The notes under the pieces: generated by a model
Told to the model about the DNA's origin: nothing
The model's database searches: none
What the model saw: the letters and a program-made list of their open reading frames with translations, nothing else
In this document: positions 1-64,000 of the stretch, piece after piece
Layout: each line of letters starts with the position of its first letter
How positions within the stretch are numbered: position 1 is the stretch's first letter
NCBI GenBank assembly: GCA_964234715.1
Contig: OZ174283.1
DNA length: 64,000 nt
Strand: one strand, 5' to 3'
Source: Podarcis melisellensis
Lineage: Eukaryota
Made by a program: the position numbers and the translations under genes

Positions 1-1080
1 TTACCCACCTTCTCTGTCTTAAGTGTGTTTTTTTCTTTTCAACTTCTGCGTCCTCCATCTTTGCTATCTAAAAGCTTTCTTTTGGTGAACTTGTAACAGC
101 TTAACTCTTGTGCAGTTCTTCAGTGACAATTGGTTTTATTTTTCAGAAAACAATCCTTTTAGACATTGTTTATGGAATATTACAGCTTCAGTGAAACACT
201 GCTCTACCTTCTGAACTGCATCTTCTTTGGTCTCTTTCTATCAAAGCCTAATTCTTTTCTTTCATCACTATGTAGCCTTTTACTTTGCTGAAGTGCTATG
301 CTGGTTTCTTAACGTAATTGTTAGGCAAATTACTCAGGTGGACCAAGTGCCCTACGTTATTGTCTGCTGATTCTTTTCCCTTCATATTTGTTTGCGTTTC
401 TAGGAGCAGGATTTGTAGAATTTTGTAATCTGAAAAGATGTTTGGATGGGGTGGAGATGTCCCATTGCCAGAGTGATGCGCCCTGCTTGCACCTGCTGAA
501 ACTGCAAGCAGGCAGAAGCTACTCCTGACAGTATATTCACTGGCAGTATGTAAGACACTTGAAACATGGCATGTATGGAGCAGGGAGGGGCATAGAGATG
601 AGCCAGTCCAAGCATCCATCAGATCCTAAACTAGCCTGGAGCTAGCACAAACAGTATCAGCACAAATACTGCCAACCCACCTTTCTCTCTGGCTGGCAAT
701 AGCAGCAGTAGCTTTGCTGTTCCATTCAGCCTTGCTGCTCCCTGATGGGAGTTTGGATTCCACCATCATTGTTGGTTGTATTCATCATTAGAGTTAACAG
801 GCATATTCCTGATAGTGCACTAGTGAGGATAAACTTTTGGTAAATGGAAAGAGTCTAAATCACCAGAATTTCACACCAAGAGAGAATTCTTAGGGATCTA
901 TGCATTTTAATTTGCTGGAGTGTCTGGATCATACTTTGGAGCACTGAGAGTGTAATCAAAACTCCCAGCTAGGAGCAGTGAGGCTGAATGGATTTTGTGG
1001 AATACCCATTTAGTTGAGATTAGACAGGCCCATTTCCTGTTGAATTTCAGGTACCTGACAAGGACCTTACTACTTCAGGC
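1..1080 (-). pseudogene. MATR3: Matrin-3-like processed pseudogene (ZnF1 + linker + RRM2, RRM1 missing; stops and frameshifts; continues off the left edge)
   Basis: Manual minus-strand translation. 861-769 gives DLDSFHLPKVYPH*CTIRNMPVNSNDEYNQQ, vs MATR3 [33 protein letters not shown]. 434-402 gives FRLQNSTNPAP, vs FMLQQSTNPAP. ~357-100 gives VGHLVHLSNLPNNYVKKPA*HFSKVKGYIVMKEKN*ALIE/ETKEDAVQKVEQCFTEAVIFHKQCLKGLFSEK*NQLSLK, vs RRM2 LGRVIHLSNLPHSGY...[63 protein letters not shown]. The segments are colinear, with no intron across RRM2. Confidence 0.88.
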
Positions 1081-1179
1081 ATTTAATAAAGTTTGGTGAA
1101 TTATTGTGATTCATTTTACAATTTTATGTATGCTTCTTAGATACTACACTAATTAAGTGTATAAATACATTAAATAAAT

Positions 1180-2900
1180 ATGTGGGGAGACAAACATCTT
1201 CTCAGGGTATGACTGAAGTTCACTGATGGTCAGAACTGCCGCTTCCCCATCTCCCTGGTACTCTGAATACACAGGCTTCCACAGTGAATTATAATTTGTA
1301 TATTCTGGACATAGGCTCCACCACAAGACAGACTATCATATCCCTTTTTAAAATTTAGTTAACTTAGCTGTATTTTATTAAGCATGAAGTGCTCTGGTTA
1401 ATCCTTTTAGGAAATGCTGGTCTAGTAGAGGGGGAGGCATGACAAAATAGGAAAGTGCCACCCTGTGCCTGCCCCTGTCACCCCCCATCAAAGCCTTGCT
1501 TACCAGGGGCGTGGGGCAGTGGCTCCTAGGTTCCAATGAGAACTCCTAGAGCCCTGCAAGAGCTTGCAAGAGCTCACAGGGCTCTTGCCAGGTCTCACCA
1601 GAACCTTGAAGTTGCCACCACTACTTCTCACTTCTATGGCAGGGGCAACCTGTGGCATTATTCATGATTGGCTAGGAACACCAAGGAAGTCACTGTCAGT
1701 ATATCAGTCACATATAGATCCAAGCTTGGTAATTCCTATTTGAAGTTGACTCTTGGCATCCTTTGGTATTGTGTATATTTTGTATCAGAGATGTCTAAGA
1801 AGAAAATTCACACTAAAAAGCTAGGCATTTCAAACAGATACTGCCAAGAAAAAGGGTTCAATAAAGCCCATAGGTTATTCTTCAGCACAGAGTCTTGGGG
1901 GCACTGAATCAGAGATTCACCTCTTTTGCTCTCAGAATGGGTAATAACGAAGCTGAACTATTCCGAAACAAGCCAAGCTGAAAGGTCAGTCCCTAACTAT
2001 TTCCCTCCGTCTGCTCCAATTTGGAAGCACGGCAGACTAGGCTCCATACATGCAGTGTTTGCTTCAGTGGAATCCTTTGCTGTACTGCTTCATTCCACTG
2101 ACTTTTCACTTGGAACACTGTGGATAATTGGTGAATCATTCCGTAGAAGAAAATTCCTTCCCCACTTTCAGATCTCCGTATCACAAAGTGCTTTTGAAAT
2201 TTCCAAACTCAGTGGGGAACTAGGCTGTTTTTCAGGGAAAATAAGATAACTGCCCCACTGTCTGTATTTAAGCCTTTAGCTGCACCTAAAGGGCTCACTG
2301 GATCATAGTCATGGACAAAAGAACCACTGAGTGAATGTAATTTATGGAATGCAACTGGTCTTTTACTAGTACTGGGAGGTTGCGCTTGGAAATTCATCTG
2401 GAACGAGGCCACAGCACAGGGTTTTTCAAAACCAGATTTCCCAACTGCACAAATTCCCCATCAGATACTCCACCCTAAAAAAGCCAGAATGAACACAAAG
2501 CATTCTTTGCTCCTTGTTTACATCCTGTATCAGTGGTGGCTTCTCCACAGGAGTCGTTATTATCTACTGTGCAATAATTAGCAGGACAATCCAATGGCCC
2601 TTGCATTGAGGTAAACTCCAACTCAATGGCACACTGTTACAAGGGCTACTGGGTCATCTTGAAAGTTATCTGTCTAGTCCTGCTGCCTTATCAACTTTGT
2701 GCTGCCAACATTGGTGTCTCTCAAATACCTGACTGCTCCAGTTTTCACCAAGGATGCCTGTTAAGCACAGCTCGGCTGCTGGCTTAAACTGGTCCATTTT
2801 ATGCCACAGTCAATAGGACCTGCTCTGCAGACTTTCAATGCTGATTGCTGTTAACTCACAGAAGAAACAGGACAACTCCTGACACCATATGGTATTATTA
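1180..2900 (-). pseudogene. Probable decayed N-terminal, Ser/Pro-rich extension of the MATR3-like pseudogene
   Basis: Long minus-strand coding-like frames broken by isolated TGA/TAG stops (e.g. SYLIFPEKQPSSPLSLEISKALCDTEI*KWGRNFLLRNDSPIIHSVPSEKSVE*SSTAKDSTE). A motif FHKLHSLSGSFVHDYDPVSP recurs just upstream of ZnF1. No clear MATR3 match, so the boundaries are uncertain. Confidence 0.4.
1430..1660. mobile_element. GC-richer insertion with an internal imperfect palindrome, probable DNA-transposon/MITE relic
   Basis: Composition shift; internal inverted repeat gagccctgcaagagcttgcaagagctcacagggctc at ~1549-1584. Confidence 0.3.
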
Positions 2901-3277
2901 TTTGGGTGTCTTATTGTCCAGCCCTTCAGCAGAACTTAGCCCTGCTTCTACTAAGTTCTTATAGTGAAGATTCACTGTTCATTCTATCTCAGTTTAGAAA
3001 AATATTGTAGGATCAGTAAGAACTCTTTCTTAAGAGCCAGCAGGTTCCTTCTCCTTCCTTCTCCTACATTTCCAACCATCTATATTTCCCAACTGTGCAC
3101 AAAAAGATCCCTGTCTCAGCAACAGAAAAGTTAAAGAACAGGGAGAGAAGATAGCTAAAGATAAGTGACCTAGAAAAGAGAGGATGAGCAGGACTGATAG
3201 ATGTGGTAACAGTGGGCTAGATGGTCTATAAGCCTGGTTCATTTGTGCTCAGCAAGCACTGGAATACAACTTTTAAA

Positions 3278-3478
3278 GGAAAGGCCATGGCTTAGCGGTA
3301 GAATGCATTCTTTGGATCCAAAAGGCCCTAGATTCAGTCTGTGGGATCTCCCAAGTAGATCATGAAAACACTTTTGTTTGAAACTCTGGAAAGCTACTGG
3401 TATATGGTATACACAAATATTGAGGCAGATGGACCAATTTTCAGACAATAGAAGGCAGCTTCATGTGTTCTTATATGT
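3278..3478 (+). mobile_element. tRNA-derived squamate SINE (Squam3-like), decayed
   Basis: Head ggccatggcttagcggtagaatgc (A-box-like), body gaaactctggaaagctactg, tail agatggaccaat...aaggcagcttcatgtgttc. Shared with four other copies in the window. Confidence 0.7.
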
Positions 3479-3656
3479 TTAATGAAAAATGCATCCAAAT
3501 ACACTTTCCCATCCACATTCTGTTGTGATTAGTCAGCTATATGCAACTGGATCAGGGAAGGGAGTTGGCCTGATTGACCATTTTTACACCCTTATCATCG
3601 CAAAAAACATTTCAGAAAGGGATGCAAAAAATAACCAAAAGATGGGACACAGTGTT

Positions 3657-3800
3657 NNNNNNNNNNNNNNNNNNNNNNNNNNNNNNNNNNNNNNNNNNNN
3701 NNNNNNNNNNNNNNNNNNNNNNNNNNNNNNNNNNNNNNNNNNNNNNNNNNNNNNNNNNNNNNNNNNNNNNNNNNNNNNNNNNNNNNNNNNNNNNNNNNNN
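3657..3800. other. Assembly gap (144 N)
   Basis: Run of N. Confidence 1.
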
Positions 3801-3849
3801 TGCTTAGGATTAGAATGAGAAATAGGATCATGCTAGTTAAAGTTGCTGG

Positions 3850-4240
3850 TTAGGAGGGTGATCACCCATTTGCAGAACAAGGAAACATCAATCAGTCCAG
3901 ATAATAACTAGGAATATTTGTGGTCTAAAATGGATAATCTTATGGACTAAGTAATAGAAATGAAATGAGATTTAATAATACAAATTAGAAGAATATTAAA
4001 ACAAAGTCTTTGGGGTCCCTTGGGAGCTAATAATGAGCATTTTTGTTATCTGCTGGGAACTGGAAGCTGGGAGCAACAGGAAAAGAGGAGACCCAGGGTC
4101 TTGGTTAATCACAAAAGGATTATAAGCTATAACATTAAAAAAGCAACAAATACATTTCTATGATATGTTAAGCATAACAATTTTGTAGAAATTGGAAAAT
4201 ATTAATACCTCTGTTTAACGCACTGTTTTGCCAAACAGTG
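3850..4240 (+). mobile_element. Old CR1 LINE ORF2 (RT C-terminal) fragment
   Basis: gaggagacccagggtcttggttaatcac...aaaaaagcaac...aatacctctgtttaacgcactg resembles the CR1 ERDLGVLVDH...KKAN...IPLYSALV segment; heavily decayed. Confidence 0.55.
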
Positions 4241-4582
4241 TCAAGCCATTCAGGAGTGGAGGAAATGTTCCGCAATCTTTTGCATTCCTTTAGCACCTAA
4301 ATTCTGGACATGTCTGGTTAATTGGAAAATCTTGATTACTGACTTCATGTGATAGGCAGTGAATTGTTTATAGCAAACCAGCTGCTACAAAACCTGTATT
4401 GGGACCGAATTTGTGGCATTGGTGGTATGACAATGACTCTTGATTGTGATGGGCCAATTTTCCTACCAGTCAGGTAGGATTTTGATACTAAACTACTTAT
4501 TTGACTTGTTGTTCTCCCCAAATGAGAAATATCAATTAATAAATTTACTAATGTAAAATCTAATCATGTTGTTCCTACATGA

Positions 4583-4668
4583 TATAGAATCATAGAATCA
4601 TAGAGTTGGAAGAGACCACAAGGGCCATCGAGTCCAACCCCCTGCCAAGCAGGAAACACCATCAGAGG
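4583..4668 (-). mobile_element. CR1 LINE 3' end
   Basis: atagaatcatagaatcatagagttggaagagaccacaagggccatcgagtccaacccc is the reverse complement of the CR1 3' terminus with its ATTCTATG-type octamer tail. Confidence 0.85.
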
Positions 4669-7348
4669 CTCCCTTAAACTTAAGATAATATGTAATTTTC
4701 ACTTGGGACTGCAACTGTCACAGATGCAGCAAAATCTAAGTATTTCTGCATAGGCATGTCCCTTATGTATGGCTCCACAGATCTGTTCGCTAGGAAGAGG
4801 GTCCCTCCTCAGTGCCACAAGAACCTCTTCTTCCCATCTCCCTATTCGGAGGAGAGGTAGAAAGGTTTCTTATGTTATACAGCTGAACTCTAGAGCAAGC
4901 AGAAGTGATTTTGCTACCTCAGACACCCAGAGTATTAAAAAGAAATTCACCTCACTACTCCATGCCCCTGAGCTTTGAAGCAGATATAAGTAGTGTGAGA
5001 GACCTGCCACTTCTAAAGCTCAGCATAACATGAGAGAGGCTTGCGCTTCTCTCCACCAAATTATCTTCCATGCACAAAGGATGTGGTGGATTCAATGGTG
5101 ACCACTATTTATTGCTTACTTGGTAACCCAAAGCAAAATTTGTGGACCCTTAATAAAACAACTTCTTGGAACAATCTCTCTCCCCCCCCCATAAAATGGT
5201 AACCTGACACTGAAAGCCTTGAGCTATCCTTTGTCAACAAATGTTGTATTGCAGTGTTATTTAATCACATTGGTTCTCAATTTCTATGCATAGCAACCCC
5301 AACTTGCAAATCTTTATTTACCCCACATAATTGTTTCTACTCTTTTCCAACATCCAGCTTACTAAATTAAAATTTACCTTGTGGTCATATAAGCAATAAG
5401 CAAAATTGAATGTGAGCTGGCTGCTAAATAACTGCACCCTACCAGCAAGAGTTATACATCATGCAGGAGAGGACCTTTTCCATGGGGATGCCCTATATGT
5501 GGAAAACATGTCTGGCTGGCACTGATCCTGTTTATATTCCAGACCAGCTTAATATATGGCTGGTTTGGTTAACCGTTCATGGATTATTAATTGTTCAGAT
5601 TAGAAGTGCAACCATTCCTTAGTTGTTATGCTGTTCATTGATTTTTACTTGCTTTCTTGCTAGTATTAATTGAAATGATTGCTTGCTTTTATTGCAATTT
5701 TATTGTACCCCGCCTTGGAATCATTACTATGACGACAGGTCATAAATACTCTAAAGAAACTATATATGTGGTTGCAGTTTCAATTTCTCCTGGGCAGTTT
5801 GTGGATTCGTTATAAAATTTAATATAGAGATGTAATGTCAAGGATGTGGTCAGTTATTTAAAATAAATATGTGAAGTTCCTTTCTCATCTCCACAACTCT
5901 CTGCAAAGTGCACCTCTCCACTTTGCCTATTCCTTCTCCCAACTTTTTTCCCTTCTTAATTTTTTCTCTCTGCCCCTTTCATTTTTTCATCATTTTACTC
6001 TGCTACTCTTTCTTCCATTCTCAGAGCCCTTTTTAGGACCCTACTTATTTTTTCCCTCTCTAAGTCTTTGTATCTGCCATATTTCTGTGTAGGATCAGAG
6101 CAGTGCAGCCAATGGTATCTACATATTTCTGTCTGCCCTTACCCTTAGTGGCATTAGGGAAGCTTCCTGTTATTTAGTGCAATACAGATGTTCATGAGAT
6201 GGAAAAAATATTGCCCATTCTAGAGTACTGACACAAAATGGAGTTTATCATCAAAATCATGATGTAGTCTTAAAAAGAAACTAGAGTTTTATATTTTAGA
6301 TATTCTTTCTCTAGTGTTATTATTTATTTTACTATTTCATCTTCAAACAACAAGCTTTAAAACAACAAAAGCAACCACCACATTTTACTTGCATGACAAG
6401 GAGTTTGGAGACACATACAAGCTAATTGGCTTGATCCTCATTATTTGAAATTAAAATGTCATACTTTCCTTGGAAGAAGGTGATGTTGCCCTGGTACTTG
6501 ATAGCCAAATTAAAATAATTGGGTCGTTTTAATTTTGCCTGTCTATATTTTATAACTCTGATTGGATAATAAATTTCTTAATACTTCTGTATTATTTGGA
6601 AATAACAGTGGGCAAAGAGATTATAACTTCAAAGTGATTATGACTGGAATCTTTTCTAGCTTTTGGGGTTTCTTATTACTGGTTTTGCTTTAATTAGTTT
6701 AAAGTAAAGATGTGATTCATTATTATTAAAGTGGACTCTGACTTTATTTATTTTACATCTTTGATATAGAATATTGATGAACAATATATTTAGTCAGGTA
6801 ATATTTTGAAATATTTGAGAATTATTTTGGTCATATTTAGTTTCTCTTCAGGATACAGATCTAAAACAGAACCTTTCCAGTAGGCTTAACTTAACTGTAT
6901 AATATAGAATAGGAAACTATGAAAGCAGATGGATGTTTGAAAATGGACCTTGAAGATGATACTGTGACATGATCATAGCAACTAAGGGGTGGGGGGCATG
7001 AATGTAGTGGAGACGTTCTGAATTGGCAAGAGCCAAGACCAACATGCAGAATGTTATAGCAGCTGAGATGAGGTGCTGTTGTTGCATGAGCGAGAGGAGA
7101 GTCAGGATAAATATCATGGGTTTACAATTGTCTGTGTTGCAGTCCTTTAATCCAGTTATGCAGGCATGTCCAGATGGCAGCTGCTTGCTGCATTGGTGGA
7201 AGAAAGAGTCTAGAGAAAGGCAGGTCCTCATTCCTGTGCTCCAAGCAGGATTCAGCTGTATAGGCTACTCACCCTTCCTTAAGACCCCTGTTGGGACTGG
7301 TTTGAGATGCAGGTTGAATGCTATGTATGCACCTGGTTATGCAGTAAA

Positions 7349-7480
7349 GGAAAAGGGCTGTAGCTAAGTATGGAGCATGGAGAGGCCCCCAGGTTCCTGG
7401 CATCTCTGTATAGGACTAGTAAATATCTATTTCTCAAACACTGGAGAATGCTAGTCAGGTTCTTATACTTCCTATGATCC
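7349..7480 (+). mobile_element. Squam3-like SINE, decayed and internally deleted
   Basis: gggctgtagctaagtatggagc...cccaggttcctggcatctc...aaacactggaga...cttcctatgatcc. Confidence 0.55.
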
Positions 7481-8538
7481 TGTAGTGATGTAGATTTGAT
7501 GAATATTCATAAAGCTGGGTTTCATCCAGGTAGTGCAGGAAATAGCTGTGTTGAAACAGTACATTTGATAAGACCTTTTCAAACAAAACAAGGACACATC
7601 TAAACAGATTTAAAAAAATACATCTGGAAAAGGTGTGTTGTGGTTTCTAGCCCTTTAAAGCCGTTGTACGCTTCTATTTTTACTGGACTTTTTAGATACT
7701 GTACTGCAGTATTGTAATGCAGTTTGGTACTTTTGCTTGTGAGCAAAGCAGATGGGTGTTTATGGTGCAGAGTATAGAATTTAGAAACAACTGTGGAAAG
7801 GGGACAAAAGTGAAGTTCCATGTGCGAGGGCAGTAACTCTTCAACAAACTGTGCACGATGCATAAAAACAAAGAAACAAAAAACCTTGTCTTCCTTTGCA
7901 CGGAACAAATTCAGTGGAGGTAGCTTGAATTTCTTCAAAGGAGAGACTTGTGCAAGCTGCTTGCCCAAGAAAAATGGCTAGTGTGAGGTCTCTGGATCAT
8001 TACTTCCCTGCATTCTGGCCCAAATATTCCGTCATCTTCTGGATAGATGTGTGTGTCATTAATGCTGATGAGAATTAAGCACACATGGAAAAGACAAGTG
8101 GATCCCATCCTTTCTCTCACGCATTCTGCATTCCTTTACAATGCAAAACCTGGAAGTCCTTGATCGCTGCTGGATGTGTGAAAATGCTGCAGGACCATAG
8201 ATGCTCGCAACATGTTTGTATTAATCACATCTCGTTATGGCTGTCTCCATCTCGACTGGAAAGCTGCACCCGAGAGGCATCGTTTTAAGAGCTGACAGTC
8301 GTGTGGCATGTTCCTTCCTATCCCCCGTTTCAGGGACTTCTGCGAGGCACGCAAATGTGGAGAGCAGCACGGGCTGCTACAATTTCAGTCTTGTCAGGAG
8401 AAAGATTCTTTCCCGACAGTCCAGGAATTGAAGCGCTCGGAAGGAAGTAAATCTTTCCATCTAGATGTATAACGCACACTCGGGGATTTTTTTTAATTTT
8501 ATTTTTTTAAGCGCCCGTCATGATCAGCCAGATTTTAT

Positions 8539-8539
<1 letters not shown>

Positions 8540-8610
<71 letters not shown>
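8540..8610. repeat. (CT)n microsatellite
   Basis: Perfect CT dinucleotide run of ~71 nt. Confidence 0.98.
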
Positions 8611-8615
<5 letters not shown>

Positions 8616-8728
8616 GAACTGCCATAAATAATATATAATAACTCCTTTCCAAATCTTTAAGGCTTAATGTGCTGTCTTTGGAAAAGCTGCTGTTTTGATG
8701 CTGCTCGTCAGCTTGGCAGCCTAGGCTG

Positions 8729-8767
8729 GCGCGCGCGCGTGTGTGTGTGTGTGTGTGTGTGTGTGCA
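8729..8767. repeat. (GC)n(GT)n alternating purine-pyrimidine tract
   Basis: gcgcgcgcgcg followed directly by (tg)n. Confidence 0.95.
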
Positions 8768-8899
8768 ATACGTTCAAAGGGGGGGAGGCACTCTGGCGTG
8801 GTACGTGCCGGGAACAGCGACAGAGCGCGAGACATTTGTGGCCATCAGAAGTGATTTAAGAATCGCCCGAGGAAGCGGGGAAGCTGTGGCGAGCCGCGG

Positions 8900-9106
8900 C
8901 CTCGCAAGGGTTAAGGGACGCCTCGCCCGCCCTCCCCCCCCCGCCTGGGTGTAAACAGAGGAGCCTCAGCCTATCATGTCTGATTGCTGCTCGGTGCCTG
9001 AAGAGAAAGCCAGGCTCGGTAACATGATACATTCTAGACTGGTTCAACTTGGAAGCGCTGCGCTCGGCTCGTCGCGCCCAGACAGCGGAATCGCCGCCAC
9101 GGGAAG
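8900..9106 (+). other. Probable first exon (start approximate), containing an ATG-initiated open frame from 8976
   Basis: Lies in the CpG island and ends at the strong donor AAG|GTGGGT (GT at 9107-9108). ATG at 8976 has A at -3 and is open for 43 codons to the donor: MSDCCSVPEEKARLGNMIHSRLVQLGSAALGSSRPDSGIAATG. Gene not recognised; may be a uORF. Confidence 0.55.
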
Positions 9107-10989
9107 GTGGGTGACTGCGAAGCGACCCTGTTGACCTTACAAGCCGAGGCGGGATAAAGTGCGATTTCTCACCTCGAGTGGAGCCACTTAGAAAGATTTC
9201 AGGCAGAACCGCCAGCGCTGCTCTAGGTAAATGTAGCGGGGTTTTCCTCGCTCCGCTGCTGCTGCTTTTCTGTACATCGCTTGCTCCGGCGTTGCAATGG
9301 GAGGGAGGAGGCTCCGCTTCTCTTTGAATCGGTGCGGAGAGGCTTTGCTGGCGTTTGAAACGAGGTGGCTTTTTTTAACCCCTCAAGGGCTGAGCTGGCG
9401 AAGGCACAAGCTGAACTTTGCAGATCGCTCTTGCCTGCCAGATGCTGTTGCAAGTAGCTGTTTTCTTGCGAGCGAGCCTATTGTCCTTAACAGCACTTTA
9501 AATTTCATTCCTGGGCGAGGATGGGGTTCTGTCTGCCTAGATTGAAATTCACAGTACAGTAATTCCTTTTCGAGCTTTAGGAGTACCACGTTTCGCTATC
9601 CTTGCCTTTTGATGTAGCTCAGATTTTACGCAGGACTCCTCCAGGCTTTTGGACTTGATTAGTGCAAATCTACCGTGGCATTCTGAAAGGGCAGGGTATA
9701 AAATATTTCTAATTATGGAATCACCCGCTTGTGAAAATAGCAGACCTCATGTATGGCATTGGTTAGCAGGCTGGCTTTTCTTGAAAAACAAAGTCCATAA
9801 CGACAGAGCTAACTTTATAACTGCAAATGTAGTGTAGCTTAAAACAGCATGAAAGCAGGCTGGATTGATTTAGAAATAATTGTTAAATGTTTCCTGTAAA
9901 CTCAGGATTACTCTTTGACATTTATTACGGTATCTGGAAAAAATAAGGCATATCAGAGTTTCTGTAAACAGTTGCACATTCCAGTGCTTTTTATTTATAA
10001 TTCTAGCTCCTTTTCTTTCATGTAACTAATACATGATATACACAGAATATATGACTGTGTTACAAAGTCATTCTGTGTTCTTAGAGCTTAATATAATCAA
10101 ATTCATTGCCTAAAGATGGTGTAGTTGAAGATTTGATCCCTTTCCACTGAAGTGGAAATACTTTCAGTAATTGAAAGCAGATTCATGTCTGGAGTTCTAC
10201 AAGCCAAGGTTTTCATTTTCAAAAATAAACCTTTTGTTCTCCAACTTTAAATGCTTGAGTGAAGCATCCAGAGACCACTGTTTGCTTATTGTCTAATGTG
10301 GTAGTTAAGAGCTATTGGAAATACTTTAAGGGAAATGTTTATTAGAATTCAACTTATTTTGGACAATTCTTGGGTTTAGCTTCACTATATATAACATGTT
10401 AAAATACAGAATGTTTTTTATTAATTCTGTTTTTTTACATGCACATTCCATATTTCATGCACATTCTGTTTTTACATAAGCATACAGTGGTGGCAGTTAA
10501 TACATTTCTTCAACCTTTAGCTAATACAGTACTTCAAGCTGATTTCAAAATTGAATTGTGGACTGGATCTTGAGGAACTTTGAAGGGATAGTGGTCTACC
10601 TCACAAACCTGGACAGCTGCTTTTTGTTAACTTTGTTTCCGTTTTCTGGCTATCATCTTCAAAAAAATTCTTTCAAGAATGCTTTTAGTCAATTCAGGAA
10701 GAGTTGGGTGGGAAATAGACATTGCGGACCTTCAGGCAAAGACGGATCTGCTACTGACCTGGTGAGGAAGTAGAAGACAAGGGAGATAAATAGTAGGACC
10801 TGCCTTACCCTTGTAGGCCCTTTAAACAGCAAAATAAATTGACTGAAATTATGTGAGAAAAGTTCCCAAGGATTGGAACATCCAGCACTGCATACATATC
10901 TGTATATAGCTTGTACAGCATTCACAGCATATCATTTGTATTGATTGCCTGATGGAATGAGTCAGTGTTACCTTTTGATCTTTTTACAG

Positions 10990-11001
10990 ACTGCCATTAA
11001 G
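10990..11001 (+). other. Candidate 12-nt microexon, or the 3' end of an alternative first exon
   Basis: ccttttgatctttttacag|ACTGCCATTAAG|gtgagt: pyrimidine tract plus CAG acceptor and a consensus donor. Confidence 0.5.
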
Positions 11002-14000
11002 GTGAGTCAGTAAATGTGCATATTTGTATTAATGATAATGTAATTGCTCCTAAAAACCATGGGGTGGCCTGTCTTGTTCAATTTTTGTAGATTTTTGAAA
11101 TCACTTTGCAAAACTATTGAAAACTGTAAGAAAAACACTCAGATGTATATATGTTAATTCCACATTTTTGATGTTTATAATATATTAAGTAAAGCTATTA
11201 TACTTTTTAAAATAATTACTTGGCTCATTTCAGAAAGATGATTGGGCTAATTGTTACATAGTGCAGTTTCCTTTTTCAGATAATTTCATAAATTAGCAAT
11301 TCACATTACAAATCTCTACAATTTTGAGGGGGGAAGCCTAGATCTTTTACTTAATTAGTTGTTCGTTATTATTAACACTAAAAGTTTTTGTTTTGTTTTC
11401 TTCCCCAGTTCAGATTTGGACACAGAAATTTAAAGTAATTTCAGTTTAAAGTGGAAATAATTTCTCTTCTGAAGTGATAGTAGCTGTCTAAATACAGTGA
11501 TCCTGATAATTAATGGTGTATGACAGATTACATGCTTTATGCCAGGTATTCAGTTATTTAGAAGATTCACAAGAGAAGGGTTGCTAAGCACCCATCACTA
11601 CTGCAAGTAATGTAAAATGACCCAAATTAAAGAACCTATTCAGAGCTGTATTTTTGCATTTGCTGAAGTGCATTTCAAAAGATTTAACAAGACTTATACA
11701 ATTAGCTGAAAAAAGACCCCTTTTCAGCTATGATCAGCAATTAAAGGATCAGAATACAGAACTTCACATTTTGTTTATAACTTTTCCTTTTCCTTTTCAG
11801 CCCATTCTTTGAACTAAACAATGGTGACTAGCAAATTTAACCAACCTTTCTAGAAATAAATGCTGATGCCGTGTATATACAGAATACGATAGCCTGAATT
11901 CGTTTCCTCTGAATGGGAACTTTGGAACTTTGTTTTCCTTTTCACTGTTGAACACTTTTTTATGAGCACAGCCCACTGTAAAGTCTTTTTGAGACCTGTT
12001 TGAGCCCCATTGAAATGAATAAGAGCAGCTCAGGAACAGGAGTACTGTAGAAGGAGTAACTGGAGATTTGCATCTTGTTTTTGCAGCAACATACAAGCCC
12101 ATTATTCTTTTATTAAGGGCTCCATTTAAATATTTCTATACAGAGAAATATGTACAGTACAAATTGTAAATGAATTGCACTACAGCTTTAGTTTAAAGGC
12201 CTGTTGATGGGAAACTTTGATTATATTTCTTTCCCAACCTTTTTTAGGCCTGCGTCCTAATGAGCCTCCTTTTTCTGAAAATAGGAAACTGAATCGAACC
12301 TACTCAATAGTTGGATTATAAATATTCACAGTATTTAAAGCAAATTTAATTAACCTTTCAAATTTTCATTACTTACTACATGAAGTAACAGTGCATATTT
12401 TCTCTTTTTTTGGAGAAAGGTCTGTGCATCAAAATGGCCAGATGCATTCTGTTTAGAGTTGTAAGTGCAATATGGCAGAACAGGCATAAGTTCACAGTGA
12501 GCAGTATTAACTCCTGTGTTACTTTTATTTAAGGTACTTGCAGAAGCTGCTCTCCATTTTGAACTGTGTAACTTGAAAGCTTGCATATGCCACCACCTGC
12601 AAAAGTGTTGCCAATGAAGGGTATCAGACTGGATTGTAATTTTTATTCTCCAGAGTCATTATGCAACAACTACCCACACCCAAGCTTTTAGACAATATCT
12701 CAAAACAGCTAGGTGGGAAAACAAAACTGGAACAGCATTATAAAGTCATGTGAAATAGGTGGAGCTTCAGATTTGGATCATAATAATAGAAAAGTATTTA
12801 GGGATTCTTATTTTTGCACAACACAAATTAAGCCTCACTTACTTTAGTGGTGTTTATTACTAAGTGAAATATATTTAGAATAAGGGTGATAGTAGTTGAT
12901 TCATGTGATTTCAGTAGGACAAGATTGGTGTGTCAATAATATATACTTGTTTTAAAAAGTGGTACTACAGATTTCCACAGTACTTTGTGAATGGACAGCA
13001 GTTTCACTTTTTAAGTTTTATAACGATAAATGGCACGCCATTCTACCAATTTTAATTGTTTTATTTTAAATGTAAGGGGTAACCGTAAAAAAACAAACCA
13101 TTTTCCAGTTCAATCCTATACATGTCTATGCAGAAGTATGTTCCACTAAGTTTGGTTAGGCTTTCTCTCAGGTAGCTATGTATGGGTTTGTACCCTTAAT
13201 CCTGGAGAAACAGCTTTAAGTAATTACAGACAGATCTAGATCTTTTCTCTTTCACACAGTTTTTGGTACTACTTTTTTCTTTAAAGAGCACCCCCCCCCC
13301 CCCGCTATGCACAATGCTTTTTAAACATTTTCTGAAGTTCAAAAATATTTGGGTAGGAGGCAATCATTTGTGAAAGGAAGGCAGGTTGGCTAGATATTAG
13401 AAGAAACCCACAGGTTTATTAACACATTCTAACTTAAATGTTAGCTCAGTGACCATGTTGGCTATGCTGCTGCAAAAAGTGAAAAAGGAAGTGAACTTTA
13501 TTTTTTTTATATATTGCTGATTTTAATGTCTCCTTTTTCATTGCATTGATTTCACCTCTTTATTTAGTAGTTCTTGGGTTCTTTTTCTATCAGACTTTGC
13601 GGACATTCATTTAATAATTCAAGCTAGTTAAAATTTGATTGAAAATTATTAAGCCGCAACCCCTGCTGGGTGTATGAAATTAGTCTTGTGGCACACTGGT
13701 TTGTACTATAATTTTTTAAGAACCCTGACTAACAGGGTTTGTTTTTTGTATGTTGAAAGAAAAAGATTTACTAAGAAAGTGTTATAAAGCCTTTTGCAAA
13801 TGGGTACATTTTTATTTTAGACAAAAGAAATAAATGTAGCTGTCCTGCAAATTTCAGTTTTAAAATGAACTTTTTATTGAAAGTAGCCATGCCCAAATTG
13901 TTTGTGCTAATTTTTGCAGAACACCTCTTTCAGTCATAAACTAATTTTAAGAGGAGGGGAATGTTGCCCGGGGAGCTGTAAAATGTAGTGTGGAAGACTT

Positions 14001-14709
14001 TTTAACACTCTTTCTTTTTAACTAAAACAAAATTGCCTTATGTAACACAGTTAACATAGTTAACCTTTTATAATTATTTAACCATTATTTCATTAATGTT
14101 GCCCTCTGCTTAAATGTTATACATTACTGCAAAAGACACCTGACCGTGCTCTTAAAAGTTTATTTGTCTTTCAGTTCCTGTGATAGTAGGGGGCAGTACA
14201 TCTCCTTAATTATCTTTGTTCAGGGAAATGCTGAAAGGCCAGGGTAGTTAAACAAGGCCATTTGGATTTGCGATAAGGTCGAAGTTAGATGCAAGGAAAG
14301 TGGTTAAATGCATTATCATATTATTGAGCATATCATCAGTAAAGTGACCTTGATGGAGGTGGAAAAAAACATTTGGCCTTTTTTTTATGACAGCCCCCCC
14401 CCGCTTGGTTTACCACTGCAAGAGAATTCATCATATAGTTTTATCATTATCTTCTCTTTCTGTTTTGAAAGCTGATTTCTTTTTATCATAACTCATCAGT
14501 CAGTTTTTCAAAATTTAGATGGACATTTTACTGATGATGGTAGATTTTAGTACTTAAAGGTTTAGCCTATCATTTGACAGATATGGAAATACACTTCATT
14601 AAATATTAAAGTGACCCGGCTAGCTGACCAGCCTATATCTTCTCTTAAGGATCTTTTAAAGATAATGGTTATTTTCTGTGCAAAGGACCAGCTGCTATTC
14701 TACTTCCCA

Positions 14710-14956
14710 GAGAGCCAGTGTGGTGTAGTGGTTAAAAGCGGTGGACTCGTAATCTGGTGAACCGAGTTCGCGTTCCCGCTCTTCCACATGCAGCTGCTGG
14801 GTGACCTTGGGCCAGTCACACTTCTCTGAAGTCTCTCAGCCCCACTCACCTCACAGAGTGTTTGTTGTGGGGGAAGAAAGGAAAGGAGAAGCTGCTTTGA
14901 GACTCCTTCGGGTAGTGATAAAGCGGGATATCAAATCCGAACTCTTCTCTTCTTCC
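14710..14956 (+). mobile_element. Full-length tRNA/CORE-type lacertid SINE (Squam2-like)
   Basis: A box tggtgtagtggtt, B-box-like gagttcgcgttcc, CORE-like ctgggtgaccttgggccagtcac, tail aaagcgggatatcaaatcc...(tct)n. Confidence 0.88.
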
Positions 14957-15624
14957 CTAGATTTTTTAAAAAAATTAATATGAAGAGTAAGTTACCAGCT
15001 TCAGTTTTAGCTGGTGATGTAGCTGGTGTATGAAACAGCTTACTTGGACTTGGTTCAAGTCAACGAGAACTGAGGCTGTTCTAGATATTACAGTAAAAAT
15101 TAGATAAAAATAAAGGCTGTGCCTCTAGTTAAGCATACTATATGTAAGTTTTCTTGATCTGAATAAAACTTAGTTATACATATTTTACTGGACCTCTTCC
15201 AAAATTCACAAGTAGTTATGGTGGCTTTATGTATTCTTGGGTCAATTCAGTCAGTAAATGCATTTAGAAAATTGCTGACTGATTGAGTGAATTCCCGTGA
15301 GGACTTCAACCTCTGAACTGAAACTTTGGATATTATGAAAAGTTATTTGAAGACTATCATTGCAATACGAAAGCACATTTACTTAGAAGTAACTGACATG
15401 GAGTATGATTTGATCAAGTTAAGAACTTTTAAATCCTATCATTTCTCACGTTAAGCACATGCATAACTCCCTCCCACTGAAATTCATTATTGATATTAAT
15501 TGCCTTTTAAAGTTCTGGTCTTCGGACTTTAGTTATAATTGAGATCAGTCACAACCAACTTTTTAAAATTTTAAATGTCCAAAATGTCTGTTGACCAGCA
15601 GTTACCACAATTAAAATCACACAA

Positions 15625-15733
15625 ACCTACCTCACAGGGTTGTTATGAGGATAAAATGGGGAGGAGGGGAACTATGTATACCACCTGAAGCTCCTTGGAG
15701 GAAAGATGAGATATAAATGTAATTAAAGAAATA
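15625..15733 (+). mobile_element. 3' half of an older MIR/Squam2-like SINE
   Basis: acctacctcacagggttgttatgaggataaaatgg...gagatataaatgtaat. Confidence 0.65.
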
Positions 15734-18165
15734 AATTAGGTAAGACAATTGGGTTTTTTTAAAACGACAACAATAGTGGTGGTTAATCAGAGAGTTGCAG
15801 TCAGAGGCTTTTCAACATATCACGGGGCAAAGGTTTTTATATCTGCCATTTGATTATAATTAAGCAAAATGTTTCCCCCCTCTATCCAATAATATTGTCT
15901 ATACTGTATACATTAAAGATTATTTCATAGGTTCCAATGTTCTTAGTGGTTAATTATGAAACTATGTCAAGATGTAACTTAAGTGGTTTTTAATTCTGTG
16001 CAGTGTAGACAAACTCCCACAAGCTAAGCATTTTCTCACTTAGATCTCTCATACACATTCTCTGCCTCTTTGTCTCTGTTTGTCTCTATCTTTCAATCAT
16101 TTTAAAGTTCTAAAAAAACCAAAACCCTATAATGAGCCTTTTTTAAAGTTCAGAGCATCCTGCCAAAGGTATGGCCAGGATCCAAAGAATTATGGAATCA
16201 CTTCCAGGAACCCAAGCGCCCTTTCTCTCTGCCTCCACATACCATGCCACATGGCTTTGAAAGTAAGGCAAGCCTTAGTACCCCCTGATGCTACATGCAT
16301 GCTCAACAGCAGCCAAGAAATTTTGGTTTGGCTTAATAGCCAGCAGTTACTAGGTTTTCAAATGTCTTCTTCCAAATGCCCCCAGGTGAGGTACAAGGAA
16401 ACACAAGAGAGGCTGTTTTCAATGTTCCCACCCATCTGTGAAATGCTGTCTTCAAGTTTCACCTGGGTACATATTTTTTTTGTTTCCTTGTGTCCTTTAA
16501 TACTTTTAAATTTGGTCTCATGCCTTGTTTATGGTGAGGGGTGACTAACCTGAGAGGCATGTTCACCTCTGGGCAACCCTCCAAGGACAATGTGGCAGTC
16601 AAAAGTGGTTCTGGCCACCTTACACTCACACATGCATGCACACACAGGTGCACAGCCCCAAAGCTGATCTATGCAGATCAGCTGAGAAGGGGGGGATATT
16701 ATCCCCCATTGATGGATCAATCTGAGGGCTGTGTTTTAACAATTTGATTCTTCATCAGGGTGCTAGACTGCCAAATCACAGGTGAATAGATAGGGTCCTG
16801 CAGAGGAAGAAATATTTGGGGGAGGAGGTGCAGATTAGCTTTCTCTTATTTATAAGCTGATTTTGTTTTAAATATAGCTACGGTATACCTTTTATTGCTT
16901 TGTTTTATTGTAATAGATTTATATTGAATAAAGCAATCCTGGATTGTTATTTTCTTATATAGGATCTCAAACAATTATGTATGGTAGCCCAACTCTGCTA
17001 CTTACCCCATCTCTAAGCTCTCTAGCACATGCAGAGAACTCAGCAAAAATAGGTGCTGCTTTTCTCATTATGTATCATAGATAAATTAAAAAAGAAAGTA
17101 CACTTGGTGAGCTACAGTCCGTCCGTCCCCCCCCCCACATTTGCTGCAGGTCCCTGCATTGTAGGCCTTTCCTAAAGGCCTCCACTTCTCAGGAATTTCC
17201 CAGGAGAGACTTGTGGTGGGCAAGGGCACAAAGAAGGGCTGCTAGCCCCTTACCCCTGTAGCAGACATAGAACATCATAGCAGTCAGTTCCTGTGAGGGA
17301 TTGGTCTCGAGTGTAGGGGGGGAATGCTGTCAAAAATGCTGTCAAAAGAACTGAAGGTACTGCTTGAAGCAAAGCACATGAAATACTGCTGCAGTGAGAC
17401 ATTAAATAATGGAGTCAGTCAAAGACAAACCCTTTCTTTGCTATAAAGAGTTAGTGCTTTCAGAATACTCGATCGTCATTTCAAATATTTCACAATATTT
17501 GACTGGTGGATTGACCAATGATTTTTGACTAATCAAAAGCACAACTTCAACACGCATCTTGTTTTCTATTTATTTATTTTGATAGGGGATATCCTTTCAA
17601 AGCACTACAGCAAAAGCACTCCTGAAAGTTACATCCATGTGTCTTTCATAGCTAGACAGCAGGTTAAAATTCAATAGACTTAGCCTCTTGTATCACTGTA
17701 TCTGCAGCTCTTGAACTTCTGCTTGTCATGAGACATTTAAAACACAGAAACCCTGCCAGCAAATGTGAACCTTATCAGAAAACACACACATCATTATTGT
17801 CTAGTTTCATTTAGGGTTGGGTTTTTGTTTTAATACATAGTGGAGAGAGCAATGAATACATAGTGAGAGAGAGCAATGAAGCTAAAAGGAGCCTAGCTAC
17901 TTTTAGTATTATTATTGGTTCCTATGTACTTCTACTCTTTTCCCTACACATGGAGGGTTTCCCCAGGTGCAATAAGGAACTGGCAGTCATGCTAGAGAAC
18001 CATTAATACTTTAGCTGCTTACTTCATTCCTTCCTCAAAATGCAAGGCAAAATGTGAGAGGAGAGAGAGACCTCAGAAGACTCAGGGGAAGGGTTTTGCT
18101 TCAATTTTTGCTGAGCTTTAGAGAAGATGAAAGTGATGTGGATCTTCACTGCTTCTATGCCTTGA

Positions 18166-18170
<5 letters not shown>

Positions 18171-18230
<60 letters not shown>

Positions 18231-18231
18231 T
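18171..18231. repeat. Compound (CT)n(GT)n microsatellite
   Basis: Direct reading. Confidence 0.95.
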
Positions 18232-19811
18232 AAAAGAGAAAGAGACACTCAATCCTTTACTCCCCTGATTTCTTTCTCCTGTTAACATGCAATTAACATG
18301 TTTGGCCCTCAGACTTGGATGGAGCGGGATTGGCCTCTTATGCAGAGCCTAGAGGTCATGCTTTCTTCAGATTGCCCTACAGGTCACTCAGTCTTTTGGA
18401 ACACTTCAGAGACACCTCTAGAAAGGCTCTATATACCAGGATGTAATTGAGTTAATTGAGATTTTGTTTTGCTCTTGACAACAAATAGAGTTCCTTCCAG
18501 GATACAGTCTAATGGGATAGCTCAGATGTGGAGTATTTATGGCTTGAACCAACCTTGTGGGCCTGTTTGCTCATTAATTTCCCCAGAGAAATCTCAATTT
18601 GGTATGAGTCTTTTGCTCATGCATGCCCCTTCCATTCACTACAAGTAGAAATTAAAGAGCGAATAGGCTATGCAGCATTTGTTTGAATGCAATACCTCCC
18701 TGCCCACCAACCTGTCCTTGTAAAGAATGGCTTTGTTTTACTGGGCTTTCAGAAAAATATCACGCTCATATAAATGCTGTGCTACCCCATTCACTTATTA
18801 CTTTCTCCCTGTAATGAAGGGGCATGCATGCTCCAGAGACTCATAAAGGACTGGCATTTCAACCTATAAAGTAATGAGTGAACAGTGAGCCCAGGTGATC
18901 TCACTCCACGGATAAAAACCATTATTCTTTATTACTAATTGATCAGACTGAGTATAACAGAGCATGAATTCTAGGCATACGCTTTTCAGTTGGAGAAGCT
19001 ATCTGTAGGACAAACAAAGCTTTGGCCTTCAAAGGACTTGTACACACTATAAGGCATTGTGATTCTTGTGCACTAATTTACAGTTACTTTCTTTAATTGT
19101 TTGCATGCTGGTAACTTCTATTGTTTAGTTATGTGCTGGAGTAAACAGCTGTTTTGTAGGATACAAAATGAGATAAAAATGATGCAGTTCCCCTTACAAT
19201 ATTGATCCAAATTTTGTCATAGGCAATCAGTACTTCAGGATTCACTTGAATCCCAACTTATCATAGTTTGGGTGTGCACACATGTATGTATTACAGACAA
19301 TGGCCAATTTATGCATGTCCAATTGATGTGTGGCTGTGCATGCGTACATCACAGCAACCCAGAAGTGGCTGGAAAAGGAGGTGGAACAGGCAGGCCGGGG
19401 GCAGAAGCGTTAACTGTAACAGGGTGAAGTGGGCTTATACATGCTCCACTGTCACATGTTATGATTCTAACCCTTTAGCAGTTTTGGGAGTGTGCAGGGA
19501 GCTGCACGGAGAGGAAGAACTAGTGAAAATAATCTCCCAGTTCTGTGGATGGATGTCACCACTAAAACAGCCATCTATCACAAGGAACACCATTGAATAG
19601 GATATTGTAGTTCCGCAAAGTTGTCCTTGGGTATCTGTATGTTTAAACTGGGTGGAATTTTACACACTTGAGTAATATTGACTTATACTCACAGAGGATG
19701 TGACAGAATTGACCCCAGTTTCTATAACCAACAGTGGTGCACACTAAAAGTCAAAATGATTTGCAGTATGTTGAACTAGAATCATTGTACAAGCACTAAA
19801 CAGTTTATTCA

Positions 19812-19901
19812 GGCAGAAATCCTAATCCTACTTACCTGGGAGCAAGCCCCATTGGGTTCAGTAGTATTTACTTCTGAGTGGAGATGGTTAGGATTACGCT
19901 G
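19812..19901. mobile_element. ~90-bp palindromic MITE-like repeat (related copies near 13106-13197, 20697-20770, 26790-26860, 30370-30450, 56500-56545)
   Basis: Terminal inverted aatccta...taggatt with internal cttacctgggagcaagccccattg...tacttctgagt; recurs in decayed form across the window. Confidence 0.55.
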
Positions 19902-20077
19902 TAAGCAAATGTTGAAAGTCATTTGCTGGCTGGTGCATACTTCAGGAGCATGATTGTATCTGTGGCAGTGTTGATTTTGCCCAACATGACAATAGTTAAT
20001 AAACAATTTTTCTTTTAAAATCATTCTCCATATGTCATAGAGGAATTCATAATTTATTTATTATTATATTTGTATAT

Positions 20078-20430
20078 CGGGTGGCGCTGTGGCTAAACCA
20101 CGGAGCCTAGGGCTTGCCGATCAGAAGGTTGGTGGTTCGAATCCCGCGACGGGGTGAGCTCACATTGCTCGGTCCCTGCTCCCGCCCACCTAGCAGTTCG
20201 AAAGCACGTCAAAGTGCAAGTAGATAAATAGGTACTGCTCCAGCAGGAAGGCAAACGACATTTCCGTGTGCTGCTCTAGTTCGCCATAAGCGGCTTAGTC
20301 ATGCTGGCCTCATGACCCAGAAGCTATCTGCAGACAAACCCCAGCTCCCTCGGCCTAAAGAGTGAAATGAGTGCCGCAACCCCAGAGTCATTCGCGACTG
20401 GACCTAACGGTCAGGGGTACCTTTACCTTT
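20078..20430 (+). mobile_element. Sauria SINE (Squam1), near full length
   Basis: Head gggtggcgctgtggctaaacc, B box ggttcgaatccc, core ctagcagttcgaaagcacgtcaaagtgcaagtagataaataggtac, tail ggtcaggggtacctttaccttt. Confidence 0.93.
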
Positions 20431-21556
20431 TTATATGTATGTGGATCTAGATTATGGGTGGAATTTCTGGGACCATGCTTATTTCAGATATGATCAGTAT
20501 TTCTGGATAGAATTGTCAGACTTGTAGAAACGAGAAACATATTTCCATCCACCACAGCAATACAGTCATTGTGGTAATAATAGGCAATACTTGAGGATTA
20601 AATAATGACAATCTTTTACAGCCAGTTGTGCCAGTGTACAGTACTGATATATGTCGTGCAGTACCATCCCTTAGAAGTAAGTTCCACGGTGTTCAGTCTG
20701 TAATCCTGTACTCACTAGCGAGAGAAAACCTCACTGAAAACAATGGAAGTTACTTCTGATTAATATTTATTCCACCTGTGTATATTTACTTGGAAGAAAG
20801 TTGCATAAAACTTAATGGGACTTCTTTATTGGGCTTTATAGTTGTCAAGGTGAGCAACTTATTTGAGAGAAATTGAAGTCAATACAAACAATATGTTTAG
20901 AACTGAACTCAAAGGCATGTATTTTGATTGATAAAATTGCAGTTGGTTCATGATTCCATATCATGAATAATAGAATTAAGCCTACTATCCTACCTTAGAC
21001 CAATTTTCTACAAACTAGCACTGCATATTCTAATGTGGCATATTGAAACAAACATTTGTTAAATCTCAATTATTAGACATTGAGAGGAAGAATAATTCAA
21101 ATATTCATCTGACGTGTGTGTTCATATTTGTAGTGTTTCTGTTCCATTCATTCATTTGTGGAAACAGAGTTCTTGGGAAATGACATAAATCTACATGCTA
21201 TAATTTTCCTGAGTGCTAGATATTGCATTTGTATATCTGACTTGGCTGAAATATTTCTAAATGGTCCCTTTGGCTACACATCTGAAGAGGCTCATAAACA
21301 GAAATAATTCCTTTCCAAGTCAATTATAACTCATGCTTGCTAAATTGATTCAAGATCTGCTTGTGTCAGACAAGTAACCTAATGAGTATTTTGCTTTTGA
21401 GGAAACCACATCTCAGTGCTTAAAGGGGAGATGAAGGATATGGAAACGAGAAGATCTTCATTTTTGTAGAATGACAGAATATGAACAAATGGAAGTTTTC
21501 TTCTAAGTGCTCTTTTGTGCATATGCCAGCTAGTTTGAGGTGTGACTTTAGTTATG

Positions 21557-21711
21557 AAGAAGAAGAGGAGTTTGGATTTGATATCCCGCCTTTCACTCCC
21601 CTTCAGGAGTCTCAAAGCGGCTAACATTCTCCTTTCCCTTCCTCCCCCACAACAAATACTCTGTGAGGTGAGTGGGGCTGAGAGACTTCAAAGAAGTGTG
21701 ACTGGCCCAAG
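21557..21711 (-). mobile_element. 5'-truncated Squam2-like SINE
   Basis: Reverse complement of the 3' part of the 14710-14956 copy; candidate TSD gttatg at 21551-21556 and 21712-21717. Confidence 0.85.
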
Positions 21712-22073
21712 GTTATGCTGTTGTACTCTAATTTTTCCCCTCAGTAATATAAAAACATATCGTTAATATTTGCTCATGTTTCTTACTTGGAGAACTGAAG
21801 TGATAGGATTCCAAGGTAATGGAAGACATTCTTTTTCACCAGTTCTGAGTGCTGCCAGATGAGCACTCATCTTGATGTGTTTGAAGCGAGATCAGATGAT
21901 GCTGACCATTTATTATCATTATTATGTTATATTTGTTAAATTTCTATATTTAACAAGCATTCACTCTGATTTGTTTATGGGATGGCTGGATAATGTTGCC
22001 TCAAAGCTCCTTTTCCTCTTCTCTCGCTTTCGTGCTCCCCTTCCCCTCCTTCCCCCTGACCCCCTACCCTCAC

Positions 22074-22112
22074 CTGCTTGCTTGCTTGCTTGCTTGCTCG
22101 CTCGCTCGCTCT
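22074..22112. repeat. (CTTG)n(CTCG)n tetranucleotide repeat
   Basis: Direct reading. Confidence 0.85.
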
Positions 22113-22119
22113 AATGCCA

Positions 22120-22351
22120 CCTCAACTCAACAACCAGCATCCCCCTGCCCCAGAGGCACCATTCGCTTGCAGGGCTTGTAGCCAGGGCTTCTGCAACAAA
22201 CAGCTGTGCAAGCCTTTGGGAGGCAGAGATGTGAGACAGCATCAGAGGAGGGCGGGAAGGAACGAGGGACAGACATCAGTGTTACCTGTGGCACCCCTGG
22301 CCATCATTCAAGGCACCCCAGGGTGCCACGGCAGCTGGTTGAAAACCGCTG
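22120..22351. mobile_element. hAT-like non-autonomous DNA transposon end
   Basis: Terminus ggcaccccagggtgccacggcagctggttgaaaaccgctg, a CAG-type hAT TIR in reverse; left end not located. Confidence 0.45.
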
Positions 22352-23899
22352 TCTTAACAGATTAGGAAAAGCCTGTACTTTTGCAGGTTCCTTATAATCT
22401 CTGCCTTCCCTGGTGCATCTCTCTCATACCCTTTTAGACAAACATACACTTCACATAGTGGTTAATGTTTATACAAGTGCCTCTCTTGACTGCAGCTGAA
22501 GTTACTTCAGTCTGGTTAAGATGAGAAACCTGTTTATTCCTGTTAAAGATTGTAAATCCTGGTTAAGCAAATACCTTGGATAGCTTCAACTCTGGTCAAG
22601 GCCTTTCCTGATATATCTTAACAGCAGGGTTAAGAATTCCATGGGGTGGAATTTGTTATAGGAGGGGAGGATCTAAGTATTGTCTTGCTACCAGCTTCTG
22701 ATGGCATGATGGTTAGCAGAAAACGAGCATTATCAGGGCTGGTTCCAGGTTTGAAAGGACCCGCAGCAAAGTGCCACCACCATAAGTTTCTCCCCCCCCC
22801 CCCCAAGTTATCCCTGATGGAAGCTGCTGTCTTTTGTGCTACTGGATGGGCAACTGATCAGTAGCCTGTGGAGAGGCAGTCATTATTTATTCCTCCTAGC
22901 TGTTCTTGCTTGGTTTATAAGCAGGTAGTTGATCAGTGCAGCTAGGAGAATTTGCTACTACTGCTTCCTCTTCTTCGCCCAGGCAGCTGTCATAGCTCCA
23001 ACTCCGTAGAGGGAAGAAAATTGAGGTGGTTGCAGAAGCTTCAGCAACCATACAGTGATGCCAGCCCTTGAGTATTAAATTTATTCTACTCTCTTAAATT
23101 GGGACTAGCTGCTACTAGATATGGGCATAAGAACTTGCTTTCTTTACAACTATTTATTCTTCTTAGTTAACTTGAATCTTGCTTCACTGCTGTCCATATT
23201 TCTGTTGGAAATTATGTGAAACTTATTTTTAAAGTGGCCTTAGCAAATGTGTTAGGTGAAGAGAGGAGTTTCCACATTACAATGGAGACGTTAGAAGGAC
23301 AAGCTTTTCGTCTGACACATGGACACCAAAGGCATTAGTGATAAGAGTGTGACATGCAGAAGGAGCACTGCTGAAATGTAAGAGCACCAGTGTCTTGTAG
23401 ATTCCACTGTTCTTGTTTAAAATAAAAGGCTAAGAGTAAGGAAGGATTTCTTCTACATTCCCATATTAATCCTTGTCTTCAAATATCTACTCCTGGCATT
23501 CTTCCTGATCAACAAAGATTAATATTGGCCTTAGTCTCTACTCCAGATTCCTCCAGTGCATGAAATGCTTTACAAAACGCCATCCAACTGGAAACTAAGC
23601 CAGTTCAGCTACTTAGCTTCTGACAGTCAGGAACAAATAGGGTGACGCAATCCAGGGGAACCTGAATTGCTTAAAATCACCGCAGATGAAGGTACCAATA
23701 AAATAATTTATTTTTAACGGGGATGCTTATTGTCCAGAATGTGATAAAGGGAATTTTTAAAAAGTAAAATTTGTATTTTTCAAATTATTTCATGTTCAGC
23801 AAAAAACAGAAGGCAATTTTTTAGATAGGCAATTCCGACTCCACACAGCTCCCACTATCTGCCCTCTCATTATGTGAAAATTCACTTATCCAAATACAA

Positions 23900-24200
23900 A
23901 TAATTATGCCCAAAGCTCACTATATGCATGGCTGATTCAGCTATCTGAACAGCCAGAGTTTTCCCTGACTTATTTTGTTTTTCTGGTTGGCGACAGCTAT
24001 TTTCTGGTAGACCATGGAGAGAAGGAAGGGGAAGAGAGATTGGACAAATAAGAGAGCAGGACAGTTTTTCCTTTGTCTCTCTTTTGCTGGTTGGCTGCAG
24101 CCATTTTTGGAAGCAATTGGGGGGGGGGTTATGGGATATAAATGTCCCCATAGGATATAATGGAAATTGTGAGCTTGTTATGCAAACGCTCACCTAACAT
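23900..24200 (+). repeat. Unclassified interspersed repeat, copy 1 (copy 2 at ~53985-54310)
   Basis: Colinear shared blocks: ctcacta...gctgattc, acagtttttcctt, tggttggctgcagc, cccatagga(t/a)ataatggaaat, ttatgcaaa. Confidence 0.7.
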
Positions 24201-24304
24201 TTTAGTGGAAATACATGGTGTTCAGAAAATGAGACCTGTTTGTGTTTGTTCTGTAGCATAGGGTAAGAATTGAACTTGCCAGGTGTGAAAATCTAATGAT
24301 CACT

Positions 24305-24949
24305 TTTGCTGTTGTTTAGTCGTGTCCAACTCTTCCTGACCCTATGGACCAGAGCACACCAGGCACTCCTGTCTTCCACTGCCTCCCACAGTTTGGTCAG
24401 ACTAATGCTGGTAGCTTCGAGAACACTGTCCAACCATCTCGTACTCTGTCGTCCTCTTCTCCTTTTGCCCTCAATCTTTCCCAACATCAGGGTCTTTTCC
24501 AGGGAGTCTTCTCTTCTCATGAGGTGGCCAAAGTATTGGAGCCTCAGCTTCAGGATCTGTCTTTCCAGTGAGCACTCAGGGCTGATTTCCTTAAGAATGG
24601 AGAGGTTTGATCTTCCATTGGACTCTCAAGAGTCTCCTCCAGCACCATAATTCAAAAGCATCAATTCTTCAGCGATCAGCCTTCTTTATGGTCCAGCTCT
24701 CACTTCCATACATCACTACTGGGAAAACCATAGCTTTTACTATACGGACCTTTGTTGGCAAGGTGATGTTCTTGCTTTTTAAGATGCCGTCTAGGTTTGT
24801 CATTACTTTTCTCCCAAGAAGCAGGTGTCTTTTAATTTCGTGACTGCTGTCACCGTCTGCAGTGATCACAGAACCCAAGAAAGTAAAATCTCTCACTGCC
24901 TCCATTTCTTCCCCTTCTATTTGCCAGGAGGTGATGGGACCAGTGACCC
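24305..24949 (-). mobile_element. BovB (RTE-clade LINE), 5'-truncated
   Basis: Minus-strand ORFs give typical BovB RT C-terminal peptides (GPITSWQIEGEEMEAVRDFTFLGSVITADGDSSHEIKRHLLLGRK; MRREDSLEKTLMLGKIEGKRRRGRQ). (CAA)-type tail; TSD tgatcact at 24297-24304 and 24950-24957. Confidence 0.95.
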
Positions 24950-25589
24950 TGATCACTAGGAGTTGGAATTTAGCATTTGAGGATTTTATCTTCTTCCCAT
25001 TTCTCATTAGGTGAGAACCTAGGTTTTGTGGAAATTTTCATGCCACATGCTTTGGTGACTTTTAGAGAGGTACAGTCTTGTTTGTGGTGGAGCAGGACAT
25101 GCCTTGGCCTATTGCCAAGGACACACTGCATTGGCAGGACATTAAATTCCAGCACAGCATGGCAAGACAGGCACCCCATTTCAATTCAGGAGGTCAAAAT
25201 GTAGAAACTGTCACTTACTGTATTATGAACTGTTCATCAAAATGTTCATCTGAGTGTAAATACTGCCTATCTCTACTGCATTGCTTTCAAGGGGATGCAC
25301 ATTCAGATATTTATTCCTAGGTTGTTTGGTGAGCATTAGCATCCCAGGCCATCCTACTAGCATCTGCCCACAAATACCTAAATTATAGACCCAGAACCAG
25401 AAAACTGCATGGAAACCTCTTGATTGTCTAGCTTCAGGTAGTCAACAGGAAGAAGATTGTTTTAAAAAGAAGTGGTGCTGAAGCAACTGCCATAATGGCC
25501 AGCAAAGATGTGTGGTAGGGGTAAAGAGGCCTGCAATTCCTTTTCATACAAGAGGAATGACCAAAAAAAAGGTCCCATGACCAAAATAA

Positions 25590-25930
25590 AGTCATAAAAT
25601 TTATACGCCACTTAATTGTAAAAAAAACCACAAAGCAGTTTACAAAAGATAAAACAATAAGCTAGCCAAGAAAAATCTACAACCCTACTTTAAAACTTAA
25701 AATTCTAAAACAGATTAAAACAGGAATGTTTTTAGCAGGTGAAGGCTACTGCTTGATCTCAATAGGCAAGGAGTTCCAAAGTGTCAGTGCTGCCACACTA
25801 AATGATCAAGGTATTACAAATGTGGAACAGGGATTGTGTGGCAACTGTAGTTGTGTACGTTCCACTGATCAAAGCGGTCAAGTGGGCGGGCACATGTAGG
25901 GGAAAGCAATCTCATAGGTAAAATCAAACT
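25590..25930 (-). mobile_element. Decayed L2-like LINE 3' end
   Basis: tttatacgccactt...aaagcagtttacaaaa...ggcaaggagttccaaagtgtcagtgctgccacactaaa is typical of an L2 3' region read in reverse. Confidence 0.55.
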
Positions 25931-26671
25931 GCATATTGTCATTACTACTGGGGGAAGCAAAATACCCAGAGGATTATAATTTTGTGGATGAGAGAAGATT
26001 AACATTTATGGTCTTACAAAATCTTTTACTGTTTTAGCCAGTGAAAGTAAATGAACTCATTTAAAAACTGAGGGCTTATTGATGACTTAGTGTATTACAA
26101 GATAAATGTGCCATTCTTAGTTGTTTTGAGGGAGCCTTTTTTTTTTTAATTTTTACTAGAAGTAATATACTCTGGGACAATTGTGTTTTGACCTGACCAT
26201 TCCAGTTGCTATGTTATTCACGAGGAGACTATAAGCTTACGTTTAAGTAGCTGCATAGAATGGTTGGGCTTGAAATGTCTCTTTATTTTTCAATTCACTA
26301 TTTTGCATTCCACTTCCTCTCCTAAACCTTATTCTTAACAAACTCACAGATTCTGGAGATGGGGGCTGATGCATATTTATGACTGTTCGCAAGAGATAGT
26401 ACTTGCCCTGCTGTGCCCAGATCTCTTTGGCCCATGCTGTGCCTTTGGGTCCAGAGAGAATTTGAAGAAAGAAAGCTGTCCAGCTTCCCAGAGAGGAAAA
26501 GATGCAGACTCTTATCCCCAAAGTATTAATCCCTCAAAGCCTTGAGAATTTGCTCCTATCTCAAGATCAGAGGTGAAGGGGGAACTAGTGTCAGTATGCG
26601 CAATTGCATGAGATGACCTCTGTTCCCAAGAAGTGATCTCTGAGACTGTCCTCTGCAGCTATAATCCTAAA

Positions 26672-26790
26672 TTGAGGGTAGACAGTGTGGTGCCCTCCAG
26701 ATCTTGTTTGGCTACAACTCACACCAGACCCAGCCAACATGGGCAATAGTCAGGGATGCTGGGAATTGTAGTCTAGAGGGCACCAAATGA
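26672..26790. mobile_element. hAT-type palindromic MITE, decayed
   Basis: ggtgccctccagatc...ctacaactc...gggatgctgggaattgtagtctagagggcacc; same family as 58166-58295. Confidence 0.7.
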
Positions 26791-27053
26791 GCTAAACACA
26801 CTGCTTGGTGAGTAAGCCCCATTGAGCACAGTTCTGAGTAGATTGGGAAATGATTGCACTATTATGTGTATAATTTCCCCCCTTTTTCCCCTTGTTCTTT
26901 TTTTTAATACAGCCAAGCTTTATAAAATGTGTAAAAAGAAGTAGAGAAAATCCCAGTGATCTGTAAACTGTCTATAGAATTTTTGTTCTTTGTTTGGATC
27001 ATTTGGCATTTGTATAAACACTATGGTTTAGTGTTGTGTAAGACATTGGTGGT

Positions 27054-27093
27054 CTCTCCTCTCCTCTCCTCTCCTCTCCTCTCCTCTCCTCTT
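27054..27093. repeat. (CTCCT)n pentanucleotide repeat
   Basis: Direct reading. Confidence 0.9.
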
Positions 27094-27256
27094 CTCGTGT
27101 GGCCACAAGAAGATCAGGAGCTTTCACTTGAATTTTAAGCTAGGCAGTTAGTGCTATATATGAACAAGGACAAACAAGGATTGTCTTAGCTATGGTCTAC
27201 TGAGACAAGTCAACTTCATTTATGAAGGTTCTTTCTTAAGGGGGGACCCTTAGTTT

Positions 27257-27443
27257 GGGGAATAGCTGTAGATCAGTGATAGACCTCATGCCTTCAGTGC
27301 AAAAGGTTCAGTCCCCAACATATTTAGGCAGGGCTGGGAAAGATTCTATCTAACACCTTTCAGAGCAGTTGCTGTCAGCATCAATAATACTGGCCTGGAT
27401 GGACCAGTGGTTTAACTTGGTATAAGGCAGCTTCCTGTGTTCA
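27257..27443 (+). mobile_element. Squam3-like SINE
   Basis: gctgtagatcagtgatagac...gggctgggaaagattc...gatggaccagtggtttaacttggtataaggcagcttcctgtgttc. Confidence 0.75.
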
Positions 27444-27454
27444 TCGTCACTGCT

Positions 27455-27850
27455 ATTATATTTCTATTCCACACTTCAGCTCAAAAGTTCCCAAGGCAGT
27501 GCCTAACAATATATTAAATTCACAAATCTGCACAGTAACCGTAAAACTTACAACATCAAACAAATCCTAAAACAGAACAACAAAACATCAATAAATTCAG
27601 TCAATCCAGCGGAAATCTCTCCCGGGAGCTAAATCCATGAGCCAGGCAAAATAAATTTACCTTAATCTGATTCCTAAAAGCAGTGTTTGGGACAACTGGA
27701 TCTTTCCGAAGAGGGAATTACACATGCAGGGTGCTACAACAGATAAGATCATGCTCCACATTGTCACACCATGAGATATGAATGACCTCTGAGCAGGGCC
27801 TATCACGCAGATCTTCAGGCATGGGATGACAGGTAACAAGGTTTAGGGTT
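27455..27850 (-). mobile_element. Decayed L2-like LINE 3' end
   Basis: tatttctattccacac...cccaaggcagtgcctaacaat...gagggaattacacatgcagggtgctacaacagataag. Confidence 0.5.
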
Positions 27851-30800
27851 GGGCTGTAAAGCTAAACTGCAATTATTATTTTTAAAGTATGTATGTCTGA
27901 ATTCTTATGCTGCACTAAAGGAGATGCAGAGTGGGAGGAGGAGACAAGCCTGAAGTTTATACACATGTCACTAAGACCTAGCCAGGGTCTCTAATTATAC
28001 AACCCAAGCCTATGAAACAAAAACCTGTACAGTACTTTTCAAAACATTGGGGGGTAATATCCGAATTAATAGGAACATTAGTTTACTGAATTTCCACCAC
28101 CAGATATGTATTCTGGTAAAATAAGAGTGTTTGAAAAACAGAGTTCATAATGGAAATGACAGCTCCACCATAGTACTGTCAGAGCTGCTGGAACAACAGT
28201 ATTTAAAACGCCATAAAATTAAAGACTTAGCACATTTACATTTTCTTGCTACAGAACGATAATATGCCCATGAAATGCAGGCTTGCTTTTATAACTAAAT
28301 TCTGTGCCATAAGTCTAGGCCATAGTGGAAATAAGAACTTCCACATCTACAGCAGTAATTTCTTTTAAAAACAGCATTTCATCTAAAGCCAGTCTTTCCC
28401 TCCCCCAGTCATCGCAGAGGTGTTCTGAAATCTTTATCGGTGACAGATACAAACTTAAATTACTGTCTACTGGAGTATTGAAGTAGGGCTGCTTTATATA
28501 GCTACACTTGTGTTTAATGTTTCACTTAATACATTGCAAGTGCTTATTCCTTAGCGATTCAGTTATTCTTAAAACATATTGAAGGTTTTTTTTTAACAGC
28601 CTGTGGCAGTAAATTAATTGTATATAACAATTACTGTGGTGAGCATTTAAGAACAGTCATCCCCACTTTTTCTGCCAAACCTTTTGGAAAAGAGAGTGTA
28701 ACGGGGGGGGGGACTATTCTACTATAAAGTCTATTCTACTATATTCTACCATTTGAAAATGATTGCTAGCATTTTATACACATTTATCTCATACTATTAG
28801 TTTAGCACAATACTTTTGTATGATGAGAAGACTATTTTAAGCTTTTCATCAATTTTCTTAGAAGGTTATCTTTGAATATTTTATCCAACTAAACCTTTTA
28901 TTGTCAAAGCATTACTAAATCTACAGGATTGTTTTGTAACACACGGCCTTAAAAGAGCCTTAAAAATTTACAGAAGAGCAAATGGTCACTTTTTGTACTG
29001 TTACAACAAATAATAAAAATATGTTACTGCAACCAAGTAAGATAATAATTGTGGCTGTCTAATAAAATTCTAAGAAATCATATACATTAACTTACTTATC
29101 AATCTCACGTTGCAGCCATTACCTGGTTCTTACTCCATGAAAAACTTTAAACTTTTCTTTGTAGCTGCAATTATTCACCCAAATTCAGCATGAAAGCTTT
29201 TGTGGTGTCAGCTGAACCTTGTGGGTGTGACTTATGAAGATAGGAATCTATAGTGGGGATTAAGAGGGAACAGCAAGGCAAACGATATACCACTGAAGCA
29301 GTTAGTGAGATGAGGAACAAGTCCCAGTCACCACCCTCCCGCAGAAGGTGGTCTGGAGAGGGGGCTGGTTCTTAAGGATGAACCTGCATACCATGTTTAT
29401 CTGTATTTATAGCAGCAAGCAGTTCACAGGTATACCTATGAAGGATCATACCGTTAGACTTAACAGACAGGTTTTGCTTAGAACCTGTAACTTCCTTGAG
29501 CAATAAGAAATCAGTTAAATTAAATGAAAATCTTTCCAATCCACTTTACATTTTAGCCTTTGAAGGTTATGCATATTCATCAATTTAGTAAAATAATGCC
29601 ATCTGTACAAGATCTAAAATAAGTGCAGATTTTGCTGTTAAAACAGAATTGCACATTAAAATGTTTTCTTTAAAGAATTCTCCTACATATCTTTGAAATG
29701 TAAGCTTTCAGGAACCCCATCTTCCGTAACACACCACAGTTTGCTGGCAGGGGCATACTTTGTTAAGTGTTTTTTTCATATTATTGTATGGCAACACCAA
29801 GCTGTTCTTAAGTCTAATATAGCACTTGTGCTTTCTTTTCTTCATCAAAGTGAAATACATGACTTAAATTTGCCAGATAATTTCAGGACCAACTCCAGGT
29901 TTTTGAGGGCCATGGGTTACAAAAATTTCAGTAGGCACCCATATGATGCTGTCCCTTACTCCTCTAACCACATTCATCCTCATTAACCTTCCAACCACAT
30001 CCATTTCCTCTTTAGCCTTTCCCTTCTGTTCCTTCCCTATAAATACAAAAATTGTCCAACATGACAGTCCTGTTCTCAAAGAACAATTTACAGTTTTGAA
30101 CTTCACAGCTTGCCTTTTACATATTTTTTTAAAAGAAAACTTCAAAATACCAACAGCATGCAAGTATATCTACACCAATCTAGTTCCAAAGTAGAATCCA
30201 TAAAAAAGGGTAAAACACACCAACTGGCAAAATTTGTGTAGGATTGGGGTGAAGGAATAGATCAGAGCAGAATAGAGTATGCGGTCCTTTACTCTAAATT
30301 TAGTGGGTCATACTTCTGTGTAAACATGAAGAGAATCAGACTGCACATCTCTCCCTAAAAGTAACTAAGCCTGCAATTCTGTACCCACACACTTCAGAGT
30401 AGGGCCCACAGAAGACAGTGGGGTTTACTTCTGGGTGGACATAGAATTATAATTTTTCAGAATGCCCATTGTGGGGGTGGAGCTAAAAAAAGTAAATTTT
30501 ATATTAAGAATTGTAGCATATCAGACTGTGTTTTATCTTGTATTAATCTTATTAAACTATATAGATAGTTCAGTAATAGATAAACATAAGGAACCAATTT
30601 CATACATGTTGTCATCAGCAAGATTATTATATGCCAGTAAATGGAGAGCATAAACTATACAAACAACAAAATAACAAACTGATAAATGTTGAAGTATTGC
30701 TTTAATCAATAGCAAAAATTGAGGGGGAGAAAGCAAGATAGTTATGGGGTAAATGGAAGCTACCTATTGATTATTGTAGAGTAAATCCATTACTTCCACA

Positions 30801-31189
30801 GTCAAATTGAAGTTTTAGATTATCTTCAATTACAGTACTCTGTTAGGTCTTTTGTAATTATTCATATGTTTGACCAAGCATCTTCAAATTCATGATCAGG
30901 TTTAAAACTTGTTGATTTTAGTAATGAGTCACTTATATATTCATTAGTGTGTCTGTGTATCACACACTTTTGTATATAAATGTTTTATTTGTTTGTGTGT
31001 ATGTATCATCCCCCTTCTTGTTCTATTTGAAAAGCTCTCTGCAGATCTTAAAATTTGTTAAACAGTAGATTTTCTTTCAGCTGGTGCCATTTAAAAGATG
31101 ACACTGTTATTCTTCCTCTCTTTTTATTCTCATCACCTCGTACTAGATGTGCAATGTTGATCTCTTTTCTTGACTCAGCCACGTCATAC

Positions 31190-31378
31190 AAATTTGTGAA
31201 GTTGCCTTGTACAGAATCAGACAGTTGGCCCCTCTCGCACAGTACTCTCTGCTGCACATTACAGCAACTCTCCAACGTGCCAGATATTTTTCTCCCAAGC
31301 ACCCTACCTGAGAGAATAGTCACTAAATCTGGAACCTTAGGAATGCAAAGCATGTTTCAGCCTGTGAGCTATTGCCCA
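31190..31378 (-). mobile_element. Squam3-like SINE
   Basis: Reverse complement of the family pattern: gaagttgccttgtacagaatcagac...ggaaccttaggaatgcaaagcatg...tgagctattgccc. Confidence 0.7.
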
Positions 31379-33909
31379 TCCCTCCTCCTCTATCACATTT
31401 TTGTCTCCATGTTTTCTGGCAGTTGGCATAATCCCCATCAACATATATATATTTTTTATTTTCCAGACCTCCTTGGAGTTTCAGTCTGTCATAGTTGGTG
31501 CTAATATAATTATATTAAGTCCTGGTTTTTTCCCCACTGTTGAAGTTGATTGCATTCCCAGGATAGGTTGGGAGGAGAAGTTGACACAGAAAATTCAAAT
31601 GAGCTACTGAATATTTAATGAAATTTTTGGTTGAGCTTCATGGTAAAGCTTATCCTTAATATTCTGCTTTTTCTACTCCTTGCTATCTTGTAAATTTCCT
31701 ATCTCAATTCAACTCACTATTGGAACCTTTTCTCAAACATCATTAAGACCTCAGACTAGTTTAAAGAAAAAAGAAAAATCTCTCTGCTACTGTAGGTATG
31801 AGAACTAAGCTTACACTCTTGAATTTACATTGTCATTGTGGAAGTTGCTTTCAGGCAAGAAAAGCTGTTGAAAAAAATCACTTATCAAATGATTAAATAA
31901 CATACTCTAAAATATTTAATAACTTGTTGTAAAATTAAGTTTGCTTTTCTTAAATGAAAGCAACGATCTATTAATTTTTCCAATTAATGATATTTTTCCA
32001 CTTGAAAGAGCTTTCATATTACCTGTGAACATCTTTAAATAGATTCCATGTGGTTTGTGGTTAATTAAGAGAACCACTTATTAGCATCATAATCAGCATG
32101 ATTCTGCCGTGCTCTAATAACGAAGCTTCTTCCTCTGCAAAATCGATATCTGTAGTACAGATATGAAAAAGCATACGGAATGTGGTCATCAAAAGATAGT
32201 TGTTGCTAACTGAAGCATGTCTGAGCAGCAGAACTTGCAATGTCACAGGTATATCTTATTGAAATTAGCATTTATTATTCAATGTTTAAGCGGGAGTGCC
32301 AAATAATCTGAAGTAAAATGAAAGATTCCTTTCACCTGCATATACAAATTATGTGAGAAAGTTTTGGAAAGAAACGGGATGTAACATTTGGCCGTTCATC
32401 CAATCTAAAACTTGTTAATGCTTGAAGACTTTCTACTATATTACATAATTGCCGCATCTCATCAGGCAATAAACTGGCAAGGGGTACTGCTAAAAAGCCA
32501 GTGGTGAGTCAGGTTTGGTCAGCACTGGAATAGTACAGTCCATTTAGGATCAAGGAAGCCTTGCCTCAAGAAACCAATGAACCTACATGGGGCTTTATGG
32601 CTAGAACACATTCAGGAGGAAGAGAGGCTACAACAGCTCTAAGACAGCAGAGGACAGCTTGAATGTGAACATTACCATCGTACAGTAGACTAGTGTCTAC
32701 ACACATTTCTATATTCTTCTCTGTCCTCCATCCAGGCAAGCAAGATACGTTAACAATCAAGGATACATTCTAGCCAAACAATAGCACCTGGGATGTGAAG
32801 CAGGGCCAGTGGGTGTTATGGTCTGAGGAGAGCTCTGAGGGCCAGATAGAGAGACCTGAATGGTTGCCAAAGAATGTTGCAGCAGTGATACATAGCACTC
32901 TGCCAAGAGGACACTGCTTTCAGGCCGAACTGAGAGGCTCTGGTACATCTCATCAACTTTAATGTTTTGCTGGCCTCTTTAATGGCTAGGCTTGAAGTGA
33001 TGTTAAATTGAACTGAAACTCAGGTCCATTGCCAATGGTGCTCTAGGGAGGCTGGAAATTAGAACTTATAAAAATCTCAGGCTGCCTTGAGACATTGGGC
33101 TCTTTGAGTGAAACCAGCGCAGTTGTTGTGACCAATTTATGGCTGGTCCAAGACAATTTGCTACTTCAGGCAAAGAACAAGATGGTGTCTCCCCATTGCC
33201 CACCCCCCTCTGAAGTCTGGTAGACTAGCAGTTAACTATTTTTTTAGCAGTGGTCATCAAACGTATCATCCAGCATACCTGAGGGTTAGGGGATGCTGGT
33301 CAAGCCATGTAGCACACACAGCACTGTTGTGCAGCGGAGGGGATTGCCTGGGGCTGAAGAGGAATGCTTGGTGTGGCTGCTGCCCCCCCCAGCATCACCA
33401 CCAGCTGAGGTGGTGCCAAATGGTAGTGGTAGCACTGGATTAACCAATTAGACACCTTGATGGTAAGCAGGAATAGGTCATTGATCTCCTAGTACTGGTG
33501 TTGTCTTCTTCCAGGAAAGTTACTGGTTTCTGAGTTAGGCTCTGAGTGGGTTATGACACCATTTGCAATAGAAACATCATGCTCTAGAAAAAGCTGTTCT
33601 TTCTTCAAGGTAGCCCAATGCATAAGCTCCCCCCCCCCATTACTTTATAGAAGAAAAGGTTCCCTGCGAGAGAGAAAGATAGCTCGATCAGCAGGAGGCA
33701 TATGTGTTACAAAAATATTTTCCCCACCAAGCCAGGCACCCCTCCATTCCTCAGACAGCTCAATTTGTTCTTTTCTCTAACACAACTGACAGATGTATAC
33801 AGATCAGGTGTTCTCTGTTGAAGAAAGAGTGCTTCATGGAAGAATGCTTTTTAACTCTAGCTGGATTTTTCCCCTGGAAATTCATCCTCTGTTTTTGATA
33901 GTGTTGGGT

Positions 33910-34015
33910 TTTGAGTTACAGATTTTGGGACTGCAGCTCCCATTATCGCTGACCATATTGGCTGATGAAAGCTAGAGTCCAGCAACATCTGGAGGGTCAC
34001 GTCTCCTGTCCCCTG
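33910..34015. mobile_element. hAT-type MITE, decayed
   Basis: ttgggactgcagctcccatt...agtccagcaacatctggaggg...cccctg. Confidence 0.6.
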
Positions 34016-37000
34016 CTATGGAATTTTCCTCTTACTGCTCTGAGAGCTTTTTTGCTTGCACTTCTGCAAACATTTGCAGAACACCAGAGTTGGTTATTTG
34101 CCTTCTGCTCTCTGCATCCAATACTTTCTGCTTCTGAATTACTAGTATCATGCTAGTGTATCAAATCCATTATCTCTTTGCGTAGAAGTGCTCGATAAGC
34201 ACAATCACTCTGAACAAAGAAGAATACAATAGCCTTTTAAATCCAAATATATCTGAAAAGAGGAAGAGGCCACTTATCTGTGTGTCTTACTCTGTGGCTT
34301 GTTGCTGTTGCAGCTCTGGCATATTAACACAGCCCTGCCTGAAGGATAACACTGCTGTGCAATCAGTACTTTAGAGCTTTCTGTCCCCAAAACCCCTGCA
34401 GCTCAATGCTTTGTAAAAATCGTATTCTTAAAAATACTTCTCCAACAGCTGCCCATGGGCAGTGTCCCAGCAGTGCCTAATAGGCTACCTGTTATAGTAA
34501 AAATAGCTCTTCTAGCTGATATAGGAAGATTAAACCAAGTTTCTCGCAGAGGGGAGTGTGCGTATCTGTGTGACTGCATTCATATTCTCTCTCCTTGCTG
34601 CACATACTGGTGTGCCACAGTTTCAGACAGTACTTATTCCTTGACAGCTTTGTGGAGCAAAGGAAACAACCATACTGCATTTATAGTTGATTCCTCAGAT
34701 GTTGAGTAATCTGGTTTTTGCACTATGATTTTTTGATCTGCCCATTATGCATGGCAAAGACAGAATGTAGCATTTCCAATAAATTAAAAATTAAAATTAA
34801 AAATGTCAATGCTTTTCCAATTAATACCGTAGCATGTAGCCTAGCCTTCTTTGAAAGGACTGAATTTGAGGACAAGATGCTTTTGATTGTTATGTTCAAT
34901 TAACAAGCATGTCAGAGATTTGTTTAGTTCAGCAACTGCTTTGGAAGTCACAAACAAAATTGGGTGTAATGCAAAGTAAAACATGAGCTCTGAATAGTTG
35001 ACATTATAAATTTAGGTGATTTGTCTTAAACATCCTCACTGTCGTTCTCTGACAGAATCCTATTTCTAACACTTTAGAGAATAATAAAATTGACAAGTCC
35101 ATATCTCTCTCCCGTTTATTTTGGAAAGCAGTAAGGAGTGAATGTTCATCTTCATAGTTTTCTCTATCATATGCTCATCTTTGTGGCCGTAATTTATTTA
35201 TTTATTGTGCCCTAAGCAGATGGGAGTTTAAGATTTTTAACAGCTCTAGTATATTGAAAGAGGAGGAATACAAATCCCGTTTTCCTCCTTGTCAAGAAGG
35301 AGACATAAAATAGAAAATGTCATTTTAAGTATCTGAAGGAGGGGTGGGAGAAGACAGATCATATATTGGACCTGTCAAACATGACAGGCACTCTTTAAGC
35401 TGTATATGACAAATGAGTACATGTAAAGTCTCTCTCTCTCTGCTTTTTGGCTGCTCTTGATTTACTATGGATAATTTTAATTACTCTGCAGGGCTATGTG
35501 TGTATGCCAACGGTTGGGAGAAACCTTTGTTTTACAGTACTAGATTGATCAATGTATTTGTGTATAGAGAAATGGTTTTAAGTATGTACTACTGTAATTT
35601 GATATGGACATATTTTATTGATACATGACCCAACACCCACATAAGCACGTGTGCGTGCGCACACATACTTTATTTCAAAAAAGAGGAGAAGTCAGAAGGG
35701 AGGGTTGAAGTAGTTAAGGAAGCAGAATGCATAAACATACCTATCTGTGATGTGGATTTCCTAGGACTGCAACCATTTTCTCAGGTTGCGCTTCTAGTCT
35801 TATAATTCTATAAACATGGTAATAGAATTATGCTTACGTGTATACTCCTAAATAATGTTCTTGTGGTACAGATGTTGCCCCTTCTTCTCCTTTGCTCTTT
35901 TGGAAATCCTACTGTTCCAGGCAACCAGTCTGATTGTTGTCTCTCAGTTATATTGTTGGATGGCGGGTGTTGTGTTGTTTTTATTATATTTTTATCACAA
36001 AATCAATCTGGTGTCTAGTACGATCACAGGCAGTTTAGATTTTAAATAAATAAAAAATTGGTATTCTGATTAGATTTGTGTGGGTTTGGTAGACTGACCA
36101 GCATTGTTTGTAAGTTGGCTTTATAGTTAATTAAGGCATTTTATGTTCTGCTGTCTGTTTTCAGTCTATCTATTTTTCTTCCCAAGATTACTGGATACAG
36201 AGCTAATAAAAATTCAGGGTTGCATAGGCATTTGGTGAATTTCATGTATAAGATTTATTTGGGGCTAAAAATCTTCACTTTTTGTGCATTGTGAAATCAG
36301 TAGGCATAAGTCTATTACAACTGGTTGGAATTGGATACCGTTTATACATTTGTAGGGAGATAAAATGAAATGTTCTGACATTCCTATACAATGTGCAACT
36401 TGGCATGCTTATTTCTGCTAAAGGTTTTATTCTGGGATGGGTTGGCAGGAAGAAAATTATGTTACATAGAGCACTTAAAATACATATTGAACAGATTAAA
36501 TGCATTTCTTGAAAAGTCTTTCTTGAAATGCATTTCTTGAAGTTCGTCTTTGTTATTTTCAGAATTACTTATTTTATAATAGATCTACAAACCTAATCTG
36601 TTCTGTACCTATTGCGAAGCTTCGGAATAGTTAATTCCCCTCTTGTATCCTATTCACATGCCTCCCAAGGCCAGTGTAGACATGACTGCTTGCATTCACT
36701 CATAATGTTAAATCATGGCGTAGCCCTACATGAATGGACTTCAAAGAGCCTTAGTAAACCATTTAAAACAAACTCTGGTAAATGTAACAAGAAACAGGGT
36801 TATTGAACTGGTTGATTTAAACTAAACTGAGTTCAATGTAAATTAGGATCCCTGGATAGAACATAATGCTGTTCTGTAAAAGTGAAGCTAATTTGCCAAA
36901 GCCCTCATCCTGGCCAGCACAGGAGCCTGAAGAATCCCCTTCACTTTTCATGTTAGCCTCAACTATGATCAACACTAAACAGGATTTTGAAACATGCCAT

Positions 37001-40000
37001 CTTCAAGTCCTGGCTAAGAGCAAACCTCAGATGGCACTAACCATGATTAAGACACACGTCAGTTTAAGCCCTAACTATGGTTAAAAGATACTGAAGATGA
37101 TATTTCCATGTTTTGGTGAATTTAGAATGATAATGTGAAATTCTCATGATGTTCAGCCAGCATTATGATAAACTAATACATTTTTTAAAATAATAATGCA
37201 GCAAGGAGTGGTAATATTAATTATTTTTTTAAAAAAATACCTACAAAACAAATATGTACAGACCAAACCTAACTGTATAAAGCTGGTGTAGATTATGTCA
37301 GCACACAGTACACTGGTGTAGGTTCCCCCTATTCAAAACTCTGTTCAGGAGGAATTTGACTTACAACCCAGTTCCTCTGGGTTGATCACATTGCTAAACT
37401 GAAAGGGGTTTGGAATAAGTGTCAGTCTCACTTTGCCCCACGCTGCCCCCAGAATGCTTGTGTGGGGAACTGATGTCAGCATATCTCAGACTCAGTCAGA
37501 GTGAGGGACTTACTTCGGCATAGCCCTGTCTCAGCCAGGAAACCTGAAGATCTACTAAATCTGAACTCTGTCATGCTGAGTTTGGTCATGCTTTTAGGGG
37601 GTAGTCCTATGTACATATATATCCCCCCCCTCCTGTGTTTTGCACATACATTTTTTGTTGCAAGGCAAGTAGACTTCATCCTCTCAGTAGTAAAACTCCT
37701 GTCATTGCTTTAAATAATTCTGAGCTCAAATCCAAACTTGCTTTTTTAAAAACTTTTAAAAGTAGTATGTACAGCATTTCTTCTCCGGCCATTTGAAATG
37801 GAATGTTATCAGTGGATTTGATGAAGTCTGGCTTTCAAACTTTTATCATAGTTTTAAATCCTCATACAAAGCCTTGAACTTGTTTCTACAGTTGTGTGCA
37901 ATTCCAAATATCTCATTATCAATTTGCTAATATAGTGTGTTTGCTGCTTTCACAGCTCTCAGTGAATATTTTATGTTTGAACGATGATACTTAGTAAGCA
38001 GTGTGCCACACTGCAGGCATTGTCAATAAGATTCAAATAGTTCACTTTTTTAAAATTCTGGGAATTAAGCTGACTTTAGTGCCTCATTTATAAGTCAGTG
38101 CAGTCTTTCAGAAAGGATGCACCATGTTTGATCCCTTGCCCTACCCACTATTCATTGAATTTTTGTATTAACAGCCATTTCTCATTTTATGTGCTCCTGA
38201 TTATGGAACGTAAAGTTAATTAAATATTATATATCTGGCCTGTTCCTTCTTTTATCTATAGATAAATGATACTTGAAGTTTCTAGTATCGTCAGTGTTCA
38301 TGATGTTCATTGGAACTATGTCCCGGATGATTATCTGAACAGTGTATGCTTTCACTTCCGCAAGACCTCAAAGTATTTGGGTCACTGCACAATGAAATAC
38401 TTTTTAGGTTGAACATATCCCATAAGACACTCTAGAAAAGAACTGGCAACCAAATAGCAAAGTGAAAATGTAAACCTCGGAGTTTTATATGTTTAAAAGG
38501 ATTTCCCGAAGAAGAAAAATAAGAATGCATTAGCTGTGATCAGCTCTAACTGCTTTGGTTTAGATTACCGTACTTTTGACCTCCTTAAATGCATCTGCTA
38601 GGCATATATCAAAATAAATAAATACTGTTCCTATTATAAAAGCTGATCAATAAAAAATATGCTGTTTTTGCAGGAAACTTATTAGTATGATACATGATAC
38701 ATGACTAACCCATTCCTATTAAAAGAGATGTGTATTGTAATTAAAGTCTTCCTGTTTGTATCACGTTTTCTATCAGATTTTCTTGGTTTCTGTTGATTTG
38801 AGTCTAGAAAAGAATTTTCTGGGATCTGTTTGCTTTCTACTCTCTAAAACCACACAAGCTGCCATTCTTGTGGGGTTATATTTGTGCCTTCTTCGCATTT
38901 CACGATATGCTACAAACTTCCATGATTTGCTGTAACCAAGGTGTAGCAAAACACTACAATTTGTTGGTGGTTCTGAGACACTCCTCAATGATGCGGACCT
39001 AACATGCTTAACCTTCATCTTAATTCTGCATATCTAGAATGAAGCATTTGTCTTCCCCTAGGTTGGGGTCTTGGAGGCACTGGGGCACTCAATTTTAAGA
39101 TGAAACTGGCACATCTCAAGAAACCGGGACATTGCAAGATATAGCCCAGTCAATGCTAGTGTAGCATCAAATCTGGTTGTTCAGACAAGAGCTGGAGAGC
39201 CCCCTATGACCAGTGTTGGCTGGAATACTTTATGTAGGCTGACCAGTTAGATATTACCTTTTAGCCCCACCCTATCTGAGAAGCTGTCTGTTTCTTTAAA
39301 GGCTGCACTTCCCCTTCCCCTCCACATCTCATAGAATAATTAAAAGTGGTGGAGAGATGGCTTGCAATTGCTTTTTCACTCTATGATCCCATGGTGATAT
39401 AATCAGATGTGGCCATGTCACAGTGTTATGGTGGGCAAAATAAGTTCTTCAATTGGCCTCACTCTGGGAGACAAAGAGGGAATGCATCTCTGTGTGCAAG
39501 AAACTGGGTCAATACATTCTGAGTTGCCACAATCTGCTGACATGTTCCTTGCCAAGAATTTCAACTCCACTTATGGATGTGGGTGGAGCTAGAGAATGCA
39601 GATAGAAATGTCATCCATTCTCACTGCACACTTTTCAGTAGAATGTGTATCTCAGGCCACATTCTCCCCCAGTTAGTCATCTCTGCTTTACTGGATTGGG
39701 ATGAGAGAGCCTTGCCAATGGAAATGTGTTCCGTATTCTTGGTAATAGAACTTTTTCATAGCTTTTTTGCACAGAGAGGGCGTATATATGAAAATGCACT
39801 CCCTGTTGCCTCATCACTACTGAGCAGGCACACTGCCTCTGTTGAAAAGTATAATGAGTTAGATGAGATTATGTGAAAGCAGTGTGTGCACTTATTAGCT
39901 TAAAAAACCCTAACTTGTCCTGTTCTTGCTATTATTTCTTGCCAGCTCCTCTGAGGGAGCCCAGTTCAGCATGGCATAGCGAAACACTTAAAACCTAAAT

Positions 40001-40222
40001 GATTTCTCCACTCTTACCACTACTACCACTGAGGAGATATTTAGAAGATATATATTCATGAAAATGCAGCCTATAAGGTTGTAGGAAGCTGCAGGCATTG
40101 TTGATTAGCACAGCAGGTAGTATCCCAAAGCTCAGACTTACAATTTGGTTCCTGCTTGAGTGTAAAGAAAAAGTGTGCACGAAAAAGAATTGTAAAATTA
40201 CTGAGAGGTGTATAGAGCTGGT

Positions 40223-40385
40223 GGGGAAGTCTTGTAAGCTCAGTGAATGAGCATATGTTCTGCATGCAAAAGGTCTCAGGCTCAATTTCCAGCATATCCA
40301 GGTAGCACCAGGAAATTCTCCTGTCCAGAAGAGCCAGCAATAGCCAGTTTAGACAAGTGGTCTGATTCAGTATAAGGCAGCTTTG
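40223..40385 (+). mobile_element. Squam3-like SINE
   Basis: gtaagctcagtgaatgagcatatgttctgcatgcaaaaggtctcaggctcaat...tggtctgattcagtataaggcagct. Confidence 0.75.
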
Positions 40386-43300
40386 TTTATTCTTTCCTGG
40401 AGGGTTCTTAACAACAAAAACACACTGCAGATTGACTTCATAGAAGATTTGAAATTGCAGTTGATTCTTCTGTTTGGATAAATTCCTCCCAGTTCTTTTT
40501 TCATCTTCTAAATTTATGTTTTCTGGGAATTAGGTAATGGTGTGATTGTTTTGTCAAATTTCCCTAGCCTCTGTAATTTTGCAGCTCTAAGATAGTGTGG
40601 GATTCTTCTAAGAATATGTTAGATTTATGATGTGATGATTTTCATCCGCAAAAGCATTATTACACCTGATACTCAAATCCCAGATATTGTATTTGCAGGT
40701 AATTACTGGAAAAATTACACTGTACTCACTTTAGGGAGCAGAAGTATTCTGAGTTATAATTTCAGATATTGAAGTTCATACAGAGAATGCTGACTGAAGG
40801 CAACCTTTTTCTGCAACTGGTTTTGAATGTTATCTCTTCTATCCATTGAATAGGTGGTGAGGTTATGTAGCTTTTCATTCATTGTCCCTCTTCATAAATG
40901 GGCATTCATTAAAGCAGCATTGTCAGATGTTCATATATTTTGCTGTAGTCTTTTGTTGTTGTTGTTTCTAAGTTCTCCAGACAAAATTATGCTTGATTCT
41001 TCTATAAAAGACCTATTCAGGTAGTTTTGCTGTTGTATTTGCACAAGTCTTAACAATTAATATTATAAAGTTATCTTTTAGTTCTAAATAAGATAAATAT
41101 TTTCTGCTATTTAAAATTGTATATCTTTAAAGATCAATGCCATGTAGGACAAAAAACAGCATGCTGTTTACTCACATTGAATGAAATGTAATAAATCAAA
41201 TCAAATCAGTTTATAGTCTCTGTTCTTTGATAGCTACAGAGATAAGGTTTCATTCATACCATTCACATTTCTGCTTAGCAAGCAAAAGAAATTATTGCAT
41301 CTTATTCTTGAGGTTTAGCACTTGTGTTACAAAATGCCTGTGGCTTACAGAAACACTATTATGGCCCAGTTCATTATGTTACCATGATTTGGTTCAACCT
41401 CAGTAATGTATGGAAGCTAAGATGATATGGAGCATTCTCATCATGCCATTATTACCCTTGGGAATTCCCACATTATATGAACATCCATAGGTTACCAGAG
41501 TGTTGTAGAGTCAGACAATAGCTCAGAAATTTTAGAAAGAAAAATTGTATTTTTGATCCCCTCATGGTTACAGGATAAGCTTAATAATATGGTAAATAAT
41601 TTCCAGTGTGGACTTCAGTACTAAGTGCTATTTAGTGTAGTGTTTGAGAAAACCATCAATCATTTTTATATGTTTCAAACTTTGTGTGTGTGTGTGTGTC
41701 TTTGAATTTCCAACGCAAAACCAAAATAATTTAAAATAGTTTAAAATTCTGTTCCATATTGTGCCAGCTGCACAAGTAAAAAAATCATTTTGTGTGGAAG
41801 AAGCTGCTTTAGAAAGTGCCATCCATGTCAAATAGTTACATAGGATGTGCTTGACCAAAATGAAGCTCATTTGGTCCAACATCCTGTTTGCCACAGTGGG
41901 TAAGCAGATTCTTCTAGGATGCTTGTGAGCAAAACATAAGGGCTGAATAGCTTTCCAGCAGTTGCATTCAGAGGTGTCCTTTCCCTGAAAATTGAAGTAT
42001 TTCATGACTAGTTTTGATTAGGTAGAAGCAAAATCTGTAGCAAATACACTGTCTAGTTTAAACATAATACCAAACTCTATTTGGGTGAAACATGAGCAAG
42101 TCACTAGTGGATTGAGCAATGGGTACCTACCCTCAGAAAATGCAGGAGGAGTATTTGCTTTGTGGGCTTCTCCACCACCACTATTTAGAACATAGGAATA
42201 CATTCCCATCCCTTCTAAAAGTAATCCGAGAATATCCTAAATAAAAATTATGATATAAATTTAGACAGGTAGACAGTTAGAACTACAAATGTTCATTTGA
42301 CAGCCTAAGCATTTTCTCTCCTTTTATTAGTGTACATATGTGAAAGCCGCCATCCAAATATTAATTCAGTAAGGGAAATTTCCTGTTTGGAAAGGTTTAC
42401 TTTTGCCTGAAATGTGTCCTCTCCCTACCCCCACCCCCTTCTGAGAAGAATACATCACTACAATTTTATATTCAGGCTTTTAGCAGAGTCCGTCAAAATC
42501 TGTTATGATCTCCTGATAATGTACAGCCACTGACTTGCTCTGTCTAATGCAGGCATTGTCTGACAGAGTTATAGCATCACTGTGGGCCACTTGATTGTTG
42601 TGGCTTGAAGGAGTATTTTCTTTGTAGCAGCATCAGCATGAACTGCCTTGCACCTGAGCCATAAGGCGGACACTATGAAATTGATGTGATAAACTAATTC
42701 ATGGATAAAATTGCTTTTGAAAACCATTTAAAAAAAAGAAGAATTGAAGTCGCTATCTAATACTGAAGATAAAATGCTGCAAAGTTGTGCTGCTCTGTAG
42801 CATAATTAAAATGTGGCAAGGCATTTTCTGTTTCCAAGTATTAAAGGCTCAGTCTTTTATTTTATTTTCCATTCTGTACTGCCTGAATTGCATACATTTT
42901 AGTAACTTTTACTAATTCTCCTAATAGCGAAAGCTTGTTCATGCATGTATCACAGTGCCTGGTACATTTGCCAGTCGAATGCAGCAAGCTCTGAGGTAGT
43001 GTTAATATCTGTCTTCCAGCCTGTAAGACTGACCTACATAGTATTACGACATCCAAGGATACATCACCTTTACGTAATGAAAATTATATATTTCTTTCTC
43101 TTAGTCTTGATGTCTACCTTATAAGATGGAAGCTATCCATTTTTAGTTAATAGGGTCAAGGTTTAAAAAACGTACGATTTATAGCATTGTGATAGCGACT
43201 CCAACCTTCCTGCTTTGTTTGTGTTTTAACTCTCCAAAGGATGGCAGTCTGTCTAAAACTGATCACTTTTCAGTCAGTGGGAGAGTTAAGTATGTTGTGG

Positions 43301-43466
43301 GAGAGTTAAGTACGTTATGTATAGTAGACTTCTGCCCTGAAACAAACACTAGTTCAAAATGTCTATCATTGGCTGGATCCAGTGTTGTTTCTTTATCGCA
43401 TTTCTCTTTTGCATTCCCCCTACTTCAAGCCCCCAAGCAACTAACAAGAGGCCCTTAGTACAGATA

Positions 43467-43613
43467 CAGCCGTACCTCTTGTTACGTCAGTCTCCGGTTG
43501 CATTTTTTCAGGATACAAAAGCGTGTGCGCAGAAGCGGCAGTCTAGTTGCAGATTTTTCGGGGTGCAAACCGCACCCCAGAATGGATCAAGCCCGTAACT
43601 AGAGGTACCACTG
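43467..43613. mobile_element. Tc1/mariner (Tigger/pogo-like) MITE
   Basis: TA|cagccgtacctcttgttacg ... cgtaactagaggtaccactg|TA: imperfect ~20-bp TIRs with TA TSD. Confidence 0.85.
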
Positions 43614-44949
43614 TACTGGGTTTTAATAGTCTCCTCTTCCCCTTTTCTGCATTGTCCACAATCTCTTCCTATACCGCCCCCCCTCCCGAGAGAACTATTA
43701 GGAAACCACTCCAAAACGGCTGCCCTTCAGATTTGCTGCTAAGCAGTAGCAAAATAAATTATACTACTTTATCAGTTTCGCCACCAGTACTATTTTGCAG
43801 AGCCAAAAGGTTAGTCATACTCTGCATAGGAATGTCTTCCCCGTATGCCCTCAGAGTGGTTGGAGCTGCTGCTAATTGTCACGTTGGTCCAAAATAAAAT
43901 ATCTGTTGTTAATGATTTAATTACAGTTGAGGATGATGGCCTGGTTTATATTACCAAGACCCGGATTTTGTATTGAGAACTCCTAGGTGGTTCTCATCAG
44001 AGTGCAATGAAAGCAGAACTGGAAATACAGTACAGAACATTACAATAATAAATGACGCCAAGCATGATGAATTTAGGATTATTATTATTTTTACAATTGC
44101 TTAGACATGAGTAACAGTAAGTTGTTTGTTTTACTTTCCACTTAACTGAAAGGAGTCCTGTGATGCCATGTCATCCCATGAATTTAGGTACTTAAATCAG
44201 AAGCATAAACTTACAATCATGCATACTGATGACCTCTGGAGATTTGGAATTAGGAGACAAGGAAAACTTAAAGAAGTGGAAGATTCTTGCTTTGTTCTTA
44301 TTTTAATTAACAACACAATAAACCTTTTAATAGTGGCAAATGCCAAACCCTTTATTGAAATTAACCACAGAAAACAAATGAGATAAGACAGTATATGGTT
44401 ACATATTCATTCTGTATATAGCTGCTTAAAGAAATATTTCGTGCCATATTGAAAATACAATTTTGTACATCTTATGTGAGATTAAGTTCTTGGGGGCAAA
44501 TGCTGAAAGATTTAACATTATAGCCCTGATCACGTATTCATGCTGCCGTGAGCTAGCAACCTACTCTGTCCCCAAACATAATATAGTTCTGTTCATTGCG
44601 GATCACCTCTTGGGACATTGAGGAAGAGGATGTCTGTACGTATCCAATCCCTAGGCCCTAGACAAGTGAACTGTAACCAGAGATTACAGTGCTCTAAATA
44701 TATGTGTGGTGCTGTGCTACAAGGGAGCAGCAAGCAGCAGTCGTTCCAGATGCCAGAGGTTACATTTTCACAACAGATGTATGCAGGCACAAGACTAAAT
44801 CCTAGAAAGCACTTCTGTTTACATAAGAATTACCTCTGGACCAGGACAGTGGAAATCAGTAAAAAACAGGAAAGAGGAATATATTAATACATAATAGTTG
44901 ATATCTGAATAAATTAAACTTTGAAAAAGGTACAACATTGCCTTTTTGT

Positions 44950-45600
44950 TGTTGGGGAAAATGTTGGAAAAGTAAAGAAACAGTTGGTACATTCTATCAT
45001 TTATGGTGGTCATGTAGGATAACAAAAAAGGAAAAAAAAATGGACATGGTGTATAATAAATTTAAGAAAATGTTTAGAATAATGTCCCCCCAAAATCCAG
45101 AAGCTTTTCTTCTGTGAATAGTAATGACAGAAATCCCCCCAAAAACACAAATTGCCTTATGGATGTATGTGACAACAGCCACTCGAATTTTATTTCTCCC
45201 CAAATGGAGAACAGATACAGTACCATCAAGAGAAGAATGGCATCTCAAAATAATAGATTACATAGAACTAGCTAGTATGACAGATAAAGAAATAAGAGCC
45301 TGAAAGAGGATTGGATATTACATACGGATTATATGTTAAAATATAACAATAAAATAATCGTAACAGGCTGAAAAAATACTCAGCAGTAGTTATAATATGA
45401 TATTATGTAAGGTAATGAAAATAATTTAGTAAAGAAAACACAGTTAAAAGGATAGTAGATAGTAAACCATGGAAAGAGTGGAAGGGAAGTATAATTTAAG
45501 ACATAGAGGATTTAAATAATCTTGGAAGAATTTAGATACGTTGTTATTACTGTCATACGTTTGTTTTATACCTATGCTATCTTTTGTCTATGTTATGTAT
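44950..45600 (+). mobile_element. L1 LINE 3' fragment (ORF2 C-terminal Cys/His domain plus 3' UTR)
   Basis: Translation GKCWKSKETVGTFYHLWWSC...PEAFLL...TTATRILFLPKWRTDTVPSREEWHLKIIDYIELA resembles the squamate L1 ORF2 C-terminus; contains frameshifts and stops. Confidence 0.85.
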
Positions 45601-47344
45601 GACTGTAAACATAGCAAGTGTTGATGCCGAGATATAACAGAGTTCTTTGTATCTTAGGTATAGTATTTTGTTATCAGTGTGAATGTTTCTACCTGCCCCA
45701 CTAGCAGTTCACAGTGTTCTGTTGGCAGTGTAGCCATTTAGACCTGAAAGTTATGGATGTCATACTGCACAGTAATTTATTTGGACCAGCTAACCATACC
45801 AAGCAACCTCTGTTTGGTTGTTTGCAAAGAAGTTTCTGTGCTTTCTTTCATGGAAGATATGCAGATGCACACTCAAGTGCTGCACAAATGGTTGCAGAAT
45901 CTTCAATGCAGGACAACAAACTGCTGCTAGGAAATAAATAGGGAATGAATGAACTGGCTGTAAAGGGATTCTCTGAATTGTGTCCATGATTGCTATAATA
46001 AGATACTCAGTGTGGTATCAGTGTTAATTATTAAGTGGAAACAATAATATGTGATTGATGGATTGCCTAAAAAAATAAAAAGGGACAGTTATAACCAGTT
46101 TTGATGCTACATCTGCTAGAAAAATTATTTCCTTTGGAACGATTAAGGTAATGCTCCAGCCATAAAAATACTTACTTTGGCAGCCTTCTTTGAACTCCAC
46201 AGTCCTATTCAGTGAATATTCTAGGCCTTTCTAAAGCAGAATCACAGCTATTTTACTTACGGTAAAATTACACATGATTCAATCAAATATGGATCTTAAG
46301 AAAGACTCAGATGTAGGTTTTTCCTATTAGATTTCTCCCATCTTTTAAATGTAGTTTACCTTTTAGTTCTAAAATGAACTAGTGCTGTTTGAATTGTTGG
46401 TTTCCTAACACAGATCCTTTATGCCATAAAAATATCACAAGCAGATGCTGTAACAGGATTTGACACTTTTAGCATAACGCATTATACGTAAGAATGACAG
46501 CACGCAATAGTTTATTCTTTCAAGCAATTTTTCTAGAGGAATATAGCAATAAAATATGTTTCCACTGGAATAAATACATGAACCATTGCAGATTATTTTT
46601 TTAAAAAAGCTTTGTACTCTTCAGGACTGATACTATATTTTACAGTGAGCCAGAAATACTCAGTTGAAATAACTGTAAGTCATCAGTGTGTTGGTGATTG
46701 CTTGTACCAGCATTTTGTATTTGTTTCTTCTTTCGCCAGTCGTTGTGCTCTTGTACCATATGGATTATTCGCATGTATAAAACACTTATTTTAAAACTAG
46801 ATCAGTATATATATCTCAGTTGCTGTTGCTGTTATAGTCTGTGGCTGTACAGCACAATGCTATGCATGTTTACTGGAAAGAAAATCTCACTGTGTTTATG
46901 GTCATACTTCCAAGTAAGCAATCCTGTATAAAAGAAGCTGGCATAAAGCAAGCCAATCTAATTTAAGATGGCATAAGGTAACATCAAATAACTCTCTTTG
47001 GCAGCGTGGCTACTACCAGCTGAGGCGGCCAGAGCCTGGCAGAGGGAAACAAGTCTTTCAAATGCTGCCTGAGTTACACCACCCTTTTTGTTGATTTAAC
47101 TTACGACAGATTGCCAGATCACATCATGTAGCTGAATGGACTTAATTTCCACCCTAAATTCCTCATCTTTGGTCCCACCTCATTTCTAGAACATGCCCTT
47201 TTCAGGGCTAGTGCTGGCTTAAGATCCATTGGCTTTGGCTCAGCCAGCTGGGTTCCAGCTGAGCTGAAACAGCAGAGATATGCCAGCATAGCCCAGCTGT
47301 GCCAGGAACCACTTGGCTCAACCAGAGATCCACTGATCCTAACC

Positions 47345-47479
47345 CAGGCTTCCTCAACCTCGGCCCTCCAGATGTTTTGAGACTACAATTCTCAGCATCC
47401 CTGACCACTGGTCCTGCTAGCTAGGGATCATGGGAGTTGTAGGCGAAAAACATCTGGTGAGCCGAGGTTAAGATCCCTG
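47345..47479. mobile_element. hAT-type palindromic MITE
   Basis: caggcttcctcaacctcggccctccagatg...gggatcatgggagttgtagg...catctggtgagccgaggtt; right TIR damaged. Confidence 0.8.
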
Positions 47480-47545
47480 CAGATCTTGCTATAGGATTGC
47501 TTCCAAAGTGTGTCTAGGATTGTAGCCTTACTGCACAATCCTAAA

Positions 47546-47727
47546 ACAGAAGTTTCCAGACCCTTCTATAGAAGGGTCTGGAAACTTCTGTTTCAGTGTA
47601 TCTGAAGAAGTGTGCATGCACACGAAAGCTCATACCAAGAACTAACTTAGTTGGTCTTTAAGGTGCTACTGGAAGGAAAAAAAAATTTGTTTTGACTATG
47701 GCAGACCAACACGGCTACCTATCTGTA
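47546..47727 (+). mobile_element. Penelope-like retroelement 3' pseudo-LTR insert with 5' fold-back palindrome
   Basis: TSD actgcacaatcctaaa at 47530-47545 and 47728-47743. Perfect 50-bp palindrome at 47544-47593, a hammerhead core, and the tail ggcagaccaacacggctacc shared with the 62980-63177 copy. Confidence 0.8.
47598..47635 (+). ncRNA. Minimal type I hammerhead ribozyme (PLE-associated)
   Basis: Helix I GUAU(47598-47601)/AUAC(47632-47635); CUGAAGA 47602-47608; stem II GUGUGC-AU-GCACAC; GAAA 47624-47627; palindromic AGCU in place of helix III; NUH = CUC with predicted cleavage after 47631. Confidence 0.8.
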
Positions 47728-47740
47728 ACTGCACAATCCT

Positions 47741-47811
47741 AAACATAATTAAAAAATTTCCTTCCAGTAGCACCTTAGAGACCAACTAAGTTTGTTATTG
47801 GTATGAGCTTT
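47741..47811 (-). mobile_element. Inverted fragment of the same Penelope-like pseudo-LTR
   Basis: ccttccagtagcaccttagagaccaactaagtttgttattggtatgagcttt is the near reverse complement of 47625-47676. Confidence 0.85.
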
Positions 47812-48630
47812 GCTCAAGAGGAAGTCACACAACCGTTCTGTAAAAACCTGTGTCTCGATATAGTTGCATAGGACTGCTGCTTAGTTTGTTTTAGCTTGTT
47901 TTTAATATTTGGCTGCAGTTTCTTTTAGTTATCATATTTGTCTATTTAAAATATCTACTAATGTAAAACTGTCTTGAATCCCTCTCAAGATTGTCACCAA
48001 ATTCATTGTACTAGCCATGGGTCTTGATAACTTGAAAAGAAAAATCAATGTAAAACTTCCAACACAGAAACAATGAAATAATGATAAAGAATATAACAAA
48101 AGTTTTAAATACTGTGTACTCAAATAGTTAACCCTGTGCAAAAAAAATCCCCACAATTTGAGAAAAACTCTTTAACACTCCTACAGTGCTGCAGCGGCCT
48201 TTACATTAGAAGTTTTCTTGCAGCCCAAGTGTACAATGCTTATTTATATATCACAAATGGATAAATATATTCTAACATAAAACAGATAATTTGCTCAGAA
48301 TAGATTGTTAAACTGGACAAGATTTTGTCAAAGAAAAATTACTTGGTTCGTCATTTCAAGGATATTTCATTACATAATAGATTACATTCTCTGCCTACTT
48401 CATATTACAGATGCAAATACATTGGGAGACAGGTTTCTGTTTGTATCTGCCATCCAGCAAAGCACAATCTTTAGGTGTAGTCCTAGAATAGTCCTGCGTA
48501 GAGGAACAATGGCCAGTTCAATATATATATACTTCTCTAGATATAATTCTCTAGAAAGGTAGGACATTATCTCTTTATCAATCAATGAAGCAATTATCTG
48601 TTTGAATGTAGATTACTGCATATGAGGGTA

Positions 48631-48857
48631 CAGTGGTACCCCAGGTTACATACGCTTCAGGTTACAGACTCCGCTAACCCAGAAATAGTGCTTCAGGTTA
48701 AGAACTTTGCTTCAGGATGAGAATAGAAATCATGCTCCAGCGGCACAGCAGCAGGAGGAGGCCCCATTAGCTAAAGTGGTGCTTCAGGTTAAGAACAGTT
48801 TCAGGTTGAGAACGGACCTCCAGAACGAATTTAAGTACTTAACCTGAGGTACCACTG
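48631..48857. mobile_element. Tc1/mariner (Tigger-like) MITE
   Basis: TA|cagtggtaccccaggtta ... taacctgaggtaccactg|TA, with internal repeated cttcaggtta units. Confidence 0.9.
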
Positions 48858-51800
48858 TATTATCAATTTGTGATAATGTAAAACAGCCATATTTTCCCTT
48901 TTGGAAAATCTCCAGAATTATTTAAATAATACCAGGATTATTTAAATAATACCACTTTTTATGTTTAAAAGTCTACACACCTTGGTATGTAGATTCCTGC
49001 ATGTGTTCAGAATAGATCACATTAAAAGGGTTGTTCTCCCCAACTGTTAGGACTGTTTCCTTTTGGTGGAAAATTTTCAGAGTGATTTAGTATATGCATC
49101 AATGAGAAAAGCTAGTTGTAGCAATTCAGAGCATGCATTCCACTTTATGAAAGGGAATTGTAAAAATCCTTTAAAAATGACATTTGAAATAGCATTAAAA
49201 TACAATTTCCCTCTGATAAGGTTTTAAGGCATTCATATGAAAAATTATACCACCCAGAAAGGGTTTGTGTCATCGTAATGCAATGTTGTGTTGCTCATAA
49301 GTGGCATTAATCCATTAAGACTGCAATAATATTTTATTGTTAACTGTCATTAGATAAAATTATATATATCGGTTCATTCATTTGGTTTGCTGAAGTGCAA
49401 TAATCTGTGTAATGATAAGAATTAGTAAACTGTTGTGAAGATGTTTTTTCAGATCAGATAATATATTCATCGGATGCTAAATAAACCTTTTAATAGATTG
49501 TGATAATTTTGAGCTACTCAGCAAAATTGATTTGTAAATTATTTAAGAATATTTGACACCCTGGTTCCTCGGTCCTAAATACCTCAACATAATTTATATT
49601 TTAATAAGGAATATTTAGTATTGTTATTGATATTAACAATAAATTATGGGAAACTAGAAACAGGAATCATGATCCTAAACTAATCTAAAAGAGCATATAT
49701 GTTAGGCCTGTATAGGCAAATAATTTATTCAAAGCTTGTCTCGATCTATATAGTCTAATAAAAGAATTAACCCATTTAAATTAAATTATAAATACAAAAT
49801 TCCAAAATTCCTGTTATGATAGGCTAAACAACGGCATAAAATTCTGAGTTTAGGTTACTATTGCACCCTAACCCTATTCCAAAATAAATGATTTCTCAAG
49901 ATTTGCAGTTTAACCCAGACTAGTATGTTAAACTTCACTTCCACATTATTCAGTTTCACTATCAATCATGGATCATATCCCAGATGATTAGAAATTTATC
50001 AGTGTTGTGGGCATCTTTACTGGGATACTAGAGGGTCTCCGAAAGGCCTTGCAATGCATACTTGCCCTTCTGTGTTTTGCAAATGATGTCAAATAGTAGA
50101 AAGTTTACTGCAGATTCTCTTGAGAAGCTATTGTGCACCCAGCCCTTTTTTCTCATAGTCCACTTGACTGCTTCATTGAAGAAAACCTGTGTAAAGTCAT
50201 GCTATGATGACAAGCCTTCTGCCTATCAGCTTTCCCCTTTTAAAAGAAAAAACTTAATGGAAGATGTTCATAAGTGCTCATTCCATTCTGATGTGAATAT
50301 TCAGAAAGCTGTGAAGCTGCAAGTGGCAGCGTCTAATACTGTGTCTCATAATGCCTGAATAATTTTCCAGAGAATGATCGCTGCAGCTGCTGTGAGGATG
50401 TATATTTGTTTATTTTCCACCTTGGTCCTTCTGGAATGCTGACATAGCTAATCTGCCATGCACATAGGAGAGAATGGTTTCATATTCATAGCTCTCTGCC
50501 ATTCTTTCGAACAAACAGAATCGGAAGCCAAACCTTTGGACAATGTGTGCTACTGTAATCCCAGAGAGTTTATTTGAACTGACTCTTCCGAGCCTCTTTC
50601 TTGAGTGAAGAATCTGAAGTGTCTTCATGAGGAATTTGGAAAAAGAGAGGTAGAAGCTGTCCTTTGTGTTTTTTAACAGATGCTTGTGAGAGAAAAGGGG
50701 ATGGCATAGGCTGTCGGGGTGAGTTATAGAATGCATTTTGTGATCTTCCCCTGGTAGTACTGCTCATTATGTTAAACAGTGTAGCTCTTAAACCCTCTGT
50801 AGTTTTCATTTTATGTGCATTGGCCTTCATTTGCTGAAATGCTTCAAGTTCACAGCACTAAAGTCATTTTGAAAACAGGATGTAATTACAAAGGTTTCTT
50901 ATGCTTACCCACAGCTTTTTGGGACCAATGTAATTATCATTACATGGGGATACTGTAAATTGAATATCCCTTCCCTAATTACATTAAACTCAAGGGTTAG
51001 CTGCTTAAGCATCCAAATAAGAAAAGTTCACCCTTCGCTATAAATAGTAGAATTGTTCTGTTAGTTAAGTTGACCTTTAAAGCTCAGCATTTACATGATA
51101 TTGTCAGGTGTACATTATAAAGATAGCTTGTAATGAGATCTGTAATGAGTAACCCAGTTATAATGGCCTTTTCTAAAAGTTCATTTATTCAGCATTTTCT
51201 AACGGCATGATGAAATTAAAGTTTGAATCTGTGCATGTCAGGCCCTTTTAAGGGACCAGTCACACTGTTCTTAGTTTCGTGCTGTCCTGCCAACGGCTGG
51301 AATTAGTTTAACAATCCTGCCACAGCACAAAATTGACAAAAGTTACTATACATGTGATTAGTTAGTCCTGCCTATGTAAAGAAGAGTATTGAAAGGTTTA
51401 GTGTGTTCATTGATTTAGTGTTTTCTGTTCTTCTTTCTCCTCTGTGAATATATTCTCGTCTAGCTACATTTTGTGAAAAATAAAGTTGGAGGGTGTGAGT
51501 AGATGGAAGTGAATTCTCATAACTTTCGTGGTTGTGTCTGTACGTGTGTCCTAATCTATTTGTAGTTGTAAATGTATTTGCAGTTGTATTAGTTATATGT
51601 TTTGTCGCTGGAGGAAAAAGTTCTACTAAGTATTGATACTTGATGGATTTCTGCTTGTTTGCAAATAATCTACTATGGATTCAATAAAATACCATTCCAC
51701 TATTGAAACTCCCTTACCCCAACCCGCCAACACTTTTTACTGAATTCCCTTTATAAGCAATCACTTGAAAATGACAACCTGCTTATGTTGGACAAATCGG

Positions 51801-53984
51801 GAAGTATGCATTACAAAGGAATTTTCCTACTGTACATAAACTATAATTTTGACCAAAGAAAATGAACACTAAAGTAACTTACTAAACAGCACAGCGCAAA
51901 GCTTGAATTGCAATAACCTAATGATTTAAACATTTTATCTTTTTAGTCTTGTGCTCCACTTTCTTGTACAATCATGCTTTCCTGATTTGAGTAGTAAATT
52001 ATTTTTATTGAATGTGTTTCTATTAATTTTAACATTAAACAGACTTTTGATCTAAGTCACATTTATTTTAGCAAAACGTTAAAATCAAGTCAATTGTGTT
52101 ATTTGACTTGTACAATAATATAAGGATTAGAATATACAAGAAAAACGAACACATCCCATTCGGCTATGAAATAGAGGATTATGTTTTCTATTATCAGACA
52201 TTATCCAACCTCGGGCAGGGGTGGAGAAATAGGCTGCAGTTTTATGTGACTGACTGAATTGGAATTCATTCAAAGCATTTTTGCAGAAATATATGTGAGG
52301 CTAGACAGTGCCACTAAGCAAGTAAGTAAACTATTCAATTGTGAGGAGAACAAAGAGGTTACACCAAGAAGACAAATGAGACAGACGGCCTCTCTGAAAG
52401 TACAGCGGAATGCAGAGAGCCCTTTTCACCTGTTGATTCTTGGCTCAACTACAGTCCAGATATGTAGCCACCAAAAGTTATTTACCATCTGTTGGCTTGT
52501 CACTTCTCTGGGAAACTTTGGAAATGTGATCACCCATTTCTAAACAGATTTACTTGGTGCAACAATATATCTAAGTGGAACTTTCACAGAAGAGTACTTC
52601 GCAGTCATCCTGCCCTTTCCCTCTCCTCTGCTGTATCTGTTCGATGCTGGCAGACAAGGATGGCCTGTCATTTAGTCAGAGGGAGGCAGCTGCCTCAAGT
52701 GTTGGACGTACGGAGCAGCAATAAGGTGTTTGTAGACAGCTGTGTGTACTATGTGGTCAGCCTTGCACCCCCTACGGTGGAAGACGCTGCCCCATTACCA
52801 GTGTTGAAACCAGCTGCCAGTGTGGTTTGCATCTGTATGTGGGGAGGAGTGCAGTATGGTCCACCTCAGGCAGTAAAATGTTTGGGGCTGCTGCTCCTAG
52901 TGGAGCCATTGGCTGCAATGCTTATTGCCACATTCCATGTGGAAGAAGTGCGCTACAACTAGACAAATTGCTACGCTTGTAATTAAAGGGAAACCCTGTT
53001 TGCTGCAGCTGCTGACCAATTCTTGGCTGCACAGATGTTGGTTCTGTTCTTATAGTCCTTTAGGTGAGCCACAAGTTTTAAACAACTGAATGGGTGGCTT
53101 TTCCCACATTCAGCTAAACTGATATACTGAATTCATTCTCATGTGTTGTGAGGTGACTGGTACTATAGCTGGGTTTTATAAAGGTCACCAGTGGAGGATC
53201 AAATCAGAACATGGACCTCCTAAGCAAGTGGGCATGATTTGGATGCTGATTCAGAAGGGAAGCAAGACTAAGACTGGATGGAGCATAGGGAAAGGTTAGG
53301 CAGAGACTGCACAGGACCAGATTTGAGTCCATCCTTAGCTATGAGTAGCAGCAAGCTCTGTTTCTTTTCTTCTTTTAATACCCCAAACCCAGCCCTGAGG
53401 TTCTATCCAGCACTCTGTGGAGTTCCACAAAAATGGAATTTCTCCTCCCTCAACCCAAGCCTCAAAATCTGCTCTGGAGGGCCCCCACTGGAGGGTGTAG
53501 AGAGGGGTTGCAAGGGAGAGGAGATGGTAGGGCTGCCATACGTCCGGGATCTTAGACAAGTAAATTGAAAAAAATTAGTTTTTTGGCATATTCAAAAAGT
53601 TGAGGTTTTCTGAAGTCTAGTGGAACAGCAGCTTTGGTTACAACCCCTGGCCTGAAAGGGGCCTTGTCTCGTGACTGTTATGATTTTCTGTTGTAGGTCT
53701 ATTTCTGTCCCTTCTGCAATTAGCCTAGCATATAGTTTACACTTTTTGTGAAATATGTGTGCTACACTTCTGTTTTAGAATGAATTGGTAGCCACGATAC
53801 GCAACATAAATAAATTCTATTGCTGAAATGAATAGAAGCTTTGCTGGGATAGTTTGTACTTTAATGTGCGGAAGTCCTGTTGTTGCAGAATAGGGAAGTA
53901 TGTAAAAAGTAATTATGTCAGCTGTGCTGTCTACTATTGGAAAGCTGGTTATCTGGAATTTCAGTTATCCGAACAAAAGAATTA

Positions 53985-54310
53985 TACCCAAACCTCACTA
54001 CACGAATAGCTGATTCTGATATAAGGAAGAGGCAAACTCTGGCTGTTCAGATTTGTCTGTGTTTCACTGGCTGTTGGCAGTCATTCTGAGAGAAAACCAT
54101 GAATGGAGGGAGATCGGACCATTCAGGTAGCAGGAGAGATCAGGTAGGGAACAGTTTTTCCTTGTATTTGTCTTTTGCTCTGGTTGGCTGCAGCAGTTTG
54201 GGCTGAAACTGGGGGGTGGGGGGTGGAGATAAGAGAAATCACAGATTAGAATGTTCCCATAGGAAATAATGGAAATAATCAACTCATTATGCAAATCTTG
54301 CCAATACCAG
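53985..54310 (+). repeat. Unclassified interspersed repeat, copy 2
   Basis: Colinear with 23900-24200 except for a ~33-bp internal inversion. Confidence 0.7.
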
Positions 54311-57300
54311 AAACTCATTGTATGCTGTGTAAAGATAGCTGGGAAAGGGGAAATTTGCTGGGAGTGGGCAGAGGAAAGGAAGGTCTCCCTTTTCAGAGGA
54401 AGTGTTAAAGTAAATTAGAAAGTGAGATGATTATTGTTGTTGTAATAAAAACCAAAGCTGTTACTGGAGGAAGAAGCGAATGCAAAAAGACAAGACAAGA
54501 GAGTTGAAAGAAACTGGCAGTTTGGGGAAAGGTGAATAGGGTACAAGTTGAGTAGGGAAAGAGAATAGAAGAAATTACAGGAAATGGGTAATAATAAGAT
54601 GTATATGGGACTGGCAATGGGAATATCTTAGAGCCTCTGGATCAGCAAATCCTGTTTGAACTGGTAAGGATTCACAAAACTTTCAGATCAAACTTAGCTT
54701 GAGGAAAGCAGAGTTCCTTCTGGGTGCAAGGAAAAAACACAGGAAAGAACGTAGCAATTTCCAAAAATTGGCATCAATAGAAAGTGATGTTAGTAATTGT
54801 GACATGATTATGCCAAACTCTGCCTCCACCTGCCATCATTCTGAAACTGGGTCTGGGTCTGCACCTCTGTTTTGTGACTAGTGGGCCTCATAAATCTTTC
54901 ATGCATTTGAAGTAGGCCTGGAAATAAGAATCTATACGACCCCGTTGCAATTATGCCAGCACCCTTTAAGTTTATGCATTCATTTAGACTATGGTTGCTC
55001 ATATCCCAGGATTCCTGTAACTTCTCAAACAGTCAGTCATTTCCATTTTCTTCAGAAGCAGACAGAAGGAAAGAGAACTGTCATTTACCTTTAATAGTGC
55101 TAAATCCACTGTGTGTGGAAAGGACACTTTTTAATAAAGGTAGTACCCACATTTCCGCAGCACATAGAACTGCTCTTCTGGGTGTTTGTTAGCCCTTCGA
55201 ACCCACAAAGAAACCCTAGTTTATACATAATTGTTTGCATAAAGACCCACATATAATGGCAATAGCAAATGTTGGAGAGCAGTAGGCATGCCATAGTGAT
55301 ATTTGGGGAGGTAGGGCTGCTCACTTTTTGGTCATTTCGGGGGGCGGGATATATTTTTATTTATTTTCAAGAATTGTATCTAGGTACAGAGTAATAAAAA
55401 TGCCTTCAGCAGTACAGATATTTGTCATTTTTGAGTCAGTAACAGTTATGCAAAGGTTGATGAATGCAATACATCAAGTAACAACAGAACAAATAACTGT
55501 TTAACCCATCCACCCAAATTATTATTTTTCTTAACAATTCACACACAGTACAGTGCATCAGAATAGCACTCAAGCAAAACTCTTGTTGCAAGTGGGAGAC
55601 AAAGAAGATAATTTTGCTGGCATTATTAAAATGACAATTTGTTGATCAATAGCAACTTGTTTTTGAATCTATTCCTTTAGCCACTTTATTTGTACACTTG
55701 TACACTCTTTCATCTCGCTCATTCTAAGCTTTCTTATGAACTGCATCTTAAGCTAAACATTTCAATGATTTTTCCCCTAGAATTTTGCAGGCTTAAAGGG
55801 TTTCTGTTGCCTGCTTCAACTATTTAGATTAAAAGCAGTTGCTGCTGAATTTGCACAGCGTTCAGATGGGATTGTGCTTTCATGCTCCTTCAAACAGATG
55901 GATAACCTCTGTCTGTTGATAGATTTGGATGGCCTAGTTGGCATTTCTTTCATCCCTGAACATACGCTGAAGTACTTGGAAGCTGTTTTGTGAAAGCGTT
56001 AGTTACTCCTGGTTTTAGGCTTGTGTAAACAATAATTTCCTCTGTCCTAGGAATTGTTTCCCCCCTCTTGTTGGGCTAAAATTGGTTGTGGTCTACATGT
56101 TCATCTGTGTTTTTCATTTTCGTTTAGATCAGAATTATAAGGCATAACTGGTTTTGTTTGTATTACACAAATTGGTCGCTTTTGTGATTTTTAAAAAGAC
56201 TTCTATTCTAGTCTTTATTTTATTTTTTGGGTAATGCTGTTCCAAGGAACATTCATTACAACTTCTTTTTTCATAACACATAACATTTTGAAATAATGAA
56301 ATGGGGCAGATTCCTTCTAAGCTTGAGTTAAGGCCAGAATTATTTTTGTGATACCCTGCTTAGCCTTTTCTACAAGCAAGTTTATTTCTTTCCTTCTCCC
56401 TGCTCCTTTGCCCCCACATTAAACCGGTCTTGTACTCCAACTATCTCTAAAAATTTATGAATTCTTTCAAAAATGGATTATTACATTGAAATCTGGTGTA
56501 TATACAGACCTACTCCCAGGTAGGTCTGTATAAGATTGCAATCTGGGTTGTGCAAAGTATGTAAATTAGGCTTCCTCTAACAACAGAATGTGTGAACTGT
56601 GCATTTTGTATTCACAGGGGAAACTAGTACCCATACTTTCAAGCTGAAAAAATATTCAGCATCTGCTATTTGATGCTACTTTCCATAGTGGTATCTGAAT
56701 TGAGCTGTTATTTCCTGAGTATCTGACCCTTAAGCCTCCAGTCCCTTTTTGCACTGCTGTGTTGTCTTAGCCAAGCCAGTGGTGTCCTAAGTTTGGGTGA
56801 TAATATTAGGGTCTTTTATTTAAGCTTTCCAGCTACCTGCCTGTGGTGTTCCATTTGTTCTATGGGCAAGAACATTTTCTCCACATGGGCCTAGCTCCTA
56901 AGTTCTGTTCCAGCAGAGAAATAAATTACAGACTCAGTATAATGAGAACATCAGTGTCCAGTAAATGTCATTTTAGTTGTGAGAGCACTATTATGTGGGG
57001 TAACATTTAAGAATTTTTCTGTAATTTTTCTATTTCTCAAATAATCTTCCAGTTTATACATGATCTGTGTGAATTATTTTGTAGGATAGCTGCTGCTGAG
57101 ATTGCCAGTAGAATGCCAGATATAATACTAAGTCTGATAGTGCCAAAAGCAATTAACTATTTGTTTCAGCCAATTTAAGTATGCTTTCTCAAATAATTAC
57201 ACCTCCTAGCTCCTTAATTGGTGGTGATGATCCTTATAAGATGAATAAGAAAAGGCATTTATTTCCTAACAACTTTAATTCATTATGGCTACCAGTCTTA

Positions 57301-57991
57301 ATAATGAATCAGACAATCCACCAAATGACTAAAATCTGCAGATAGTAATTATGAAAGTTGTCTGGATTGCGAATATGCACTAGACACCTTTGATTATTCT
57401 TCCCTGTCAGCTGGCACCCTGGCTCTGGTCCCAAGAGTTCTCCATACCCCCCAGGTAGTCTCTTATCCTTAGAAATTTCCCCTGGTCATCACAGGACCTT
57501 CCCTGTTTTTTACATTCAGCTTTCCTTCTCTTAACATGCTTTCCTCCCCTTTCTGGCTCACTAGTGGGGTTAACAGCCCCAGACCAGTATTTCCTGTTCC
57601 TCTTTCCTTCTGTCCTCCCCTTAGCCCTCACTATGGCAGGGCAATTTCTCTCTGCTGCTCCTGTGTTCTAAAACTCTTTGGTCTTCTCACTTTGTGTCTC
57701 GTATTTCTTCACATCCTTCCTTTGCCGCTCTGTGCTCTATCTCTCTTCTCTCCCTTTGTCTTCTCCCCCCCCCCCACTCCCTACATCTGTGGGACCAGAG
57801 CCAAGCTCTCCTGTACACAGGCTTTTAAGTTGTTGCATGTTGTGCTGTGTCTTGCCAATGTAGATTATCGCCACGCAGCTCCACGTCAAGTCCTGACACC
57901 TTTGTGTCTTGCCAGACTGGCTGAAAAGCTCCACTGAGACTGCCCCCACTGGGGTCCTCTCACATTCTTAGGGCCTGTCCACATTTGAGCA

Positions 57992-58425
57992 TTGTTGTTG
58001 TTGGCATCCGTCTGGCTCTAAAGGCAATGGAGTATGCTTCCAGGGTCAAAGTCAAACCACATAGTGACATCTCCAGGGAGCAAGCCTGCGCAGTGTATAT
58101 GGAGTTTACTCCTTAGCCTTTTCTTCTCTCAAAGATACCTTCCTGCCCCTCACTTGCCTCTACAGCAGGCATTCTCAGACTTAGCCCTCCAGCTGTTTTG
58201 GGACTACAACTCCCATCAGCTAACAGGACTAGTAGTCAGGGATGATGGTAATTGTAGTCCCAAAACAGCTGGAGGGCCAAGTTTAGGGATGCCTGCTCTA
58301 CAGCAACTACAGGACCTTCTTTCTTGATCATTGAACCCACTATTATTCTCGTCTGCTGAATCCACCAGAGCCTGTCTTCGCACGCAGGGGAAGTCCCTCA
58401 CTCATGGAGGGTTTGAGACCCATTT
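57992..58425 (-). mobile_element. Short RTE-related non-autonomous retroelement, interrupted by a hAT MITE
   Basis: (ttg)n-ggcatccgtctg corresponds to a (CAA)n-tailed RTE-type 3' end on the minus strand. The GC-richer body resumes after the MITE, to gagggtttgagacccat. Confidence 0.55.
58166..58295. mobile_element. hAT MITE with perfect 8-bp TSD
   Basis: TSD ctctacag at 58158-58165 and 58296-58303; TIR caggcat...atgcctg; long internal inverted repeat. Confidence 0.93.
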
Positions 58426-59599
58426 GAGAATTATTTAGCTGTTACTCCACTTTCCCCCATTCAAATTAGACTCGAGAAGTCCACACCCAGAAGTACTTGA
58501 ATATGTGGAGTAACTTTAGTTTTTCCCATTGATATCAGTAGGTGTTCGTTGTATTGTTCTTGTGTTTCCCCCATCTTCTAATCTGTTGATTCTATTATTC
58601 CAATTAAGTATGAATAGGGCATGCATGCAGATAGTTGTATGCAGGCCCACGCAGAGCCTGTCTGAGGCCCAGCACAGGAGTCTTGTTAGGATAAAATAAA
58701 TCTGATTTCAGTGTGACCTAAGCAATGCACTTTTGTTTCACTATTCCAAAAGGGAGTGTGTATACAACTGAAAAGACATTTGGGAAAGCTAAGCATGATC
58801 AGATGTTCATATTTAGGAGAGTTAGACTTTAAAGGACCGTTGTGATTTTCTGTTAAGAGAGCATCTCCTAAAACTGAGTCTACCTGCTTCAGCTTTAATC
58901 AGGAGCAGCTGTGCATAATTAGGCATGGAAGCTTTAAAAAGAGTTGGCTCCCTTCAGAATGGAAACAGTCAGGGGGTCCCTGCCCAGATTCCAGGACTGG
59001 GAGCTTTTCTAAAGATGCAAGAGCTGTCTCCTTTATACTGCTTCATTGCTTAAAGGCAGTTTAGCTTCACAAAAGAACTTCGACTGTGGATTTCGCTGGC
59101 CTGTGCACCAAGAAAACAATATTTTATGAATCTCAACCCCCTGAAACATTCCCTTATGTTTAACTTGAGATTCATGCCGAGTTCTGTCTGGCTATACAGA
59201 CTTTGGCTTTGGCACAGAGCAATGTGTTACGCTTGCTAGCTTTTCAAAAAAGTACCCAGCAAGAATAGTATGCCAGATTAGTCTAACTGAATGTATGCTA
59301 GTTAGAGCTCAGATCGTCACACACAAAATTACTTGCTAAAGTTGGAGGAAAGCCATACTTGATTGTAAATTGCTTAACTTGACCTCCTTTAATGATGTAC
59401 TAGCTAGGTAGCGGCTGTTGCCATAATAGCTATAACAACATTTTTTTAAAAAAAATTCTCTCTTTGTCGGGAATTCGTACACAGACTTCTTTTAATTGCA
59501 CAGTTTGAGCTGTCTCCTACTGTTGAATAATTTAACTAGGAATTTCACACCACTAAAACTAGTTTTTCCATGAACTTAACTGGGCTGCTCCTCAGTGGA

Positions 59600-60659
59600 G
59601 GATAGATGGTGGCTAACAGATTGAATCCTGACAAGACAGAAGTACTGTTTTGGGGGGACAGGAGGTGGGCAGGTGTGGAGGACTCCCTGGTCTTGAAAGG
59701 GGTAACTGTGCCCCTGAAGGACCAGGTGTGCAGCCTGGGAGTCATTTTGCACTCACAGCTGTCCATAGAGGCACAGGTCAATTCTGTGTCCAGGGCAGCT
59801 GTTTACCAGCTCCATCTGGTACGCAGGCTGAGACCCTATCCGCCTGCGGACTGTCTATCCGCCTGCGGACCAGAGTGGTGCATGCTTTAGTTATCTCTCG
59901 CTTGGAGTACCGCAATGCGCTCTATGTGGGGCTACCTTTGAAGGTAGTACTCGCTTGGAGTACCGCAATGCGCTCTATGTGGGGCTATCGGAAACTACAA
60001 CTAATCCAGAATGTGGCAGCTAGACTGGTGCCTGGGAGCAACCACCGAGACCACAAAACACCGGTCTTCAAAGACCTACATTACTCCCAGTACATTTCCG
60101 GGCACAATTCAAAGTGTTGGTGCTGATCTTTAAAGCCCTAAACCAGCCTTTCTCAACTTGTGGGTCCCCAGATGTTGTTGAACTACAATGTTGGTGAACT
60201 CCCATCACCCCTAGCTAGCAAGGCTAGAGCTCAGGGGGTGATGGGAGTTGTAGTCCAACAACATCTGAGGACCCATAGGTTGAGAACCGCTGCGAAACGG
60301 CCTCGGTCCAGTATACCTGAAAGAGCATCTCCACCCCCATCATTCCACCCAGACACTGAGGTCCAGTGCCGAGGGGCTTCTGGCAGTTCCCTTGCTGCGA
60401 GAAGCCAAGTTACAGGGAACCAGGCAGAGGGCCTTCTCGGTAGTGGCTCCTGCCCTGTGGAATGCCATCCAACCAGATGTCAAAGAGAAAAACAACTACC
60501 AGACTTTTAGAAGACATCTGAAGACAGCCCTGTCTTAGGGAAGCTTTTAATGTTTGACAGATTATTGTATTTTAATATTTTGTTGGAAGCCGCCCAGAGT
60601 GGCTGGTGAAACCCAGCTGGATGGGCGGGGTATAAATAATAAATTATTATTATTATTAT
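59600..60659 (+). mobile_element. L2 LINE, 5'-truncated (RT C-terminus plus 3' UTR)
   Basis: ORF peptides NRLNPDKTEVL...SLGVILHSQLS and VVHALVISRLEYRNALYVGLPLK...KLQLIQNVAARLV. 3' end ggaagccgcccagagtggctgg...gggcggggtataaataataaa(tta)n. Confidence 0.93.
60144..60292. mobile_element. hAT-type MITE nested in the L2
   Basis: cagcctttctcaacttgtgggtccccagatgttg...caacatctgaggacccataggttgagaaccgctg splits the L2 sequence aaagccctaaac/ggcctcgg; right TSD copy degenerate. Confidence 0.88.
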
Positions 60660-62979
60660 ATTCAGTGGCAGTCTGTTTCCAGTGGTACTGGTAGGCCAGA
60701 GGGAAGAGGTGAATTGTTGCCAAAGCCAGCTTATTCTGGTTTTGTTCTTTCCTCCTCTTGCCTAATGACACTAACAACTCTTAACTACTGCAGCACATTT
60801 CCTTAGTACTTAACATGTGCCAGCTCTTCTTAGGCAGAGAGCAAGGCCCAGAGCCAGAGCAGCCTGAGGGGCTAAAATCCATTCACCAAGCTTGACAGCC
60901 TTTCTTTCTCCGCCAACATCTCATTTTCCTCCTACTGCTTCATTGTGGGCAAAGACTACAGCTCCCCTTAAAACCTCTTATATCTTTAAGTCTCCTATGC
61001 CTCTAACTCTTTATAGTGAAGAATTGCCTCCTAAGGAGAGCGCCAATAGCCAGTGCCAACCTCTGGACTGGTGGTAAGTAAGGAGCCTGGCAGGAAGGAA
61101 ATGAGCAGGCTGGGGGTTGCCTGAACCTGGTGAGAGAGCGCCCCTTTCAGTCTAATAAGCCAGCATCTACTCCTGCTTTGGGTAGATGCTTTGAAGAGTG
61201 TGGCCTTTATGACACCTCTAAGCAAAATGTTCTTGTTCTTTTCAAAAGGGAGTAGACATCTGGTGGCCACATAGAAATATTGGGCAATTTTAGTTCACAT
61301 TATGAGCATATATGCTGCGATAACAACAGAGACATGTTCTCTACCAAGCCCTGCTTCCAGACATGAAGTAGAATCAAGGAAACCCAAGAAGAGGATGAAT
61401 AAGCAGCAAAATATAAACAATGATGTGAAGGGCGGGTTCTGTTGTGATGGTAAACTGAGTCTAGGAAAGAAGCAGTAAGTGAACTGTGCTGGAAGCTTGT
61501 GATGATGAAGAAGAAGCAAAGGCTTTGTGTGGGAATTCCCCAGGGTGGGGGAGCATAATAAGCATAGAGAAATGATTGGGGGGTGTTTTGAAGGAAAAGA
61601 TGTGACAATGGTAGAACCTCAGCTCGTGTTTTATGAACTTCAGCTGCTTCTGCTCTGTAAGAATTACTATTGCGTTCAAATGAACACCTAAGTAATCACC
61701 CTTTTTGTTTATAAATGACACCTTTGAATGCTCCATTTAAGGGAATATATCATTTCTTCTCAGATTTGTATCTTGAGATATAGCTGACAGTTCATTAGAA
61801 TTCAGAGGAGTCTGAAACTCAAAAGCATACTTCTTGATGCAAGGGTAAATGGGTCATCATCCACTACGTTGTTGGTTTTTGTTGGTTTTTTAAGTGTTTT
61901 TTTTAAAAAAGATGTTGCATAAAAATTGCTTTTAAAGAAGGAGCATTGTAAAAAAAATTTAAAAAACTAATGTGTCACGACTATGGAAATATCTATTACT
62001 ATCTTAAGTAATAAGAATTTGTTAAGCATATTTCCCAGAGGGAGAACTTCACACTAAGTACACTGGTGCCCAGTATTAAAACTGAAGATAACAAGGCCTG
62101 TGCCATTACAAATAATAGTGCTTTGTGTGCGCTCTGCTACAGCACTTTTCAGTAATGCTATTTGCATGTAGAGTTTTAATTAAGAGATAACTGTCACCAC
62201 AGGTTGACTGCAAAAGGCTCTAGTATCCAGCAGAGAGATAAATGCCAGTGCCAAGTTATGCAGGTTGGATAGCATACAGGGGGTCTATAATATAAAATGG
62301 ATTCATAATTAAAAGTCACTTATTACATAGCCATTGTGTTATAGAGAGAAGAGAATGCCTGAAATCTGGCCATTTTATGGTATAATATATTACCTATGCA
62401 TTTTTTTCCTGGCTCAGCTGCATATGATCCTGTTTTAACAGAAAACATTTTATGAACTTTTTGAAGTGTAACTTTATAGTTTGCATATACACACATACTT
62501 AGATTTACTTCTGTCATGTCCTAAGGCTAAGACGATATGGTAGATGGCCACTGTTCTATTTTATAAGATGGGACATTGAATACAAGAGTGACACTTCCAA
62601 AATCTTCTAATGGACATGATCAAACTTCACATACTCCTCCCCTCTTTCCATACATCTGCAAGGAGGACATTGGAAGCTTTCATTTCCACTTCTGGTTAAC
62701 TATGATTTGTCATGCCATCTGGACTTACAAACTGTGGTTGACGTTGCTCTAATTAGTATAAAACACAACTTTAAACTGTGGTTTGTCTAGTTGGCTTATT
62801 TGAACTAGCCATAGTTAATATTAACCATAGTTCAGATAACATGTCACTCTGGGCGACTTAAAATAGAAGCCTCCAAACTCCTTGCAGCCACGGGGGGGGG
62901 GGGGGAGAGAGACAGGGAAGCATGTGATCCCAAGGCTTGCTACAGTTCATTCATGTCACACTAAACCATGCTTTGATAA

Positions 62980-63177
62980 AACAAAATTTAAAAAATCCTT
63001 CCAGTAGCACCTTAGAGACCAACTAAGCTTGTTATTCAGATACTGAAGAAGTGTGCATGCACACGAAAGCTCATACCAATAACAAACTTAGTTGGTTTCT
63101 AAGGTGCTACTGGAAGGAATTTTTTTTTTCCTTTGTTTTGACTTCGGCAGACCATCACGGCTACCTACCTGTAATTA
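62980..63177 (+). mobile_element. Penelope-like retroelement insert with 5' inverted pseudo-LTR arm
   Basis: TSD catgctttgataa at 62967-62979 and 63178-63190. Inverted arm 62980-63036 is complementary to ~63078-63138. Hammerhead core and tail as in the 47.5-kb copy. Confidence 0.85.
63043..63076 (+). ncRNA. Minimal hammerhead ribozyme core (helix I 5' strand altered)
   Basis: CUGAAGA 63043-63049; GUGUGC-AU-GCACAC; GAAA 63065-63068; GCUC then AUAC. The core is identical to 47602-47635, but upstream is AGAUA rather than GUAU. Confidence 0.7.
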
Positions 63178-64000
63178 CATGCTTTGATAAGTAAGACATT
63201 TGAATATGTGATCAATGAGTCCATGTGTAAGGTGGGATTTCAGCTTGGGTCAGTGTATAGTTATCCATTGTTATCTATGCAATGAAATCTGAAAAATTAT
63301 TCGTGCATGTTAGCAACATGGAATTTTGTGAAAATGGATCTCTAGGTTTCTTAAATCTAGGCCAGTCTCTTCATGCCTAAAGGGGGGAAATATCATTGTC
63401 TATGCAGGAGATAAGAGTCTGAGCAAAATGATTTGTCAAATGTATAGGTGCGCCCCCCATTCAAAAAGTATTATATTGGAAAGAAAAAGTATTCTATTGC
63501 TAGTATAAAATCCATATTCACTTCCTGTCATTTCCTGTCTTGCAGTCTATTTGTAAAACATACTGATGTTTGTCCTGTACAGGATTACAGATTCCAAAGT
63601 GCTCTGTTCTGTTCTACAGACACAATAAAGAAGAAATAGATTAAAGCAAGTGGGCTATGCAAATTCTTAGTCTCTGAAACCAGAGCAGAACCATTGAGTC
63701 AAAGTTTGCAGTCAGAGATGTTATAAAACTCTAAATTAATATTAAAATAAAGTGAAACTGAATAATTAAATTATCCGGTTCTGCTATTATATACAACTAG
63801 GTTCTAAAAACTAAGTTGTTCAGGAAAACAAGCATCATATATACAATGTCAATACCAGAAGCTATCCATAGCATCATGAATTTCAAATGAACATTTTCAT
63901 TATGTGCTATCATTTTGTTTGACCATGATTTATTAAACTTTTATAAATAGATATAATTTGAAGGATGTAAACAGTATTTTTTGATCTGTCACTCATACAA

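Follow-up and report, generated by a model that had tools for sequence, protein, structure and literature searches.

The first 855 nucleotides of a 64 kb stretch of lacertid lizard DNA, which was analysed as a whole and is called the window, carry the remains of a Matrin-3-like coding sequence on the minus strand. These remains are probably those of an ancient, 5'-truncated processed pseudogene of MATR3. In such a history a MATR3 mRNA, or a fragment of one, would have been reverse-transcribed and then inserted, long before the split of the sampled lizard species. The visible copy would begin shortly before zinc finger 1 (ZnF1) and run through RRM2 past the window edge. PRI and RRM1 would have been lost by later deletion, or the template would have been an exon-skipped transcript. 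The sequence has drifted since, and it now has stops, frameshifts and deletions as well as about 240 additional nt.

In human Matrin-3, a protein of 847 amino acids, the domains follow one another as ZF1-PRI-RRM1-RRM2-ZF2 (Coelho et al. 2015, PMC4365034). The PRI motif, GILGPPP, lies between ZF1 and RRM1 and is invariant in reptiles, and the splicing activity of Matrin-3 requires PRI together with one or both RRMs (PMC4365034). MATR3 is highly conserved in vertebrates and has at least 16 exons. ZnF1, STNPAP and RRM2 all lie within about 720 nt, as would be expected of a processed copy when the parent has this many exons. From ZnF1 to the region after RRM2 the copy is contiguous within about 850 nt, with a single stretch of about 250 nt with GT..AG-like ends inside. 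RRM2 itself is contiguous and has no gap of intron size, which agrees with the preliminary description, where no intron was seen through RRM2.

Matrin-3 identity of the minus-strand segments

The window itself served as the null for the motif scans, which covered all six frames of the 64 kb (127,996 positions). We found that the three colinear Matrin-3-like segments, ZnF1, the STNPAP stretch and RRM2, fall on the minus strand within window 1-855 (Table 1), and that each is the best or only match of its motif in the six frames. The preliminary description had named the same three colinear segments and had given the Matrin-3-like extent as 1-1080; the segments stood, and the extent was reduced to 1-855 as nothing MATR3-like was found in 856-1080 or further upstream.

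Table 1. Parts of the Matrin-3-like copy, with window coordinates
Feature	Position	Strand	Basis or remark
Zinc finger 1-like segment	772-855	-	motif scan, six frames of 64 kb
ZnF1-STNPAP interval	438-765	-	about 330 nt
STNPAP stretch, LFRLQNSTNPAP	402-437	-	STNPAP itself 402-419; six-frame word count
Linker, 46 nt	356-401	-	NKYEGKRISRQ and a stop in one frame, NMKGKESADNN in the next; frameshift
RRM2-like domain	136-355	-	PDB match and motif scan
Post-RRM2 region	1-135	-	NQLSLKNCTRVKLL.., then ..SPKES.. in another frame

A provisional 31-residue ZnF1 motif of human MATR3 scored 83 at its site and 42 at the runner-up in the six frames, which makes this segment a lead. STNPAP occurs once in the 127,996 six-frame positions, against 0.002 occurrences expected from composition, and HLSNLP likewise occurs once in the six frames (323-340), against 0.009 expected. 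For RRM2, a 33-aa stop-free piece (237-139) was searched against PDB. Its sole match with an E-value of 10 or below was the Matrin-3 RRM2 (1x4f/7fbv) at E 0.031, with 14 of 32 residues identical, and the check for a better match to a non-matrin protein therefore came out in favour of Matrin-3. When the 32 residues of this PDB match were scanned against the six frames of the window they scored 70 at 139-234 on the minus strand, and the runner-up site scored 37. The 12-mer that the preliminary description had picked out scored 35 at 254-286 on the same strand, with a runner-up of 26. Identity in the best segments of the copy is about 44-59%.

Several searches of the same region gave no match. 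Pfam, run on 11 separate pieces of the broken copy, returned no relevant family, and Rfam had no match in window 1-3000. The N-terminal half of RRM2, the STNPAP piece and the post-RRM2 piece, searched separately against PDB, had no Matrin-3 match.

It could be argued that the similarity is a matter of chance and that there is no Matrin-3-derived sequence at the locus, since the single E-values are weak (0.031), Pfam is blank, and an equally weak, probably spurious match to HGSNAT falls in the same region. However, three independent motifs are unique or top-ranked among 128,000 six-frame positions, and they share a strand, follow the order of the protein and fall within about 720 nt. On these grounds we regard chance similarity as excluded, with a residual probability that is close to nil. 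Sequence comparison thus supports a locus derived from Matrin-3 and no closer to another RRM protein.

Anatomy of the copy and its extra stretch

A three-frame translation of window 1-1200 placed the ZnF1-like, STNPAP and RRM2-like parts each in another minus-strand frame. The ZnF1-like segment reads DSFHLPKVYPH, a stop and CTIRNMPVNSNDEYNQ; carried through to the following stop (855-766) it reads DSFHLPKVYPH, a stop, CTIRNMPVNSNDEYNQQ and a stop. Going by the C-x2-C motif, the second zinc-ligand cysteine has presumably changed to arginine. We take the stretch LFRLQNSTNPAP to be the part of MATR3 that stands just before the PRI motif. Read from 355 to 136, the RRM2-like region gives ..VGHLVHLSNLPNNYVKKPA, a TAG stop, HFSKVKGYIVMKEKN, a second TAG, ALIER, a frameshift at 230/231, ETKEDAVQKVEQCFTEAVIFHKQCLKGLFSEK and a TAA stop. 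About 5 codons were presumably deleted after LSNLPNNYVKKPA, as judged against human RRM2.

STNPAP and RRM2 are separated only by the 46 nt of the linker, too short a distance to accommodate the PRI motif and RRM1, which together span about 125 codons. The PRI motif GILGPPP had no match in any of the six frames of the window, and positions 360-518 gave no PDB match to the Matrin-3 RRM1. One possible PRI remnant, RALGPPE in frame 1 (336-356), was rejected in favour of HLSNLP, a stronger reading that overlaps it in a different frame. An assignment of ZnF1 by eye to about 540-600 (PYMPCFKCLTYCQ) was also dropped, as the motif scan puts ZnF1 at the position given in Table 1.

Behind RRM2, the last row of Table 1 is presumably colinear with the basic, serine-rich region that follows this domain, a placement made by eye; a search of this region against PDB gave no match. 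Since the copy seems to continue beyond position 1 of the window, its 3' part is unseen, and any poly-A tail, target-site duplications and ZF2 would lie outside the window. At its other end the copy looks 5'-truncated. The N-terminal region of MATR3 comprises about 280 residues, and 5' truncation is common in retrocopies made by LINEs. We also observed an inverted repeat, 721-771 with 942-992, that flanks the ZnF1-like segment; its arms are 51 nt long, 80% complementary and 170 nt apart, and it has no other copy in the window.

The interval between ZnF1 and STNPAP is longer than in the parent. In human MATR3 this spacing is about 93 nt (about 31 codons), and thus roughly 240 nt of the interval are extra. 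The interval is single-copy, with no second copy in the window and a flat, single-copy contig depth. Splice-like ends, AAG/GTGGGT at 682/681 and TTTTCAG/A at 430/429, enclose about 250 nt. By a reading of the translation, excising 681-430 fails to restore the MATR3 frame. The extra sequence may stem from an intron that was retained or from an insertion that came later, and it counts against a retrocopy to the extent that its GT..AG-like ends could mark an intron remnant, as in a DNA-level duplicate or a semi-processed copy.

Two stop-free stretches of the minus strand overlap this interval. The first, of 109 codons (299-625), is not unusual, as many stop-free stretches of at least 100 codons occur in the window. 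The second, of 72 codons (403-618), contains the HGSNAT-like match at 469-615 (HGSNAT residues 474-522, E 0.076, about 41% identity), which is probably due to chance. An HGSNAT-like reading was set aside in view of the blank Pfam result, an in-frame stop right after the only candidate acceptor and a 1-nt indel at 607 in relatives.

Disablements, relatives and age

Five in-frame stops were found in the copy, at 820-822 (TAG), 766-768 (TGA), 296-298 (TAG), 248-250 (TAG) and 136-138 (TAA), together with at least two frameshifts, one in the linker at about 360-390 and one at 230/231. The preliminary description had called the copy dead and highly diverged, with multiple stops and frameshifts, and these lesions and the low identity of the RRM2 piece agree with it. 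We infer that the copy is now without protein-coding function.

Relatives were examined by aligning contigs from four runs to window 1-3000, the organisms being coded A (the window's species), H, B and I. The DNA runs of at least seven other organisms contain about 52-57% of the sampled 31-mers, which points to a divergence of about 2%. Organism H has a single contig over the whole of 1-3000 with 67 mismatches, and organism B has a contig over 1-1702. We found that in H and B alike two additional bases (TC) follow place 230 and bring ALIE-RETKEDA into one frame. Since TC is present in both, the frameshift at 230/231 goes back to a 2-bp deletion peculiar to the window's species. The two TAG stops of RRM2 behave otherwise. 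Among the differences listed for H and B, which are about 2% diverged, none falls at 296-298 or 248-250, and those lesions are therefore taken to be older than the split, on the assumption that the list is complete up to about place 1586. Each of the species examined, all of them close relatives, has a broken copy. A and H differ by 2.0% within 1-1000 and by 2.35% in 1001-3000; the copy thus diverges at the rate of its flank, which indicates no present constraint.

Short contigs from runs that were guessed to be RNA, with a depth of 2-3.6, cover 451-723 in H and 645-873 and 950-1108 in I, the latter organism being about 4.5% diverged. These putative RNA contigs represent at best background or intronic transcription, and are uninformative on function.

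The divergence K on the lineage of the copy is about 0.3-0.4, as compared with a pairwise 0.022 for A and H. This ratio would make the copy some 30 times older than the A-H split and far older than the sampled genus-level radiation, although the estimate is crude, as it is based on few codons and as identity was taken to the Matrin-3 sequence in the solved structure and not to lizard MATR3. A divergence this high is unusually old for neutral DNA that can still be recognised, and it leaves room for a diverged parent or for an episode of coding evolution.

Other features of the window were recorded in passing. Positions 3657-3800 consist of 144 N, an assembly gap or a mask. In 2417-2900 the summed contig depth of the DNA runs rises from about 13 to 70-107 and loose ends are numerous, indicative of fragments of high-copy interspersed repeats. 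Two stop-free stretches, 24296-25037 on the minus strand and 59606-60535 on the plus strand, resemble by eye the tail fragments of LINE reverse transcriptase (e.g. ..VRIVKAMVFPVVMYGSESWTIKKADR and ..LEYRNALYVGLP..). Positions 8001-10000 are CpG-island-like, with a GC content of 0.47-0.50, a CpG observed/expected ratio of 0.73-0.79 and (CA)n and (GA)n microsatellites. This region, at a distance of about 7 kb from the pseudogene, probably represents a promoter.

Neutral decay and alternative origins

The preliminary description had proposed that the copy shows signs of a former functional life, and had taken the conservative substitutions in RRM2 as a sign of selection. We simulated neutral codon decay for the 32-residue RRM2 stretch at the observed identity (about 0.45; K about 0.4 per site). 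Replacements with a BLOSUM62 score above 0 made up 7 of the 18 observed (39%), as against 27-28% in the neutral simulation, and the mean BLOSUM score of replacements was -0.33 observed and about -0.6 neutral. Conservative replacements are thus more frequent than under neutrality, as selection would predict, but the surplus lies within chance (P about 0.2, a rough binomial estimate), so the substitutions do not serve as a sign of selection. RRM2 has 3 stops in 74 codons, RRM2 and ZnF1 together have 4-5 in about 102, and neutral decay yields 3.0-3.3 per 100. Stops are thus no rarer than under neutrality, which is not what a long coding life would predict.

Searches of protein collections for an intact relative were also negative. 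The RRM2 piece had no real relative among 1.84 billion protein representatives; as these are clustered at 50%, a close MATR3 paralogue could have stayed hidden, and the blank carries little weight. The only match in that library, P0001, is a protein of 1004 aa with a tandem repeat of about 69 residues; it is evidently a translated satellite that was reached by summing weak stretches, and is unrelated to Matrin-3. Region 63-107 of a 107-aa ORF, compared with a collection of 5.8 billion proteins, gave no candidate with three shared 5-mers, and an exact look-up of seven ORFs of the window in the protein collection found none of them present. No report of MATR3 retrocopies in reptiles was found in the literature. 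The proposed signs of a former functional life therefore fell away: neutral simulation reproduces both the stop density and the conservative share, no difference is listed at the RRM2 stops in H and B, and no intact relative was found among the representatives. The positive evidence offered for a functional past is thereby removed. A former functional life is unsupported rather than refuted, and a short functional phase may have occurred. We infer that nothing seen requires the copy ever to have been functional.

Two other origins were weighed against that of an ordinary processed pseudogene. The locus may instead be what is left of a duplication at the DNA level or of a matrin paralogue that was lost (a unitary pseudogene), with 681-430 as a shrunken intron. 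The splice-like ends that enclose about 250 nt between ZnF1 and STNPAP would fit such an origin, and the high divergence could mean an old paralogue instead of an old insertion. However, within about 720 nt every other exon junction expected from ZnF1 to the region behind RRM2 is closed, removal of 681-430 leaves the MATR3 frame unrestored, and the motifs match MATR3 itself. We consider this origin unlikely.

We give about as little weight to the possibility that the copy was a retrogene that was expressed, was held under long purifying selection as an RRM1-less matrin-like protein and died later, in which case intact orthologues may survive in other reptiles. For a copy that can still be recognised, the divergence is high (14 of 32 residues identical in the C-terminal half of RRM2), one frameshift is young and lineage-specific and points to an ancestor with fewer lesions, and short putative RNA contigs lie on 451-723, 645-873 and 950-1108. 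Yet the density of stops and the proportion of conservative replacements agree with neutral decay, none of the differences listed for two further species falls at the stops 296-298 and 248-250, and the copy is missing PRI and possibly RRM1, which are parts needed for the splicing activity of Matrin-3. Moreover no related protein was found among the representatives and no word-sharing ORF in the collection of 5.8 billion proteins, and the RNA contigs have a depth of only 2-3.6 and come from runs whose RNA label was guessed. A more particular form of this possibility, which we hold to be more doubtful still, is that the copy is the corpse of a matrin-like retrogene without RRM1 and PRI that arose from an exon-skipped MATR3 transcript and was functional in an early squamate ancestor, and that intact, unannotated orthologues may survive in another reptile lineage.

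Our data fit better with a processed pseudogene of MATR3. Like Matrin-3, the copy has a putative ZF1-like part, STNPAP and an RRM2-like part in the same order, with RRM2 as the sole PDB match. Unlike Matrin-3, it is without an open reading frame, PRI or RRM1, its N-terminal region is undetected, and its ZF2 would lie off the window. It resembles the LINE-mediated processed pseudogenes of housekeeping RNA-binding protein genes in being an apparently contiguous copy of coding sequence that the parent has on many exons, in its apparent 5' truncation, in its many stops and frameshifts, in being fixed and common to related species and in evolving at the rate of its flanks. It differs from them in an internal loss of about 125 codons (PRI, RRM1), an internal extra of about 240 nt and an unusual divergence.

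The estimated age predicts relics of the copy at the orthologous site in other squamates. If distant reptiles carry an intact orthologue, this would be an unannotated matrin-family gene without the PTB-interaction motif and RRM1, which would be moderately interesting. As it stands the finding matters little, as it is a further old processed pseudogene from a highly expressed gene for an RNA-binding protein. At most, the copy may help to mask the locus during annotation and to mark the common ancestry of lacertids.
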